64,000 nucleotides of DNA from Burkholderiales bacterium (GCA_016790695.1 JAEUOS010000066.1:23446-87445); one strand, 5' to 3'. Positions 1 to 64,000 are shown, counted from the first letter of the stretch. The notes: generated from the sequence alone by a model not told the origin. Translations and numbers: made by a program.

Positions 1-70
1 CGCGATAGGGCACGCCGCATGGGAATCTCCGAAGTGTCGGCCGCCGGCGCCGCCGGGGACGTGCTGCCCG

Positions 71-481
71 CTACTTGTTGAACAGGCCCGACAACGCCCC
101 CAGCGCGCTGCCGAGGTCGAGCGAACCCTCCACCTGCCCGCCCGGGGTCAGCTTGTCGACCACCTCGGGGAGCATCTGGCTTAAACGTCCGGAGACGTCT
201 TCGGATGACATGCCGAACTTCGCCGCGAGGTCGGTCAGGGCGCCGCTTCCCAGCACGTTCTGGATCTGCTCGGGGGAGATCGGCAGGTTGGCGCCGGTGC
301 CGACCCAGGATGCGGCGATCTCGCCCAGCCCCTTGTCGCGGAAGTTCTGCACCAGGCCGGCCAGGCCGCCTTCCTGTTGCGCGATCATGCCGAGTATCCC
401 CTCGAGGAGCGGATTCTGGCCGCCGGCGCCGCCGCCGAGCGCCTGACCGGCGATTTGCGTGATCGAGTCGAGCAGTCCCAT
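71..481 (-). CDS. YidB-like protein (DUF937 family)
   Basis: Minus ORF 71..541; start moved to ATG at 481 (MGLLDSITQIAG...). Gly-rich N-half and the block GLGEIAASWVGTGANLPISPEQIQ are typical of YidB/DUF937. Confidence 0.7.
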   Translation of the reverse strand: MGLLDSITQIAGQALGGGAGGQNPLLEGILGMIAQQEGGLAGLVQNFRDKGLGEIAASWVGTGANLPISPEQIQNVLGSGALTDLAAKFGMSSEDVSGRLSQMLPEVVDKLTPGGQVEGSLDLGSALGALSGLFNK

Positions 482-569
482 GTCGTGTCCTTGTGGTGAA
501 ACGGAGGTCGTCCGTCCGGCGCACCGCGCGCCACGCGCCATGCTAACGCACGCGGCGCGACCGCGCCGG

Positions 570-1718
570 TCAGTTCTTGCGGGCCAGGTTCAGGGCATCG
601 ATCACCGCGCGCGCGAAGCGGTAGCTGGCCCATTGCACCAGGCGGGCCAGCACGGGGCGCCGCCGGAAGCCGGCGGGATCGATCGGCGTCGCCCCGGCGG
701 CGATCGCCGCCTGCAGGCTGTCCCGCAGCGTTGCCGCGAATCCGCGGTCGACGACCTCGACGTTGGCTTCGCGCGACAGCAACAGGCTGAACGGATCGAG
801 GTTCGACGAGCCGACCGTCGCCCAGGCATCGTCGATCACGGCAACCTTCGAATGGAGGAAGCTCCGGTGGTACTCGAGCACCTCGATGCCGGCCGCGTGC
901 AGGCGCCGGTACAGGAACTCGCTGGCGCGCTTGAGCAGAAGATGGTCGCTCGGGCCCTGCAGCAGGATGCGCACGCGCACCCCGCGCAGGGCGGCGCGGC
1001 GCAGGGCGTCGAAGACCCGGGGCGACGGCAGGAAGTAGGCGATGGCGATCAGGATATCGGCGCGCGCATCGCCGATCGCGGCGAGATAGGCGTTCTCGAT
1101 GTCGCGGCGATGGGCCAGGTTGTCGCGAACCAGGAGGCGCGCGCGCATCGTGCCGGCCGCCGGGGCGGGCGGGCCGGGCAGGCGGCGACGGCGGCGGCGG
1201 AACGCGGCGAAGGAGACCACGGTCCACAGGTGCCAGGCGGCGGCGGCGACGTCGTCGACGACCGGCCCGCGCATCCGGACCGCGTAGTCGAATCGCGGCG
1301 GCACCTCGTTGGGCGTGTTCCAGTCGTCGATGATGTTGATGCCGCCGACGAAGGCGACCGTCGCGTCGGCGACGGCCAGCTTGCGGTGCATGCGGCGCAG
1401 GCCGCGCACCGGCTGCCACCAGAGCGGCCGCCGGTAGACCAGCAATTCCACGCCGGCGGCGACCAGCGCGTCGCGCAGGTGCGCCGCCATGTCGCGCGCC
1501 CCGAACCCGTCGACCAGCACGCGCACGGCCGCGCCGCGCCGCGCCGCCGCCGCCAGGGCCGCGGTGATCCGCGCCGCGGTGGCGTCGTCGTCGTAGATGT
1601 AGGTTTCGAGGAACACCTCGCGCGCCGCGCCGTCGATCGCCGCGAGGAGCGCGGGGAAATACCCGGCACCCGACTCCAGCAGCTCGATCCGGTTGGCGTC
1701 GCGGAACGGATGGTTCAT
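570..1718 (-). CDS. clsB: Cardiolipin synthase B-like phospholipase D family protein
   Basis: 382 aa with two HKD motifs (HRKLAVADATVAFVGGINIID and HSKVAVIDDAWATVGSSNLD). ATGA overlap with the upstream EEP-family gene, matching the E. coli ybhP-clsB arrangement. Confidence 0.9.
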   Translation of the reverse strand: MNHPFRDANRIELLESGAGYFPALLAAIDGAAREVFLETYIYDDDATAARITAALAAAARRGAAVRVLVDGFGARDMAAHLRDALVAAGVELLVYRRPLWWQPVRGLRRMHRKLAVADATVAFVGGINIIDDWNTPNEVPPRFDYAVRMRGPVVDDVAAAAWHLWTVVSFAAFRRRRRRLPGPPAPAAGTMRARLLVRDNLAHRRDIENAYLAAIGDARADILIAIAYFLPSPRVFDALRRAALRGVRVRILLQGPSDHLLLKRASEFLYRRLHAAGIEVLEYHRSFLHSKVAVIDDAWATVGSSNLDPFSLLLSREANVEVVDRGFAATLRDSLQAAIAAGATPIDPAGFRRRPVLARLVQWASYRFARAVIDALNLARKN

Positions 1719-2455
1719 CGCGGGGCGAAGGTCGCGAACAGCGCGAGGTGGTCGGACAGCCGCGACCAGCTGGTCATGCGCTGCGCACCCAGCGCGGTGA
1801 GGTCGCGCGCGTAGATGCGGTCCAGGCGCAGGATCGGCAGGCGGCCGGGGAAGGTGCGCGGCAGCCGCACGTTGCGCTCGCGGAAGACGTCGACCAGTCC
1901 GATCCGGCGCAGCCTGTCCTCGGCGGTGTTGCGCCAGTCGTTGAAGTCGCCGGCGACGATCACCGGCTCGCCGCGGCCCGCACGCTCCTCCACCGCCTCG
2001 ATGATGGTGTCGATCTGGCGCGTGCGACCGCGCTCGAACAGGCCCAGGTGCACGCAGAAGCAGTGGGTCGGCAGGCCGCGGACGTCGATGGTCGCGTGCA
2101 GCAGGCCGCGGCGCTCGAATCGATGGTCGGAGATGTCGTCATTGCGCACGCGCGACACCGGGAAGCGCGACAGGATCAGGTTGCCGTGGTGCCCGTGATC
2201 GTAGACGGCGTTGCGGCCGTAGTGCACCTCCGGCCACAGGCCTTCGGCCAGGAAGCGGCTCTGCGCGAGCACCGGCCAGTCGGCATGGCGCGCCGCGTGG
2301 CGCGAATGCGCGTCCTGGACTTCCTGCAGGAACACGATGTCCGGCGACAGCGCGTGCAACCGTTCGCGCAGGTCGTGCACGACCAGGCGCCGGTTGAGCG
2401 GCGAGAAGCCCTTGTGGATGTTGAGACTCAGGACGGAGAATCGATTCGGGGTCAT
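1715..2455 (-). CDS. Endonuclease/exonuclease/phosphatase family protein (YbhP-like)
   Basis: ORF 1715..2560; start chosen at ATG 2455 (MTPNRFSVLSLNIHKGF...). EEP-like blocks LSLNIH, DIVFLQEV, IVAGDFN, SDH near the C-terminus. Stop overlaps the clsB start. Confidence 0.85.
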   Translation of the reverse strand: MTPNRFSVLSLNIHKGFSPLNRRLVVHDLRERLHALSPDIVFLQEVQDAHSRHAARHADWPVLAQSRFLAEGLWPEVHYGRNAVYDHGHHGNLILSRFPVSRVRNDDISDHRFERRGLLHATIDVRGLPTHCFCVHLGLFERGRTRQIDTIIEAVEERAGRGEPVIVAGDFNDWRNTAEDRLRRIGLVDVFRERNVRLPRTFPGRLPILRLDRIYARDLTALGAQRMTSWSRLSDHLALFATFAPR

Positions 2456-2595
2456 CGGGCGGGCCGGTAAGCGATGCGCCATGGTAGCGTGGCGCCTGCG
2501 GGCGCAGGGTGCGCTGTTCTTTTCCTTCGCCCGTCTTGCGGCGGCGCGCGGCGCCCCCACATGATAGAGATCAGGGATTGAGTGCAGGAGGCGCC

Positions 2596-3990
2596 ATGGG
2601 CGAGCTTGCGGTCCGGCCGGCGGCGGTGGCCGGCATGTTCTATCCGGCGGCCCGGGCGGCGCTGCGCAGCGCGCTGTTCGGCTTCCTGGAAGAGGCCCGA
2701 CGGCGCCTGGCGCCCGGGGCGGCGGCGCCGAAGGCGGTGATCGCGCCGCACGCCGGCTACGTGTACTCCGGCGCGGTGGCGGCGTCGGCCTATGCGCGCC
2801 TGGCCGGCCTGCGCGGCCAGGTCACGCGCGTGGTGCTGATCGGGCCGTGCCATCGCGTCGCGGTGCGCGGCATCGCGCTGCCCGCGGCGCGCGCGTTCGA
2901 CACGCCGCTGGGGCGAGTCGAGATCGACCAGGACGCCGCGGACCGGCTGCGCGGGCTGCCGACGGTGCAGGACAGCGCGGCCGCGCATGCCGCCGACCAC
3001 GCGCTCGAAGTCCATCTGCCGTTCCTGCAGCACACGCTCGGCGCGTTTCGCCTGGTTCCGCTGCTCGTCGGCAGGGCGCGTGCCGAAGACGTCGCGGCCG
3101 TGCTCGACGCGCTCTGGGGCGGGCCGGAGACGCTGGTCGTGATCAGCTCCGACCTGTCGCACTACCTCGGCTACGACGCGGCGGTGCGCGAGGACCGGCG
3201 CACCATCGACGCGGTGCTCGCACTCGAGCCGGCGATCGATCACGAGCAAGCGTGCGGGGCCACCGCGGTCAACGGCCTGATCCAGGTGGCGCGGCGCCGG
3301 GGCCTCGCCGCCGAACTCCTCGACCTGCGCAATTCCGGCGACACCGCGGGCGACAAGTCGCGGGTGGTCGGATACGCCGCGGTCGCGTTCGTCGAGCCGC
3401 GCGCGGCCGCGCGTGCGCCGGCCGATGCGGCTGCCGACGCCGGGACGGCCGGGCAGGGCGAGGTTCTGCTGGGCCTGGCGCGGAGCGCGATCGGCGAGCG
3501 CCTCGGCATCGATGCCGCGGGCGCCGGCGCCGATGCGGCCTTTCTCGCCCGGCCGGGGGCGAGTTTCGTGACCCTGACGCGGGACGGCGCGCTGCGCGGC
3601 TGCATCGGCAGCCTCGTCGCGCACCGACCGCTCGGCGACGACGTCCGGCACAACGCGCGCGCGGCGGCGTTCGCCGACCCGCGCTTCGCGCCGCTCTTGC
3701 GCGAGGAGTTTCGCGCCATCCGCGTCGAGGTGTCCGTCCTCGACGCGCCGCAGCCGCTGACGGTCTCCGGCGAGGCCGACCTGCTGGCGCGGCTGCGGCC
3801 GCAGGTCGACGGGCTGATCCTCGAATATGGCGCGCACCGCGCCACCTTCCTGCCGCAGGTCTGGGAGAGCCTGCCGCGGCCGCGCGACTTCCTCGAGCAG
3901 CTCAAGGCCAAGGCCGGCCTGCCGCGCGGATTCTGGTCCGACGACATGAAGGTCGCGCGCTACGCGGTGCGGAAATGGGCCGAGGCATGA
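2596..3990 (+). CDS. Fused AmmeMemoRadiSam system protein B (Memo-like) / protein A (AMMECR1)
   Basis: AGGAGG at 2586-2591, 4 nt before ATG 2596. N-half has Memo-like blocks AGMFYP, APHAGYVYSG, HALEVHLPFL, SSDLSHY. C-half has AMMECR1 blocks GASFVTLTRDGALRGCIGS and FLPQVW. One uninterrupted 464-codon frame. Confidence 0.9.
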   Translation: MGELAVRPAAVAGMFYPAARAALRSALFGFLEEARRRLAPGAAAPKAVIAPHAGYVYSGAVAASAYARLAGLRGQVTRVVLIGPCHRVAVRGIALPAARAFDTPLGRVEIDQDAADRLRGLPTVQDSAAAHAADHALEVHLPFLQHTLGAFRLVPLLVGRARAEDVAAVLDALWGGPETLVVISSDLSHYLGYDAAVREDRRTIDAVLALEPAIDHEQACGATAVNGLIQVARRRGLAAELLDLRNSGDTAGDKSRVVGYAAVAFVEPRAAARAPADAAADAGTAGQGEVLLGLARSAIGERLGIDAAGAGADAAFLARPGASFVTLTRDGALRGCIGSLVAHRPLGDDVRHNARAAAFADPRFAPLLREEFRAIRVEVSVLDAPQPLTVSGEADLLARLRPQVDGLILEYGAHRATFLPQVWESLPRPRDFLEQLKAKAGLPRGFWSDDMKVARYAVRKWAEA

Positions 3991-5078
3991 GCGCGTTCGC
4001 GGACGACGAGCTGCATCCGGCGCGTTGGTGGCACGAGACCGCCGACGGGCGCATCCAGTGCGACCTCTGCCCGCGCGACTGCCGGCTCGGCGACGGCCAG
4101 CGCGGCGCGTGCTTCGTGCGCGCGCGGGCCGGCGATCGCATGGTGCTCACCACCTACGGGCGGTCCTCGGGATTCTGCGTCGACCCGATCGAGAAGAAGC
4201 CGCTGAACCACTTCTATCCGGGCTCGGCGGTGTTTTCCTTCGGCACCGCGGGCTGCAACCTGGCCTGCCGGTTCTGCCAGAACTGGGACATCTCCAAGTC
4301 GCGCGACATGGACCGGCTGATGGACCGCGCCGGCCCGGAGGCGATCGCGCAGGCGGCGGCGAAGACCGGGTCGAAGAGCGTCGCCTTCACCTACAACGAC
4401 CCGGTGATCTTCGCCGAGTATGCGATGGACGTGGCCGACGCCTGCCACGCGCGCGGCCTGAAGACAGTGGCCGTGACCGCGGGCTACATGCACGACGCGC
4501 CGCGCCGCGCGTTCTACGCGAAGATGGACGCCGCCAACGTCGACCTGAAGGCCTTCACCGAGGACTTCTACGCCCGCCACACCGCCTCCGCGCTGGAGCC
4601 GGTCAAGGACACGCTGCGCTACCTGGTGCACGACACCCCGGTGTGGACCGAGATCACCACCCTCCTCATCCCGACGCTCAACGACTCGGACGACGAACTG
4701 CGCGCCATGTGCGCCTGGATCGCGCGCGACCTCGGCACGCATGTGCCGCTGCACTTCACGGCGTTCCATCCCGACTACCGCATGACGGACCTGCCGGCCA
4801 CGCCGGCGGCGACCCTGTCGCGCGCGCGCCGCATCGCCATCGAGGCGGGCCTCGCCTACGTCTACACCGGCAACGTCCACGATCCGGCCGGCGGCACCAC
4901 CGCCTGCCGCAAGTGCGGCACCGCGCTCGTCGTGCGCGACTGGCATCGCATCCTCGAATACAACCTGACCCCGGGCGGGCACTGCCGCTTCTGCCACGCC
5001 GAGGTGCCGGGGCGCTTCGAGCGGTTCACGGGGCAGTTCGGACCGCGCCGCATTCCGGTGCGCCTGGCGCACGCGTAG
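3987..5078 (+). CDS. AmmeMemoRadiSam system radical SAM enzyme
   Basis: ATG 3987 overlaps the upstream TGA (ATGA). Radical SAM motif CNLACRFCQNW (CX3CX2C), plus an N-terminal Cys cluster CDLCPRDCRLGDGQRGAC and a C-terminal CRKCG...CRFC. Confidence 0.9.
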   Translation: MSAFADDELHPARWWHETADGRIQCDLCPRDCRLGDGQRGACFVRARAGDRMVLTTYGRSSGFCVDPIEKKPLNHFYPGSAVFSFGTAGCNLACRFCQNWDISKSRDMDRLMDRAGPEAIAQAAAKTGSKSVAFTYNDPVIFAEYAMDVADACHARGLKTVAVTAGYMHDAPRRAFYAKMDAANVDLKAFTEDFYARHTASALEPVKDTLRYLVHDTPVWTEITTLLIPTLNDSDDELRAMCAWIARDLGTHVPLHFTAFHPDYRMTDLPATPAATLSRARRIAIEAGLAYVYTGNVHDPAGGTTACRKCGTALVVRDWHRILEYNLTPGGHCRFCHAEVPGRFERFTGQFGPRRIPVRLAHA

Positions 5079-5131
5079 GCCCGCGCGGGCGCCGGCGCGC
5101 GACTGGTCCGTGCGCGCCATGACCGGCCGCG

Positions 5132-5749
5132 TCATGCCAGCGCCGCGATGACCTCGTCGTCCTCGACCTGGGGAAAGTGCCGGTAGAACTGCCCGACCGC
5201 GTGGAAATCGGCCGGGGTCTCGAGGCAGACCAGCTCGTCGCACAGCGTGCGCACGCGGTCCGCGGTCTCGGGCGGCGCCACCGGCACGGCGCAGATCAGG
5301 CGCTGCGGCGACTTCTGGCGCAGCGCATGCAGCGCGGCGATCATGGTCGAGCCGGTCGCGAGCCCGTCGTCGACGACGATGACGATGCGTCCCGCGGGGT
5401 CGTGCGCGGTGCGGTGCAGGGTGTAGGCGCGGCGCCGCTCGCGCATGAGCGCCAGCTGCGCGGCCTTCTCGCGTTCGATGTAGGCATCCGAGGCCCCGGT
5501 CAGGCGCGCGCCCTCGCCCAGGAACGACCAGCCCGACTCGTCGATGGCGCCGATCGCGTACTCGGCATGGCCGGGCGCGCCGAGCTTGCGCACCAGGACG
5601 ACGTCGACCTCGCCGCCCAGGTCCGCGGCGATGATCTTCGCCATCGGCACCGCGCCGCGCGGGATGCCCAGGACCAGCGGGTTCCTGCCGCGCCACTGCG
5701 CGAGCGCCGCGGCCAGGCGCACTGCCGCGTCGTTGCGGTCCTCGAACAC
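5132..5749 (-). CDS. Phosphoribosyltransferase family protein
   Basis: GTG start at 5749 with GGAGG 6 nt upstream. PRPP-binding loop RIVIVVDDGLATGSTM. 205 aa. Confidence 0.85.
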   Translation of the reverse strand: MFEDRNDAAVRLAAALAQWRGRNPLVLGIPRGAVPMAKIIAADLGGEVDVVLVRKLGAPGHAEYAIGAIDESGWSFLGEGARLTGASDAYIEREKAAQLALMRERRRAYTLHRTAHDPAGRIVIVVDDGLATGSTMIAALHALRQKSPQRLICAVPVAPPETADRVRTLCDELVCLETPADFHAVGQFYRHFPQVEDDEVIAALA

Positions 5750-5770
5750 CGGATGCCTCCGCGAGCGCGG

Positions 5771-6019
5771 CTACGCGCCCAGCCGCGTCGCCAGATAGTC
5801 GACGAGCACGTCCAGGGTCGTGAGCTTGCGGTAGTCGGCCTCGGGGATGTCGACGCCGGTGCGTTCCTTGAGCGCGATCAGGAAGTTGAGCCAGTCCATC
5901 GAGTCGAGGTCGACCTGCTCGCGCAGCGTCCGGGCGCCCGCGAGCTGGTCGGGCTCGACTTCCGGGGCGATGGAGAGAAGCGTGGCGAGCACCGCTTCGC
6001 GCAGTTCAGTGCGGTTCAT
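5771..6019 (-). CDS. Stand-alone acyl carrier protein (phosphopantetheine-binding)
   Basis: 82-aa C-terminal part of ORF 5771..7180 starting MNRTELREAV. Carrier-protein serine motif QVDLDSMDWLNF. ATG 6019 overlaps the E2 stop (ATGA). Confidence 0.8.
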   Translation of the reverse strand: MNRTELREAVLATLLSIAPEVEPDQLAGARTLREQVDLDSMDWLNFLIALKERTGVDIPEADYRKLTTLDVLVDYLATRLGA

Positions 6020-7239
6020 AGGGCTTCCGGTTGTTGCAGCAGGCTGGTGATCTCGGCCAGGAACAGCGCGCCCTGATGGCCGCTGCTGACGCGGTGGTCG
6101 CCCGACAGGGTCGCCGTCGCGCACGGGGCGGCGACGACCGTGCCGTTGTCGACCCAGGGGCGGTCGGCGATGGCGCCGAACCCGACCAGGGCGACCTGCG
6201 GCGGGTAGATCACCCCGAACACGCTTTCGCTGCCCAGTTCGCCGAGGTTGGTGAGGGTGATGGTCGGGTTGGCCATCTCGGAACTGCGCAGGCTGCCGGC
6301 GCGGCTGCGCCGGACCAGGTCGCTCAGGGCCGTCATGACCTCGGCGGCGCTCTTCCTGTCGGCGTCGAGGATCGCCGGCGCGACCAGGCCGCCGCCGCGC
6401 AGCGCGATCGCCACGCCGACGTGCACCGCGGCGGACGGAGCGAAGGCGCCGTCGCGAAAGAACCCGTTCATCGCCGGATGCCTGGTGCAGGCGAGTGCCA
6501 CGGCGCGCGTCACCAGCGCGGCCATGATCAGGCGCTCGGTGATCGGCCGATGCGCGTTGCGCGCCTCCAGCCAGGCGCTGGCGCGCGCGAGATTGACGGT
6601 CTGGCCGAGGTAGTAGTGCGGAATCTCGCGCTTCGAGCGGCTCATCGCCGCGGCCATCGCGCGACGCATCTCGCCGGCGCGGTCGGCGCCGGTTGCCGGC
6701 CGCGGCGCGCGCGCTGCCGCCTCGACGTCGTCGAGCGTGATCGCGCCGTCCGGGCCGCTGCCGCGCAGTGCCGCCAGGTCGATCCCGAGTTCGCCCGCGC
6801 GTTTGCGTGCGGCCGGCGAGGCGCGGCGACGTGCGCCGTCGGCCGCGCCGCCCGGGCCGGGCGGCGGCGCCGCCGCCGCCGGCGCGGCCGCAGGCGAGGA
6901 CGCAGGTGCGGCGGAAGGCGCAGCACCAGGCGCAGCACCAGGCGCAGCGGCGGGCGCAGCAGCGGCCGGCGCACCCGGCGCACGCGGCGCGCCCGGCGCC
7001 TCGCCGGGCGCGCGCAGGATCGCGAGCACGGTGCCGACCGGCACGGTCTGGCCCGGCGCGACGACGAGCGCGTCGACGATGCCGGCTTCCCAGATCTCGA
7101 TGTCCACCGCGGCCTTGGACGTGTCGACGATGGCGACCACGTCGCCGCGCCGGACGGTGTCGCCGGGCTTGACCTTCCACTCGAGGAGCTTGCCCTCGTC
7201 CATGTCGGCGCCGAGCGACGGCAGCTTGAACTCGATCAT
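6016..7239 (-). CDS. 2-oxoacid dehydrogenase E2 (dihydrolipoamide acyltransferase)
   Basis: Start MIEFKLPSLGADMDEGK at 7239. Lipoyl domain with VVAIVDTSKAAVDIE, Ala/Pro linker, E1/E3-binding domain ASPAARKRAGELGIDLAALRGSGPDG, catalytic SGDHRVSSG. Confidence 0.9.
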   Translation of the reverse strand: MIEFKLPSLGADMDEGKLLEWKVKPGDTVRRGDVVAIVDTSKAAVDIEIWEAGIVDALVVAPGQTVPVGTVLAILRAPGEAPGAPRAPGAPAAAAPAAAPGAAPGAAPSAAPASSPAAAPAAAAPPPGPGGAADGARRRASPAARKRAGELGIDLAALRGSGPDGAITLDDVEAAARAPRPATGADRAGEMRRAMAAAMSRSKREIPHYYLGQTVNLARASAWLEARNAHRPITERLIMAALVTRAVALACTRHPAMNGFFRDGAFAPSAAVHVGVAIALRGGGLVAPAILDADRKSAAEVMTALSDLVRRSRAGSLRSSEMANPTITLTNLGELGSESVFGVIYPPQVALVGFGAIADRPWVDNGTVVAAPCATATLSGDHRVSSGHQGALFLAEITSLLQQPEAL

Positions 7240-7249
7240 CGCGCCGGCC

Positions 7250-8224
7250 CTACGACCTGCCGCAGGCGCGCCGCGCCGCCGCGACGATCGCGGCGACCTG
7301 CGGCAGCGCCGCGTCCTCGAGGTGCTTGGCGTAGGGAATCGGCACCTCCTCGCTGCACACCCGCAGCGGCGCCGCATCGAGGTCATAGAGCGCCTCCTCG
7401 GCGATGCGCGCGACGATCTCGCCGGCCAGGCTGCCGGTCTTCCAGCCTTCGTCGATCACCACCGCCCGGTGGGTCCGGCGCACCGAGGCCAGGATGGTCT
7501 CCAGGTCCAGCGGGCGCAGCACGCGCAGGTCGACGACCTCCGCGTCGATGCCGTCGGCGGCCAGCGCATCGGCCGCCTCGAGGGTCTTGGGCAGCGACCC
7601 GCCATGGGTGATCAGGCTGACGTCGGCGCCGCTGCGGCGCAGCGCCGCGCGCGCGATGTCGACCGGCGCATCGCCGGCCTCGCCCTCGAGGTTGTAGAGC
7701 TGCACGTGCTCGAAGATGATCACCGGGTCGGGATCGGCGAGCGCGGCGGCGAGCATGCCGCGCGCATCCGCGACGGTGGCCGGCGCGAGCACCCGGATGC
7801 CGGGCACGTGCGCGTACCAGTTCTCCAGGCTGTGCGAATGCTGCGCGGCCAGCTGGCGCCCCGCGCCGGTCGCCATGCGCACCACCAGGGGCACCGAGAA
7901 CTGGCCGCCCGACATGTGGCGCATCAGCGCGGCGCTGTTGACGATCTGGTCCATCGCCAGCAGGCTGAAGTTGACCGTCATCACCTCGACGATCGGGCGC
8001 ATGCCGCCGATCGCGGCGCCGACCCCGGCGCCGACGAAGCCGAGTTCGGACAGCGGCGTGTCGCGCACCCGCTCGGGACCGAACTCGTCGAGCAGGCCCT
8101 TGCTCACCGCGTAGGTGCCGCCGTAGCGCCCGACGTCCTCGCCCATGAGGAACACGCGCGGGTCGGCGCGCAGCGCCTCGCGCAGGGCTTCGCGCATCGC
8201 CTCGCGGTAACTCATCCTGCTCAT
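7250..8224 (-). CDS. 2-oxoacid (pyruvate/acetoin-type) dehydrogenase E1 beta subunit
   Basis: 324 aa starting [14 protein letters not shown]. Transketolase-like blocks [13 protein letters not shown] and DTPLSE. Start overlaps the E1 alpha stop (ATGA). Confidence 0.9.
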
Positions 8225-9215
8225 GCCGCGGCCCCCGGCGTGTGGACGTCGCGCGCGAGGTCGGCGACCGGCTCCAGGCGGCCGGCCTCGGCGAACGCGA
8301 CCGCCGCGTCGACCTCGGCCAGCGCGGCGCGGTCGATGGCGAGGAATTCCTCCTCGGTGAGCAGGCCCTGGGCCTTCAGGCGCGCCGAGAAGGTGTGGAT
8401 CGGCCCGCGCGCCTTCCATTCCTCGACCTCGGCCTTGCTGCGGTAGAGCTCGGCATCGAACATCGAGTGCGCGCGAAACCGGTAGGTGCGGAACTCGATG
8501 AACATCGGCCCGTCGGCGCGCACGCGCGCGACGGCCGCCGTCGCCGCCTCGTGCACGGCCACCACGTCCATGCCGTCGACGCGCATGGCGGGCATGCTGT
8601 ACGACGCGGCCTTGGCGCACAGGTCGGTCTGCGACTCGGAGCGCTCGAGCGCGGTGCCCATCGCGTAGCCGTTGTTCTCGCAGGCGAACAGCACGGGCAG
8701 CTTCCACAGTGCGGCCAGATTCATCGATTCGTGGAACGCGCCCTCGGCCATCGCGCCCTCGCCGAAGAAGCAGGCCGTCACGCGCCCGGCCTCCTGCATG
8801 CGCGCGGCCAGCGCGAGACCGACGGCCAGTGGCAGCCCGCCGCCGACGATGGCGTTGCCGCCGATCAGGCGCGTCGACGCGTCGAACAGGTGCATCGAGC
8901 CGCCGCGCCCGCGCGAGCAGCCTTCGACCTTGCCGTACATCTCGGCCATGATCGCGTTCATCGGGACGCCGCGCAGCAGCGCGTGGCCGTGCTCACGGTA
9001 GGTGGCGACGAGGTTGTCCTCGGGCGCGAGCGCGCGCACCGCGCCGGCGGCGACCGCCTCCTCGCCGATGTACAGGTGCAGGAAGCCGCGGATCCGGCCG
9101 GCGCCGTAGACCTCGGCGCACTTCTCCTCCATGCGCCGGATGCGCACCATGTCGGCGAGCATCGCGTGCGCGCGGTCGCGCGGCCACGGCACCGGGCCGG
9201 ACGGCGGCGGCGCGA

Positions 9216-9219
<4 letters not shown>
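8221..9219 (-). CDS. 2-oxoacid (pyruvate/acetoin-type) dehydrogenase E1 alpha subunit
   Basis: 332 aa starting [13 protein letters not shown]-binding region [38 protein letters not shown]. Start overlaps the acyl-CoA synthetase stop (ATGA). Confidence 0.9.
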
Positions 9220-10994
<1,775 letters not shown>

Positions 10995-11032
10995 TGGCTG
11001 CAGTTACTCTAGGAGCCGCAGCCCGGGCGTTG

Positions 11033-11046
11033 TTGATATTGCGCAA
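11033..11046. promoter_or_regulatory. FNR/FixK-type box TTGATATTGCGCAA (TTGA-N6-GCAA) upstream of the acyl-CoA synthetase operon
   Basis: Read directly from the sequence. A -10-like TAGAGT (minus strand, 11006-11011) lies 31 nt from the box centre. The groEL box at 12240 has the same spacing. Confidence 0.4.
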
Positions 11047-11050
11047 ACCG

Positions 11051-11068
11051 GCGCCGCTTTTGCGGCGC
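11051..11068 (-). terminator. Hairpin GCGCCGC-TTTT-GCGGCGC just downstream of the ald stop
   Basis: 7-bp GC stem with a 4-nt loop about 10 nt after the ald stop codon. Only a short T run (TTT) follows on the minus strand, so this is a weak intrinsic terminator candidate. Confidence 0.3.
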
Positions 11069-11077
11069 AGCACGTCC

Positions 11078-12193
<1,116 letters not shown>

Positions 12194-12239
12194 GATCGTT
12201 CTCCGGAAACGGCGGCGCGCGCGGCGCCGATACCGGATT

Positions 12240-12253
12240 TTGACATCGGTCAA
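12240..12253. promoter_or_regulatory. FNR/FixK-type box TTGACATCGGTCAA (perfect TTGA-N6-TCAA palindrome) upstream of groEL
   Basis: Read directly. Box centre is at 12246.5; -10-like TAGACT is at 12275-12280 (31 nt from the centre); GGAGG is at 12302-12306; groEL ATG is at 12314. The geometry fits a class II FNR-type promoter. Confidence 0.5.
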
Positions 12254-12313
12254 TCCTGCCGGTTCGGCGCTTCCTAGACTATCCGCATCGCTCGTACCGA
12301 CGGAGGCGGCGCC

Positions 12314-13936
12314 ATGGATGCCAAGCAGCTCGTTTTTCACGACGAAGCGCGTGCGCGCGTGATGCGCGGCGTCGAACAGCTCGCCGATGCCGTGAAGTGC
12401 ACGCTCGGCCCGAAGGCGCGCACGGTGATCCTCGAGCGTTCCTTCGGCGCGCCGTTGATCATCAATTCCGGGGTGATGGTCGCCAAGGAGATCGTGCTGT
12501 CGGATCCGGTCGAGAACATCGGCGCCCAGCTCGCGCGCGAAGTGGCGAGCCGCACCTCCGACGTCGCCGGCGACGGCACCACGACCGCGACCGTGCTGGC
12601 GCAGGCGATCGCGCGCGAAGGCATGAAGTACGTCACCGAGGGCGTCAACCCGCTGGATCTCAAGCGCGGCATCGACCTCGCGGTCGAGAAGGTGGTCGCC
12701 GAGCTCAAGGCCGCGGCGCGGCCGTGCACCAGCGGCACCGAGATCACGCAGGTGGCGACGATCTCGGCCAACAACGACCGCGGCATCGGCGAGCTGGTGG
12801 CCCGGGCGATCGACAAGGTCGGCAAGGACGGCGCCATCACCGTCGAGGACGGCACCGGCATCCTGTCCGAGCTGGAGATCGTCGAGGGCATGCAGTTCGA
12901 CCGCGGCTTCACCTCGCCGTACTTCATCAACAGCGACAAGCAGCGCGCGGTGCTCGAGGACCCGCTGGTCCTGCTCACCGACCGCAAGGTTTCCTCGATC
13001 AAGGACCTGCTGCCGATCCTGGAGCAGACCGCGCAGGCGGGCAAGCCGCTGCTGCTCGTCGCCGAGGACATCGAGGGCGAGGCGCTGGCGACGCTGGTGG
13101 TCAATGCGGTGCGCGGCGTGATCAAGGTCTGCGCGGTCAAGGCCCCCGGATTCGGCGACCGCCGCAAGGCGCTGCTCGAGGACATCGCGATCCTCACCGG
13201 CGGCACCGTGGTCTCGGAGGAACTGGGCCTCGCGCTGGACAAGGCCAGGCTCGACATGCTGGGCCGGGCCAAGCGCGTCGAGGTCGACAAGGACAACACC
13301 ACCATCATCGGCGGCCGCGGCGACGCGGCGCGCATCCGCGACCGCATCGCCGCGATCCGCGGGCAGATCGACGCGACCACCTCGACCTACGACAAGGAAA
13401 AGCTGCAGGAGCGCGCCGCCAAGCTCTCGGGCGGGGTGGCGCTGGTCAAGGTCGGCGCCGCCACCGAGGTCGAGCTCAAGGAGAAGAAGGCGCGCGTCGA
13501 GGACGCGCTGCACGCCACCCACGCGGCGATGGAGGAGGGCGTGCTGCCGGGCGGCGGCGTCGGCCTGCTGCGCGCCCGCGGCATCCTGGGCAGCCTGCGC
13601 GGCGCCAACGAGGACCAGAACCTCGGCATCCGCATCGTCGCCCGCGCGCTCGAGGCGCCGCTGCGCCAGATCGCGGAGAATGCCGGCGCCGAGGCGTCGG
13701 TGGTGCTGGCGCAGGTCGCGCGCCGCAAGGGCGCCTACGGCTACAACGCCGCCAGCGGCAAGTTCGGCGACCTCGTCGCCATGGGCGTGCTCGATCCCTG
13801 CAAGGTGACCCGCACGGCGCTGCAGAACGCGTCGTCGATCGCGAGCCTGCTGCTGACCACCGATGTCGTGGTGGCGTCGAAACCCAGGAAGGAGGCGCCG
13901 GGCCCGGCGCTGGCGGGGACCGAACCGGAGTTCTGA
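12314..13936 (+). CDS. groEL: Chaperonin GroEL paralogue (no adjacent groES)
   Basis: 540 aa. Blocks [47 protein letters not shown]-like [14 protein letters not shown]-terminus is ...[20 protein letters not shown], with no GGM repeats. Confidence 0.92.
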
Positions 13937-13962
13937 GCCGCGCCGGCACCGCGGGCGGCGCG

Positions 13963-15438
13963 CTAGACGCCCATGCAGAGGTACTTGATCGCCAGGTATT
14001 CGTCGATGCCGTACTTCGACCCCTCGCGGCCGATGCCCGACTGCTTGACGCCGCCGAACGGCGCCTCCGCGGTCGAGATCAGGCCGGTGTTGATGCCGAT
14101 CATGCCGTACTCGAGCGCCTCGGCCACCTTCCAGACGCGCGACAGGTTCTGCGAGTAGAAGTAGGCGGCCAGGCCGAACTCGGTGTCGTTGGCCAGGTCC
14201 ACGACCTCCTCGTCGCTCGCGAACCGCAGCAGCGGGGCCACCGGGCCGAAGGTCTCCTCGCGGAAGATGCGCATGGCGCGCGTCACCCCGGTGAGCACGG
14301 TCGGCTGGTAGAAGGTGCCGCCGAGCGCGTGGTCGCGGCCGCCGGTGAGGGCGGTCGCGCCCTGGGCGAGCGCGTCCTCCACATGGGCGCGCACCTTGGC
14401 GATCGCGGGCGCGTCGATCAGGGGGCCGGTGGTGACGCCCGGGTCGAACCCGTCGCCGACCTTGAGCTTGCCGACCGCGGCCGCGAGCTTCGCCGCGAAG
14501 GCGTCGTAGACCCGGTCCTGGACGAACAGCCGGTTGGCGCAGACGCAGGTCTGGCCCGCGTTGCGGTACTTCGAGATCATCGCGCCTTCGACCGCGCGAT
14601 CGAGATCGGCGTCGTCGAAGACGATGAACGGCGCGTTGCCGCCGAGTTCGAGCGAGATCTTCTTGACCGTCGAGGCGGACTGGCGCATCAGGATGCGCCC
14701 GACCTCGGTCGAGCCGGTGAAGGTGACCTTGCGCACCAGCGGGCTGGTGGTGAGCTCCAGGCCGACGGCGGGCGTGCGGTCGAGGTCGGCGGTGACCACC
14801 TGCAGCACCCCGTCGGGCACGCCGGCGCGCGCGGCCAGTTCGGCCATCGCCAGGGCGGAGTACGGCGTCTGCTCGGCCGGCTTGACGATCATGACGCAGC
14901 CGGCGGCGAGCGCCGGCGCCGCCTTGCGGGTGATCATCGCGATCGGGAAGTTCCAGGGGGTGATCGCGGCGCACACGCCGACCGGTTCCTTGACCACCAC
15001 GATGCGCTTGTCGGCGGCGTGGCCGGGGATGACGTCGCCGTAGGTGCGCCGGCCTTCCTCGGCGAACCATTCGATGAACGAGGCGCCGTAGGCGACCTCG
15101 CCCCTGGCCTCCGGCAGCGGCTTGCCCTGCTCGGCGGTCATGATCGCGCCCAGGTCGTCCGCGTGCGCCATCATCAGCTCGTACCAGCGCCGGAGGATGG
15201 TCGCGCGCTCCTTCGCGGTCCGCGCGCGCCAGGGGCCCCAGGCAGCGGCGGCCGCGTCGATCGCGCGCCGCGTCTCCGCCGGCCCCAGATTGGCGACCTG
15301 GCCGAGCAGCCGGCCGTTGGCCGGGTTGGCGACGGCGAACGTGGCGCCGTCGTCGGCCGGGATCCAGCGGCCGCCGACGAAGGCATCGCCGCGGAGCAGC
15401 GTCGGATCCTTGAGCGGGGGCATGGCGGTGGCGTGCAC
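13963..15438 (-). CDS. gabD: NAD(P)-dependent succinate-semialdehyde dehydrogenase
   Basis: 491 aa. Aldehyde dehydrogenase blocks ITPWNFP, FTGSTEVG, LELGGNAP, GQTCVCANR. GTG start at 15438 with AGGAGG 8 nt upstream. Confidence 0.9.
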   Translation of the reverse strand: MHATAMPPLKDPTLLRGDAFVGGRWIPADDGATFAVANPANGRLLGQVANLGPAETRRAIDAAAAAWGPWRARTAKERATILRRWYELMMAHADDLGAIMTAEQGKPLPEARGEVAYGASFIEWFAEEGRRTYGDVIPGHAADKRIVVVKEPVGVCAAITPWNFPIAMITRKAAPALAAGCVMIVKPAEQTPYSALAMAELAARAGVPDGVLQVVTADLDRTPAVGLELTTSPLVRKVTFTGSTEVGRILMRQSASTVKKISLELGGNAPFIVFDDADLDRAVEGAMISKYRNAGQTCVCANRLFVQDRVYDAFAAKLAAAVGKLKVGDGFDPGVTTGPLIDAPAIAKVRAHVEDALAQGATALTGGRDHALGGTFYQPTVLTGVTRAMRIFREETFGPVAPLLRFASDEEVVDLANDTEFGLAAYFYSQNLSRVWKVAEALEYGMIGINTGLISTAEAPFGGVKQSGIGREGSKYGIDEYLAIKYLCMGV

Positions 15439-15515
15439 GGCGGTTTCCTCCTGGCGGGTCGTGGTCCGCGATTGTACGGCGGGCCCGGCCGGCGGCCGCG
15501 GACCGTCCGGCGCCG

Positions 15516-15529
15516 TTCAACATATTGAA
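15516..15529. promoter_or_regulatory. 14-bp palindrome TTCAA-CATA-TTGAA in the gabD/iclR divergent region
   Basis: Read directly. It lies in a short AT-rich patch (15516-15552) of an otherwise GC-rich intergenic region. Candidate IclR-type operator. Confidence 0.35.
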
Positions 15530-15544
15530 ATTCAGTTTGCAATA

Positions 15545-15573
15545 TTGACACATGAGCGGCCGTTTGCTATGGT
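15545..15573 (+). promoter_or_regulatory. Sigma70-like promoter TTGACA-N17-TATGGT
   Basis: TTGACA at 15545-15550 and TATGGT at 15568-15573 with a 17-nt spacer. The first ATG of the IclR ORF (15552) lies inside the spacer, so this element and that start conflict. Confidence 0.3.
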
Positions 15574-16382
15574 CCGGCTCCCTGTGTTGCCTGCACGCGC
15601 GCGCCGTGGCCGAGACCGCCGTCGATGCCGACCCCTACTTCGCGACCACGCTCGCGCGCGGCCTCGCGGTGATGCGCGCGTTCACGCCCGCGGAGGAATC
15701 GCTCAGCAACAGGGAGCTGGCCGAGCGCACCGGCCTGGCGCGGCCGACCGTCTCGCGCCTGGCGCGCACCCTGGTGCAGCTTGGCTACCTGCGGCAGGCG
15801 CTGACCCGCGACCGGTATTCGCTGGGCCCGGCCGTGCTCGAACTGGCCCACCCGTTCCTCGCCAATCTGGCGGTGCGGCGCATCGCCCGTCCGCTGATGC
15901 AGCGCCTGGCCGATGCGGCCAAGGGCGCGGTGTCGCTGGGCATGCGCCACGGCATCGACCTGGTGCTGGTGGAGAGCTGCCAGAACGCGCAGGCGATCAC
16001 CGCGCGGCCCGACGTCGGCGCCGTGCGGCCGATGGAGGCGACCGCGATGGGCTATGCGAGCCTGGCGGCGATGGCGCCGCCCGAGCGCACCGCCGTCCTC
16101 GAGCGCTGCCGCGCCGCCGCGCGCTATGACTGGCGTACCGTGCGCGCGCGGGTGGATGCCGAGCTGGCGCGCTTCCGCGCCCATGGCTATTGCGTCTCCC
16201 GCGGCGACCAGCGCCAGGGCATGTTCGCCGTCGGCGTGCCGCTCGGCGGACCGACCGGCGAGCCGATGGCGTTGAACTGCGTCGTCGCCGCCTACCAGCT
16301 CAAGGACGGCGAACTGGAAGCCGACCTGGCGCCGCGACTGCTGGCGCTGGCGCGGCAGGTCGAAGCCGCCCTCGGGCACTAG
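15552..16382 (+). CDS. IclR family transcriptional regulator
   Basis: wHTH LSNRELAERTGLARPTVSRLARTLVQLGYL followed by an IclR effector domain. Start is uncertain: no SD before ATG 15552; alternative in-frame GTG at 15606. Confidence 0.8.
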   Translation: MSGRLLWSGSLCCLHARAVAETAVDADPYFATTLARGLAVMRAFTPAEESLSNRELAERTGLARPTVSRLARTLVQLGYLRQALTRDRYSLGPAVLELAHPFLANLAVRRIARPLMQRLADAAKGAVSLGMRHGIDLVLVESCQNAQAITARPDVGAVRPMEATAMGYASLAAMAPPERTAVLERCRAAARYDWRTVRARVDAELARFRAHGYCVSRGDQRQGMFAVGVPLGGPTGEPMALNCVVAAYQLKDGELEADLAPRLLALARQVEAALGH

Positions 16383-16430
16383 CCGGGCGGCCGGCCGGAC
16401 GACACGGGATCCCGCAAACGGAGAATCGAA

Positions 16431-18566
16431 TTGCAAGACTCGACCGAGACCAACCTCGACGCGCTGTTCAACCCCGCATCGGTGGCCGTGGTGGGCGCGA
16501 CCAACGATGTCGGCCGCATCGGCGGGGTGCCGCTGGACCTGATGATCCGGCGCGGCTATCGCGGCCGCATCCTGCCGATCAACCCCAAGTACGCCGAGAT
16601 CCAGGGTCTGCCGGCCTATCCGAGCCTGGCGGCCGTCGGCGCGCCGGTCGACCTCGTCGTCGTCGCGGTCAATGCCGCGGCCGTGCCGCAGACGCTGGAG
16701 GACGCGATCGCCGCCGGTGCCAAGGGCATGGTGCTGTTCTCGTCGGGGTTCGCCGAAGCCGACGAGGCCGGCCGCGCCGCGCAGCAGGCGCTTGCCGCGC
16801 GCGCGCGCGCGGCCGGCGTGCGCCTGCTCGGGCCCAACTGCCTGGGCTTGATGGCCTTTGCGAGCAACGTCTACGCCACCTTCTCGCCGGCGCCGCGCGC
16901 CGGCGAGTCGAAGCAGGGCGACATCGCCATCGTCAGCCAGTCGGGCGCGTTCGGCGCCTTCGCCTACTCGCTGGCGCGCATCAAGGGCCTGGGCATGTCC
17001 TACTGGCTCACCACCGGCAACGAAGCCGACATCGAGTTCGCCGACTGCGTCGCGTGGCTGGCCAACGATCCCGCCACGCGCGTGATCCTCGGCTACATCG
17101 AGGGGTGCCGGGACGGCGCGAAGCTCAAGCGCGCGCTCGCGGCGGCGCGCGCCGCGGGCAAGCGCGTGGTCATCACCAAGGTCGGTCGGTCCGCGCTCGG
17201 CAGCGCGGCCGCCGCCTCCCACACCGCCGCCCTCACCGGGGAGGACGCGGTCTACGACGCGATGTTCCGCCAGTACGGCGTCTGGCGCGCGCGCACCGTC
17301 GAGGAACTGTTCACCGTCGGCTATGCGGCCTCGATGTGCGCGGCGCCGGCATCGCGGCGCATCGGGCTGCTCACCACCTCGGGCGGCGTCGGCGTGCTGA
17401 TGGCCGACGAGGCGGTCGACTGCGGGCTCGACGTCGCCGAGATGCCCGCCGCGGCGCAGGCGGCGCTGCGCGCCAAGGTGTCCTTCGCCGGACCGCGCAA
17501 CCCGGTCGACATCACCGGCCAGCACCAGAACCACCCGGAACTGCTCGGCGAGACCCTGGAGAACATGCTCGGCCGCGGCCCCGATCAGGGGCGTTACGAC
17601 AGCCTGCTGTTCTTTCCGGCAGCCGGCCTGCTCGGCTCGCCGCGCGCGCAGGTCGTCGTCGACGCGCTCATCGCCGCGCATCGACGCCACCCCGACGTTC
17701 CGCTCGGCGTCAACGGGCTGGCGCGGCCGGAGCAGCGCGCGCAATTCGAGGCGGCGGGGATCCCGGTGCTCGAGGAGCCGAGCGGCGCGGTCCGCGCGTT
17801 CGGGGCGCTGGCCTTCATGGCCGAGAGCGCGCGCCGCGCGGCCGCGCGCGCACCGATCGCGCTGCCGGCGGTGGCGCCGTTGCCGGCGCATGCACTCACC
17901 GAGATCGAGGCACTGCGCCTGCTCCGGGATGCCGGGCTGCCGGCGATGCCGTGCCGGCACGCGGCGAGCGCGGACGAGGCGGCCGCGGCCGCCGCGGCGC
18001 TCGGCTTTCCGGTGGTGGTGAAGCTGTCGTCGCGCACCATCACGCACAAGAGCGACGTCGGCGGCGTGCGGCTCGACCTTGCCGATGCGGCGGCGGTGCG
18101 CGCCGCGTTCGACGCGGTCACGGCATCGGCGCGCCGGGCCGATCCGGCGGCCCACGTCGACGGCGTGCTGGTCGCGCCGATGATCCGCGGCGGGGTCGAG
18201 TGCATCCTCGGCGTGCAGCGCGACCCGGTGTTCGGCCCGGTGGTGATGTTCGGCCTCGGCGGCGTGCTGGTCGAGGCGCTCAAGGACGTGAGCTTCCGCG
18301 TCGCGCCCATCGACGAGGCCGAGGCCCGCGCGATGGTCGACGAGATCCGCGCGCGGCGCGTGCTCGACGGCATGCGCGGCGCGCCGCCGGCCGACGTCGA
18401 CGCGCTCGCCGCCGCCATCGCCGCGCTGTCGCGCTTCGCCGCCGCCCATGCCGACCGGCTCGAGAGCCTCGACCTCAACCCGTTCGTCGTGCTGCCCAGG
18501 GACGGCCCCGGCGTCGGCGGCGCGAGGGCGCTCGCGCTCGACGCCGTGCTCATCGCGCGCTCCTGA
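16431..18566 (+). CDS. ADP-forming acyl-CoA synthetase (acetate--CoA ligase family; CoA-binding plus ATP-grasp)
   Basis: TTG start with GGAGA upstream. N-terminal CoA-binding block SVAVVGATND...ILPINPKY, succinyl-CoA-synthetase-like flavodoxin region, C-terminal ATP-grasp (FPVVVKLSSRTITHKSDVGGV). Confidence 0.85.
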   Translation: MQDSTETNLDALFNPASVAVVGATNDVGRIGGVPLDLMIRRGYRGRILPINPKYAEIQGLPAYPSLAAVGAPVDLVVVAVNAAAVPQTLEDAIAAGAKGMVLFSSGFAEADEAGRAAQQALAARARAAGVRLLGPNCLGLMAFASNVYATFSPAPRAGESKQGDIAIVSQSGAFGAFAYSLARIKGLGMSYWLTTGNEADIEFADCVAWLANDPATRVILGYIEGCRDGAKLKRALAAARAAGKRVVITKVGRSALGSAAAASHTAALTGEDAVYDAMFRQYGVWRARTVEELFTVGYAASMCAAPASRRIGLLTTSGGVGVLMADEAVDCGLDVAEMPAAAQAALRAKVSFAGPRNPVDITGQHQNHPELLGETLENMLGRGPDQGRYDSLLFFPAAGLLGSPRAQVVVDALIAAHRRHPDVPLGVNGLARPEQRAQFEAAGIPVLEEPSGAVRAFGALAFMAESARRAAARAPIALPAVAPLPAHALTEIEALRLLRDAGLPAMPCRHAASADEAAAAAAALGFPVVVKLSSRTITHKSDVGGVRLDLADAAAVRAAFDAVTASARRADPAAHVDGVLVAPMIRGGVECILGVQRDPVFGPVVMFGLGGVLVEALKDVSFRVAPIDEAEARAMVDEIRARRVLDGMRGAPPADVDALAAAIAALSRFAAAHADRLESLDLNPFVVLPRDGPGVGGARALALDAVLIARS

Positions 18567-18590
18567 ACCGAATCCATCCGAGGAATCCCC

Positions 18591-19700
18591 ATGGCCACCG
18601 CCCGCCGCCGCATCGCGTTCCGCACCCCGCTGTGCGATCGCCTCGGCATCGACATTCCGATCTTCTCCTTCGCCCACAGCCTCGAGGTCACCGCCGCGGT
18701 CAGCCGCGCCGGCGGCTACGGCGTCTACGGGGCGACCCACGAGGAGCCGCACGAGATCCTGGAGAGCGCGCGCGCCCTGAAGGAGATGTGCGAGGGCCGC
18801 CCGTTCGGCCTCGACATCCTCCTGCCCACGGTCACCGTCGACCGCGACGACAAGGCCGCCGCCGACGCCGAGATTCCCGAGGCGCACCGCAGGTTCGTCG
18901 AGCACCTGCGCGAGAAGTACCAGGTGCCGCCGGCGACGCGCGAGCACCTGTTCATGAAGCATGTGCGCTCGCAGGAACTGTTCGCCGCGCAGGCCGATGC
19001 GGTGATCCGCTCCGGCGCGAACCTGTTCGCGATGGCGGTGGGCACGCCGGCCGACGTGGTCGCGCGCGCCAGGGCGGCCGGCCAGCTGACGCTCTCGCTG
19101 ATCGGCTCGCCGCGCCACGCGGCGCGCGTCAAGGCGACCGGCGTCGACCTGCTGGTCGCGCAGGGCTACGATGCCGGCGCGCATACCGGCACCGTGGGCA
19201 CGCTGTCGCTGGTGCCGCAGGTGGTCGACATCGTCGGCGATCTCCCGGTGATCGCCGCCGGGGGCATCGCCACCGGCCGCCAGATCGCCGCCGCCCTGGC
19301 GATGGGCGCGCAGGCCGTGTGGACCGGTACCATCTGGCTGGCCACCCAGGAACACGAGGTCGACAAGATCATCACCGATCACCTGATCGCGGCCGGCAGC
19401 GAGGACACGGTGATCTCGCGCTCGTGGAGCGGCAAGACCCTGCGCATGCTGCGCACCGCCTGGAGCGACGAATGGTCGGCGCCGGGCGCGCCGGCGCCGC
19501 TCAAGATGCCCTACCAGCAGGTCCTGGTCGGGGAGATCATGGAGGCGGTGAAGGAACACCGGATCGCGCCCCTCCTGTGGTCGGCCGCCGGGCAGAGCGT
19601 GGCCTATGTCCGCGGCATTTCGAGCGTCGAGGAAACCATGCGGCGCCTGGTCGATGAAACCGAGCAGTCCCTTTCGCGCCTCGCGGCGCTCAGGCAATGA
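18591..19700 (+). CDS. Nitronate monooxygenase / NAD(P)H-dependent flavin oxidoreductase family protein
   Basis: 369 aa. LGIDIPIFSFAH..., AQGYDAGAHTG and PVIAAGGIATGRQIAAALAMGAQAVWTGT are typical of the NMO/2-nitropropane dioxygenase TIM-barrel family. Confidence 0.8.
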   Translation: MATARRRIAFRTPLCDRLGIDIPIFSFAHSLEVTAAVSRAGGYGVYGATHEEPHEILESARALKEMCEGRPFGLDILLPTVTVDRDDKAAADAEIPEAHRRFVEHLREKYQVPPATREHLFMKHVRSQELFAAQADAVIRSGANLFAMAVGTPADVVARARAAGQLTLSLIGSPRHAARVKATGVDLLVAQGYDAGAHTGTVGTLSLVPQVVDIVGDLPVIAAGGIATGRQIAAALAMGAQAVWTGTIWLATQEHEVDKIITDHLIAAGSEDTVISRSWSGKTLRMLRTAWSDEWSAPGAPAPLKMPYQQVLVGEIMEAVKEHRIAPLLWSAAGQSVAYVRGISSVEETMRRLVDETEQSLSRLAALRQ

Positions 19701-19711
19701 GGAGACAGGAA

Positions 19712-20698
19712 ATGAACCGACGTCGCCGGATTCTTGGCGCGGCCGCCGCCGCACCGCTGACCCTTGCCACGCGCGGCTTCGCGCAGGGCGCGTACCCGAC
19801 GCGCGCGATCCGCATGATCGTGCCGTTCACCCCGGGCGGCGCGCTCGATACGGTCGCGCGCGCGGTGACGCCGATCGCGAGCGAGCGCCTCGGCCAGCAG
19901 ATCGTCATCGAGAACCGGCCCGGGGGCTTCACCATGATCGGCAACGACATGGTCGCCAAGGCGCCGCCCGACGGCTACACCCTGCTGTTCGCGGCCGCGC
20001 CGATCGCCTTCAATTCCGCCCTCGGCCTGAAGATTCCCTACGACCCGCTGACCGACTTCGAGTACGTGAGCCTGGTCGCGCGCATTCCGGGCATCCTCAT
20101 CGTCCACCCGTCGGTGCCGGCGCGCAACGTCCGGGAACTGGTCGAGTACGCGAAGAAGGAGGCGGCGGAGAAGGGCAGCTTCCAGTACGCGTCGGCCGGG
20201 GTCGGCACCATGGGGCATCTGCTGGGCGAGCATTTCTTCAGCGCGCAGGGGATCAAGACCGTGCACGTCGGTTACAAGGGCTCGGTGCCGGCGCTGCAGG
20301 ACCTGGTCGGCGGGCAGACGCGGGTGCTCATCGATGCCTACATTCCCAGCGGCCCGCAGATCCTGTCCGGCCGGGCCCGCGGACTCGCGCTGGCATCCGG
20401 GCGGCGCACCCCGGTGCTGCCCGACGTGCCCACGTTCGCCGAGGCCGGCTTCCCGGGCTTCGAGGGCTTCGGCTTCTACGGCGTCGCCGCGCCGGCGCGC
20501 ACGCCGCGCGCGATCGTCGACCGGCTCAACGCCGCCTTCGTCGCGGCGGCCACCGACCGCAAGGTCCTGGCGAGCCTGGTGTCCTCCGGCTACGAGGTGA
20601 GCGCGAGCAGCCCCGCGGAGTACCGCAGCTTCGTCCAGCGCCAGATCGCGTTGTGGACGCCGGTGGTGAAGCGGGCGGGCATCACGGTGCAGCAGTAG
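19712..20698 (+). CDS. Bug family (TctC-like) tripartite tricarboxylate transporter substrate-binding protein
   Basis: Start chosen at ATG 19712 (GAGGAGA 6 nt upstream) giving a Tat-like signal MNRRRRILGAAAAAPLTLA. Bug-family blocks YPTRAIRMIVPFTPGG and ENRPGG. Confidence 0.85.
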   Translation: MNRRRRILGAAAAAPLTLATRGFAQGAYPTRAIRMIVPFTPGGALDTVARAVTPIASERLGQQIVIENRPGGFTMIGNDMVAKAPPDGYTLLFAAAPIAFNSALGLKIPYDPLTDFEYVSLVARIPGILIVHPSVPARNVRELVEYAKKEAAEKGSFQYASAGVGTMGHLLGEHFFSAQGIKTVHVGYKGSVPALQDLVGGQTRVLIDAYIPSGPQILSGRARGLALASGRRTPVLPDVPTFAEAGFPGFEGFGFYGVAAPARTPRAIVDRLNAAFVAAATDRKVLASLVSSGYEVSASSPAEYRSFVQRQIALWTPVVKRAGITVQQ

Positions 20699-20768
20699 CA
20701 CGGCGCCGGGCCCGCGGCGGCCGGCGGGCGATCAGCGACAATCCCGGCATCCGCCCGCGATCGCCGCC

Positions 20769-21548
20769 ATGCACACGCCACGCAAGCGCTTCGGCCAGCA
20801 CTTCCTCGCCGATCCCGACATCGTCGCCGCGATCGTGCGCGCGATCGATCCGCGCCCGGGCGACGCGATGGTCGAGATCGGCCCGGGGCTGGGCGCCCTG
20901 ACCGCGCCGCTGCTCGCCCGGCTCGACTGCCTGCATGCGGTGGAGATCGACCGCGATGTCATCGCCGCGCTCGCGCGCCGCCATCCGCCGCCGCGGCTGA
21001 CCATCCATGCGGGCGATGCGCTGGCGTTCGATTTCGGCGCGCTGGCGGCGCGCTGCGGCGCGCCGCTGCGCGTGGTCGGCAACCTGCCGTACAACATCTC
21101 CACCCCGCTGCTGTTTCACCTGGCAAGCTTCGCCGAGCGCATCGTCGACTGCCACTTCATGCTGCAGAAGGAGGTGGTCCTGCGCATGGTGGCCGCGCCC
21201 GGCGGGCGCGACTACGGCCGGCTGTCGGTGATGCTGCAGTACCGCTTCGCGATGGAGCTTCTGCTCGAGGTTCCGCCGGACGCCTTCGACCCGCCGCCGA
21301 AGGTCGACTCGGCGGTCGTGCGCATGCTGCCCCGGCCGGCGCGGGAGCGCACCGCGCGCGACGAGGCGGCGCTGGGGCGGCTGGTGACGCAGGCCTTCGG
21401 CCAGCGGCGCAAGGTGCTGCGCAACACCCTCAAGGGTTGCGCGACGCCGGCGCAGATGGAGGCCGCCGGCATCGCGCCGACGGCGCGCGCCGAGGAGGTC
21501 GGACTCGACCGCTACGTGGCGCTCGCCAACCTCCTGTCAGGCGACTGA
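20769..21548 (+). CDS. rsmA: 16S rRNA (adenine1518/1519-N6)-dimethyltransferase
   Basis: 259 aa. KRFGQHFL, SAM motif VEIGPGLGALT, GNLPYNISTP. Confidence 0.92.
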   Translation: MHTPRKRFGQHFLADPDIVAAIVRAIDPRPGDAMVEIGPGLGALTAPLLARLDCLHAVEIDRDVIAALARRHPPPRLTIHAGDALAFDFGALAARCGAPLRVVGNLPYNISTPLLFHLASFAERIVDCHFMLQKEVVLRMVAAPGGRDYGRLSVMLQYRFAMELLLEVPPDAFDPPPKVDSAVVRMLPRPARERTARDEAALGRLVTQAFGQRRKVLRNTLKGCATPAQMEAAGIAPTARAEEVGLDRYVALANLLSGD

Positions 21549-21564
21549 CGCGGCGCCGCGCCGA

Positions 21565-22236
21565 TCAGGCGCCCGGCGCGAGGCTGACGAAGCGCCCGAG
21601 CGCGCGGAACTGGTTGGGCTCGCCCATGATGTAGCGCGCGCAGTCCTCCAGCAGCGGATCGGTGATCTCCTCGGCCGCGAACACCAGCGCGAAGCCGCCC
21701 AGGCGCTCGATGTTGCGCAGGGTGAAGCGCAGGCTGCAGGACTCGTAGTCCGGGGTGATGCGGATGCCGGCGCGCAGCACGCACTGGATGGTGAAGTCGG
21801 CGTGCGTGACCATGTGGCGGACGTTGCGCACCTCGTTGACCTCGAACACGGCGCCGGCCGCGCGCAGGTTGGCCTCGAAGCGCGCGATGTTGGGCGGCAG
21901 CTCCTTGCGCACCTGGATCGTCTGCGACGACTTCTGCTGGAAGGTCAGGTTGATGTGGTCGTAGCGCTCGCGGTCCTCGACGAGCTTCTTGCGGAAGTCG
22001 ATGAAGAAGTCCGTCAGGCGCATGCCCTCGAAGCGCACGCCGGGCTCGAGGTCGAAGGTGCGCGGCGACGGCAGATTGAGGACATTGAGCTGCTTGGTCA
22101 GGTCGTTGAGATACAGGAAGGCGTGGTGCATCGCCTCGTCGACCTGGAGCACCGACTCGCTGAACCCGCGCGCCTGCGCGGAGCGATGCGCCTGCAGCTG
22201 TTCCGCCTGGCGCTTCAGATCGTCGAGGAGGCCCAT
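21565..22236 (-). CDS. Hypothetical protein
   Basis: 223-aa ORF with coding-like composition (not Arg/Ala/Pro biased) and mixed charged/hydrophobic content. 21 nt from the gloA stop. I recognise no motif. Confidence 0.65.
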   Translation of the reverse strand: MGLLDDLKRQAEQLQAHRSAQARGFSESVLQVDEAMHHAFLYLNDLTKQLNVLNLPSPRTFDLEPGVRFEGMRLTDFFIDFRKKLVEDRERYDHINLTFQQKSSQTIQVRKELPPNIARFEANLRAAGAVFEVNEVRNVRHMVTHADFTIQCVLRAGIRITPDYESCSLRFTLRNIERLGGFALVFAAEEITDPLLEDCARYIMGEPNQFRALGRFVSLAPGA

Positions 22237-22257
22237 GTGGCGTCGCTCCCGGAGGTT

Positions 22258-22644
22258 TCAGTGGCGGGTCTCGATGAGTTCGATCTTGTAGCCGTCGGGA
22301 TCGGTGACGAAGGCGATCACCGTGGTGCCGCCCTTGACCGGCCCCGGTTCGCGCGTGATCGCGCCGCCGCTGGCGCGGATGCGCTCGCAGGCGGCGCGGC
22401 AGTCGGGCACGCCGATCGCGATGTGCCCGAACGCGCCGCCCATCTCGTACCTGTCGACCCCGTAGTTGTAGGTGAGCTCGATCACCGACGCGCGATCCTC
22501 GGTGTCGTAGCCGACGAAGGCCAGCGAGTACTTCTGGTCCGGCCGGTCGGTGGTGCGCAAGAGACGCATGCCCATGACGTCGGTGTAGAACCGGATCGAG
22601 CGCTCGAGGTCGCCGACGCGCAGCATGGTGTGCAACAGACGCAT
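22258..22644 (-). CDS. gloA: Lactoylglutathione lyase (glyoxalase I)
   Basis: 128 aa. [26 protein letters not shown]...HIAIGV...GYKIELIE is strongly GloA-like. Confidence 0.92.
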
Positions 22645-22724
22645 GTCCCGCTCCCAGGGTTCCGGAAATTCCCGGCAGGCGCGATTCTATGGGAAAGGCG
22701 GGCGGCGCAGGCGCGGGATTGAGG

Positions 22725-23519
22725 TCAGATTTCGGGCAATTGCAGCGAGACCAGCCGCATCTCCGCGCGCGCGGCCTCGTAGTCGGGGACCAGGCGCCCG
22801 ACGGCCGACCAGAAGCGCTCGCCATGGTGCATGTGGCGCACGTGCGCGACCTCGTGGGCGACGACATAGTCGATCAGCCGCGGCGCCAGGTGCATCATGC
22901 GCCAGTTCAGGCTGACGCGGTGGCTGCCGTCGGTGTCGCGCGCGCACGAACCCCAGCGGGTGGCGGCGCGGGTCAGGCGCAGTGCCGGAACCGGCACCCC
23001 CAGGCGATCGCTGTAGTGGGCGAGGCGCGCGCCGAAATGGGAGCGCGCCTCGCGCTTGATCATCTCCGCCAGGCACTGCCGCGTCTTCGCCTCCGCCTCG
23101 GGGCGCGGCACGGTCAGGATCAGCATGTCGTCGAACACCGCGAGCGCCGGCCGTCCGGGCGCCAGCCGGAACGCGCGCGGCACGCCCAGGTAGGGCAGCG
23201 GGTCGGCAAACGACCAGGCGCGGCGCGCCGCGTGCTCGGGCGCCTGCCACTCGGCAAGCTTGGCCGCCACCCAGGCGGCGTTGGCGAGGATCAGGCGCTC
23301 GATGTCGGCCTGGCGCGCCTTCAGCGGCGCCGCCACGCGCAGCCCGCGCGTGTCGATGGTCAGGCCCAGGGTGCGCCGGCGTGCCGAGCGGCGGATCGTG
23401 TAGTCGACCGCGCGGCCGGCGATCGGGATGCAGCGGCGCTCCTCGGGCGGCGCGGCCTCCGGGGCGGGCCCGCGCAGGGCGCCGAACAGCGGCAGTTCGA
23501 GCTGGAAGAGACGGAGCAC
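22725..23519 (-). CDS. M48-family metal-dependent hydrolase, YgjP-like (DUF45)
   Basis: C-terminal part of ORF 22725..24239. Zinc motif YVVAHEVAHVRHMHH and WGSC block. No in-frame ATG is available; GTG at 23519 is proposed, so the start is uncertain. Confidence 0.7.
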   Translation of the reverse strand: MLRLFQLELPLFGALRGPAPEAAPPEERRCIPIAGRAVDYTIRRSARRRTLGLTIDTRGLRVAAPLKARQADIERLILANAAWVAAKLAEWQAPEHAARRAWSFADPLPYLGVPRAFRLAPGRPALAVFDDMLILTVPRPEAEAKTRQCLAEMIKREARSHFGARLAHYSDRLGVPVPALRLTRAATRWGSCARDTDGSHRVSLNWRMMHLAPRLIDYVVAHEVAHVRHMHHGERFWSAVGRLVPDYEAARAEMRLVSLQLPEI

Positions 23520-23560
23520 GCGGTGGCGGACGGCTGCGCGGGTCGATGCGCTCCCGCATG

Positions 23561-24295
23561 CTACCCGTGGTACTGGTGCGGAAACAAGCGCCGCATCTCG
23601 GCCTCGATCCAGGCCTCGACCCTGGCCATCTGCTCCTCCGGCGTCAGGCCCTCGGGCGAGATCGGCGCGCCGATCGAGACCGTGACCGTCCCCGGGCGCT
23701 TGAGCCAGCGGCCGCGCGGCCAGACGTCGCCCGCGTTGTGCGCGATCGGCACCACCGGCACCCCGGTGGCCGTCGACAGGTGGGTGCCACCCAGCTTGTA
23801 GCGGCGCTGCTTGCCGGGATCGACCCGCGTGCCCTCGGGGAACAGGATCATGTACCAGCCTTCGTGCAGCTTGCGCCCGCCCACCTGCGCCACCTGCGCC
23901 AGGGCCTCCTTGCCGCGCGCGCGGTCGATCGGGATCATGCCGCACAGGTAGATGCCCCAGCCGAAGAACGGCACCCAGTGCAGCTCGCGCTTGTAGACGT
24001 AGCACATGCGGCGGAACAGGGTGCGGAACAGCAGGGTCTCGTAGCGCGACTGGTGCTTGGCCAGGAAGATCACGCCGCCGTGCTTGCGCCGGTCCGGCAC
24101 GTGCTCGCGTCCGATCACCTTGTAGTCGATGCCGAGGATGTGCTTCGTGCCCCAGATCGCGACGTCGGTCCACTTGGCGATCATCAGGTAGCGGCGCGGC
24201 TGGCGCACCGGGAAGGTCAGGCACGAGAAGATGCCCCACGGCGCCACCGTGACGAACAGGAACACCAGGAAGGCGACGGTGCGCAGCAGCAGCAT
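23561..24295 (-). CDS. plsC: 1-acyl-sn-glycerol-3-phosphate acyltransferase
   Basis: 244 aa from MLLLRTVAFLVF (TM helix). Acyltransferase blocks AKHQSRYE and FPEGTR. Confidence 0.85.
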   Translation of the reverse strand: MLLLRTVAFLVFLFVTVAPWGIFSCLTFPVRQPRRYLMIAKWTDVAIWGTKHILGIDYKVIGREHVPDRRKHGGVIFLAKHQSRYETLLFRTLFRRMCYVYKRELHWVPFFGWGIYLCGMIPIDRARGKEALAQVAQVGGRKLHEGWYMILFPEGTRVDPGKQRRYKLGGTHLSTATGVPVVPIAHNAGDVWPRGRWLKRPGTVTVSIGAPISPEGLTPEEQMARVEAWIEAEMRRLFPHQYHG

Positions 24296-24315
24296 CGAAG
24301 TCGCGGCGGCGGGCC

Positions 24316-24870
24316 CTAGTGCCGCCGGAAATGGGCGGCCACCGCCGCCAGGTCGTCGAACACCTGCGTTCCGGGCGGCAGGTTGCCCTCGGCCAGGGTC
24401 TTCATGCCCTTGCCGGTCCTGACCAGGATCGGCTGGCAGCCCACGGCCGCGGCGGCCACGAGGTCGCGCAGCGAATCGCCCACCGCCGGCACGCCAGCGA
24501 GGTCGCGCGCGAAACGGCGCGCGATCTCCTGGTACATGCCGGGCTTGGGCTTGCGGCACTTGCAGTGGTCGTCGTTCTTGTGCGGGCAGAAGAACACCGC
24601 GTCGATGCGCCCGCCGGCCTGGGCGACGACCCGGTGCATCTTCGTATGCATCAGGTTGAGGGTCGCCGTGTCGAACAGGCCGCGGCCGATGCCCGACTGG
24701 TTGGTCGCGACCACGACGCGGTAGCCCGCATGGTTGAGGGTGGCGATCGCCGCGGCCGAGCCCGGCAACGGCCGCCACTCGGCGGCGCTCTTGACGTAGA
24801 CGTCGCTGTCCTCGTTGATCACGCCGTCGCGATCGAGGATGATCAGCCGGTGCGGCGTGCCGGCGCTCAT
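24316..24870 (-). CDS. gmhB: D-glycero-beta-D-manno-heptose 1,7-bisphosphate 7-phosphatase
   Basis: HAD motif LILDRDGVIN, TNQSGIGRG, zinc-binding CPHKNDDHCKCRKP, GDSLRD. Confidence 0.9.
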   Translation of the reverse strand: MSAGTPHRLIILDRDGVINEDSDVYVKSAAEWRPLPGSAAAIATLNHAGYRVVVATNQSGIGRGLFDTATLNLMHTKMHRVVAQAGGRIDAVFFCPHKNDDHCKCRKPKPGMYQEIARRFARDLAGVPAVGDSLRDLVAAAAVGCQPILVRTGKGMKTLAEGNLPPGTQVFDDLAAVAAHFRRH

Positions 24871-24928
24871 CGCGACCCGTGCGCGGCGCGCGCCCGTCCG
24901 GGGTCGCCGGCGTGCCGCGCGCGGCCCG

Positions 24929-27045
24929 TCATGCGGCCAGCCGCGACAGATCGGCGGCGCGGTTCATGGTTGCCGACAGGTGCATCAGCAGGCCCAGGCG
25001 GTTGGCGCGCAGCGCGGCGTCCTCGGCATTGACCATCACGCTGTCGAAGAAGGCATCGACCGGCGCCTTGAGCGACGCCAGCACGCGCAGCGAGCCGGTG
25101 TAGTCGCCGGCGGCGAACGCGCGCGCCGACAGCGGCGCGACGCGCTCGAGCTCGGCGTGGAGCTGGCGCTCGGCCGGCTCGACCAGCAGCGCCTGGTCGA
25201 CCGCGGCGGCGACCGGCGCCGCGGCCTTCTTCAGGATGTTGCCGACCCGCTTGTTGGCCGCGGCCAGCGGCGCCGCCTCGGCCATGCGGGTGAAGGCGCG
25301 CACCGCCTCGAGCAGGCGCGGCACCTCCCGGATGCGCTCGGGCCGCTGCGCCAGCACGGCGTCGACCTCCTGCGCGCTGTAGCCCTGGTCGCGCAGCTGG
25401 TTGGCCAGCCGGTCGTGGATGAACGCGACGACCTGGGCGCCGGTCTCGGCGGGATTGCCGCGGACCGCGGCATTGCAGGTGATGCCGGCGGCGATGTCGA
25501 CGATCTCGGTCAGCCCGATCGCGAGCTCGCGCTCGACGAGCATGCGCACCACGCCGAGCGCGTGGCGGCGCAGCGCGAACGGGTCGCGGTCGCCGGACGG
25601 CCGCTCGCCGATGCCGATCAGGCCGGTCAGGGTCTCGAGCTTGTCGGCCAGCGCGACGACGATGCCCACCGGATTGCGCGGCAGCGCATCGCCGGCGAAG
25701 CGCGGCCGGTAGTGGTCCTCGATCGCGTCCGCGATCTCCCCGGCGATGCCGTCGTGGCGCGCGTAGTACGCGCCCATGATGCCCTGCAGCTCGGGGAATT
25801 CGCCGACCATGTCGGTGACGAGGTCGGCCTTGGCCAGGCGCGCGGCCGCCGCGGCGGCCTCGGCCAGCGCGCCGCCGTCGAGGCGCTCGCCGATCGCGCG
25901 CGCGATTGCCTCGACGCGCGCGCTGCGCTCGCCCTGGGTGCCGAGCTTGTTGTGATAGACCACCCTGGCCAGCGCCGGCAGGCGCGCTTCCAGCCGCTGC
26001 CGGCGGTCCTGGTCGAAGAAGAACTTCGCGTCGGCCAGGCGCGGGCGCACCACGCGCTCGTTGCCGCCGATGACCGCCTGCGGGTCGGCCGGCCGGATGT
26101 TGCTGACGATCAGGAAGCGGTTGGTCAGGCGCCCGTTGCCGTCGAGCAGCGGGAAGTACTTCTGGTTCGCCTTCATGGTCAGGATCAGGCATTCCTGCGG
26201 GACGCCGAGGAACGCCTCCTCGAAGCGGCCGAGCAGCACGTTGGGCCGCTCGACCAGCGCGGTGACCTCGTCGACGAGCGCGTCGTCGTCGACCGGCGCC
26301 AGGCCGGCGGCCGCGGCCGCCGCATGGATCTGGCGTTCGATCTCCGCGCGCCGCGCCGCGAACGACGCGATCACCGCGCCCTCGGCCTCGAGCTGGGCGG
26401 CGTAGCTGTCGGCGTCGCGGATGACGACCGGGTCGGCCGCCGCCTCGAACCGGTGTCCCTGCGTCTCGCGCCCGGCCGCGAGGCCCAGCGCCGTCACCGG
26501 CACGACGTCGGCGCCATGCAGGGCGATGAGCCGGTGCGCCGGGCGCACGAAGTGCACGCTCTGCCAGCCGTCGGCGAGCTGGTAGCTCATCACCTTCGGG
26601 ATCGGCAGCCGGGCCAGCGCCTGATCGAGCGCGGTCTGCAGGCCGGCCGCAAGGGTCGCGCCGGCGACGGTCGAGTCGAGGAACAGGGCCTCGGCCTTGC
26701 CGTCGGGCGCGCGCTTCAGGCGCGGCACGGCACCGGCGTCGGCGCCGAGTGCCGCGAGCTTCTTGAGCAGCGCCGGCGTGGCGTTGCCGGCCGCGTCGAG
26801 ACCGACGGCGACCGGCATCAGTTTCTGGGTCAGCGCGCGGTCGGCGGCCCGCGCCGCGACGGCCGTCAGGTGCGCCGCCAGCCGCCGCGGCGACGCGAAG
26901 GGCGTGACGACGCAATCGGCCCCGGCCAGGCCCTGGGCGCGCAGGCCGTCGGCGAGCGCGCCGGCGAATGCCTCGCCGAGACGCCGCAGCGCCTTCGGCG
27001 GCAGTTCCTCGACATTGAGCTCGACGAGCAGGTTTGCCGTGCCCA

Positions 27046-27049
<4 letters not shown>
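24929..27049 (-). CDS. glyS: Glycine--tRNA ligase beta subunit
   Basis: 706 aa starting [21 protein letters not shown]. Stop/start overlap with glyQ. Confidence 0.93.
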
Positions 27050-27963
<914 letters not shown>

Positions 27964-28036
27964 GGGCCGCCGGCCGCGAGGGCAAACGGGGATTTTAGCG
28001 GAATCGATCGGCGCGCCGCCGGTCCGCGCGGCTTCC

Positions 28037-28498
28037 TCAGGGGCCGGTCGGCGCGATGTCCGGGTCGAGCCAGCGCTCGCGGATCTGGCGGATCACCTCG
28101 CGCATGCCGCTCGCGGTGAGCGGCTTGCAGATGAAGGCATTGGCGCCGACATCGTGCGCCTCGACGATGTCGAGCGGCGCGTCGGAGGACGAGAACATCA
28201 CCACCCGCAGGCCGGCGAGCTCGGGATGCGCGCGGATCTCCCGCAAGGCCTCGAGCCCGGACTGCACCGGCATGTGCAGGTCCATCAGCACCAGGCGCGG
28301 CAGGATCCCCGCCGCGCGCCCGCCGTGCGCGCCGCGGCGCAGCAGGAAATCGAGCGCCTCCGCGCCGCTGGAGACGGCCACCTGCGGGGCGGTGACGCCG
28401 GCGCGCTTGAGTCCCATTTGCATGAGCAGCAGTTCTTCGGGACTGTCGTCGACCAGGAGGATCGGGGCAGCGGGGTCGATCGGCGCTGATGCGGGCAC
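28037..28498 (-). CDS. Single-domain response regulator (receiver only)
   Basis: 153 aa. [11 protein letters not shown], phospho-acceptor LVLMDLHMP, and the FSSS...K (ICKP) receiver signature. No output domain. Confidence 0.85.
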
Positions 28499-28610
28499 GG
28501 CACGAGGCTGGGGAAGGGACGAAGCGCCATTCTACTTTGCCGGCGGCCCGCAGCGTCTGCCGCCGATTAGAATCCCTGCCGGCTGGCCGTCGCCAGCGGA
28601 GAGATCGAAC

Positions 28611-29582
28611 ATGCGCATCCTTGCCTGCCTGAGCCTCTGGTTCATCGCCACCGTGTCGGTCGCCCAGGAGGCGTGGCCGACGGCGCGGCCGATCAACCTC
28701 GTGGTGGCGTTTCCCCCCGGGGGCGTCGCCGACCTCACCGCGCGGCCGATGGCGGTCGCGCTCGAGCGCATCCTCCGGCAGAAGGTGCTGGTGGAGAACA
28801 AGCCGGGCGCCGGCGGCGCGGTCGGCAACGGCTTCGTCGCCCGGGCGCGGCCCGACGGCTACACCCTGCTGATGGCCTTGTCGTCGGTGAGCATCCTGCC
28901 GGAGGCCGATCGCGTCAACGGCAAGGCGCCCGGCTACACCCTCGACCAGCTCGTGCCGGTCGCCCTGGTGTCGGCCGACCCGACCGTGCTGGTGGTGCGC
29001 GCCGAGTCGCCCTACCGCTCGGTGCGCGATCTGGTCGAGGCGGCGCGCGCCAACCCCGGCAGGATCAACTACGCGTCCTCGGGCTACTACAGCGCGCTGC
29101 ACACGCCGATGGAGATGTTCTCGCTCGCCACCGGGGTGAAGCTGTTTCACATTCCCTATCAGGGCGGCGGGCCGGCGGTCACCGCGATCCTCGGCGGACA
29201 GGTCGAGGCGCTCGCCTCCGGCCCCGGTCCGGTGGTGCAGCACATCAAGGCCGGCAAGCTGCGCGCGCTGGCATCGTGGGGGGAGAAGCGGCATCCGGCG
29301 CTGCCCGAGGTGCCCACGCTCAAGGAACTCGGCATCGACAACGAGTTCTACATCTGGGCCGGCATGTTCGCCCCGGCCGGCACGCCCGAGCCGGTGATCC
29401 GCCAGCTGCGCGATGCGGTGCGCCAGGCGGTCGCCGATCCGCAGTTCCGCCAGGTGATGGAGGGGGCCGGCCAGCCCATCCAGTACCTGGACCAGGCCGA
29501 GTTCCGCGTCTTCTTCGAGAAGGATGCGAAGAAGATGGCCGACGTGGTGCGGCAGATCGGGCGGGTCGACGAAAAGAAGTGA
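28611..29582 (+). CDS. Bug family (TctC-like) substrate-binding protein
   Basis: ATG 28611 within ORF 28056..29582. Signal peptide MRILACLSLWFIATVSVAQ; Bug blocks RPINLVVAFPPGG and ENKPGAGG. Confidence 0.85.
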   Translation: MRILACLSLWFIATVSVAQEAWPTARPINLVVAFPPGGVADLTARPMAVALERILRQKVLVENKPGAGGAVGNGFVARARPDGYTLLMALSSVSILPEADRVNGKAPGYTLDQLVPVALVSADPTVLVVRAESPYRSVRDLVEAARANPGRINYASSGYYSALHTPMEMFSLATGVKLFHIPYQGGGPAVTAILGGQVEALASGPGPVVQHIKAGKLRALASWGEKRHPALPEVPTLKELGIDNEFYIWAGMFAPAGTPEPVIRQLRDAVRQAVADPQFRQVMEGAGQPIQYLDQAEFRVFFEKDAKKMADVVRQIGRVDEKK

Positions 29583-29605
29583 GGCGATCGGGCGACGGCG
29601 TCGCG

Positions 29606-31123
<1,518 letters not shown>

Positions 31124-31250
31124 CCGGAGGTTCCCCGCAGTCTGGTCGTCGTGCTCGGGCGCGGCGACTTGCCGACCGCGATCCGCACGCAGATTCTAGG
31201 GGCGGCGGGCGGGCCGGCCGGCGCGCGCGCCGGGGCGCGCCGATGAACGG

Positions 31251-31946
31251 TCAGGCGTGGAGGACCGAAGGCGCGCGCGCTCCCGGCGGCGGACCGCCGT
31301 CGGCGGCGCGCGCGTAGGCGGCCGTCCAGTCGGCTTCCGGCGCCGGCAGACCCAGCAGTTCGATCACCTGCAGCGCGATCTCGCGCGCCGCGTTGTCCAC
31401 CGCGCGCGGCAGGCGCGGCGGCGGGGCGTCCATCAGCAGGAGCTTGGTCGCCGACACCGCGTACACCGGCGCCAGCAGGCGGTCCTTGTGGATCGCCAGC
31501 ATCGCGTCGACCGCGCGGCTCGCGCTCGCGGCCGCCCAGGCGTTGGTCGGCCATTGCGAGGGCAGGGCCCAGGCCTGGGGGAAGCGTTCGAGGTCGCCGC
31601 GCACGGCGCGCATGTCCTCGTGCGAGTCGCGGAACGGCAGCAGCACCAGGTCGCTGAGCGCGGCGAGGCGCCGATCGACGTCGGGGCGATTGCCGCCGCC
31701 GTCGATGACCCCGATCCAGCCCGCGGTGGCGCGCAGCTTCGCCGCGGCCAGCGCGAGCTGGTCGGCCGAGCGCGCGTCGAACGGCAGGTAGTTGCGATTC
31801 TGCTTGGAGAGCTTGTCGCGCAGCTGGTCGGTGAGCATCGCAACGGCGCGCAGGCCGAAGGCGCCCAGCCCGTGCGCGATCAGGTGCGACAGCGTGGTCT
31901 TGCCGGTCCCGCCCTTGTTGCCGATGATGCAGACGATCTTGCCCAT
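31251..31946 (-). CDS. ParA/MinD-like P-loop ATPase (orphan)
   Basis: 231 aa with the deviant Walker A IIGNKGGTGKTT at the N-terminus. No parB-like or min partner is adjacent. Confidence 0.75.
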   Translation of the reverse strand: MGKIVCIIGNKGGTGKTTLSHLIAHGLGAFGLRAVAMLTDQLRDKLSKQNRNYLPFDARSADQLALAAAKLRATAGWIGVIDGGGNRPDVDRRLAALSDLVLLPFRDSHEDMRAVRGDLERFPQAWALPSQWPTNAWAAASASRAVDAMLAIHKDRLLAPVYAVSATKLLLMDAPPPRLPRAVDNAAREIALQVIELLGLPAPEADWTAAYARAADGGPPPGARAPSVLHA

Positions 31947-32082
31947 GACGATGTTCCTGCGCGCAGAATTGTGCGGTGACGATTGTGCGCGCGCGCGGCC
32001 CGCGCGAACGCGCGAATAGACCCTGCGCGGGCGCCGATTTCCGCCGCCGCGCGGTGCGGCCGCAGAGGCGGCCGCACCCGGG

Positions 32083-32091
32083 TGCTACAAT
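32083..32091 (+). promoter_or_regulatory. Extended -10 promoter element TGcTACAAT upstream of alaS
   Basis: TG at 32083-32084 and TACAAT at 32086-32091, 33 nt upstream of the alaS ATG. No good -35, which is tolerated by extended -10 promoters. Confidence 0.4.
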
Positions 32092-32093
32092 CC

Positions 32094-32105
32094 AATCAAT
32101 TGATT
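32094..32105. promoter_or_regulatory. Perfect 12-bp palindrome AATCAATTGATT at the predicted alaS transcription start
   Basis: Read directly. It lies immediately downstream of the -10 element, in an AT-rich patch. Confidence 0.4.
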
Positions 32106-32123
32106 TTCAAAAGAAAAAGTTTC

Positions 32124-34742
32124 ATGAACGCCGCCGAAATCCGCGAGAAGTTCCTGCAATTTTTCGAATCCAAGGGCCACACCCGGGTGGCGTCCTCGCC
32201 GCTGGTGCCGGGCAACGACCCGACGCTGCTGTTCACCAACTCGGGCATGGTGCAGTTCAAGGACGTCTTCCTCGGGCGCGACGCGCGCGCCTACACGCGC
32301 GCGACCACCTCGCAGCGCAGCGTCCGCGCCGGCGGCAAGCACAACGACCTCGAGAACGTCGGCTACACCGCGCGCCACCACACGTTCTTCGAGATGCTGG
32401 GCAACTTCAGCTTCGGCGACTATTTCAAGCGCGACGCGATCCGCTATGCCTGGGAGCTCCTGACCGGCGTCTACGGCCTGCCCAAGGACCGGCTCTGGAT
32501 CACCGTCTACCACGAGGACGACGAGGCCTACGGCATCTGGGCCGACGAGATCGGGGTGCCGAAGGAGCGCATCGTGCGCATCGGCGACAACAAGGGCGCG
32601 AAGTACGCCTCCGACAACTTCTGGCAGATGGCCGACACCGGGCCCTGCGGCCCCTGCTCGGAGATCTTCTTCGACCACGGGCCCGAGGTGGCCGGCGGCC
32701 CGCCCGGCTCGCCGGACGCCGACGGCGACCGCTACATCGAGATCTGGAACCTGGTGTTCATGCAGTTCGACCGCCAGGCCGACGGCTCGATGCCGCGCCT
32801 GCCCAAGCCGTGCGTGGACACCGGCATGGGCCTGGAGCGCATCGCCGCGGTGCTGCAGCACGTGCACAGCAACTACGAGATCGACCTGTTCCAGGACCTG
32901 ATCCGCGCGGCGGCCCGCGAGACCGGCTGCGACGACCTGGCCCTGCCGTCGCTCAAGGTGATCGCGGACCACATCCGTGCCTGCGCGTTCCTCATCGTCG
33001 ACGGCGTCATCCCCTCCAACGACGGCCGCGGCTACGTCCTGCGGCGCATCATCCGGCGCGCGCTGCGCCATGGCCACAAGCTCGGCCAGACCCGGCCGTT
33101 CTTCCACAAGCTCGTCGGCGACCTGGTCAAGGTGATGGGCGCGGCCTATCCGGAACTCGCCCGCGGCGCCGCGCGCGTCGGCGAGACCCTGCTGGCCGAG
33201 GAGGAACGCTTCGCCGAGACGCTCGAGCACGGCATGAAGATCCTCGAGAGCGCGCTGGCCCGCGAGGGCAGCATGGTCGACGGCGAGACCGTGTTCACGC
33301 TCTACGACACCTACGGGTTCCCGGTCGACCTGACCGCGGACGTCGCCCGCGAGCGCGGCAAGGCGATCGACATCGCCGGCTACGAGGCGGCGATGGAGGA
33401 GCAGCGCAAGCTCGCGCGCGCCTCCTCGCGCTTCAAGATGAATGCCGGCGTGACCTATGCGGGCGGCAAGACCGAATTCCGGGGCTACGAGACCCTGGCG
33501 GTGCCGGCCTGCCGGGTGGTGGCGCTGTACATCGACGGCTCGCCGGTCGGCGAGCTCGGCAGCGGCGACGCCGGCATCGTCGTGCTCGACCGCACGCCGT
33601 TCTACGCCGAGTCCGGCGGCCAGGTCGGCGACAAGGGCGAGCTCATCGCGGCCGGCGGCACCTTCGTGGTCGAGGACACGCAGAAGATCCAGGCCGACGT
33701 GTTCGGCCACCACGGGCGCCTGTCCGCGGGCGAGCTCAGGGTCGGTGACGCGGTGGAGGCGCGCGTCGACGGCGCGCGCCGCGCCGCGATCGCGCGCAAT
33801 CATTCCGTCACCCACCTGATGCACAAGGCGCTGCGCGAGGTGCTCGGCGATCACGTCCAGCAGCGCGGCTCGCTGGTCGACGACCAGCGCACGCGCTTCG
33901 ACTTCGTGCAGATGAAGCCCCTGACCGACGAGGAGATCCGCGCGGTCGAGGACCGCGTCTTCGCCGAGATCCTCGCCAACACCGCGACCCGTGCGCGCGT
34001 CATGCCGATCGAGGAGGCGAAGAAGAGCGGCGCGATGATGCTGTTCGGCGAGAAATACGGCGACGAAGTGCGGGTGCAGGACATCGGCAGCTCGCGCGAG
34101 CTGTGCGGCGGCACCCACGTCGAGCGCACCGGCGACATCGGCGTGTTCAAGATCCTCTCCGAAGGCGGGGTGGCCGCCGGCATCCGGCGCGTCGAGGCGA
34201 CCACCGGCGCCGGCGCCTACGCGGTGATCAACGCCCAGCTGGCGGAGTACCAGGGGGCCGCGCGCGCGCTGCGGGTGGCGCCGGGCGCCGGGGAACTCGA
34301 CGGCGCGCTGAAGAAGCTCCAGGAGGAGAAGCGCGCGCTCGAGAAGGAGCTGGCGCGCCTGAAGGGCAAGCTTGCCTCCAGCCAGGGTGACGATCTCGCC
34401 GACCGCGCAGTCGAGGTCAAGGGGCTCCGGGTGCTGGCCGCGTCGCTCGAGGGCGCCGACGTCAAGACGTTGCGCGAGACGCTCGACAAGCTCAAGGACA
34501 AGCTGAAGAGCGCGGCGATCGTGCTGGCCAGCGCCGCGGACGGCAAGGTGGCGCTGATCGCGGGAGTCACCGCCGACGCGACCGCGAAGGTGAAGGCCGG
34601 CGAGCTCGTCAATTTCGTCGCCGCGCAGGTCGGCGGCAAGGGCGGCGGCCGGCCCGACATGGCGCAGGCCGGCGGCACCGATCCGGACAAGCTGCCGGCG
34701 GCGCTGGCCGGGGTCAAGGCGTGGGTCGAGGCGCGGCTGTAG
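32124..34742 (+). CDS. alaS: Alanine--tRNA ligase
   Basis: ATG 32124 within ORF 31983..34742. [46 protein letters not shown]; editing-domain HxxxH ([10 protein letters not shown]); about 872 aa. Confidence 0.95.
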
Positions 34743-34776
34743 CCGGCGCCGGCGCGCGCGCAACGGAGGGCAGGAC

Positions 34777-35112
34777 ATGGCGACAATCAGGGGGGCGGGC
34801 GCCGTTGCGGCCGGGCTGATGGCCCTGGCCGGCGCGGCGTTCGCGCAGGGCGCGGTGATCGAGGCGACGACGGCGCACGGCGAGCGGGTGCGCCTGCTGC
34901 CCGACGGTCGCTGGGAATGGGTCGACGGCGCGCGCTCGGCGGTCCAGCGCGCCGAGCGCGCCGCCGAAGCGCGGCGCGACGAGGAGGCGCGCGCCGCGCA
35001 ACTGCGCCGCGAGCGCAATGCCCAGGGCGGCGGCGTGATCGGCCTCGGGCGCACCATCTACGAGGGCGACCGCGACTACAACCGCGGCAGCCTCAACCCG
35101 AAGTTGCGGTGA
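34777..35112 (+). CDS. Small secreted hypothetical protein
   Basis: 111 aa. Signal-peptide-like N-terminus AVAAGLMALAGAAFA-QG, then a charged Arg/Glu/Ala helix region. No recognised motif. Confidence 0.55.
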   Translation: MATIRGAGAVAAGLMALAGAAFAQGAVIEATTAHGERVRLLPDGRWEWVDGARSAVQRAERAAEARRDEEARAAQLRRERNAQGGGVIGLGRTIYEGDRDYNRGSLNPKLR

Positions 35113-35116
35113 CGGC

Positions 35117-35878
35117 ATGAATCCCGTCCGGTTTCGAGCCGCCGCCGCGCTCGTGTGCGCGCTGGCCGTGTCCCCGCTGTCTGCTGCGGACCTCAGGGTG
35201 CTCTCCGCCGGCGCCGCCAAGGAAGCGGTGCTGCCGCTGGCCCAGGCGTTCGCGAACGCGTCCGGCCACAACGTCGACATCGACTTCGGCACCATGGGCC
35301 TGATCCAGGACAAGCTCCGGCAGGGGGAGAGGGCCGATGTGCTGGTCCTGGCGGCCGAAGTTGCCGACACCCTGGCCCGGGCCGGCACCATCGTGCCGGG
35401 ATCGGTCAGGCCGCTGGCCAAGGTCGGCATCGGCGTGGCCGTCGGCGCGACGGCGCGCGCGCCCGACATCTCGACGGCGGCGGCGTTCCGCCAGGCGCTC
35501 GTCGATGCCCGGTCGATCGTCATGATCGATCCCGCGCGCGGCACCAGCGGCAAGCACCTGGTCGAGGTGTACCAGCGCCTCGGCCTGACCGAACTGCTCA
35601 AACCCAAGATGCGCTACGGCGCCGGCGGCTACATCGTCGAGCCGGTCGGCCGCGGCGAGGTCGAACTGGGCCTGCACCAGATCAGCGAGATCCTGCCGGT
35701 CAAGGGCGTCCGGCTGGTCGGCCCGCTGCCCGAGGAACTGCAGAAGTGGACCGTCTACGTCGGCGCCATCACCCCGTCGACGGCCTCGGCCCAGGCGGCG
35801 CGCGAACTGATCGCCTACCTGTCGGGCTTCCAGTCGAAGGCGACCTACCTGTCCAAGGGCTTCCTGCTCGTCGAGTGA
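35117..35878 (+). CDS. Periplasmic substrate-binding protein, ModA-like (type 2 PBP)
   Basis: 253 aa. Signal peptide AAAALVCALAVSPLSAADL, then LRVLSAGAAKEA...; overall ModA/molybdate-binding-like pattern. Ligand unknown. Confidence 0.7.
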   Translation: MNPVRFRAAAALVCALAVSPLSAADLRVLSAGAAKEAVLPLAQAFANASGHNVDIDFGTMGLIQDKLRQGERADVLVLAAEVADTLARAGTIVPGSVRPLAKVGIGVAVGATARAPDISTAAAFRQALVDARSIVMIDPARGTSGKHLVEVYQRLGLTELLKPKMRYGAGGYIVEPVGRGEVELGLHQISEILPVKGVRLVGPLPEELQKWTVYVGAITPSTASAQAARELIAYLSGFQSKATYLSKGFLLVE

Positions 35879-35978
35879 GCGGCGGCGTGCGAACGGCGAG
35901 GCGGCGCTGACCACGCGCTCCACCTGGCGCGACCATGCGCCGGTCATCGTCTGCGCGATCACCTATGCGTGCGCGGTC

Positions 35979-36785
35979 GTGTGTGCGCGCATCGCCTTCG
36001 AGGACGGCAGCAATGCGTCCACCGTCGTGACGCTGCGCTGCGCGTTCGCCATGCTGGCGATCGGCGCGGCGATCCGCGTGAGCGCGACCCCGGATGCGAT
36101 GACCGGGCGCGATCGCCGGCTGATCCTCGTCCTCGGCCTGTTCTTCGCGGTCAACGTGTACGCGTTCTACAAGGCCGTGGAGCTGCTGCGCGTGCCGCTG
36201 GCGATCCTCATCTTCTATGTCTACCCGTTGCTGACGGTGCTGTTCTCGGCGGCCGCCGGGCTGGAGCGGCTGCGCGGCGCGGTCATCGCCTGCTGCCTCG
36301 TCTCGCTCGCGGGACTCGCGCTCGCCACGGGCGCCGCTCCGGAAGCCGTCGACGCGCTCGGCGTCGCGCTCGTCCTGTGCTCGGCAGCCGTGATCGCCGC
36401 GGTGCTGGTCGTGACCACGCGCCGGGTCGCGCATGTCGATGCGCGGCGCCGCACCTTCTGGATGATGGTCTCGACCACGGCGGTGCTCGGCACGGGCCTG
36501 GTCGCCAGCGGCACCTTCACGCCGCCGGAAAGCGCGCGCGGGCTCGCCGCCCTGGCCGGGGTGTGCGTGTTCTACAGCATCGGCCTGGTCGCGCTGTTCA
36601 CCTCCGCCACGCGCATCGGCCCGGCCCGCACCGCGGTGATCATGAATCTCGAGCCGGTCGCGGCGATCCTCCTGTCGACCCTGCTGCTCGGCCAGGGCCT
36701 CACCGCCGCGCAACTGGGCGGCGGCGCGCTGGCCTTGGCCGGCGTGCTCGGTGCGCAGCTGGCGCAGCAGGCGCGGTCCCGTTGA
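35979..36785 (+). CDS. DMT superfamily (EamA-like) transporter
   Basis: Multi-TM hydrophobic protein with two EamA-like halves. The first canonical start (GTG 35979) falls inside what looks like TM1, so the true start is probably upstream (see findings). Confidence 0.75.
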   Translation: MCARIAFEDGSNASTVVTLRCAFAMLAIGAAIRVSATPDAMTGRDRRLILVLGLFFAVNVYAFYKAVELLRVPLAILIFYVYPLLTVLFSAAAGLERLRGAVIACCLVSLAGLALATGAAPEAVDALGVALVLCSAAVIAAVLVVTTRRVAHVDARRRTFWMMVSTTAVLGTGLVASGTFTPPESARGLAALAGVCVFYSIGLVALFTSATRIGPARTAVIMNLEPVAAILLSTLLLGQGLTAAQLGGGALALAGVLGAQLAQQARSR

Positions 36786-36988
36786 TCGCGCCCGGTTCCC
36801 CCCGGAAAGCGTGACGCAGTCGAGGTCGTTGACACTGCTTTGCATTTAGGGGGTTCCAGCGCCGGGCGCGCGTCGCGACAATGCGGTCCATGCGCTGGCC
36901 CCCGCATCCCGCGACACCGTCACGGTGGGCAAGGCGGACTGCCGAGGGCTCCTTCAAGCAGCCAGTGACGACTTCAACCGGAGAACAC

Positions 36989-37756
36989 ATGATTTCCATC
37001 GCTCGCATCGGCGTCCGCACATTGGGCCTGGCGGCCCTGACCATGGCCCTGTCGGCACAGGCGGCGCCCTACTTCTGGACCGACTGGACCGGAGCCACGT
37101 CGAACACCAACGGCACGAACTTCGTCGCCAACGGAACGATCACGACGAACGCGTCGACCATCAACGTGACCTACAGCAATGCGCAGGGCGTCTCGTTCAT
37201 CCAGACCAACGGCGGCACCGACTACTGGGCCAACGGATTCTTCGGCAGCGCCCGCAATGCCGCGACCTCGCCCTACACCAGCACGCAGGTCGACAACATT
37301 CCGACCGGCACGGACATCATCGCGCTGCGGCAACCGGGCAGCCAGACGCTGCAGTTTTCCCAGACCGTCGCCAATCCGGTGTTTTCGTTCGTGAGTCTCA
37401 ATGGGAACGGCTACGCGTTCCTGGACCAGGATTTCGAGATTCTGAGCCAGACCGGCAACGGCAACGATTGCGGCTTCTGGGGTTGCGGCACTGCGACCAA
37501 GGTCGAGGTCGACCTCGGCAACGGCCACAAGGAATACCGCCTCAATGGCATCTCCGGCGAACCGCACGGCACCATCCGATTTCTCGGCGCCTTCGACACC
37601 CTGGTGTGGAGCAGCCAGTCGTTCGAGGACTGGAACGGATTCACCGTCGGCGTGCAGGGTACCGCGGTCGAGGTGTTCCAGACGCCCGAGCCGGGGTCGC
37701 TGGCACTGATGGGCGTGGCGATGCTGGGCATCGTGCTGCGGCGCCGCCGCGCCTGA
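36989..37756 (+). CDS. PEP-CTERM sorting domain-containing protein
   Basis: ATG 36989 with GGAGA upstream. Signal peptide LGLAALTMALSAQA. C-terminal PEP-CTERM anchor TPEPGSLALMGVAMLGIVLRRRRA. Asn/Thr/Gly-rich body. Confidence 0.85.
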   Translation: MISIARIGVRTLGLAALTMALSAQAAPYFWTDWTGATSNTNGTNFVANGTITTNASTINVTYSNAQGVSFIQTNGGTDYWANGFFGSARNAATSPYTSTQVDNIPTGTDIIALRQPGSQTLQFSQTVANPVFSFVSLNGNGYAFLDQDFEILSQTGNGNDCGFWGCGTATKVEVDLGNGHKEYRLNGISGEPHGTIRFLGAFDTLVWSSQSFEDWNGFTVGVQGTAVEVFQTPEPGSLALMGVAMLGIVLRRRRA

Positions 37757-37780
37757 GCGGGGCGACGTTCGTCGGCTCGA

Positions 37781-37810
37781 GGCCCGCGGCATCGCGGGCC
37801 CTGGCGTTTT
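37781..37810 (+). terminator. Hairpin GGCCCGCG-GCAT-CGCGGGCC followed by a T run, after the PEP-CTERM gene
   Basis: 8-bp GC stem 25 nt after the stop. TTTT begins 6 nt after the stem, so it is not a textbook intrinsic terminator. Confidence 0.4.
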
Positions 37811-37856
37811 CAGGCGTGGCTTCCTTGCCGCGCCCGCTGTTGGCCGCGCCGGCCGC

Positions 37857-38519
37857 ATGGCGCACAATGTGCGCATGACCGCCAAACTGCGACCCGCCGC
37901 CGGCGCGCCGCCCGCTGCGGGCGCCGGCCTCGCCGGCCGCGGCCAGCGGCGCACCTACCGCAAGGGCACCCTGCTGATCCAGGAGGGCGATCCGGGCGAG
38001 ACGGTGTTCTACATCCTCTCCGGTCGCGTGAAGGTGTTCTCGGTCGATGACCAGGGGCACGAGTTCACCTACATCGTCCTCGGACCGGGCGACTATTTCG
38101 GCGAGATGTCGCTCGACGGCGGCGCCCGCTCGGCCTCGGTGATCACCGCGGAGGCCTGCGAATGCGCGGTGCTCAGCCGTGCCGATGTGCGCGCGCACAT
38201 GGCGGCCGATCCCGACTTCGCCTTCGAGCTGCTGACCACGGTGATCCGCCGCGCACGCGAAGCGACGCGCGTGGCGCGCGGCCTCGCGCTCGGCGGTGTC
38301 TACAGCCGGCTCGCGGCGTTCCTGGACAATGCCGCCGCCCCAGCACAGGACGGCGAGCGGTTGATCGCCGAGGTGCTCACGCAGCGCGAGATCGCCAGCC
38401 GCATCGGCGCCTCGCGCGAGATGGTGAGCCGCATCATGACCGACCTGGAGGCCGGCGGCTACGTTGCGCGGCGCGCGCGGCGCCTGGTGCTTCTGAGGAA
38501 GCTGCCGGCGCAGTGGTGA
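37857..38519 (+). CDS. Crp/Fnr family transcriptional regulator (cNMP-binding domain plus HTH)
   Basis: 220 aa. cNMP-binding beta-roll LIQEGDPGETVFYILSGRVKV...GDYFGEMSL; HTH TQREIASRIGASREMVSRIMTDL. No N-terminal Cys cluster. An alternative start is at 37875. Confidence 0.85.
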   Translation: MAHNVRMTAKLRPAAGAPPAAGAGLAGRGQRRTYRKGTLLIQEGDPGETVFYILSGRVKVFSVDDQGHEFTYIVLGPGDYFGEMSLDGGARSASVITAEACECAVLSRADVRAHMAADPDFAFELLTTVIRRAREATRVARGLALGGVYSRLAAFLDNAAAPAQDGERLIAEVLTQREIASRIGASREMVSRIMTDLEAGGYVARRARRLVLLRKLPAQW

Positions 38520-38523
38520 GGCG

Positions 38524-40557
38524 TCACGGGTGGCGAGGCACGCGGGGCTTGCGGGTAACGCCGGCCACCGCGAGCGGCGTGCGCTTCTGCCTGAACAGCG
38601 CTTCGCGGATTGTTTCCAGGGAGTCGCCGTCGGCGAGCCGATCCTCGATCCACGTCGCAAGCTCGTCGTCGGGTGCAGGCACGCCGGCCAAGCGCGCGGC
38701 GATCCAGCGCGTGACCTGCGGCGCCGCCGCGCTGGTGCCGCGCACGCCGATGATGCTGCCCGAGTAGGTGCCCGTCGACAACGCATACCCGAGCGCGGCC
38801 GATTCCTCGGCCGGACCCATGGCGTTGGGGCGGCGCATGCGGCCGGCCGCCTCCGGCTGGCCGTCGGCCGAGTACGCGGCTTCGCGCGCGTCACGGCGGC
38901 GATAGGCGCCAGCGACCACCGTGTGCCTGCCGGTGGCCAGCGCGTTGAGCGTGCCGCTGCGGCGCACGAGGGCCGCACCGGCCGGATCGTCGACCTCGTT
39001 GACGCGGCCGGCATCGTCGACGCGGGACGCCTCGTAACCGGGATCGTCGAAGTAGGACTGCCGGCCCCGGACGATCTGGCCATAGGGCGTGTCGTCACGC
39101 TGGATCCAGGCATTGACCCGCACGGCGCGGCTGCCGGCGACGCGGACTCGCCAGATGCCGCTCGACGCGCGCGGCGCCGCGCCGGCGGCGGTCGGCGCGA
39201 CGGCGATGAGGAAGCCGACGCGCCGGTCGCCGTCGGCGCGGCGTGCGACGATCGTGCAGACGGCGTTGCGCGCGATCATGCGCCGGTCGGGCGACGCGGC
39301 GGCGGAGAGCCGCGCGCCGTCCGGCGCCACGACGTCGACGGCGAGCCCGCGCAGCGCGCCGGCGTCGGCCGCATCGGCCCAGATCTCCATGAAGCTCGGC
39401 GTGATGTCGTCGGGCAGCAGGCGCCAGCGCAGCTCGCACGCGCGCCGATGCGCATCGAGGCCGAAGGCGGCGTGGCCGCGCGTCTGGGCGTTGTTGCCTG
39501 CCGCCACGACGATCTCCAGCCGGCCGCCGCGAAGCCGGATGAGCTCGTCCATCGCCTTCTCGATCAGCGACGACCCGTCGTGCGGGCCGGCGCTGCGGCC
39601 GAAGCTCAGGTTGACCACCACGGGCACGGCCGGGTCGATGGCATCGGCGCGCGCGACCACGTAGCGCAAGGCATCGAGGAGGTGAAAGCCGAGCGAGGCG
39701 CCGGAACTGTCGGCGATGGTCGTCTCCGGCAACTGCACGCACACCAGCGCCGGCGCCATCTTCGCGATCGCCTCCTTGGGCCATCCGACGGCCAGGCCGG
39801 TGACTGCCGCGCCGTGGGTGCCGCGGCGCAGGTTGCGCCGATAGCCGATGCGGCGATAGGCTGCGGCCTCATCGGCGAGCCCGGCAACCGCCGGAATGCC
39901 GCCGCAGGCCGCGGCGATCCTGGCGCGATCGAGTTCCGCCCCGTAGGGCAGCCCGGGTCCGGGGCTGGCTGCGGGGTTCTGGTCCCACAGGTGCCAGACC
40001 AGCGGCGCGCCGTCGGCGTCGCGCAGGCGGGCGTTGGCGAACGGGATGCCGTCGTCGACGATGCCGATCACCACCTTCGGCCGGATGGCGCGCCGGGCGG
40101 TGCGGCCAGGCACCGGCGCGGCGTTCGACGGCAGGTGCGCGGGGTCGATTGCCGGCAGCGGCCGAGACGACGGCGTGCGGATCGCGAGGCCGAGCTCGAC
40201 GCGCGCCACCGCGGCGACGTCCGGGTCCGCGGCCGCCAGCGCGCGGAAGAAGGCGGGACCGGCCGTTGCGGTCGCGTAGCGGGCCTCAAGGAGGTCGGCG
40301 CGCGCGTCGCGGGTGTAGGCCGGGGCGACCGCGAGCAGGCGGGCGAGGCCCGGCAACCCGCCGCGCGCGAGGTCCTTCAGCGCCGCGTCCTGCAACTCCA
40401 CCAGCACCGGCGCGCGTGCCGGCAGGCCGCCCAACTGCGCGAAACCGTCCAGGTCCGCCCAGATGAACGCGGGATCGATGCGCGCGCGCACGTCCGCCGG
40501 GCAGGCGCGCCAGTCGATGCCGGTCCAGCGGCCGAGCGTGCCGGCCGCGGCGTTCAT
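38524..40557 (-). CDS. S8 family (subtilisin-like) serine peptidase, no signal peptide
   Basis: 677 aa from MNAAAGTLGRW. Triad motifs IGIVDDG (D168), RGTHGAA (H248), AAGN (N355), GTSAAAPQV (S609). ATG 40557 overlaps the upstream stop (ATGA). Confidence 0.85.
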   Translation of the reverse strand: MNAAAGTLGRWTGIDWRACPADVRARIDPAFIWADLDGFAQLGGLPARAPVLVELQDAALKDLARGGLPGLARLLAVAPAYTRDARADLLEARYATATAGPAFFRALAAADPDVAAVARVELGLAIRTPSSRPLPAIDPAHLPSNAAPVPGRTARRAIRPKVVIGIVDDGIPFANARLRDADGAPLVWHLWDQNPAASPGPGLPYGAELDRARIAAACGGIPAVAGLADEAAAYRRIGYRRNLRRGTHGAAVTGLAVGWPKEAIAKMAPALVCVQLPETTIADSSGASLGFHLLDALRYVVARADAIDPAVPVVVNLSFGRSAGPHDGSSLIEKAMDELIRLRGGRLEIVVAAGNNAQTRGHAAFGLDAHRRACELRWRLLPDDITPSFMEIWADAADAGALRGLAVDVVAPDGARLSAAASPDRRMIARNAVCTIVARRADGDRRVGFLIAVAPTAAGAAPRASSGIWRVRVAGSRAVRVNAWIQRDDTPYGQIVRGRQSYFDDPGYEASRVDDAGRVNEVDDPAGAALVRRSGTLNALATGRHTVVAGAYRRRDAREAAYSADGQPEAAGRMRRPNAMGPAEESAALGYALSTGTYSGSIIGVRGTSAAAPQVTRWIAARLAGVPAPDDELATWIEDRLADGDSLETIREALFRQKRTPLAVAGVTRKPRVPRHP

Positions 40558-41717
40558 CCGCGGCCCCACTCGCGGTCGGCCGCCTCGCGCAGCCAGCGCA
40601 GCGCGGGCGCGACGGGCGGGGTGACGGCATTCGCGGGCCCCGCGACCTGCCACGGCGGGGCGTCGACCTGCGCCGGGAAGTCCTCGCCGTCCGGATAGGC
40701 ACGCGCGTCGAAGCGTCGCGGCGCGAGCCCGTTGCGGTAGCCGCAGCGGCACAGCACGTAGTCGGCCAGCGCGTTGCCGAGCACCTCGCCGGCCGACGAG
40801 TCGATCGGGAAGTGCACGCCGGCGATGGTGCGGTTGATCGCGATGCGCGTCGCCTGGCGCTGCAGCTGCTCGTGCAGCGCGTCGCCGTGCGGATGCAGCC
40901 GCGCGAGGATCCGGGCGATCATGAACGCCTCGGTCGCATGGCCGCTCGGCAGCGTGCCGTGCCCCGGGGTGGAGATGATCGGCTGGATCCTCGAGGAGAA
41001 CTCGACCGGGCGCGGCGCGGCCAGCGCGTGCTTGAAGCGCATCTCGACGGTGAAGGCCAGGCGCAGCGCCGCTTCCAGCAGCTCGATGGTCTTGCCGTGG
41101 CGTCCGGGCTGGAGGCCGCAGACCGATCCCCAGAACGCGAACTGGGGGCCGAGCTGCGCGAGGATTTCGCCGGAACGCTCCTCGCGCAGGTCCGCATAGT
41201 CGTTGACCAGGGCGAGCTGGCGCTTCAGTTGCGCGCTGGACGGGCCGATCATCTGCACCAGGGTGGCGTGGCGGGTCGTCCCGGTGACGAAGCGATCGTG
41301 GCGCGCGGCCCCGGCACCGCGCGCAATCTGGCAGGCGAGGCTGGCGGCGGCGCGGCCCGCAATCCGGCCGGCGTCGAAGGTCAGGCCGGCGCGCAGTTCG
41401 AAATCGATGACGGCGGCGCGCACGCCCGGGTCCCACTTGGCCAGCCGCGCGGGATCGGCCGGCTGCCACGGGTCGAGGTCGGGTTTGCCGTCCCAGGCGC
41501 CGAGGATGCCGTCGCGGTGATAGACCAGCGCCCCGGCGAAGAGCGGACTGAACGCCCCGGCGGCGCCCGCCGCCCCCGCTGCCCCCGCGGCGCCGGCGGC
41601 TCCCGCGGCGCCGGCCGCCCCCGCCGCGCCGGCCGCCCCGGCCGCCCCGGCGGCGCCTGCCGCCCCTGCCGCGCCCGCCAGCAGTGCCGCGCCTGCGGCT
41701 CCCGCATATGTGCTCAT
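40554..41717 (-). CDS. Soluble PAP2 / vanadium-haloperoxidase-fold protein with N-terminal (Gly-Ala-Ala)13 tract
   Basis: 387 aa. GAGGAGA 7 nt before ATG 41717. PAP2 signature is complete: K229-X6-RP237, PSGH(257-260), R296-X5-H302-X3-D306. No obvious TM helix or signal peptide. Confidence 0.8.
   Translation of the reverse strand: MSTYAGAAGAALLAGAAGAAGAAGAAGAAGAAGAAGAAGAAGAAGAAGAAGAAGAFSPLFAGALVYHRDGILGAWDGKPDLDPWQPADPARLAKWDPGVRAAVIDFELRAGLTFDAGRIAGRAAASLACQIARGAGAARHDRFVTGTTRHATLVQMIGPSSAQLKRQLALVNDYADLREERSGEILAQLGPQFAFWGSVCGLQPGRHGKTIELLEAALRLAFTVEMRFKHALAAPRPVEFSSRIQPIISTPGHGTLPSGHATEAFMIARILARLHPHGDALHEQLQRQATRIAINRTIAGVHFPIDSSAGEVLGNALADYVLCRCGYRNGLAPRRFDARAYPDGEDFPAQVDAPPWQVAGPANAVTPPVAPALRWLREAADREWGRG
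41553..41675 (-). repeat. Coding tract for 13 consecutive Gly-Ala-Ala triplets (aa 15-55 of the PAP2-fold protein)
   Basis: Read codon by codon. Gly is encoded by GGG/GGC/GGA and Ala by GCG/GCC/GCA in irregular order, so the periodicity is exact at protein level but imperfect at DNA level. Confidence 0.9.
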
Positions 41718-41755
41718 GGTTCGATCTCCTCGTCTGGTTGTCGGGTTGCCGACGC

Positions 41756-43552
41756 CTAGGTGTGCTCGGGCAGTCCGGCGCGGCGCAGCGCGTCGCTCCA
41801 GATGCGCCCGGTCTCGTAGCGGGCGGTGGGATGGTTGGCGCGATAGTCGGCGACGCTGGCTCGCGGTTCGCGGCGGCGCAACTCCTCGACGGTGCGGCGG
41901 GCGTCCGGCAGGTCGCCGTTGAGCACCTGCGCGATCGCCATTGCGCGCAGGGTGGAATGGTGCGTGCGGTTGGCCTTGAGCGAACGCCTGGCGAGCTCGA
42001 TCGCGCGCGGGTAGCGTCCGGCGGACAGCGCCGCGGTGGCGGCGAGCGAGTCGTAGAAGTAGCGCAGCGGGTCGAGCGGCGAGAGCGCGATCGCCGTCTC
42101 GGTGTGCTCGACCGCGAGCTCACCCCTGCCCTGGAACGCGTACAGGGTGCCCTTGAGCAGCAGCGCCAGCGAGTCGTTGGGGTTGACCTCGAGGGCACGG
42201 CTGTAGCTTTCCTCGGCCTCGTCGAGGCGGCGCAGCAGGTTGGTGTGCACCATGCCGTCGATTGCGAGCGCCATCGAGCATTCGCTGTCGAACTCGAGCG
42301 CGCGGCGGCTGTAGGCCAGCGCCTGGCGCGCGTCCTCGTCGCGGTCGGTCGACCAGCCCTGCACCGACCGCAGCACGTGCCATTTCGCCAGCCACGCATA
42401 GGGCAGGGCCTGGCGCGGCGCGCGCTCGATCAGCGTCTCGAGGCGCTCGCGCGAGCGGTTGAAGCTGTCGGCGCCGAGACGGTGCATGAGGCCGATCGCG
42501 CTGATCAGCAGCGCGTAGCTCTCGAGCGTCGGCAGCGGCTGGGCCAGCGAGCGCTCCAGTTCGCGGTCGACGATCCGTGCCGCCACCCTGCCGGGGATGT
42601 GGGTGGCGAGCGGATTGTCGGCGCGGAACAGCGCGGCGATGTCGAGCGGCAGGCGCTCGGTCCACAGCACCGACGCCGAGCGGGTTTCGGTGAGTTCGAG
42701 GAACAGCAGCAGCCTTCCGCCGGACTCGTAATAGTTGCCCGAGAGCACGTACTGGGCACGCAGCACGCTGCCGAGGGCTGCCGGCGCTTCCGCGCGCCCG
42801 CGCAGCGCCGTCGTCGACAGGCGCGAGATGACGTTCAACTCCGGCATGCGCGACAGCGCGCGGATGATCTCGTCGGCGGCCGCCTCGCCGAACACGCCGT
42901 GCGCCGGGTCGGGAGCGTGCGACACCGGGGGGATCACCGCGATGCTCGGCCGCAGTTCGGCCGGCGCGCGTGCCGGCACGGCCTGTCCGGCCGGCGCACC
43001 CGGCGGCCCGACGCGGTAGACGCGCAGCGGCTCGTCGTACTGCTTGGGTGCGTAGTGCTCGCCGAGGTCCTCGATGTCGGCATCGAGCGCCTCGACGAGG
43101 CCCTCGCGCGCCTCCGGGGTCAGCACGGTCTCGCCTGGCGCGGCGGTGTCGGCCAGGCGTGCGGTGAGGTTGACTGCCTGGCCGTAGATGTCGGCGGCGT
43201 CCTCGGCGAATTCGCCGCTGTGCACGCCGATGCGCAGGCGCATGGCGCGCTGCGGCGGCCGGCCGGCATTGTCGGATTCCGCGAGCGCGTGCACCGCATG
43301 GGCAGCGGCCACCGCCGCCGGCGCGCCGGCGAACACCGCCAGGATGCGGTCGCCCGTATGGTTCACCACGCGTCCGCCATGCCGGGCCACCGGCCCGCTG
43401 CGGACCGCCTCGCACAGCGCCAGCCAGCGTTCGATCGTCTCGCGTTCATTCTCTTTCATCAGGCGCACGGATTCGGCCAGGTCGGCCAGGAAAATGACTC
43501 CCGCCGCCGGCGATTCGTGCATGCCGACAGAATCCAGTTCGTGCGAACGCAT
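41756..43552 (-). CDS. Class III adenylate/guanylate cyclase with C-terminal TPR region
   Basis: Cyclase blocks VIFLADLAESV, HTGDRILAVF, RIGVHSGE, YGQAVNLTARL. The C-terminal half has TPR-like repeats. Start chosen at ATG 43552 (GGGAGGGGG upstream); the ORF extends to GTG 43585. Confidence 0.8.
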   Translation of the reverse strand: MRSHELDSVGMHESPAAGVIFLADLAESVRLMKENERETIERWLALCEAVRSGPVARHGGRVVNHTGDRILAVFAGAPAAVAAAHAVHALAESDNAGRPPQRAMRLRIGVHSGEFAEDAADIYGQAVNLTARLADTAAPGETVLTPEAREGLVEALDADIEDLGEHYAPKQYDEPLRVYRVGPPGAPAGQAVPARAPAELRPSIAVIPPVSHAPDPAHGVFGEAAADEIIRALSRMPELNVISRLSTTALRGRAEAPAALGSVLRAQYVLSGNYYESGGRLLLFLELTETRSASVLWTERLPLDIAALFRADNPLATHIPGRVAARIVDRELERSLAQPLPTLESYALLISAIGLMHRLGADSFNRSRERLETLIERAPRQALPYAWLAKWHVLRSVQGWSTDRDEDARQALAYSRRALEFDSECSMALAIDGMVHTNLLRRLDEAEESYSRALEVNPNDSLALLLKGTLYAFQGRGELAVEHTETAIALSPLDPLRYFYDSLAATAALSAGRYPRAIELARRSLKANRTHHSTLRAMAIAQVLNGDLPDARRTVEELRRREPRASVADYRANHPTARYETGRIWSDALRRAGLPEHT

Positions 43553-43651
43553 GCTAGCGAGAGCCCCCTCCCTTCGCTTCGCCACTATTATGGACTTGTG
43601 TTGCGCTGAAGCGGGCCGCCCGGCGGCATCGCCTGCGGACGGGGCGGGAAA

Positions 43652-43666
43652 TGTGAATACGTCACA
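43652..43666. promoter_or_regulatory. Inverted repeat TGTGA-ATACG-TCACA in the cyclase/luxR divergent region
   Basis: Read directly. The arms match CRP half-sites, but the spacer is 5 nt instead of the canonical 6. Confidence 0.35.
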
Positions 43667-43754
43667 CTTTTCCGGTGTCGCACGCCGCCGACGCGCGCCG
43701 CGGCGCCCCCTACAGTGGTCACCGTCGATTCGACACGTGCGAAGGGGCGATCAG

Positions 43755-44522
43755 ATGGTGATGCAGACGGAATCGGGTTCGGCCGGGTGGCGCGACGCCG
43801 CGCCGGAGTTCAGGGGCACCGGATCGGCGGCGTCGCTGCCGCTGGCGGCGCTGTTCAACGAGCTGGCGTTCGGCGTGGCGATCATCGATCGCGACGGCGG
43901 CGTGGTGCACGTCTCGCGCGCCGCGCGGCTGATGATGCAGGCAGGCCGCGGCCTGCGCCTGGCCGAAGGCCGGGTCATCGCGGAGGACGCGGCGTCCGGC
44001 GCGGCGCTGGCGCGCGGCGTGACCGGTGCCATTGAGGGCCGGCGCAGCTACCTCGCGTTCGGCCAGGGGGACGGGCGCATGGACGTGGCGGTGGTGCCGC
44101 TGGCCGGCGCCCAGTTCGCCGAGCCGCTCGCCGCACTGATCTTCGAACGTGCGTCCGGCAGCAACGGCCTGGCGCTGTACTTCTTCGCGCAGGCCTACCG
44201 CCTGACGCGCACCGAGCATGCGGTGCTGGGCGAACTGGGCGAGGGACTGAGCGTCGTGGAGGCCGCCCGCGCGCTGGACTCGAGCGTGCACACGCTGCGC
44301 ACGCACGTGCGCAACATCCTTGCCAAGACCGGGGTGCCCAACCTGCGCGGGCTGGTGCGCCGCATCGGCATGCTGCCGCCGGTCGGGGCGCGGTTCGCGG
44401 TCGCGCATGCGCGGGCGGAGGGACTCGTGCACCGGCCGGCGGCATCGACGGCGGCGGTGCCGGCTCCGCGTTCGGACGCCTCCGCGGCCGCGCGCGAGGA
44501 CCGCCGCGCCGTGGCGGCCTGA
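43755..44522 (+). CDS. LuxR-family HTH regulator with N-terminal PAS-like region (no receiver domain)
   Basis: ATG 43755 within ORF 43188..44522. C-terminal LuxR HTH LTRTEHAVLGELGEGLSVVEAARALDSSVHTLRTHVRNILAKTG. The N-terminal region FGVAIIDRDGGVVHVSRAARLMM is PAS-like. Confidence 0.8.
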   Translation: MVMQTESGSAGWRDAAPEFRGTGSAASLPLAALFNELAFGVAIIDRDGGVVHVSRAARLMMQAGRGLRLAEGRVIAEDAASGAALARGVTGAIEGRRSYLAFGQGDGRMDVAVVPLAGAQFAEPLAALIFERASGSNGLALYFFAQAYRLTRTEHAVLGELGEGLSVVEAARALDSSVHTLRTHVRNILAKTGVPNLRGLVRRIGMLPPVGARFAVAHARAEGLVHRPAASTAAVPAPRSDASAAAREDRRAVAA

Positions 44523-44526
44523 CGCC

Positions 44527-45360
44527 ATGGCGCCGACCCTGGCGGGCGCGTTGCCCGCGCGACCGACTGCGCCGTCCGCATGCGCGTTCGATGCGATCCG
44601 GTTCGGACTGTCCGGCGCGGCGGCACCCGCCCGCGGCGACGGCCTGCCGGTGGCGCGTGCGATCCGGCCGGACAGCGATCGCCAGCGGGACGCCGGTCCG
44701 GAAGCGGCGTCCACGCTGTTCGTCGGCATGGTCGCGCACGAACTGCGCGCGCAGCTGCGCACCGCCGATGCGTTGCGCGGCCGAATCGCGGAGGTCTCGG
44801 GCGACGCGGAGGCTGCCGCGGGCCTGCTGGCGCGGCTGGCCGCAAGCCATCGCCGCATGGAGGCAACGCTTGCCGATCTGCTGGCCCTGGCGCGCGCCGA
44901 CGCTGCCCCGCTCGCCCGCGCGCCCGTCGACCTTACCGCGCTGGCATGGAGCATCGTCGCCGACCTCGAATCCGCCGACCCCGACGCCCGCGTGGACTGG
45001 GTCATCGAGCCCGCCATGTCGGCCTCCGGGGCTCCGGGCCTGCTGCGCCTGCTGCTCGCGAACCTGATCGGCAATGCCTTCAAGTACACGCGCCGTGCAG
45101 GTGTGCCGTGCGTCCAGTTCTTCTGCACTGCCGGTCACGGCGGGCGGAGGGAGTATCACGTGTGCGACAACGGGATCGGCTTCGAGCCTGCCGAGGCATC
45201 CGGGCTGTTCGCGCCGTTTCACCGGCTTGCCGGCGCCGCGGAGTACGCAGGCACCGGACTGGGGCTCGCGATGGTCAAGCGCATCGCGTTGCGTCATGGC
45301 GGCGGGGTGCGGGCGGCGGGCGCGCCGGGATGCGGGGCGCGGCTCACGTTCTGGATCTAG
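44527..45360 (+). CDS. Minimal soluble histidine kinase (HisKA plus HATPase_c only)
   Basis: 277 aa. H-box FVGMVAHELRAQL, N-box LLANLIGNAFKY, G-boxes DNGIGF and GTGLGLAMV. No TM or recognisable sensor domain. 4 nt after the luxR-type stop. Confidence 0.8.
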   Translation: MAPTLAGALPARPTAPSACAFDAIRFGLSGAAAPARGDGLPVARAIRPDSDRQRDAGPEAASTLFVGMVAHELRAQLRTADALRGRIAEVSGDAEAAAGLLARLAASHRRMEATLADLLALARADAAPLARAPVDLTALAWSIVADLESADPDARVDWVIEPAMSASGAPGLLRLLLANLIGNAFKYTRRAGVPCVQFFCTAGHGGRREYHVCDNGIGFEPAEASGLFAPFHRLAGAAEYAGTGLGLAMVKRIALRHGGGVRAAGAPGCGARLTFWI

Positions 45361-45506
45361 GGCGACGCCCCTTTCCCCGCCGTGGCAGGCGCGCCGTCCC
45401 GGCCGGCGCCCATGGCAACATCACGCACGTTCGCGCCGCTCGGCGAGCTTGTCCTTGCCATGCGCCATAATCGCGCTCACCGCGCCCGCCCGCCGAAAGG
45501 ATCGCC

Positions 45507-46088
45507 ATGGCCGCCGTTCTCCAGTCAGCCGCCGCCCCGCCGCTCCCGCTCAGCCCCGCCCCCGTCCCGGTCAAGGGCCTGCACCACTTCGCCTGGCGCT
45601 GCCGCGACGCCGAGGAGACCCGGCGCTTCTACGAGGACGTGCTGGGCCTGCCGCTGGTGCACATCATCCGCGCCGAGACCGTGCCGTCGACCGGGGAGTT
45701 CTGCCCGTACGTGCACCTGTTCTTCCGCTTCACCGACGGATCGCACATCGCCTTCTTCGACCTCGGCGACGACACCGCGTCGGAGCCCTCGCCCAACACG
45801 CCGGCGTGGGTGAACCACATCGCCTTCGAGGTGGCCTCGGAGGCGGAGCTGCTCGCCGCCAAGGCGCGGCTGGAGGCGGCCGGGGTCGAGGTGCTCGGGG
45901 TCACCGACCACCATTTCGTGCATTCGATCTATTTCTTCGACCCCAACGGCATCCGCCTCGAACTCACGCGCCGTCTCGATCCGCCGGAGTACATGGCGCA
46001 GAAGGAGGCGTCGGCGCATGCGGAGCTCGAGGCCTGGATCGCCGAGAAGGCGGCACGCCGCCGCGCGCGCGCGGCGGCGTCGACCTAG
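45507..46088 (+). CDS. VOC (glyoxalase/bleomycin resistance/extradiol dioxygenase) family protein
   Basis: 193 aa. GLHHFAWRC...FYEDVLGL and NHIAFEV...SIYFFDPNGIRLEL are typical paired beta-alpha-beta-beta-beta VOC modules. Confidence 0.75.
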   Translation: MAAVLQSAAAPPLPLSPAPVPVKGLHHFAWRCRDAEETRRFYEDVLGLPLVHIIRAETVPSTGEFCPYVHLFFRFTDGSHIAFFDLGDDTASEPSPNTPAWVNHIAFEVASEAELLAAKARLEAAGVEVLGVTDHHFVHSIYFFDPNGIRLELTRRLDPPEYMAQKEASAHAELEAWIAEKAARRRARAAAST

Positions 46089-46100
46089 GGTGCCGCGCCG

Positions 46101-47090
46101 ATGAAGGTCTGCGTGATCGGCGCCGGGGCCATCGGCGGCCTCCTGGCGGCGCGGTTCGCCGGCGCCGGCTTCGCCACCAGCGTGCTCGCGCGCGGCGCGC
46201 ACCTGGCCGCGATCCGCGAGCGCGGCCTGACGCTCGTCTCCGGCGACGGCCGCACCACCGCGCGGGTGGCGGCGTCCGACGACCCGGCGGCGCTGGCGCG
46301 CGATTGCGGGCCGCAGGAAGTCGTGTTCATCGCGCTCAAGGCGCACCAGATCCCGGCGATGCTGGCGCGGCTCGCGCCGCTGATCGAACCGGAGACCATC
46401 GTGGTGCCGGCGATCAACGGCATCCCGTGGTGGTACTTCTTCCGCGAGGGCGGTCGCTTCGACGGCGACCCGGTGCGCACCCTCGACCCGCAGGGCGCGA
46501 TGCTCGCCCAACTCGACCCGCACCGCGTCGTCGGCTGCGTCGTGCACGCCTCGGGCGAGGTCACCGCGCCGGGCGAGGTCACCTGGAACGGCCAGAAGAC
46601 CTTCATCCTGGGCGAGCCCGACGGCAGCCTGTCGCGGCGTCTCAACGCCCTGGCCGAGGCGATGACCCGCGCCGGGCTCGAGCCGCGCGTCTCGGAGCGC
46701 ATCCGCGACGAGGTGTGGATGAAGCTCATCGGCAATACCTCGTTCAACCCGGTCGCCGCGCTGACCCGCGCGCGCATGGACCGCATCTGCGACAACCCGG
46801 GGCTGATCGCGTTCATCCGCGCCGTCATGGAGGAGATGACCGCGGTCGCCGACGCCTACGGCATCCGCCGCCTGGTCAGCATCGACCGGCGCCTGGAGAT
46901 CGCGCGCGGCATCGGGCCGGTCAAGGTGTCGATGCTGCAGGACCTCGAGCGCGGCCGCGCGATGGAGATCGAGCCGCTGGTCGGCGCCTTCCTCGAGCTC
47001 GCGCGGAAGGTGGGCATCGCCGCGCCGCTGACCGCGGCGCTGCATGCGCTCCTCACCGAGATGGCCGCCAACCTTCCCGCCGCTTCCTGA
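46101..47090 (+). CDS. 2-dehydropantoate 2-reductase family (ApbA/PanE-like) oxidoreductase
   Basis: 329 aa. Rossmann motif MKVCVIGAGAIGGLLAARFA. KLIGNTSFNP and SMLQDLERGR blocks are typical of the family. Confidence 0.8.
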   Translation: MKVCVIGAGAIGGLLAARFAGAGFATSVLARGAHLAAIRERGLTLVSGDGRTTARVAASDDPAALARDCGPQEVVFIALKAHQIPAMLARLAPLIEPETIVVPAINGIPWWYFFREGGRFDGDPVRTLDPQGAMLAQLDPHRVVGCVVHASGEVTAPGEVTWNGQKTFILGEPDGSLSRRLNALAEAMTRAGLEPRVSERIRDEVWMKLIGNTSFNPVAALTRARMDRICDNPGLIAFIRAVMEEMTAVADAYGIRRLVSIDRRLEIARGIGPVKVSMLQDLERGRAMEIEPLVGAFLELARKVGIAAPLTAALHALLTEMAANLPAAS

Positions 47091-47110
47091 TCCCACGCAA
47101 GGAGAAACCC

Positions 47111-47899
47111 ATGGACAAATTCGCGTCGGCACTCGCCGCCCGTCCCGACTGGATCGGCGAGGCCGAATGGAAGGCGCGCCTGGAACTGGCCGCCTGCTAC
47201 CGCCTGTTCGCCCACCTCGGCTGGACCGAGCTCATCTTCAACCACATCACGGTGCGCGCACCCGACGACGGCTCCGGCCAGCGCCGCTACCTGATCAACC
47301 CGTTCGGGCTGCACTACTCGGACGTCACCGCCTCCAACCTGGTCAAGGTGGGGCTCGACGGCGAGCCGGTGCACGCGACGCCCTACAGCGTCAACCGCGC
47401 CGGCTTCGTGATCCACAGCGCGATCCACGGCGCGGTGGCGCAGGCGCACTGCATCATGCACGTGCACACGACCGCGGGCATGGCGGTCGCGTGCAAGGAG
47501 GCGGGCCTGGGCACCGACAACTTCTACAGCGCGCAGCTGGCCGGCGACGTCGCCTACCACGACTACGAGGGGGTGACGACGCGCACCGAGGAACAGGCGC
47601 ACCTGGTGGCGAGCCTCGGCGACAGGCATTGCCTGATCCTGCGCAACCACGGCCTGCTGGCCTGGGAGGAGAGCGTGCCCAACGCGTTCTTCCTGATGTG
47701 GACGCTCAACCGCGCCTGCGAGATCCAGCTCGCCGCGGCCTCGATCCCCGGGCCGAACCGCGCCGTGACGCCGCAGGCCATCACCGACAGCCTGCACCGC
47801 AAGCATCGCAGCGTCGACCCCAAGGGCGGTCTGCAGCAGAAGGTCTTCGACGCCATGGTGCGCAAGGCCGGCATCGATTCGTACGAGATGCTGGTCTGA
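47111..47899 (+). CDS. Class II aldolase/adducin family protein
   Basis: ATG 47111 with GGAGA upstream, within ORF 45074..47899. Metal-binding region FVIHSAIHG...CIMHVHTTAG and LRNHGLL. Confidence 0.8.
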   Translation: MDKFASALAARPDWIGEAEWKARLELAACYRLFAHLGWTELIFNHITVRAPDDGSGQRRYLINPFGLHYSDVTASNLVKVGLDGEPVHATPYSVNRAGFVIHSAIHGAVAQAHCIMHVHTTAGMAVACKEAGLGTDNFYSAQLAGDVAYHDYEGVTTRTEEQAHLVASLGDRHCLILRNHGLLAWEESVPNAFFLMWTLNRACEIQLAAASIPGPNRAVTPQAITDSLHRKHRSVDPKGGLQQKVFDAMVRKAGIDSYEMLV

Positions 47900-49584
47900 T
47901 GGCGACGCCGGTGCAGATGGGCGGCTACGTGCTGCCCGAGTATCCGTTCGTGCCACCGCCGGAACTGGGCGCGCCCGGCGTGCGCCGGCATCGCCTGGTC
48001 ATCCTCGGCGCCGGGCTCGCGGGGCTGGCGCTGGCGTGCGATCTGGCCGAGCGCGGCGTCGACGCCGTCGTCATCGACGAGGACAACACCGTCGGCGTGC
48101 GCGGCGCCTCCTCGCGCGGCATCGTCTACGCGCAGAAGACGCTGGAGTTCATGGATCGGATGGGGGTCTGGCCCGCGATCGAGAACAAGGGCGTGGTCTG
48201 GTCGGTCGGCAAGACCCTCGCGGGCGACGCGGTGGTCTACGAGTTCGACGCGAGCGTGAAGAGCGAGTCGCGCCAGCCGCCGTTCGTCAACCTGCAGCAG
48301 TTCTACCTCGAATGGTTCATGGTCGACCGCATCGTCGCGCTCGGACGCACCGACCTGCGCTGGAAGAGCAAGGTCGTGGGCTACGCGCCGCTCGAGGACG
48401 GCGCGCGCATCGAGGTCGAGACGCCCGCGGGGCGCTACACCATCGAGGCCGACTGGGTGTGCGACTGCACCGGCGTCAACAGCTTCGTGCGCGATTCGCT
48501 GGGCCTGGACACGCATCAGGCGCGCGGCATCGACCGCTGGTGCATTTCCGACGTGCGCTTCAAGGAGAAGCTCCCGATCGAGCGCTGGACCTGGATCGAG
48601 GCGCCGTTCAACGACAACCGCGCGGTGTGGCAGCACCTGATGGCCGACGACGTCTGGCGCATGGACTTCCAGATGGGTCCGGAAACCGACATCGAGTACG
48701 TGAGCCGGCCGGAGGTCGCCGCCGAGCGCGTGCGCCGACAGCTCGGCCGCGACGTGGAGTTCGAGCTCGTCTGGGTCGGACCCTATTCGTACCGCGCGCA
48801 GCTGCTCGATCGCTTTCGCGTCGGCCGGACGTTCTTCCTCGGGGACTCGGCCCACGCGGTGAGCCCGTTCGGCGCGCGCGGCGGCAACACCGGCATGCAG
48901 GACGCCGAGAACCTCGGCTGGAAGCTGGCGCTGTTCTTCGCCGGACACGCCGACGCGGCGCTGCTCGACACCTACGAGGCCGAGCGGCGCGAGGCCGCGG
49001 TGTTCAACCTGATGACCACGCGGCGCACCGCGCGCTTCCTGCAGCCCGAGTCGCCGGCCGAGAAGGTGCTGCGCGATGCGGTGATCGGCCTCGCGCGCGA
49101 GTACCCGTTTGCGCGCAACCTGTGCAACACCGGGCGGCTCTCGAGTTCGTTCATCTACGGCAAGCCGCCGACCTCGGCGCGGCAGCGGCACAAGGTGCAC
49201 GGCGTCGATCCCGGCGAGGCGGTGCAGAACGTGCCGCTCGTGCTGCCCGACGGGCGCCGCGGTGTGCTGGCGGACCTGTTCCGCGGCGCACCGGCCTTCG
49301 TCGGCGTCTGGCACGGCGGCGACGCGGCGCAGCGCGATGCGGTGGTGCGGCTGGCGAATGCGCGCGCCCCGGTGCTGCGCATGGTCGAGGTCGATCGCGG
49401 CAGGCTCGGGCTGTCGGTGGTGCGCGATGCCGGCGGCGCGCTCGGCCGCGTGCTGGGCCTGCAGCCGGGCCGGTCGACGTTCTGCCTGCTGCGGCCCGAC
49501 CTGCACCTGGCCGCGCGCCTCGACGATCCGACGCCCGCCAACGTGGCCGCGGCCCTTTCACGGGTGCTGAAAGGCAAGCCATGA
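47899..49584 (+). CDS. FAD-dependent aromatic-ring hydroxylase (MhpA/PheA-TfdB-like monooxygenase)
   Basis: ATG overlaps the upstream TGA by 1 nt. FAD fold LVILGAGLAGLALACDL, and FFLGDSAHAVSPFGARGGNTGMQDAENLGWKL. Confidence 0.85.
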   Translation: MATPVQMGGYVLPEYPFVPPPELGAPGVRRHRLVILGAGLAGLALACDLAERGVDAVVIDEDNTVGVRGASSRGIVYAQKTLEFMDRMGVWPAIENKGVVWSVGKTLAGDAVVYEFDASVKSESRQPPFVNLQQFYLEWFMVDRIVALGRTDLRWKSKVVGYAPLEDGARIEVETPAGRYTIEADWVCDCTGVNSFVRDSLGLDTHQARGIDRWCISDVRFKEKLPIERWTWIEAPFNDNRAVWQHLMADDVWRMDFQMGPETDIEYVSRPEVAAERVRRQLGRDVEFELVWVGPYSYRAQLLDRFRVGRTFFLGDSAHAVSPFGARGGNTGMQDAENLGWKLALFFAGHADAALLDTYEAERREAAVFNLMTTRRTARFLQPESPAEKVLRDAVIGLAREYPFARNLCNTGRLSSSFIYGKPPTSARQRHKVHGVDPGEAVQNVPLVLPDGRRGVLADLFRGAPAFVGVWHGGDAAQRDAVVRLANARAPVLRMVEVDRGRLGLSVVRDAGGALGRVLGLQPGRSTFCLLRPDLHLAARLDDPTPANVAAALSRVLKGKP

Positions 49585-49787
49585 AGACCACACTCAATTT
49601 CACCGACCACGACGCGTTCTACGAGCGCCTGATCGCCGCCCACCAGGGGTTGACCGACGCGCAAAGCGCCGCGCTCAACGCCCGGCTGGTCCTGCTGCTG
49701 GCCAACCAGGTCGGCGACGACGCGATCCTGGCGGCGTGCATCGACGCCGCGCGGCGGCCGTTCGACGCTGCCGGCGCGCGCGGCTGA
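49581..49787 (+). CDS. DUF2783-like small protein
   Basis: 68 aa. ATGA overlap with the monooxygenase stop. FYERLIAAHQGLTDAQSAALNARLVLLLANQVGD matches my recollection of DUF2783, which usually accompanies such hydroxylases. Confidence 0.6.
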   Translation: MKTTLNFTDHDAFYERLIAAHQGLTDAQSAALNARLVLLLANQVGDDAILAACIDAARRPFDAAGARG

Positions 49788-49794
49788 GGGCGGC

Positions 49795-50271
49795 ATGGAC
49801 TACCAGCCGGTCGCTCCCCGCCTCGCGCTCCTGTACCGCGCCGCCATCACGGTCGAGGCGCCGCAACTGTTCGGCCCGACGCCACAGGCGGGCGGCGAAC
49901 GGCGCATCATCAACATCACCGGCGGCAGGTTCACCGGTGCGCGCCTTGCCGGCGCGGTCCTGCCGGGCGGTGCCGACTGGCAGGTGATCCGCGGCGACGG
50001 TGTGGCGCAACTGGAGGCGCGCTTCACGATGCGAACCGAGGACGGCGCCCTGCTCTATGTGCGCAACTTCGGTTATCGGCACGGCCCGCCGGAGGTGATC
50101 GCACGCCTGTTCGGCGGCGAGCCGGTCGACCCCGCGACCTACTACTTCCGCATGACGCCATTGATCGAGACCGGCGACGCGCGCTATGCCTGGCTCAACG
50201 CGCTGATCCTCGTGGGGTCCGGGATGCGCACGCGCACCGAGGTGATCTACGACGTCTGGGCCGTCGAATGA
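49795..50271 (+). CDS. DUF3237-like protein
   Basis: 158 aa. GERRIINITGGRFTGARLAGAVLPGGADWQVIRGDG...RTEDGALLYVRN pattern is typical of DUF3237. Confidence 0.65.
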   Translation: MDYQPVAPRLALLYRAAITVEAPQLFGPTPQAGGERRIINITGGRFTGARLAGAVLPGGADWQVIRGDGVAQLEARFTMRTEDGALLYVRNFGYRHGPPEVIARLFGGEPVDPATYYFRMTPLIETGDARYAWLNALILVGSGMRTRTEVIYDVWAVE

Positions 50272-50338
50272 GCGCCGCCCTGGTCGGGTTTACCCTGTTC
50301 AAACCGGCAGAGCACGCAGGCTATAATTTCCGCTCCAA

Positions 50339-50365
50339 AACCGACCGTGCGGTCGGTTAATTTTT
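50339..50365 (+). terminator. Rho-independent terminator-like hairpin AACCGACC-GTGC-GGTCGGTT followed by AATTTTT
   Basis: 8-bp stem, 4-nt loop and a T5 run, 68 nt after the DUF3237 stop and 29 nt before the dctP-type start. Confidence 0.5.
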
Positions 50366-50393
50366 GCCCTGTGTCGGGGTGAGGAGACAATCC

Positions 50394-51416
50394 ATGAAAA
50401 TGAAGCTGATTGCCGCGGCCGCGGCCGCAATGTTCCTGCACGCGGGCGCCGGCGTTGCGCAAACCACGCTCACCATGTCGAGCTGGGTCCCGCCCACGCA
50501 TTCGCTGACCCGCGACGTGCTCGGCGGCTGGGCCAGGGAAGTCGAGCGCGTCACCAGCGGCCGCGTCAAGCTGCAGATGCTGCCCAAGCATCCCATTGCC
50601 CCGGCCGGAACGTTCGATGCCGTTCGCGATGGTCTGGTCGACGTCTCCTACGTGACCGCCAGCTACACCCCGGCGCGCCATCCGCTGCCGCTCCTGGCCG
50701 AATTGCCGGGTGCCGGTGCCACCGCCGAGATCAATTCGGTCGCCTACTCGCGCATCCACTGGAAGTACCTGCACCAGGCCGGCGAGTACAAGGGGGTCAA
50801 GCTGCTGGGCGTGTTCACCCACGGTCCCGGGCAGATGTTCATGGCCAAGAAGCCCGTCAGCTCGGTGGCCGACCTGGCCGGCGTGAAGATCCGTTCGGGC
50901 GGCGGCATCTCGGAAGCCTCGGCCAAGGCGCTCGGCGCGTCGCCGTTCGTCAAGCCGGCGCCGGAGTCCTACGAACTGCTGTCGTCGGGCGTCGCCGACG
51001 GCACCTTCTTCCCCTCGGAGTCGATCAAGTCGTTCAAGCTCGACAAGGTCGTCAAGTACGCGACCGTGTTTCCCGGCGGGTTCTATTCGTCGTCGTTCGG
51101 CTTCTTCATGAACGAGGACAAGTGGAACAAGCTCTCCAAGCAGGACCAGGACGCGATCATGTCGGTTTCCGGCGAGGCGCTGGCCCGCCTGGCAGGCAAG
51201 TCCTGGGATGCGGCTGACAAGGAGGGCTGGGAAGCGCTGCGCGCCGCCGGTGCGGTGATCCAGAACGCGAGCCCGGAATTCGTCGCCGAGGTGCGCAAGC
51301 GCACCGAGCCGCTGGTGCAGGACTGGATCAAGGCCGCCAAGGCCAAGGGCATCGACGGCGACAAGGTCGTGACCGAATTCCGCGCCGAGCTGAGGCGCGT
51401 CGCCGACGGCAAGTGA
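50394..51416 (+). CDS. TRAP transporter substrate-binding protein (DctP family)
   Basis: ATG 50394 with GAGGAG upstream. Signal peptide MKMKLIAAAAAAMFLHAGAGVAQ. DctP-like length and pattern. Confidence 0.85.
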   Translation: MKMKLIAAAAAAMFLHAGAGVAQTTLTMSSWVPPTHSLTRDVLGGWAREVERVTSGRVKLQMLPKHPIAPAGTFDAVRDGLVDVSYVTASYTPARHPLPLLAELPGAGATAEINSVAYSRIHWKYLHQAGEYKGVKLLGVFTHGPGQMFMAKKPVSSVADLAGVKIRSGGGISEASAKALGASPFVKPAPESYELLSSGVADGTFFPSESIKSFKLDKVVKYATVFPGGFYSSSFGFFMNEDKWNKLSKQDQDAIMSVSGEALARLAGKSWDAADKEGWEALRAAGAVIQNASPEFVAEVRKRTEPLVQDWIKAAKAKGIDGDKVVTEFRAELRRVADGK

Positions 51417-51432
51417 AACGGGGCCGGGCCGG

Positions 51433-52170
51433 GTGAACGACGTTCGCGAGGCCCTCACCCGCTGCGCGTGGATTCTGGCCGATGAAGGCCATGAATCCGG
51501 CCTCGCCGGCCAGCTGACCGCGCGGGGCAGCGCGGCCGGCACCTACTGGACCCTGCCGCTCGGGCTGGCCTTCGACGAGGCCACCGAGGCGGCCTGGCTG
51601 CTGATCGATGACGAGATGCGCGTGCGCGCCGGCGACGGTTTCGTCGCCGGAAGCGGCACGGGGCGCGCACGGGTGCGCGAGCCCAATCCGGCTACCCGCT
51701 TCCACCTGTGGGTGTACCGCGCGCGTGCCGACGTCGGCGCGATCGTGCATACCCATCCGCGCGCCGTCTCGGCGCTCGCGGCCGCGCGGGTGCCGCTGGT
51801 GATCGGGCACATGGACGCGACCCCGCTGTTCGACGATCTCGCGTTCCTGCCGGAATGGCCGGGACTGCCGACGGCCGACCGCGAGGGCGAGATCATCGCC
51901 GCCGCGCTGGGCGGCAAGCATGCGATCGTGCTCGCCAATCACGGCATGCTGACCGCCGGACGCTCGGTCGCCGAGGCGACCTTTCTGGGGGTGTTCATGG
52001 AGCGCATGGCGCGGCTGCAGCTCGACGCGGCCGCGGTCGGCGGCGTCAAGGCGGTCGATGCCGCGGAGGCAGCCCGTGCGCGGGACTTCCTGCGCAGCGA
52101 CCGCATCATGGACCTGACATTCGACGCCTGGGCGCGCAAGGCGTCCGCGCGGCGCAAGGGGATCGCGTGA
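51433..52170 (+). CDS. Class II aldolase/adducin family protein (embedded in the TRAP operon)
   Basis: GTG start. RFHLWVYRARADVGAIVHTHPRA and LANHGMLTAG blocks. Stop overlaps the dctQ-type GTG start. Confidence 0.75.
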   Translation: MNDVREALTRCAWILADEGHESGLAGQLTARGSAAGTYWTLPLGLAFDEATEAAWLLIDDEMRVRAGDGFVAGSGTGRARVREPNPATRFHLWVYRARADVGAIVHTHPRAVSALAAARVPLVIGHMDATPLFDDLAFLPEWPGLPTADREGEIIAAALGGKHAIVLANHGMLTAGRSVAEATFLGVFMERMARLQLDAAAVGGVKAVDAAEAARARDFLRSDRIMDLTFDAWARKASARRKGIA

Positions 52171-52655
52171 AGCAACTCGATGTCTGGCTCAACCGTCTGC
52201 TCGGCGCGTCGGGGGCGCTGGTGCTGATGGTGCTCATGCTGCTCACCGCGGTCGACGTGGTCGGGCGCAAGCTCGACGTGCCGATCCGCGGCGGCGTGGA
52301 AATGGCGGAGATCCTGCTGGCGATGCTGATCTTCGCCGGCCTGCCGCTGGTCTCGGAGGCGCGCCAGCACATCGTCATCGACACCCTCGAGGGCTTCATG
52401 TCGACCGCCGTGCGGCGGACGCTCGACGCGCTCGCCAACGCGATCTGCGCGGTGACCATGTTCGGCATGGCGTGGATGTTCTATGCCAAACGGGTGGTGC
52501 GGGTGGCGGAAGCCGGCGACACCACCAGCGTGCTCAAGATCGAGCTCACGCCGGTGGCCTGGTTCCTGCTCGTGATGATCGTCGTCACCGGACTGGTGCA
52601 CGTGGCGCTGATGTTCGTGCCGCCCGGCGAGGAAGATGGAGGCACTGCGGTATGA
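52167..52655 (+). CDS. TRAP transporter small permease (DctQ family)
   Basis: GTG 52167 overlaps the upstream TGA. 162 aa with four hydrophobic helices. Stop overlaps the dctM-type ATG. Confidence 0.75.
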   Translation: MKQLDVWLNRLLGASGALVLMVLMLLTAVDVVGRKLDVPIRGGVEMAEILLAMLIFAGLPLVSEARQHIVIDTLEGFMSTAVRRTLDALANAICAVTMFGMAWMFYAKRVVRVAEAGDTTSVLKIELTPVAWFLLVMIVVTGLVHVALMFVPPGEEDGGTAV

Positions 52656-53947
52656 CCCCGGCCCTGATCGGATTTGCCGTCATGCTGCTGCTCGCGTTCG
52701 GGCGGGTGCCGATCGCGCTGGCGATGGCGCTGACCGGCTTCGGCGGGCTGGCCATACTCAAGGGCATCAACCCGGCCATGAGTTCGGTGGCCGCGACGAT
52801 CTGGGAGTCGGGCTTCCAGATCACGCTGTCGGTGATCCCCCTGTTCATCCTGATGGGCAACTTCGTCACCAAGGCCGGCATGGCGCGCGAGCTCTACCGC
52901 GCCGCGCATGCGTTCGTCGGTCATCTGCGCGGCGGCCTGGCGATGGCCACGATCATGGCCTGCGCGGGGTTCGGCGCGATCTGCGGCTCGTCGATCGCCA
53001 CCGCCGCGACGATGACCAAGGTGGCCTACCCGTCGATGAAGGAGGTCGGCTACAGCGACGAACTCGCCACCGGGGCGATCGCCGGCGGCGGCACGCTGGG
53101 CATCCTGATCCCGCCGTCGACGATCATGGTGATCTACGGCATCATGACCGAGACCAACATCGGCAAGCTGTTCGCCGCCGGCGTCCTGCCGGGTATCCTC
53201 GCGGTCGTGCTCCTGTGCCTGGCGGTGCAGTTCATCGCCTGGCGCAATCCCGCGGCCGGCCCGCGCGACCGGCGCGCGTCCTGGGGCGAGCGCCTCACCG
53301 CGGTGCGCGAGATCTGGGGCGTGGTGGTGCTGTTCGCGGTGGTCATGGGCGGCATTTACGGCGGCCTGTTCACCGCGACCGAGGGCGCAGGCATCGGCGC
53401 GTTCGGCGCGTTCCTGTTCGCGCTCGCGCGCCGCACGCTGTCGTGGAAGATCCTCTACGAAGTCCTGACCGAGAGCGCGCGGACGACCGCGATGCTGTTC
53501 ATGATCCTGATCGGCGCGCTGATCTTCGCCAATTTCATCAACTTCACCTCGATGCCCAACGACCTGCGGGACTTCGTGGCGCGCTACCAGATCAGCCCGA
53601 CCATGGTGATGGTCGCGATCTGCGTGATCTACGTGATCCTGGGAACGGCGATGGAGGAACTGTCGATGATCCTGCTCACCGTGCCGATCTTCTTTCCCCT
53701 GGTGGTCGGGCTCGGATTCGACCCGGTCTGGTTCGGCATCATCATCGTCGTGGTCGTCGAGATCGGCCTGATCAGCCCGCCGGTGGGAATGAACATGTTC
53801 GTCGTGCGCAGCCTGCTGCCGTCGGTGTCGACGGCGACGATCTTCCGCGGCGTCACGCCGTTCGCGATCGCCGATGTGGTGCGCCTGGCGATCCTGGTCG
53901 CGTTTCCCCCGATCGCGCTCTGGCTGCCGACCGCCCTGAAGCTGTAG
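52652..53947 (+). CDS. TRAP transporter large permease (DctM family)
   Basis: 431 aa, polytopic. GGLAMATIMACAGFGAICGSSIATAATM and GTLGILIPPS are DctM-like. Confidence 0.9.
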   Translation: MTPALIGFAVMLLLAFGRVPIALAMALTGFGGLAILKGINPAMSSVAATIWESGFQITLSVIPLFILMGNFVTKAGMARELYRAAHAFVGHLRGGLAMATIMACAGFGAICGSSIATAATMTKVAYPSMKEVGYSDELATGAIAGGGTLGILIPPSTIMVIYGIMTETNIGKLFAAGVLPGILAVVLLCLAVQFIAWRNPAAGPRDRRASWGERLTAVREIWGVVVLFAVVMGGIYGGLFTATEGAGIGAFGAFLFALARRTLSWKILYEVLTESARTTAMLFMILIGALIFANFINFTSMPNDLRDFVARYQISPTMVMVAICVIYVILGTAMEELSMILLTVPIFFPLVVGLGFDPVWFGIIIVVVVEIGLISPPVGMNMFVVRSLLPSVSTATIFRGVTPFAIADVVRLAILVAFPPIALWLPTALKL

Positions 53948-53981
53948 CCGTCGGTCCCCGGCGCCGGGTCGCGCGCGGGGA

Positions 53982-54998
53982 TCAGGCGGCCAGCGGCTGG
54001 CGCGACCGTACGGTCGCGACCGCCTTCGCCTCCGACAGGCTGGAACAATACCCGCAGGCATAGAGGCAGCCGGCGAGCTGGCTGATGATGGCGGCCGGGA
54101 TCGGCTGGTCGCCGTCGAGGGCGGCCCGGATCCAGGCGGCGGTGGCGCGTGCGTCCGCGGGCTCGGCCGCCGCCGGTGCGCTGCGGCCGGTGCCCTGCTC
54201 GGCGGGGAACAGCACCTCCGCCGCGCCGTCGACGAAGGCCTCGATCTGCGGACGTCGCCGCGGGTTGGCATAGGCCTCACCCTCGGTGCCGCGCATCAGC
54301 AGGGCGGCGCCGTCGCTCTGCGACAGAAATTCGCGCAGCTTGTCGGCGTAGGCCGGATGGGTGACGCTGATCATGCGCAGTCCGCCGCCATCGGCGGAGA
54401 ACGGGTCGATCAGCTTGGCCATGGTGTGTGCGCAGCTGCGCAGCCCAAGCCGGCTGCGCAGCGCAAGCAGGTTCGACAAGCCGGGGGCAAGCGCGCCGAT
54501 CGGGACGAAGGCCATGCCGTCGCGCTGCAATGCCTCCTGAGCGTGACGCAGGCTGGCGCACGGGAACAGGCCGAATTCGCGGAATACATAGGCCGCGGCG
54601 ACGCGGCCGTCGCTTTCCAGCACGCCATGCACGAGGACCGGCACGCCGATGCGCCGGAGCAGCAGGACGAGCAGCGGCATCAGGTTCGGCTGCCGGCGTG
54701 CCCCGTTGTAGCTCGGGATGACCACCGTGCGAATGCCCGGGACCGGGGCCCGGAGCTGGGCCAGCCGGGCACCCAGCGCCGCATGGAATCCGAGCAGCTC
54801 GGAGAGCGATTCGGTCTTCAGGCGCAGCGCGAGCAGGATGGCGCCGAGCTCGAGATCGGGCACGCCGCCGTCGAGCATGGCGCCGAACAGGGTCGCCGCC
54901 TCGTCGGTGCCGAGATCGCGCGCGCCGCGCTCGCCACGGCCAATCTGCTTCAGGCAGGCGGACAGGTTCATCGGAGGTGCGTCCCGCAGGTTGCGCAA
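53982..54998 (-). CDS. Glycosyl transferase family 3 / TrpD2 (YbiB-like) protein
   Basis: 338 aa. N-terminal helical bundle LFGAMLDGGVPDLELGAILLALRLKTES and an anthranilate-PRT-like core. An alternative start (MNLSAC) is at 54971. Confidence 0.75.
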   Translation of the reverse strand: MRNLRDAPPMNLSACLKQIGRGERGARDLGTDEAATLFGAMLDGGVPDLELGAILLALRLKTESLSELLGFHAALGARLAQLRAPVPGIRTVVIPSYNGARRQPNLMPLLVLLLRRIGVPVLVHGVLESDGRVAAAYVFREFGLFPCASLRHAQEALQRDGMAFVPIGALAPGLSNLLALRSRLGLRSCAHTMAKLIDPFSADGGGLRMISVTHPAYADKLREFLSQSDGAALLMRGTEGEAYANPRRRPQIEAFVDGAAEVLFPAEQGTGRSAPAAAEPADARATAAWIRAALDGDQPIPAAIISQLAGCLYACGYCSSLSEAKAVATVRSRQPLAA

Positions 54999-55173
54999 GC
55001 AGTCATCGGCATGGCCTCCCTCGCCGCCGCGCGCCGCGCCGGATGCGGCAGCGCTCCCTCATTGCAGAGCAAGGGGCGTGCCGGCCGGCCGGCGCCGGCA
55101 CGCGCGCCACAAGGATTGCGTTCTTTTGTACACTCGTGCCCACCGGCCACGCCATCCGTGCAGGAGAGTCCGC

Positions 55174-55416
55174 ATGTTCGCCATCGTGTACAAGGAGGAT
55201 CGGGTTCCGATGTGCGCCCGCCTGCGGGAATCCGGTCCGGACGCGATCGTGATCTGGGACAGTGCGCCGAAGGCGACCGCGTTTCTCGAATCCAAGGGCG
55301 CGGAGTTCGTGTCCGGCTACGTGGTGGTTGCGATCTCCGACGAATCCCTCAAGGACATGGCCCAGGCCCTGGGCGTGAAGGAAGAGGACATCGAGCTCGT
55401 GCCTTTCCCGGCCTAG
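55174..55416 (+). CDS. Small hypothetical protein (80 aa)
   Basis: AGGAGA 6 nt upstream of ATG 55174. Balanced, non-Arg-biased composition (MFAIVYKEDRVPMCARLRESGPD...). No recognised motif. Confidence 0.5.
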   Translation: MFAIVYKEDRVPMCARLRESGPDAIVIWDSAPKATAFLESKGAEFVSGYVVVAISDESLKDMAQALGVKEEDIELVPFPA

Positions 55417-55664
55417 CCCTCGACGGGTCGGTCGATCCGGATCGCGATCCGGACCCCCGCCGCCGCGCACCCGCGCGGCGCGTCGTTGCGGCGCCCGGCG
55501 GACATTCCGCCCCTTCAGCGTGCGTGCGGCTGCGGCGAACGCCGCGGCGCCCACCTGCCCTCTGCACCGGAATGGTGAGGATGCACCGTCTCGGTAGTGC
55601 AGAGCTTCATTTGAGAATTTACTTTAAACAAATCCCTTTAGGGTTGTTGTGCAAGCATTTGTGT

Positions 55665-55694
55665 TTGCACGAGAAGTTATCGTAAGACTATGAT
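55665..55694 (+). promoter_or_regulatory. Sigma70-like promoter TTGCAC-N18-TATGAT in the AT-rich intergenic patch
   Basis: Hexamers read directly. About 90 nt upstream of the M48-like gene start. The -35 is weak. Confidence 0.3.
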
Positions 55695-55786
55695 TTGAAA
55701 GCCTTTTTTTGTGCTCGACGCTTGTTGCGCGGGCCGCGCCGCGGGTATGATGACCTCTTCATTCCGTCAGAAGGTCGCTGCGCGAA

Positions 55787-56785
55787 ATGCGACGAGCCGA
55801 GACGTCGAGTTGGTGTTCCGGGCCCCTTCGGGAGGTCCGGCGGCGCTCGACTGCCGCAGCGTGCAGCGTGGCGATGCTCGTGACGTGCGGCGTCGCCCGC
55901 GCCGATGAACAGGCGTGGCCGCCGGGTCCCGGTGCGGCCGGTCTGTCCGTCGCCGCCCTCCATTCCGACCTCAAGTTCAGCTTGCTCACGCCGGCGCCCG
56001 CGCGCGGCGAGGCCGCGGCGGACGCGCTGCATCGGCAGGCGCGTCGCCTGCTGGGGGCACTCGCTTCCTCGGCCACCCGCCTGTATCCCGACGCGCTCGG
56101 TCGCATCGGCGGGTTCGACGTGTTCGTGGCGGATTCCCCGGACGTGGGCGCGGCATCGAGCGCGAGCGGACGCATCGCGCTCAACGCCGGATTCGCGGCG
56201 CTTGCCCCGACCGATGACTGGCTGGCCTTCGTCATTGCGCGCGAGATGGGCCATGTGATCGCCGGCCATCACGACAGCAATTCCACCGCATCGATCATCA
56301 CCTCGGTGGTGATGAACCTCGTGCTGCCAGGCAGCCAGCTGGTCAAGAGCGCCCTGTCGTTCGCCGGCTCGCAGGCGGCGGCGGTCGGGTCACGTGACCG
56401 CCAGCGTGGCGAAGCCGATCAGGTGGCGATCCGGCTGCTCGAAGGTGCGGGATTCACCGCCAAGACCCTGGCGTTGAATCTGGCCGTGGGGCCGGGTGCG
56501 TCGAGCCTCGGCGATTCCAGCTGGGCGCAGGCGTTTGCGACGACATCGCAGGCGCTGCTGGCGCGATTTCGCCCGGCGCCCGACGCGCGCGGCGGCCCCG
56601 TCGCGGTCGCCGCGGTCGCCGCGGGCGCTGCCGCGGCCCCGGCGCCTGGCGCGCGCCATCTGGGCAATCCCGGCAGCCCGTCCGGTCTCGCGCCGGAAGA
56701 TATCGTCGTGACCCGTCGCCCGTCCGGCATGCCCGGACCCCTGATGCTCGGCGGTCATCTCGTGCCGGTGCGCAGGATCGAGTAG
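55787..56785 (+). CDS. M48-like putative lipoprotein with degenerate zinc motif (RExxH)
   Basis: Lipobox-like AMLVTCG. M48-type blocks FVIAREMGHVIAGHH and GEADQVAIRLLEGAGF. The first His of HExxH is Arg (CGC at 56240-56242). Confidence 0.6.
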   Translation: MRRAETSSWCSGPLREVRRRSTAAACSVAMLVTCGVARADEQAWPPGPGAAGLSVAALHSDLKFSLLTPAPARGEAAADALHRQARRLLGALASSATRLYPDALGRIGGFDVFVADSPDVGAASSASGRIALNAGFAALAPTDDWLAFVIAREMGHVIAGHHDSNSTASIITSVVMNLVLPGSQLVKSALSFAGSQAAAVGSRDRQRGEADQVAIRLLEGAGFTAKTLALNLAVGPGASSLGDSSWAQAFATTSQALLARFRPAPDARGGPVAVAAVAAGAAAAPAPGARHLGNPGSPSGLAPEDIVVTRRPSGMPGPLMLGGHLVPVRRIE

Positions 56786-56903
56786 CCGCGCGCGGCGCGC
56801 GCGCACATCCTTCACGCGATCGCGCGGTCCGCACTCCTCGGATCGTGGGTGGGCGCCCCGCAGCGCTCCAGGGTGTGGCCCCGTGCCGCGCCGGGCCCTG
56901 GCG

Positions 56904-57758
56904 CTACAACCCGAGGAGCTCGAGCGCGGCCCGATGCAGCGGGCTGCCCGGGACCGCCAGGGTGTCGCCGATGCTGAAGTGGTGGTGCCCGGGCATCGCG
57001 ACATCGCGCCGGAAGACGGTCGCCCATTGCCGGCCGATGAGCTGATTCTGGCGCTTGAATTCGTCGCTTTCATCGCCGCCGACCGCGGTGATGAGCGGGG
57101 CCAGGGTGGCGGGCTTCATCCACGCCGGGGACAGGTGCGCCACGCGCTCCAGGTCCAGTCGAAGATCGTCGTTGAGGAACGCGGCGTGCATGATCGGTTC
57201 CAGGTCGTACAGGCCGCTGATCGCCAGCGCGCCCTTGACCACGTTGGGCGGCAGGCTCCCGTGCCATCGCGGCCACTGGCAGGCCAGCATCAGCGCGGCG
57301 AGGTGGCCGCCGGCCGAATGACCGGCGACATACAGGTGCTGCGGATCGGCGCCGTACTGGCCCGCGTGCTGATAGCACCACGTGATCGCGCCGAGCACGT
57401 CGCGCACCAGGTCTTCCAGCGGCACCGACGGCACCAGGCGGTAGTTGATCACCGCCACCGCGGCGCCGGCGCGCGTGAAGGCCGGCGCCAGATAGGAGAA
57501 GTCCGACTTGTCCAACGCGCGCCAGTAGCCGCCGTGGATGAACACCAGCAGCGGCGCGCCGCCGGCGCGCGCGCGGCGCGCCGGAAAGAAGTCGAGCGTC
57601 TGCCCGGGTTCCGCGCCGAAGGCGATGTCGAGATAGCAGGGCTCGGCCAGCCGGACGGCGCGCGAATCGGCCGCCCAGCGCGCGAAATACTGCGCATGGT
57701 CGGGCACGCGCGCGCGCGCGTTGTATTCGCGATTGCAGGTGTCGGGGTCGTAGCGCAT
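56904..57758 (-). CDS. Alpha/beta hydrolase (esterase/arylformamidase-like)
   Basis: 284 aa from MRYDPDTCNREYN. Oxyanion block FIHGGYW, nucleophile elbow AGHSAGGH. GGAG upstream of ATG 57758. Confidence 0.8.
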   Translation of the reverse strand: MRYDPDTCNREYNARARVPDHAQYFARWAADSRAVRLAEPCYLDIAFGAEPGQTLDFFPARRARAGGAPLLVFIHGGYWRALDKSDFSYLAPAFTRAGAAVAVINYRLVPSVPLEDLVRDVLGAITWCYQHAGQYGADPQHLYVAGHSAGGHLAALMLACQWPRWHGSLPPNVVKGALAISGLYDLEPIMHAAFLNDDLRLDLERVAHLSPAWMKPATLAPLITAVGGDESDEFKRQNQLIGRQWATVFRRDVAMPGHHHFSIGDTLAVPGSPLHRAALELLGL

Positions 57759-57766
57759 CGGGACTC

Positions 57767-58585
57767 CTACGTGCCGGGGGCGGCCGGCGTCTTGTCGGCG
57801 AACGGCTGCAGGCCGAGCGTCTTGACGATGGTGTCGACCAGGGTCTGCTTCTTGTAGGGCTTCGCCACATAGGCGCTCGCGCCCAGTGCCAGCCCCTTGA
57901 AGACGTCCTGCTGGCTGGCCATCGCGGTCAGCATGATCACCGGGACCGGCTTCAAGCGCGGATGCTGGCGCATGCGCGCGAGGATGTCGAAGCCGTTGGT
58001 CCCCGGCAATTCGATGTCGAGCAGGACGCAGTCCGGCAACGGGCTCTTGTTGAGCTCGGCGATGATCTCCTCGCGCGTCGCGGCGTGGCGCTGCCTGAAC
58101 CCGGCCTTCATCACGATGTTCTGGGCGAAACGCGCCTGGATTTCGTCGTCCTCGATGATGAGGAGGGTAATGTCGGTCCATGCCTTGCCCAGCGGCGTCA
58201 TGGCCGCGGCGGCGGAGAGCTGCAGAAAGGAGCCGGTCTTTGTGAGCACGTCGTGACCGTCGGTGGCGGCCATGGCGATGCGCCGCGCCTCCTCTTCCGA
58301 GAGCGACGGGGCGTCGAGCGTCTTCTCGAAGTGCGCGGTGAAGTCGAGGTCGTGCTCGACACCGGCCTGCAGCGCGACCAGGTACCCGCCCGCGATCAGG
58401 CGGTCGAGCGCGGCCCGCAGATCGGGTTCGGGCATGCGGATCGCGCGCTTCTTGATCAGGTCGAAATGCGTCTCGCCCGACACCAGCGCCAGCACGCGGA
58501 TGAGTTCGGGCGCGATCTGCCCGGCCTGTCCGCGCATCGCGCGCTCTCCGGTTTCGGTGCGGCGGTAGATCTTGTCCTGCGCCAT
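57767..58585 (-). CDS. Response regulator with C-terminal receiver and uncharacterised N-terminal domain
   Basis: 272 aa from MAQDKIYRRTE. Receiver LLIIEDDE...VLLDIELPG...MLTA...AKP occupies the C-terminal half. I did not recognise the N-terminal 140 aa or so. Confidence 0.8.
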   Translation of the reverse strand: MAQDKIYRRTETGERAMRGQAGQIAPELIRVLALVSGETHFDLIKKRAIRMPEPDLRAALDRLIAGGYLVALQAGVEHDLDFTAHFEKTLDAPSLSEEEARRIAMAATDGHDVLTKTGSFLQLSAAAAMTPLGKAWTDITLLIIEDDEIQARFAQNIVMKAGFRQRHAATREEIIAELNKSPLPDCVLLDIELPGTNGFDILARMRQHPRLKPVPVIMLTAMASQQDVFKGLALGASAYVAKPYKKQTLVDTIVKTLGLQPFADKTPAAPGT

Positions 58586-58608
58586 TGCTCTCGTGCGCCT
58601 CGCGAGGA

Positions 58609-59013
58609 TCAGCCGAAGCTCGGCTTGAACGCCGGGTCGACGTCGACGCGGAAGCCGTTGGCCAGTCGGTTGGTCTTGTTGGCGAGCGCGGTCACGGCGA
58701 GCACCTCGGCGAACATGGCGTCGGTCATGCCCTGGCGCCGTGCCGAGGCGGTGTGCGAGTGGCTGCAGTACTCGCAGTTGTTGGTCGCCGAAACCGCGAT
58801 GTAGATCAGCTCCTTGGTCAGCGGGTCGAGCGCGCCGGGTGCCATCACGTCGCGCACTTCCTCCCAGGTGCGCCTGAGGAGGGCGGGATCGCAGGCGAGC
58901 ACCTTCCAGAAATTGTTCACGGCGCCGACCTTGCGGGTGGCCATGATGTCGTCGTAGACCGCCCGCACTTCGGGGCTGGCGTCGGCGTATTCGACAGGCT
59001 TGGTGAGCGACAT
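58609..59013 (-). CDS. Carboxymuconolactone decarboxylase / AhpD-like family protein
   Basis: 134 aa. CMD-family CxxC-type motif NNCEYCSHSH. Confidence 0.8.
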   Translation of the reverse strand: MSLTKPVEYADASPEVRAVYDDIMATRKVGAVNNFWKVLACDPALLRRTWEEVRDVMAPGALDPLTKELIYIAVSATNNCEYCSHSHTASARRQGMTDAMFAEVLAVTALANKTNRLANGFRVDVDPAFKPSFG

Positions 59014-59028
59014 GATCGGGCTCGCGCG

Positions 59029-59790
59029 TCAGGCCGGCGCCGCCGCGGGGGCAGGGCCGCGGGCCGCCCTGCGGTCGAGCAGGCGGCCGAAATTGTCCAG
59101 CGACAGCAGGTGCGCATAGATGCGCCCGAACAGGCCCTTGCGGACCAGCGTGCGCAACTGATCCGCGGTCAGGAATTCCAGGCGGGACTCGTTGACCCGG
59201 TGCATGCCGGTCAGGTTCATCGGCGCGCCCCCGGCGACCGTGGCCTGCATGGTGAACGGCTCGAACAGGCCGTAATCGGCCAGGATGCTGCACATCTCGC
59301 GGGTGCGGTCGAGGTCGGCCTCGTACTCGTTGAGAAGCTTCTGGATCTCGGTCCAGCGCGGCGTGGCCTGCGCCTTGTCGTCGAACATCGCCTCGCCCGC
59401 GTCGCCGGCGGCGACGAACGCCTTTTCCACGCAGATCAGGCGGTCCTGCTGCTCGACCGCGTCGAGCGTCACCCGCGCCATGCAGAACGGGTAGCGACGA
59501 ACGTACGCGGGAACGTAGACGCCGCCGGCCCAGCCGTCATCGTTCAGAAACAGGTTCTCGCCCGCGCCGATGCCCAGCACGGCGAGCGGCGCGTAGGTCT
59601 TTCCCTCGTCGCCCGAGGCGAAGACCAGCGGATAGTCGCGACCGGCAACGCCGAATTCCGCATAGCTCACCGGGATCGCGTTGAGCTGCCGCGTGAATGC
59701 CGGCAGTTCCGCTGCCGACGGCAGGCGGACCCGCTGGGTCTTGAGAAACGGCACGATCTCCCGATAGCCGAACGGCGGGTTGATTTCCAT
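59029..59790 (-). CDS. SapC family protein
   Basis: 253 aa. YPLVF...PLAVLG...YVPAYVRRYPF pattern is typical of SapC. Confidence 0.7.
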   Translation of the reverse strand: MEINPPFGYREIVPFLKTQRVRLPSAAELPAFTRQLNAIPVSYAEFGVAGRDYPLVFASGDEGKTYAPLAVLGIGAGENLFLNDDGWAGGVYVPAYVRRYPFCMARVTLDAVEQQDRLICVEKAFVAAGDAGEAMFDDKAQATPRWTEIQKLLNEYEADLDRTREMCSILADYGLFEPFTMQATVAGGAPMNLTGMHRVNESRLEFLTADQLRTLVRKGLFGRIYAHLLSLDNFGRLLDRRAARGPAPAAAPA

Positions 59791-59869
59791 CGCTGAACGT
59801 TCACGCGGACTCTAGAGGCGAAATCATAGCGCATCGCCGGGTCCGGACCGATGCATGGCGGCCGGCGCA

Positions 59870-60457
59870 TCAGGCCGACGCCGCCGCGCGCGGCTCGGGA
59901 TCGAAGCCGAGGCGCGGGCCCAGTTGCGCGCGCAGGATGCGCGCCAGCGGCAGGTGCCGCCCCTGCCATGCGAAGGCAAGGCCCGGTACCTCGCTGCCGT
60001 CGAGCCATGCCTCGACCGCCGCGTCGGTGGCCGGCGTTCCGCCGGCGTCGACCACGCAGGAGAGGAAAGCGGCGAGATCGCGGTCGTCGATCGCGCCCGG
60101 CCCGGGGTCGGCGAGCAGCACGACCGTGGCGTGCTCGTCGATCAGCACTCCGTGCACGCGCGCCGCGTCGGCGCCGGTCTGCGCGCGCGGCGGACTGCTG
60201 CCGTCGAAGCGATACACCAGGGGGGTGAGCGCCAGGCTTGCGTACACGCGCTGGGGCCCGTTCTGGAAGTACCAGCAGCCGCGGGCATCGGGCTGGTAGT
60301 TGCGCGCGATGAATGCGGCCAGCGCCGGATTGCCGATCGTCGCAAAGCCATCGCCCGCGCGCAGGCGGAAGCCGCCGCGCGCGTCGACGTGGAGCCAGCC
60401 GTAGACGTCCGGCACGCCCGGCCAGCGGGCCATTGCCGCGAGCACCTGGGGGTCCAT
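59870..60457 (-). CDS. Hypothetical protein
   Basis: 195-aa ORF (MDPQVLAAMARWPGVPDVYGWLHVDARGGFRL...) with coding-like composition, upstream of the phosphomannomutase gene. Family not recognised. Confidence 0.6.
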   Translation of the reverse strand: MDPQVLAAMARWPGVPDVYGWLHVDARGGFRLRAGDGFATIGNPALAAFIARNYQPDARGCWYFQNGPQRVYASLALTPLVYRFDGSSPPRAQTGADAARVHGVLIDEHATVVLLADPGPGAIDDRDLAAFLSCVVDAGGTPATDAAVEAWLDGSEVPGLAFAWQGRHLPLARILRAQLGPRLGFDPEPRAAASA

Positions 60458-60512
60458 GCGAATCGGCCTGCGCGATGGCGGATGCGCGGCGCCGGCCCCG
60501 GCGGCAGGCCGG

Positions 60513-61886
60513 TCAGAACGGCAGCGCGGCGTCCGGCTTGGCCGCGCGCAGCACGTCGCGGAACTGCGCCTGAATGCGGCGGATCGCCGCCTCGTCGTCG
60601 GCCTCGAAGCGCAGCACGACCAGCGGCGTGGTGTTCGATGCGCGCATCAGGCCGAAGCCATCGTCGTACTCGACCCGCAGGCCGTCGATGTCGATCACGT
60701 TGCGCGCCCCCGGAAAGCGGGCGTCGCGCTTGAGGCGATCGATGAGGGCGTAGTGCTCGCCCTCGGCGCAATGCAGGTGCAGTTCGGGCGTGGCGACGGC
60801 ATCCGGCAGGGCATTGAGCACCGCGGAAGGGTCGGCATGGCGCGCCAGGATCTCCAGCAGGCGTGCACCGACATAGAGGGCATCGTCGAAGCCGAACCAG
60901 CGATCCTTGAAGAACACGTGCCCGCTCATCTCCCCGGCCAGCGCGGCCCCGGTTTCCTTGAGCTTCGCCTTGATCAGCGAATGCCCGGTCTTCCACAGCA
61001 GGGGCTTGCCGCCGTGCCGGCTGATCCACGGCCCGAGATTGCGCGTGCTCTTGACGTCGTAGATGATGGTCGCCCCCGGGTTGCGGCTGAGGACATCGGC
61101 CGCGTAGAGCATCATCTGCCGGTCCGGATAGATGATCGCGCCGTCCTTGGTGACCACGCCGAGCCGGTCGCCGTCGCCGTCGAAGGCGAAACCGATCTCG
61201 GCATCGGTGCGCGCGAGCGCGGTCTTGAGATCCTCGAGGTTCTCCGGATGCGCCGGGTCCGGATGATGGTTGGGGAAGGTGCCGTCGACCTCGCAGAACA
61301 GTTCGGTGACGGTGCAGCCGAGGCGGCGGAACAGCGCCGGTGCGAACGCCCCGGCGACGCCGTTGCCGCAATCGATCGCGATGTGCATCGATCGCGCCGG
61401 ACGAATGTCGCCGGCGATGCGGGCGAGGTAGGCCTCGCGGACGTCGTGGGTGCGGTAGCTGCCGCTGCCGCTGGCCAGGTTGCCGGCCTCGATGCGCTCG
61501 CGCAGGGCGGCGATCGCCTCGCCGTGGAGGGTCTCGCCGCCGATCATCATCTTGAGCCCGTTGTAGTCGGGCGGATTGTGGCTGCCGGTCACCATCACGC
61601 CGGATCCGGTGCCGAGTTCGTAGGTCGCGAAATAGAGCATGCCGGTGGCGACCATGCCGATGTCGATGACGTCGATGCCGGCGGCCTGGATGCCGGCGGC
61701 GAGCGCGCGCGCCAGCTCGGGACCGGACAGCCGTCCGTCGCGGCCGATGACCACCGCGCGCACGCCGCGGCGGGCGGCTTCGCTGCCGATCGCGCGACCG
61801 ATGGCTTCGACGATGGGGACGGTGAGGGTCTTGCCGACGATGCCGCGGATGTCGTAGGCCTTGAAGATCTCGCGAGGCAGGTTCAT
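60513..61886 (-). CDS. Phosphomannomutase/phosphoglucomutase
   Basis: 457 aa. Active-site TGSHNPPDYNG, metal loop FDGDGDRLGVV, GEMSGH sugar-binding loop. Confidence 0.92.
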   Translation of the reverse strand: MNLPREIFKAYDIRGIVGKTLTVPIVEAIGRAIGSEAARRGVRAVVIGRDGRLSGPELARALAAGIQAAGIDVIDIGMVATGMLYFATYELGTGSGVMVTGSHNPPDYNGLKMMIGGETLHGEAIAALRERIEAGNLASGSGSYRTHDVREAYLARIAGDIRPARSMHIAIDCGNGVAGAFAPALFRRLGCTVTELFCEVDGTFPNHHPDPAHPENLEDLKTALARTDAEIGFAFDGDGDRLGVVTKDGAIIYPDRQMMLYAADVLSRNPGATIIYDVKSTRNLGPWISRHGGKPLLWKTGHSLIKAKLKETGAALAGEMSGHVFFKDRWFGFDDALYVGARLLEILARHADPSAVLNALPDAVATPELHLHCAEGEHYALIDRLKRDARFPGARNVIDIDGLRVEYDDGFGLMRASNTTPLVVLRFEADDEAAIRRIQAQFRDVLRAAKPDAALPF

Positions 61887-62941
61887 TGGTGACTTTCAAA
61901 GAAGGATAGAAGACGATCGGGCAGCCAGTCGATGGCCACGCCCAGCGGCGCCGGCCGGCCGAAGCCGACGTGACCGCCCTGTTCCGGCTGGTCGAGCGTG
62001 ACGCTCGGCGACACTGCGCCGGGCCCGGGCAGCGACGCCGCCGGAACGAACGGATCGTTGCGCGCGTTGAGCACGAGGGCGGGCACCTCGATGCCGCGCA
62101 ACCACGGCTGCGCGGACGCGCGTGCCCAGTAGTCGTCGGTGTCGCGAAAGCCGTGCAGCGGTGCGGTCACGATGTTGTCGAAGGCGTACAGGTCGCGGGC
62201 GCGGCGCATCGCCGTGCCGTCGAACAGCCCCGGAAAGCGTGCGAGCTTGGCCTCGCTCTTGGCCTTGAGCGTGCGCAGGAACATGCGCGTGTAGAGCCGG
62301 TTGAAGCCCCGGGCAAGCGCATGCCCGGAGGCGGCCAGGTCGAGCGGGGAGCAGACGGCGGCGACCGCGCGTGCGGTACGTGCGGCGCGCGCGCCGCGCT
62401 CGCCGGCCCACTTCATGAGCGCGTTGCCGCCCAGCGAGACGCCGGCGGCGAACAGGACGCCCGGGCGGCGTGCCGCCGCCGTCGCGAGAATCCAGTCGAT
62501 CTCGTCGCTGTCGCCCGAATGATAGGCGCGCGGCAGGCGGTTGATCTCGCCGGAGCAGCCGCGGAAATGCGGCACGCAGCCGTTCCAGCCGCGCGCCGCG
62601 ACCGCGCTCATGAGCGCGCAGCTGTAGGCGCTGCGCGACGACCCTTCGAGGCCGTGGAACAGCACCACGAGCGGGGCGCCGGGGATCCAGCGCGGCTGTC
62701 CGTCGGCATCGGCGATCCAGTCGACGTCGACGAAGTCGCCATCCTCGCGTCCCGCGCCGTCCCGGCTGGGCCAGCGCTCGCGCGCGTAGCCGACCGCCGG
62801 CCGCCTTCCGAGCAGCGCGGGCACGATGGTCTGCGCATGCCCGCCGGGAAGCCACGCGGGGGCGCGATAGGCGCGCAGCGGCGAGCGCGCGACGCCGGCG
62901 GCGCCGGGACGGGCCACCTCGGGGACACCAACGCCGGTCAC
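61883..62941 (-). CDS. Alpha/beta hydrolase, YheT-like
   Basis: C-terminal part of ORF 61883..63922. LVVLFHGLEGS, nucleophile elbow GVSLGGN. No ATG is available; GTG 62941 is proposed, so the start is uncertain. Stop overlaps the phosphomannomutase start. Confidence 0.7.
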   Translation of the reverse strand: MTGVGVPEVARPGAAGVARSPLRAYRAPAWLPGGHAQTIVPALLGRRPAVGYARERWPSRDGAGREDGDFVDVDWIADADGQPRWIPGAPLVVLFHGLEGSSRSAYSCALMSAVAARGWNGCVPHFRGCSGEINRLPRAYHSGDSDEIDWILATAAARRPGVLFAAGVSLGGNALMKWAGERGARAARTARAVAAVCSPLDLAASGHALARGFNRLYTRMFLRTLKAKSEAKLARFPGLFDGTAMRRARDLYAFDNIVTAPLHGFRDTDDYWARASAQPWLRGIEVPALVLNARNDPFVPAASLPGPGAVSPSVTLDQPEQGGHVGFGRPAPLGVAIDWLPDRLLSFFESHQ

Positions 62942-62952
62942 GGTGCGCAGGC

Positions 62953-63396
62953 TCAATGCAGGACCTTGGGGCGCGCGCCGGCGCTCCCCTTGTCGGCACC
63001 CTGCTCGACCTTCGGCGAGGTCGACGAATGATGGAGCAGGAGTTTCCAGCCGTTGCCGGAACGCACGTACACGTTGGTCGCCACCACCGGTGCGGCCGGA
63101 CGCGCTTCGCCCTTGATGCCGATGAACTCGTGGACGCAGTGGGTGGCCATCATCATCGACTGCATGGCCAGCACGTTGCCGATGCGCACCGACAATCTGG
63201 CGCCGCCCTGAAAGACGCGCCGCCACGCCTCGCGCACCGCCTCCAGGCCGACCAGACGCGGGCCGCCCGGGTGCACGCAGACGATCTCCTCGTCGTCGGC
63301 CCAGACCGCCATCATGGCGTCGAGGTCCGCCTTTTCCAGCGCTTCGTAGAACGCTGCCTCGCAATCCTGGGGGCTCAGGAAGATTCGTTGGGTCAT
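62953..63396 (-). CDS. SnoaL-like / NTF2-fold (DUF4440-like) protein
   Basis: Start chosen at MTQRIFLSPQDCEAAFYEAL (63396). Small alpha+beta pattern with WAD...HPGG...W is typical of NTF2-like proteins. Confidence 0.6.
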   Translation of the reverse strand: MTQRIFLSPQDCEAAFYEALEKADLDAMMAVWADDEEIVCVHPGGPRLVGLEAVREAWRRVFQGGARLSVRIGNVLAMQSMMMATHCVHEFIGIKGEARPAAPVVATNVYVRSGNGWKLLLHHSSTSPKVEQGADKGSAGARPKVLH

Positions 63397-63453
63397 CGTG
63401 CGGTGGCGGGCGGAACGGCAGGGGGATGGTACCAAACTGCCGATCGGCGGTAC

Positions 63454-64000
63454 CTATGCCGATCGCCCCAGGGCCAGCTCGGCGACCGCGGCAGGCGCGA
63501 TCTCGCGCAGGCAGCGCAGGTGGCCCAGCGGGCACTCGCGCGCGAAGCAGGGACTGCACGAGAGCTCCCTGTAGACGACCGTGGCGGCCTCGGACAGCGG
63601 CGGGGTGTGCGCGGGCGACGACGAGCCGAACAGCGCCACCTGCGGCCGCCCGAGCGCCGCGGCGACGTGCATCAGGCCGGAATCGTTGGTGACCACCACG
63701 GCACTGCCGGCGATGAGCAGGATCGCCTCGTCCAGGGAGGTCCGGCCCGCGAGATTGAGGGCGGCTCCGCTGGACAGCTGCTCGATCGACAGGCCGGCCG
63801 GAACGTCCTTCTGCGTGCCCAGAACGATCGGCGTCATGCCGGCGGCGGCCAGGCGCGATGCCAGTTCGGCGAAGTGCTCGGTCGGCCAGCGCTTGGCCGG
63901 GCCGTACTCGGCGCCGACGCACAGGGCGGCGATGCGCGCAGCGGGCTTGAGCCCCAGGGTCACCTTCGCGGCGATGGCGGCGAGCGGGTCAACCCGGAGC
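63454..64000 (-). CDS. waaF: ADP-heptose--LPS heptosyltransferase II (partial; N-terminus beyond the window)
   Basis: CVGAEYGPAKRWP, VVTNDSGLMHVAAALGRPQVALFGSSSP and CSPCF blocks. The frame stays open to position 64000. Confidence 0.85.
   Translation of the reverse strand, partial: LRVDPLAAIAAKVTLGLKPAARIAALCVGAEYGPAKRWPTEHFAELASRLAAAGMTPIVLGTQKDVPAGLSIEQLSSGAALNLAGRTSLDEAILLIAGSAVVVTNDSGLMHVAAALGRPQVALFGSSSPAHTPPLSEAATVVYRELSCSPCFARECPLGHLRCLREIAPAAVAELALGRSA

Follow-up and report, generated by a model that had tools for sequence, protein, structure and literature searches.

What brings a class III nucleotidyl cyclase with a TPR region, a PAP2-fold enzyme and an S8 subtilase together in one tight minus-strand array? 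The question arises from a 64,000-nucleotide stretch of DNA (the window), for which an initial annotation proposed a conserved functional unit without known description. The trio is indeed conserved and no published description of a sensor-PAP2-S8 arrangement was found; the three genes form a real, widespread and apparently undescribed bacterial cassette. The gene coordinates (Table 1), the 38-nt gap between the sensor and PAP2 genes with GAGGAGA 7 nt before the PAP2 ATG, the 4-nt ATGA overlap shared by the PAP2 and S8 reading frames, and the 4 nt between the convergent Crp and S8 stop codons all match the sequence as first annotated, and a 1291-residue open reading frame (ORF) in the ORF list (38524-42399) is a high-GC artefact of the S8 frame.

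Table 1. Features of the cassette and its neighbours, in window positions.
Feature	Position	Strand	Basis or remark
Crp/Fnr-type cNMP-binding transcription factor gene	37857-38519	plus	Pfam; convergent with S8
S8 subtilase gene	38524-40557	minus	Pfam Peptidase_S8
S8 beta-rich insertion in catalytic domain	about 39100-39474	minus	residues 362-486 in AF2 model
S8 N-terminal prodomain-like region	about 40183-40557	minus	residues 1-125 in AF2 model
PAP2 gene	40554-41717	minus	ATG at 41717
PAP2 body, soluble class A acid-phosphatase-like domain after small beta-sheet subdomain	40554-41552	minus	Pfam, AF2, fold match
N-terminal leader (MSTYAGAAGAALL) and repeat units of PAP2	41553-41717	minus	units at 41553-41678
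Sensor gene (cyclase-middle-TPR)	41756-43552	minus	alternative GTG start at 43585
TPR domain of sensor	about 41759-42517	minus	Pfam TPR families; proposed repeat-tail reader, part of hypervariable specificity block
Middle domain of sensor	about 42518-42955	minus	
Class III cyclase domain of sensor	about 42998-43510	minus	Pfam Guanylate_cyc, PDB matches
Perfect Crp-type palindrome TGTGAATACGTCACA	43652-43666		divergent region between sensor operon and luxR-type gene; read from sequence
luxR-type gene, GerE HTH and N-terminal domain of unknown type	43755-44522	plus	Pfam GerE; divergent from sensor operon
Sensor-less histidine kinase	about 44320-45360		HATPase_c

The sensor, PAP2 and S8 genes recur in the same order and on the same strand across 81 related loci wherever the contig allows. 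A sensor orthologue lies immediately upstream of PAP2 in 74 of these, the exceptions being five contig ends and two genes of a winged-helix-TPR type, and S8 lies downstream of PAP2 in 80. The hosts are Alpha- and Betaproteobacteria and one Myxococcota MAG, spread over different genera with unrelated flanks, and no gene family beyond the Crp and LuxR types is shared between flanks in the 81 loci. The PAP2-S8 pair is present in every related locus, which speaks decisively against the possibility, raised at the outset, that the two genes would not be found together elsewhere. In species-representative genomes, PAP2 relatives turn up in at least 574 candidate stretches.

The window PAP2 protein (PF01569, 29.1 bits against a cutoff of 27.2) contains the motifs K-x6-RP, PSGH and SR-x5-H-x3-D, bearing out the annotation of a PAP2 fold with all three catalytic motifs. 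K175, R182, P203, G205, H206, R242, H248 and D252 are invariant in 20 homologues, and P183 and S204 nearly so (numbering from residue 55). The AF2 model of the body (pLDDT 83) best matches a P. aeruginosa acid phosphatase (7f17; Foldseek E 7e-6), which also leads the profile search (E 1e-14) with the bromoperoxidase 1qi9 as a weaker second (E 9e-8); a faint PF22778 mark is carried by some homologues only. A vanadium-dependent haloperoxidase, the alternative activity first suggested, is not favoured, as class A acid phosphatases come first in both searches and haloperoxidases reach Foldseek E values of 0.19 or worse. Inspection by eye revealed no hydrophobic N-terminal signal segment in PAP2 or S8, in agreement with the earlier remark that both enzymes lack recognisable export signals.

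Ahead of this body lies the tract that was first described as (Gly-Ala-Ala)13. The tract is real; its count, however, is 14 perfect Ala-Gly-Ala / Gly-Ala-Ala units, and it is the key feature rather than an incidental detail, being the local form of a family-wide N-terminal tail. Across the family, the tail consists of 4-18 identical copies of a species-specific unit of 3-5 residues, with more than 30 different units seen and Lys or Arg absent from every one. A scorable array is found in 78 of 81 PAP2 ORFs; L036, cut by a contig end, and L078, with a less regular GGW-type tract, repeat by eye, and L022 is the only one of the 81 in which no repeats are visible. Five plasmid types, examined separately, likewise carry the array. 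The tail occupies the extreme N-terminus, in frame with PAP2 in all 80 ORFs showing repeats, and is followed by a conserved junction motif (..SP.L.ADALI). The peptide copies are identical and the synonymous sites scrambled, which indicates that purifying selection, rather than DNA slippage, keeps the unit peptide. In the window, for example, TRF reports a period of 9 with DNA matches of only 77%, and the 14 identical peptide units are written by 10 different 9-mers. Over all 78 arrays (729 identical-peptide units), adjacent units show 1287 nucleotide differences, 1237 of them at third codon positions, and a single array (L042) encodes Ser as both AGC and TCA.

The output domain of the sensor is exchangeable. 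The window cyclase domain is marginal in Pfam (Guanylate_cyc, PF00211, 22.4 bits against a cutoff of 21.9, alongside TPRs), and matches PDB 3mr7 (E 1e-15) and Ma1120 (E 5e-11) by sequence. The window motifs FLADLAES, HTGDRI and AVNLTARL provide both metal-binding Asp residues and the transition-state Asn and Arg, which are kept in most of 68 aligned orthologous sequences. Of the Lys-Asp pair that specifies ATP, the window protein keeps the Asp (DIYG) and has Asn in place of the Lys (VVNHTGD). Most orthologues retain the Lys (LVKSLGD), and Paraburkholderia has Arg at this position; judging from these residues, the window cyclase may have weak or altered activity. In other loci, a winged-helix domain (Trans_reg_C, 52.8 bits) on the same middle-TPR body takes the place of the cyclase beside a repeat-tailed PAP2 and S8, as seen in Phaeobacter, Parasedimentitalea, Paracoccus, Terrarubrum, Bosea, Bradyrhizobium sp. 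Ghvi and a Hyphomicrobiaceae MAG. This exchange implies that the invariant core is the TPR sensor, the repeat-tailed PAP2 and S8, and that cAMP is one of two output routes.

The S8 protein (Pfam Peptidase_S8, 36.9 bits) has a catalytic D168, H248 and S609 that are invariant in 31 homologues. In sequence and fold it comes closest to the clostridial CspB, CspA and CspC, at an identity of only about 14-20%; the AF2 model (pLDDT 80.5) finds CspB 4i0w in Foldseek with E 9e-24 and TM 0.68, the next family following at about 1e-5. The triad, the modelled N-terminal prodomain-like region and the modelled beta insertion in the catalytic domain place the protein among the Csp-type subtilases. A role in spore germination through SleC activation was rejected, as the hosts are Proteobacteria and a SleC-like gene is absent from the conserved neighbourhood.

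Regulators beside the trio may bear on its output. The window Crp protein matches PF00027 cNMP_binding (82.6 bits) and PF13545 HTH_Crp_2 (44.5 bits) and contains a GE...RSAS ligand-contact motif; its best NCBIfam match, the CRP equivalog, scores 93 bits under a 266-bit cutoff, so it is not E. coli-type CRP itself. Crp orthologues of 40-75% identity adjoin the cassette in about 36-37 of the 81 loci, in several arrangements. LuxR-type homologues (26-39% identity) occur in 27 of the 81 and lie beside the Crp gene in all but one of these 27; the homologue in L024 sits downstream of S8. The two genes co-occur with the cassette in Burkholderiales, where the proposed tie between these regulators and the array proves real (about 36 and 27 of 81 loci). 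The diverging LuxR regulator and histidine kinase of the initial annotation are both present, and the LuxR type is associated with the cassette (27 of 81 loci), whereas the kinase is only a local neighbour, not conserved with the cassette in the related loci compared.

A TGTGA-N5/6-TCACA site with at most one mismatch is found ahead of the luxR-type gene in 21 of the 27 loci, against 17 of 2000 random background windows, at 54-159 bp (mostly about 85-120 bp) before the approximate start of the gene. In most loci this Crp-type site precedes the luxR-type gene, not the enzyme genes. Because a winged-helix domain can replace the cyclase, the original idea of an enzyme pair under second-messenger control is probably the wrong way round.

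The TPR domain of the sensor changes together with the tail unit. With the divergence of other domains matched, TPR identity is 0.25-0.30 higher in same-unit locus pairs, drawn mostly from slowly evolving clades (Bradyrhizobium, Paraburkholderia) and thus confounded by lineage, than in different-unit pairs. This contrast is reached by 0 of 2000 label permutations and is absent from the PAP2 core and S8 at matched divergence; the N-terminal PAP2 region shows an overall same- minus different-unit difference of +0.013 compared with +0.248 for the TPR domain. In same-unit pairs the TPR domain is the most constrained segment (dN/dS 0.01-0.13); where units differ it is the least conserved, with synonymous sites of the block saturated. 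Polaromonas loci with 3- versus 4-residue units, for example, are 36-46% identical in the TPR domain and 68-79% elsewhere, and the closest TPR domain to that of L058 (GGGL) is found in L070 (GGGL), not in its closest overall relative. More generally, TPR class follows the unit period (3 vs 4 residues), against the relationships from all other domains. Additionally, the TPR domain is net positive, and the most basic TPRs (+5 to +9; mean +2.5) belong to the three loci whose units are acidic, a weak hint.

This covariation is statistically strong, yet inseparable from physical linkage. The divergent block is contiguous with the repeat tract and in some pairs reaches the first ~100 PAP2 residues; since the TPR-coding end adjoins the repeat and synonymous sites are saturated, the block could have been imported without any TPR-tail contact. 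Conservative unit changes also occur without TPR divergence, as in GGV/GGI (L011, L014), GGA/GAA (L001, L017) and the GGVS/GGLS/GGAS units of Hydrogenophaga. Furthermore, nearest-neighbour analysis gives the TPR domain only a small advantage (29 of 50; other domains reach 21-27 of 50).

The account that we tentatively favour, at not quite an even chance, is a self-contained signalling cassette in which the TPR domain reads the tail, S8 processes it and the output is transcriptional. We infer its binding and cleavage steps, the direction of signal flow and the biological role as follows. Three proteins would make up the core. In the cytoplasmic sensor, an output domain is joined to the middle and TPR domains; the soluble PAP2 phosphatase begins with the tail of identical 3-5-residue units; and the third member is the CspB-like subtilase. 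The TPR domain would recognise the cognate tail, on the intact protein or after release, and the Csp-like protease would cut the tail from the PAP2 body, as CspB does with pro-SleC, probably without cutting inside the units, since S8 does not covary with them. Cleavage would alter both phosphatase activity and the amount of ligand for the TPR domain, and the sensor would turn the state of the tail into transcription. In the window version, the sensor would make cAMP and the adjacent Crp-type factor would read it, acting at TGTGA-N5-TCACA upstream of the luxR-type gene and of the sensor operon itself; where a winged-helix domain replaces the cyclase, that domain would let the sensor bind DNA itself. 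The catalytic activity of PAP2 has no necessary role in this tail-reading model. A polymorphic specificity block would span the tail, the adjoining TPR end of the sensor gene and the first ~100 PAP2 residues, and would be made up of old divergent alleles swapped by recombination in the manner of Gram-positive pherotype cassettes.

A putative peptide-binding sensor domain that changes with the repeat points to a new kind of signalling. Possible rather than probable is a new class of intracellular, genetically polymorphic recognition, in which a TPR solenoid reads a perfectly periodic tail, one unit per register, with a Csp-like convertase as the gate. Such a system would be a natural counterpart to engineered repeat-protein/repeat-peptide pairs, its TPR-tail block maintained in many orthogonal allelic forms through diversifying or balancing selection. 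It would imply self/non-self or kin-type discrimination, or the insulation of co-resident chromosome and plasmid cassettes, with recognition put out via cAMP-Crp or a direct DNA-binding domain.

Among the other explanations, a zymogen-activation pair with a regulator is the least improbable, though still unlikely. Here the Csp-like protease would remove a low-complexity pro-region and so activate PAP2, and the TPR sensor would respond to another ligand, merely regulating the pair or being co-regulated with it, so that the covariation of unit and TPR would be hitch-hiking of neighbouring segments. The CspB-like fold of S8 and the extreme N-terminal position of the tail before the conserved junction motif agree with this, as do the unit changes that leave the TPR domain unaltered and the contiguity and synonymous saturation of the divergent block, which are expected of an imported segment. 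However, a merely removable pro-region would not need 4-18 perfect units amid saturated synonymous sites. Linkage would apply equally to the N-terminal PAP2 region, which overall lacks the contrast seen in the TPR domain between same and different units, and the TPR class tracks unit period against the relationships of the other domains.

The tail could also be a multi-copy precursor of RiPP or pheromone-polyprotein type, from which the protease, perhaps together with other peptidases, would free many copies of a short peptide as an intercellular signal or bioactive compound, the TPR sensor detecting the peptide after re-uptake. Such a route would recall Rap-Phr and other RRNPP systems, or the processing of alpha-factor by Kex2. 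Phr maturation involves subtilisin, Epr and Vpr, and among S8 enzymes PatA/PatG and Kex2 act on multi-core precursors; the operon likewise holds an S8 protease, with the PatG macrocyclase among its weak fold matches (E 1.3e-3). Identical tandem units under peptide-level selection, and species-specific units with a co-varying TPR receptor immediately upstream, recall the rap-phr layout. We nonetheless regard this origin as distinctly improbable: a signal peptide is not seen on PAP2 or S8, the related loci share neither a transporter nor a peptide permease as a conserved neighbour, spacer or recognition sequences between units are absent, units such as GGA and GAA are too simple to act specifically as extracellular signals, S8 shows no covariation with the unit, and the fused, conserved and catalytically intact enzyme is left unexplained.

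Very improbable is an anti-phage or conflict module, in which the cyclase would produce a nucleotide signal upon infection, PAP2 and S8 would act as effectors and the polymorphism would reflect an arms race. PADLOC returns weak matches (cyclase to PycC, 29 bits; S8 to 'subtilase', 24 bits; Crp to the cNMP-binding region of PycTIR), the block is strongly polymorphic with old alleles, and the cassette is often plasmid-borne (35 plasmid records). Membership in Pycsar/CBASS-type systems was rejected, as the core genes score at most 30 bits in PADLOC, weak and generic; the adjacent Crp reaches 48.9 bits to PycTIR via its cNMP-binding domain. Against such a module, Pfam finds no cNMP-binding domain in PAP2 or S8, the only protein to read cNMP is a transcription factor, whose conserved operator lies in front of another regulator, and a DNA-binding domain can replace the cyclase; moreover, the flanks are housekeeping or metabolic genes, not defence islands, and no homologue was found in 50,697 phage records. 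Chance adjacency of three unrelated housekeeping genes, for which only the weak, generic family match of each protein speaks, is refuted by the recurrence of order and strand in 81 differently flanked loci, which come from two proteobacterial classes and one Myxococcota MAG, and by the translational coupling that the ATGA overlap and 38-nt gap indicate for the window trio.

Several known systems lie close to the cassette. The PAP2 body shares its fold and full catalytic motif set with class A acid phosphatases (7f17, PhoN, PhoC and the E. blattae enzyme); these carry signal peptides, reside in the periplasm and are about 210-250 residues long, whereas the cassette PAP2 is cytoplasmic by prediction and adds an N-terminal beta-sheet subdomain and the repeat tail. 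The agrBDCA and comQXPA pherotype cassettes similarly have a hypervariable block over the signal and adjacent sensor segment, conserved flanks and old recombining alleles, but their protein families are unrelated and their signals are secreted and modified, export and modification signs being absent in the cassette.

Like the RRNPP systems of Firmicutes (Rap-Phr, NprR-NprX, PlcR-PapR, PrgX and AimR-AimP), the cassette would pair a cytoplasmic TPR receptor with a genetically encoded short peptide, whose coding sequence lies immediately downstream of the receptor gene. RRNPP receptors and peptides diversify together into specificity types; the counterpart here is a statistical covariation that is inseparable from linkage. 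S8 proteases also join in Phr maturation, and some Phr precursors hold more than one peptide copy. In contrast to the small secreted pro-peptides of RRNPP systems, the cassette has, as its 'peptide', 4-18 identical tandem units that form the N-terminal end of an enzyme; a separate secreted pro-peptide ORF was rejected, as the repeats are in frame with PAP2 in 80 ORFs and a signal peptide is absent by inspection. The cassette also differs in having neither a signal peptide nor an Opp-type import partner, in its output (a class III cyclase or OmpR-type winged helix in place of an XRE-type HTH or Rap phosphatase) and in its proteobacterial hosts.

In the CyaD1/CyaD2/CyaK-Clr system of the rhizobial Sinorhizobium meliloti, a sensory class III cyclase feeds a nearby-encoded Crp-family regulator with a palindromic target site, the cyclases being CHASE2-domain receptors in the membrane that respond to a plant signal. 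The cassette resembles it in joining a class III cyclase with a sensory domain, a nearby Crp-family regulator and a palindromic site upstream of the putative target, and departs from it in its soluble sensor with a middle-TPR body, tied to PAP2-S8, whose cyclase is exchangeable for a DNA-binding domain. Finally, the Csp proteases of the clostridial Csp-SleC germination cascade are by far the nearest to S8 in sequence and fold, and have in common with it an N-terminal prodomain-like region and a beta-rich insertion. CspB acts as a site-specific convertase on the hydrolase zymogen pro-SleC, which it activates, and its own prodomain stays bound to it (PMC3567191). In contrast, the hosts of the cassette are not spore-forming, and the proposed partner of its subtilase is a repeat-tailed PAP2 phosphatase instead of a peptidoglycan hydrolase.

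With a G+C content of 72%, the window gives an ORF list crowded with spurious frames, and its real genes were picked by codon-position G+C (see the table of features). The three-gene minus-strand array proved to be as first described, down to its 38-nt gap, GAGGAGA site and ATGA overlap. It encodes a sensor (an output domain, here a class III cyclase, followed by a middle domain and a TPR domain), a PAP2 phosphatase with a repetitive N-terminal tail, and an S8 subtilase. The coordinates likewise agree with a Crp/Fnr gene separated from the S8 gene by 4 nt between stop codons, and both the LuxR-type gene and the minimal histidine kinase reported on the sensor side are present. The kinase, with an H-box and HATPase_c but no sensor domain, is read from an ORF that shares about 200 nt with the luxR-type gene in a different frame, and its true start probably lies after 44522. 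An open frame of 1291 codons extends the S8 gene upstream through the PAP2 gene, as an artefact of the high G+C content; orthologue alignments place the start at the ATG at 40557. Within 36-46 kb of the window, an Rfam scan found no RNA families, and a consensus scan for promoters and terminators gave nothing above shuffles.

Features of the window, with positions on the whole stretch
Feature	Position	Strand	Remarks
Tandem-repeat cluster	6871-6999		Further cluster of 9-36-bp repeats (TRF)
919-residue gene	31983-34742		In common with L003
Solute-binding protein	35117-35878		Upstream of PEP-CTERM gene; in common with L003
EamA transporter	35979-36785		Upstream of PEP-CTERM gene; in common with L003
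PEP-CTERM protein, 291 residues	36881-37756	plus	C-terminal sorting motif; directly upstream of Crp gene
Crp/Fnr gene	37857-38519	plus	Ends 4 nt from S8 stop codon
S8 subtilase, 677 residues	38524-40557	minus	ATGA overlap with PAP2 gene
Open S8 frame (artefact)	38524-42399	minus	Runs through PAP2 gene
PAP2 protein, 387 residues	40554-41717	minus	38-nt gap after sensor; GAGGAGA 7 nt before ATG
Sensor (cyclase-TPR)	41756-43552	minus	Pfam Guanylate_cyc 22.4 bits, barely above threshold; many TPR families; TPR domain at residues 346-598
Cyclase motif, VVNHTGD	43370-43390	minus	Asn in place of substrate-specifying Lys
Perfect palindrome, TGTGAATACGTCACA	43652-43666		A+T-rich patch between sensor operon and luxR-type gene
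LuxR-type gene	43755-44522	plus	GerE HTH; on sensor side of array
Histidine-kinase ORF	44320-45360	plus	Overlaps luxR-type gene

The trio recurs far beyond the window. PAP2 homologues are at most 56% identical to the window protein (48% among database proteins, 56% in L003, an uncultured Burkholderiales MAG). Most are from Burkholderiales and Nitrobacteraceae, and MAGs of Steroidobacteraceae and Usitatibacter are named as well. The first two homologue loci inspected already had the order cyclase-TPR, PAP2, S8 with different flanks. A scan of one genome per species turned up a PAP2 relative in at least 574 candidate stretches; the best 80 of these (one a duplicate), together with two loci from homologue look-ups, make up a set of 81 distinct loci. 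The recurrence of PAP2-S8 pairs in other genomes, a check set by the initial annotation, was borne out: tblastn with the window proteins located S8 downstream of PAP2 in 80 of the 81 loci, the exception being a contig end, and a sensor upstream in 74, with five of the exceptions at contig ends and two carrying another TPR gene. All-against-all ORF clustering of these loci identified Crp-type (37 loci) and LuxR-type (27 loci) genes, both mostly in Comamonadaceae, and no other widely common family. The Crp gene may converge on S8, precede the sensor or run on the same strand, so its linkage to the cassette outlasts rearrangement. When tested against related loci, the histidine kinase and all other window neighbours were not conserved: the Crp-side flank recurs only in L003, the closest relative, and the PEP-CTERM gene has a match in no locus.

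Structural predictions clarify the two enzymes. In the PAP2 model (pLDDT 83), a disordered start leads into a small beta-sheet subdomain, and the catalytic domain is helical; all three motifs claimed for the protein are there, and homologues keep the key residues invariant or almost so. Class A acid phosphatases match the model best, which argues against a haloperoxidase. The S8 model (pLDDT 80.5) has an N-terminal alpha/beta domain (residues 1-125), a disordered linker (128-154) and a beta-rich insertion (362-486) inside the catalytic domain, and D168, H248 and S609 are invariant in the homologue alignment. Foldseek matched it to the clostridial proteases CspB, CspA and CspC at E values of 9e-24 to 4e-17, with the next family at about 1e-5, and sequence searches agree with this placement. 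In CspB, the prodomain stays bound and a jellyroll insertion is present, and this protease cleaves SleC, the zymogen of a cortex hydrolase, site-specifically to activate it (PMC3567191). By analogy, PAP2 would most likely be cut by S8 at one defined site, for which a conserved junction following the tail is the obvious candidate.

The (Gly-Ala-Ala)13 tract of the initial annotation is real, although it counts 14 units, and it represents the local form of a family-wide tail. This tail opens with a short leader that mostly begins MS... and in many cases ends in PE or E, then has 4-18 identical units (median 9), then the conserved junction (..SP.L.ADALI.) and the PAP2 body. Units comprise 3-5 residues and differ between species, even inside one genus. 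Those of three residues include GAA, GGA, GGV, GGI, GGL, GGF, GGY, GVS, GAV, GLT, GIN, GYS, GYA, GAF, GTM, GIS, GFE, GVE, GEN, GDS and DAN; those of four include GGGM, GGLS, GGMS, GGVS, GGAS, GGFS, GGFT, GGYS, GGGL, GGGT and GAGI. In more distant members on plasmids the units are NSF, SGH, GSF and GGI. Since about a quarter of units have four residues and some lack Gly (DAN, NSF), a collagen-like tract (a Pfam 'Collagen' match) and a polyglycine motif can both be ruled out. The DNA beneath the repeats is heterogeneous. For example, the 14 window units are written in 10 different 9-mers (TRF: 77% matches), 14 LGG units in L056 are 14 different DNA sequences, and L042 encodes Ser by both AGC and TCA inside one array. 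Across 78 arrays holding 729 units, neighbouring units differ at 1287 nucleotides, 1237 of them third codon positions. Synonymous sites are thus near saturation, yet no amino-acid change occurs inside a run, which means that the peptide sequence of the unit is under purifying selection. Replication slippage or a G-quadruplex as the origin of the tract is ruled out by this heterogeneity and by units that are not G-rich. In a few loci, such as L037 and L064, array DNA is nearly homogeneous, and these arrays look young.

Several tails depart from this pattern or are read with care. The NSF unit is common to two genera, on Phaeobacter and Parasedimentitalea plasmids (L083-L087). Three P. inhibens strains have 5 copies each, P. 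gallaeciensis has 6 and Parasedimentitalea marina has 7, so arrays vary in length at a constant unit and TPR. In one Burkholderiales lineage (locus L078 and the PAP2 homologues P0046 and P0057), a Trp-containing tail of greater length and less regularity, GGWSSTGGWGGWSS..., takes the place of the short perfect unit. The arrays of L040 and L050 can be read only in part, since stretches of N interrupt both tracts in the sequence records, and a 'WVA' unit for L040 is a frame artefact.

The output domain of the sensor varies. Most orthologues have LVKSLGD, with the canonical Lys...Asp pair of adenylate cyclases, and Paraburkholderia and Caballeronia have Arg; the Asn of the window cyclase suggests that its activity or nucleotide preference may be altered. 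In three GGF-unit Betaproteobacteria (L025, L032, L047), the cyclase motifs look degenerate, with no clear metal-binding Asp or GD motif, so some sensors may be pseudo-cyclases in a cassette that is kept nonetheless. Elsewhere, the cyclase is replaced. In L074 and L082, the protein beside repeat-PAP2 and S8 aligns by its C-terminal 280 residues with the window middle-TPR region (E 5e-11), and its N-terminus looks like a winged helix. On Phaeobacter inhibens, P. gallaeciensis and Parasedimentitalea plasmids, a 687-residue protein made of Trans_reg_C (52.8 bits) and TPRs occupies the sensor position in unchanged orientation. The winged-helix arrangement also occurs on Paracoccus, Terrarubrum and Bosea plasmids, with middle-TPR regions in the latter two plainly homologous to that of the window. 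The output domain is thus interchangeable, leaving middle-TPR sensor, repeat-tailed PAP2 and S8 as the invariant core, and sensor output is predicted to be either cAMP or direct DNA binding, by lineage. The Paracoccus zhejiangensis plasmid pPZ01 (L088) has a larger S8 (846 residues) on the opposite strand, a divergent wHTH-TPR gene, two imperfect units (SGQ, SGL) in its SGH array, and a type VI secretion gene (tssH) and a calcium-binding protein nearby.

The window palindrome has N5 spacing, was hence unmatched by a TGTGA-N6-TCACA scan, and was spotted by eye before being tested across loci. A TGTGA-N5/6-TCACA site (at most one mismatch) lies upstream of the luxR-type gene in 21 of 27 loci, mostly ~85-120 bp (range 54-159 bp) from the approximate start, against a background of 17 in 2000 random windows. 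Such sites are rarer upstream of the sensor gene (5/65, mainly Bradyrhizobium). This conserved site, together with the GE...RSAS ligand-contact motif in the window's Crp-type protein, makes a wiring from cyclase through cAMP and the Crp-type factor to the luxR-type gene well supported at the sequence level. In five loci with no adjacent Crp gene, four from Bradyrhizobium (L004, L005, L008, L013) and L012, a site resembling TGTGA-N6-TCACA (0-1 mismatch) precedes the sensor gene by about 25-200 bp, which hints at control by a Crp-family factor encoded elsewhere.

All locus pairs were compared after cutting the three proteins into nine segments. At matched reference-segment divergence, TPR identity is 0.25-0.30 higher in same-unit than in different-unit pairs, an effect reached in 0 of 2000 shuffles of unit labels among loci; it is smaller in the middle domain, and none was seen in the PAP2 core or any S8 segment. 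For example, the overall closest relative of L058 is L059, but its closest TPR is that of L070, whose unit matches (see the table of pairs). Moreover, Polaromonas loci with 3- versus 4-residue units are 36-46% identical in the TPR and 68-79% elsewhere.

Identity of selected locus pairs
Pair	Units	TPR	Comparison
L023/L049	GLT/GYS	59%	Cyclase domain 95%
L041/L053	GGI/GGL	76%	Reference segments 93%
L053/L079	GGL/GGL	85%	Reference segments 81%
L058/L070	GGGL/GGGL	80%	
L058/L059	GGGL/GGYS	58%	Reference segments 87%

Divergence forms one contiguous block, running from sensor residue ~300-450 to the C-terminus and on through the repeat, in some pairs into the first ~100 PAP2 residues, with its peak at the junction. 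In different-unit pairs, the synonymous proportion is 0.73-0.90 in this block versus 0.26-0.57 in the cyclase catalytic domain; such saturation suggests old alleles moved by recombination rather than recent bursts of substitution. In pairs that share a unit, no part of the operon is under stronger constraint than the TPR (dN/dS 0.01-0.13). The pattern is that of a pherotype-type specificity cassette.

We consider a tethered-ligand signalling cassette the best-supported model, and hold it tentatively. The TPR domain would read the PAP2 repeat tail, the Csp-like protease would process that tail, and the sensor would convert the resulting state into transcription, directly or by way of cAMP-Crp and the LuxR-type regulator. 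The main rival, a zymogen pair plus regulator with no TPR-tail contact, would explain the covariation by linkage: the end of the sensor gene that encodes the TPR lies right beside the repeat, so the pattern alone cannot part co-adaptation from physical linkage. Conservative swaps (GGV/GGI, GGVS/GGLS/GGAS, GGA/GAA) that leave the TPR undiverged count on its side, as does the drawing of same-unit pairs mostly from slowly evolving clades. Furthermore, the TPR advantage in a nearest-neighbour test is only small. Per-column mutual information between unit class and alignment columns is dominated by high-entropy columns and favours neither side. Co-adaptation is favoured by the asymmetry between the TPR and the equally linked PAP2 N-terminal region, by the match of TPR class to unit period and, weakly, by charge, as no unit contains Lys or Arg and TPR net charge is +5 to +9 in three acidic-unit loci (mean +2.5). 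The sole comparison in which the TPR gene does not adjoin the repeat, L074 versus L082, is a single pair with similar acidic units and favours neither side. On balance, we regard the rival as unlikely.

Less probable again is a tail acting as the multi-copy peptide precursor of an exported signal or compound. A defence module is highly improbable. PADLOC, like NCBIfam, gave only generic, sub-threshold matches for all three enzymes. The cassette is found on 35 plasmid records and on none of 50,697 phage records searched. Adjacency by chance is practically negligible. The substrate of the phosphatase is accounted for by none of these models.

The function proposed here comes from comparative genomics alone. 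If true, the tethered-ligand model would give cAMP and transcriptional signalling in bacteria a new input mechanism, built from an encoded periodic tail, a TPR reader and a zymogen-type protease. Identical units, scrambled codons and species-specific units covarying with a receptor domain form a rare, clean signature of repeat selection, pointing to specificity types in a group, the Gram-negative bacteria, for which almost no peptide-TPR signalling is known. It would also give a first functional context to a family with at least 574 candidate stretches in species-representative genomes, whose members bear no annotation beyond 'PAP2 family protein', 'S8 family peptidase', 'adenylate cyclase' or 'winged-helix protein'. 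Culturable bacteria such as Phaeobacter inhibens, Paraburkholderia phymatum and Bradyrhizobium carry the cassette, which makes the model directly testable.

Each part belongs to a known superfamily. The cassette nevertheless appears new in kind, since the combination fits no described system, full-text literature searching found no published description, and NCBIfam, PADLOC and Pfam hold no family specific to it. Its likeness to the Csp-SleC cascade is confined to the protease, and that to rhizobial cyclase-Clr signalling to the output branch, which is dispensable in the cassette. The cassette would work like RRNPP peptide-TPR pairs and pherotype cassettes; it falls outside both classes because it has no separate secreted pro-peptide and its output domains differ.
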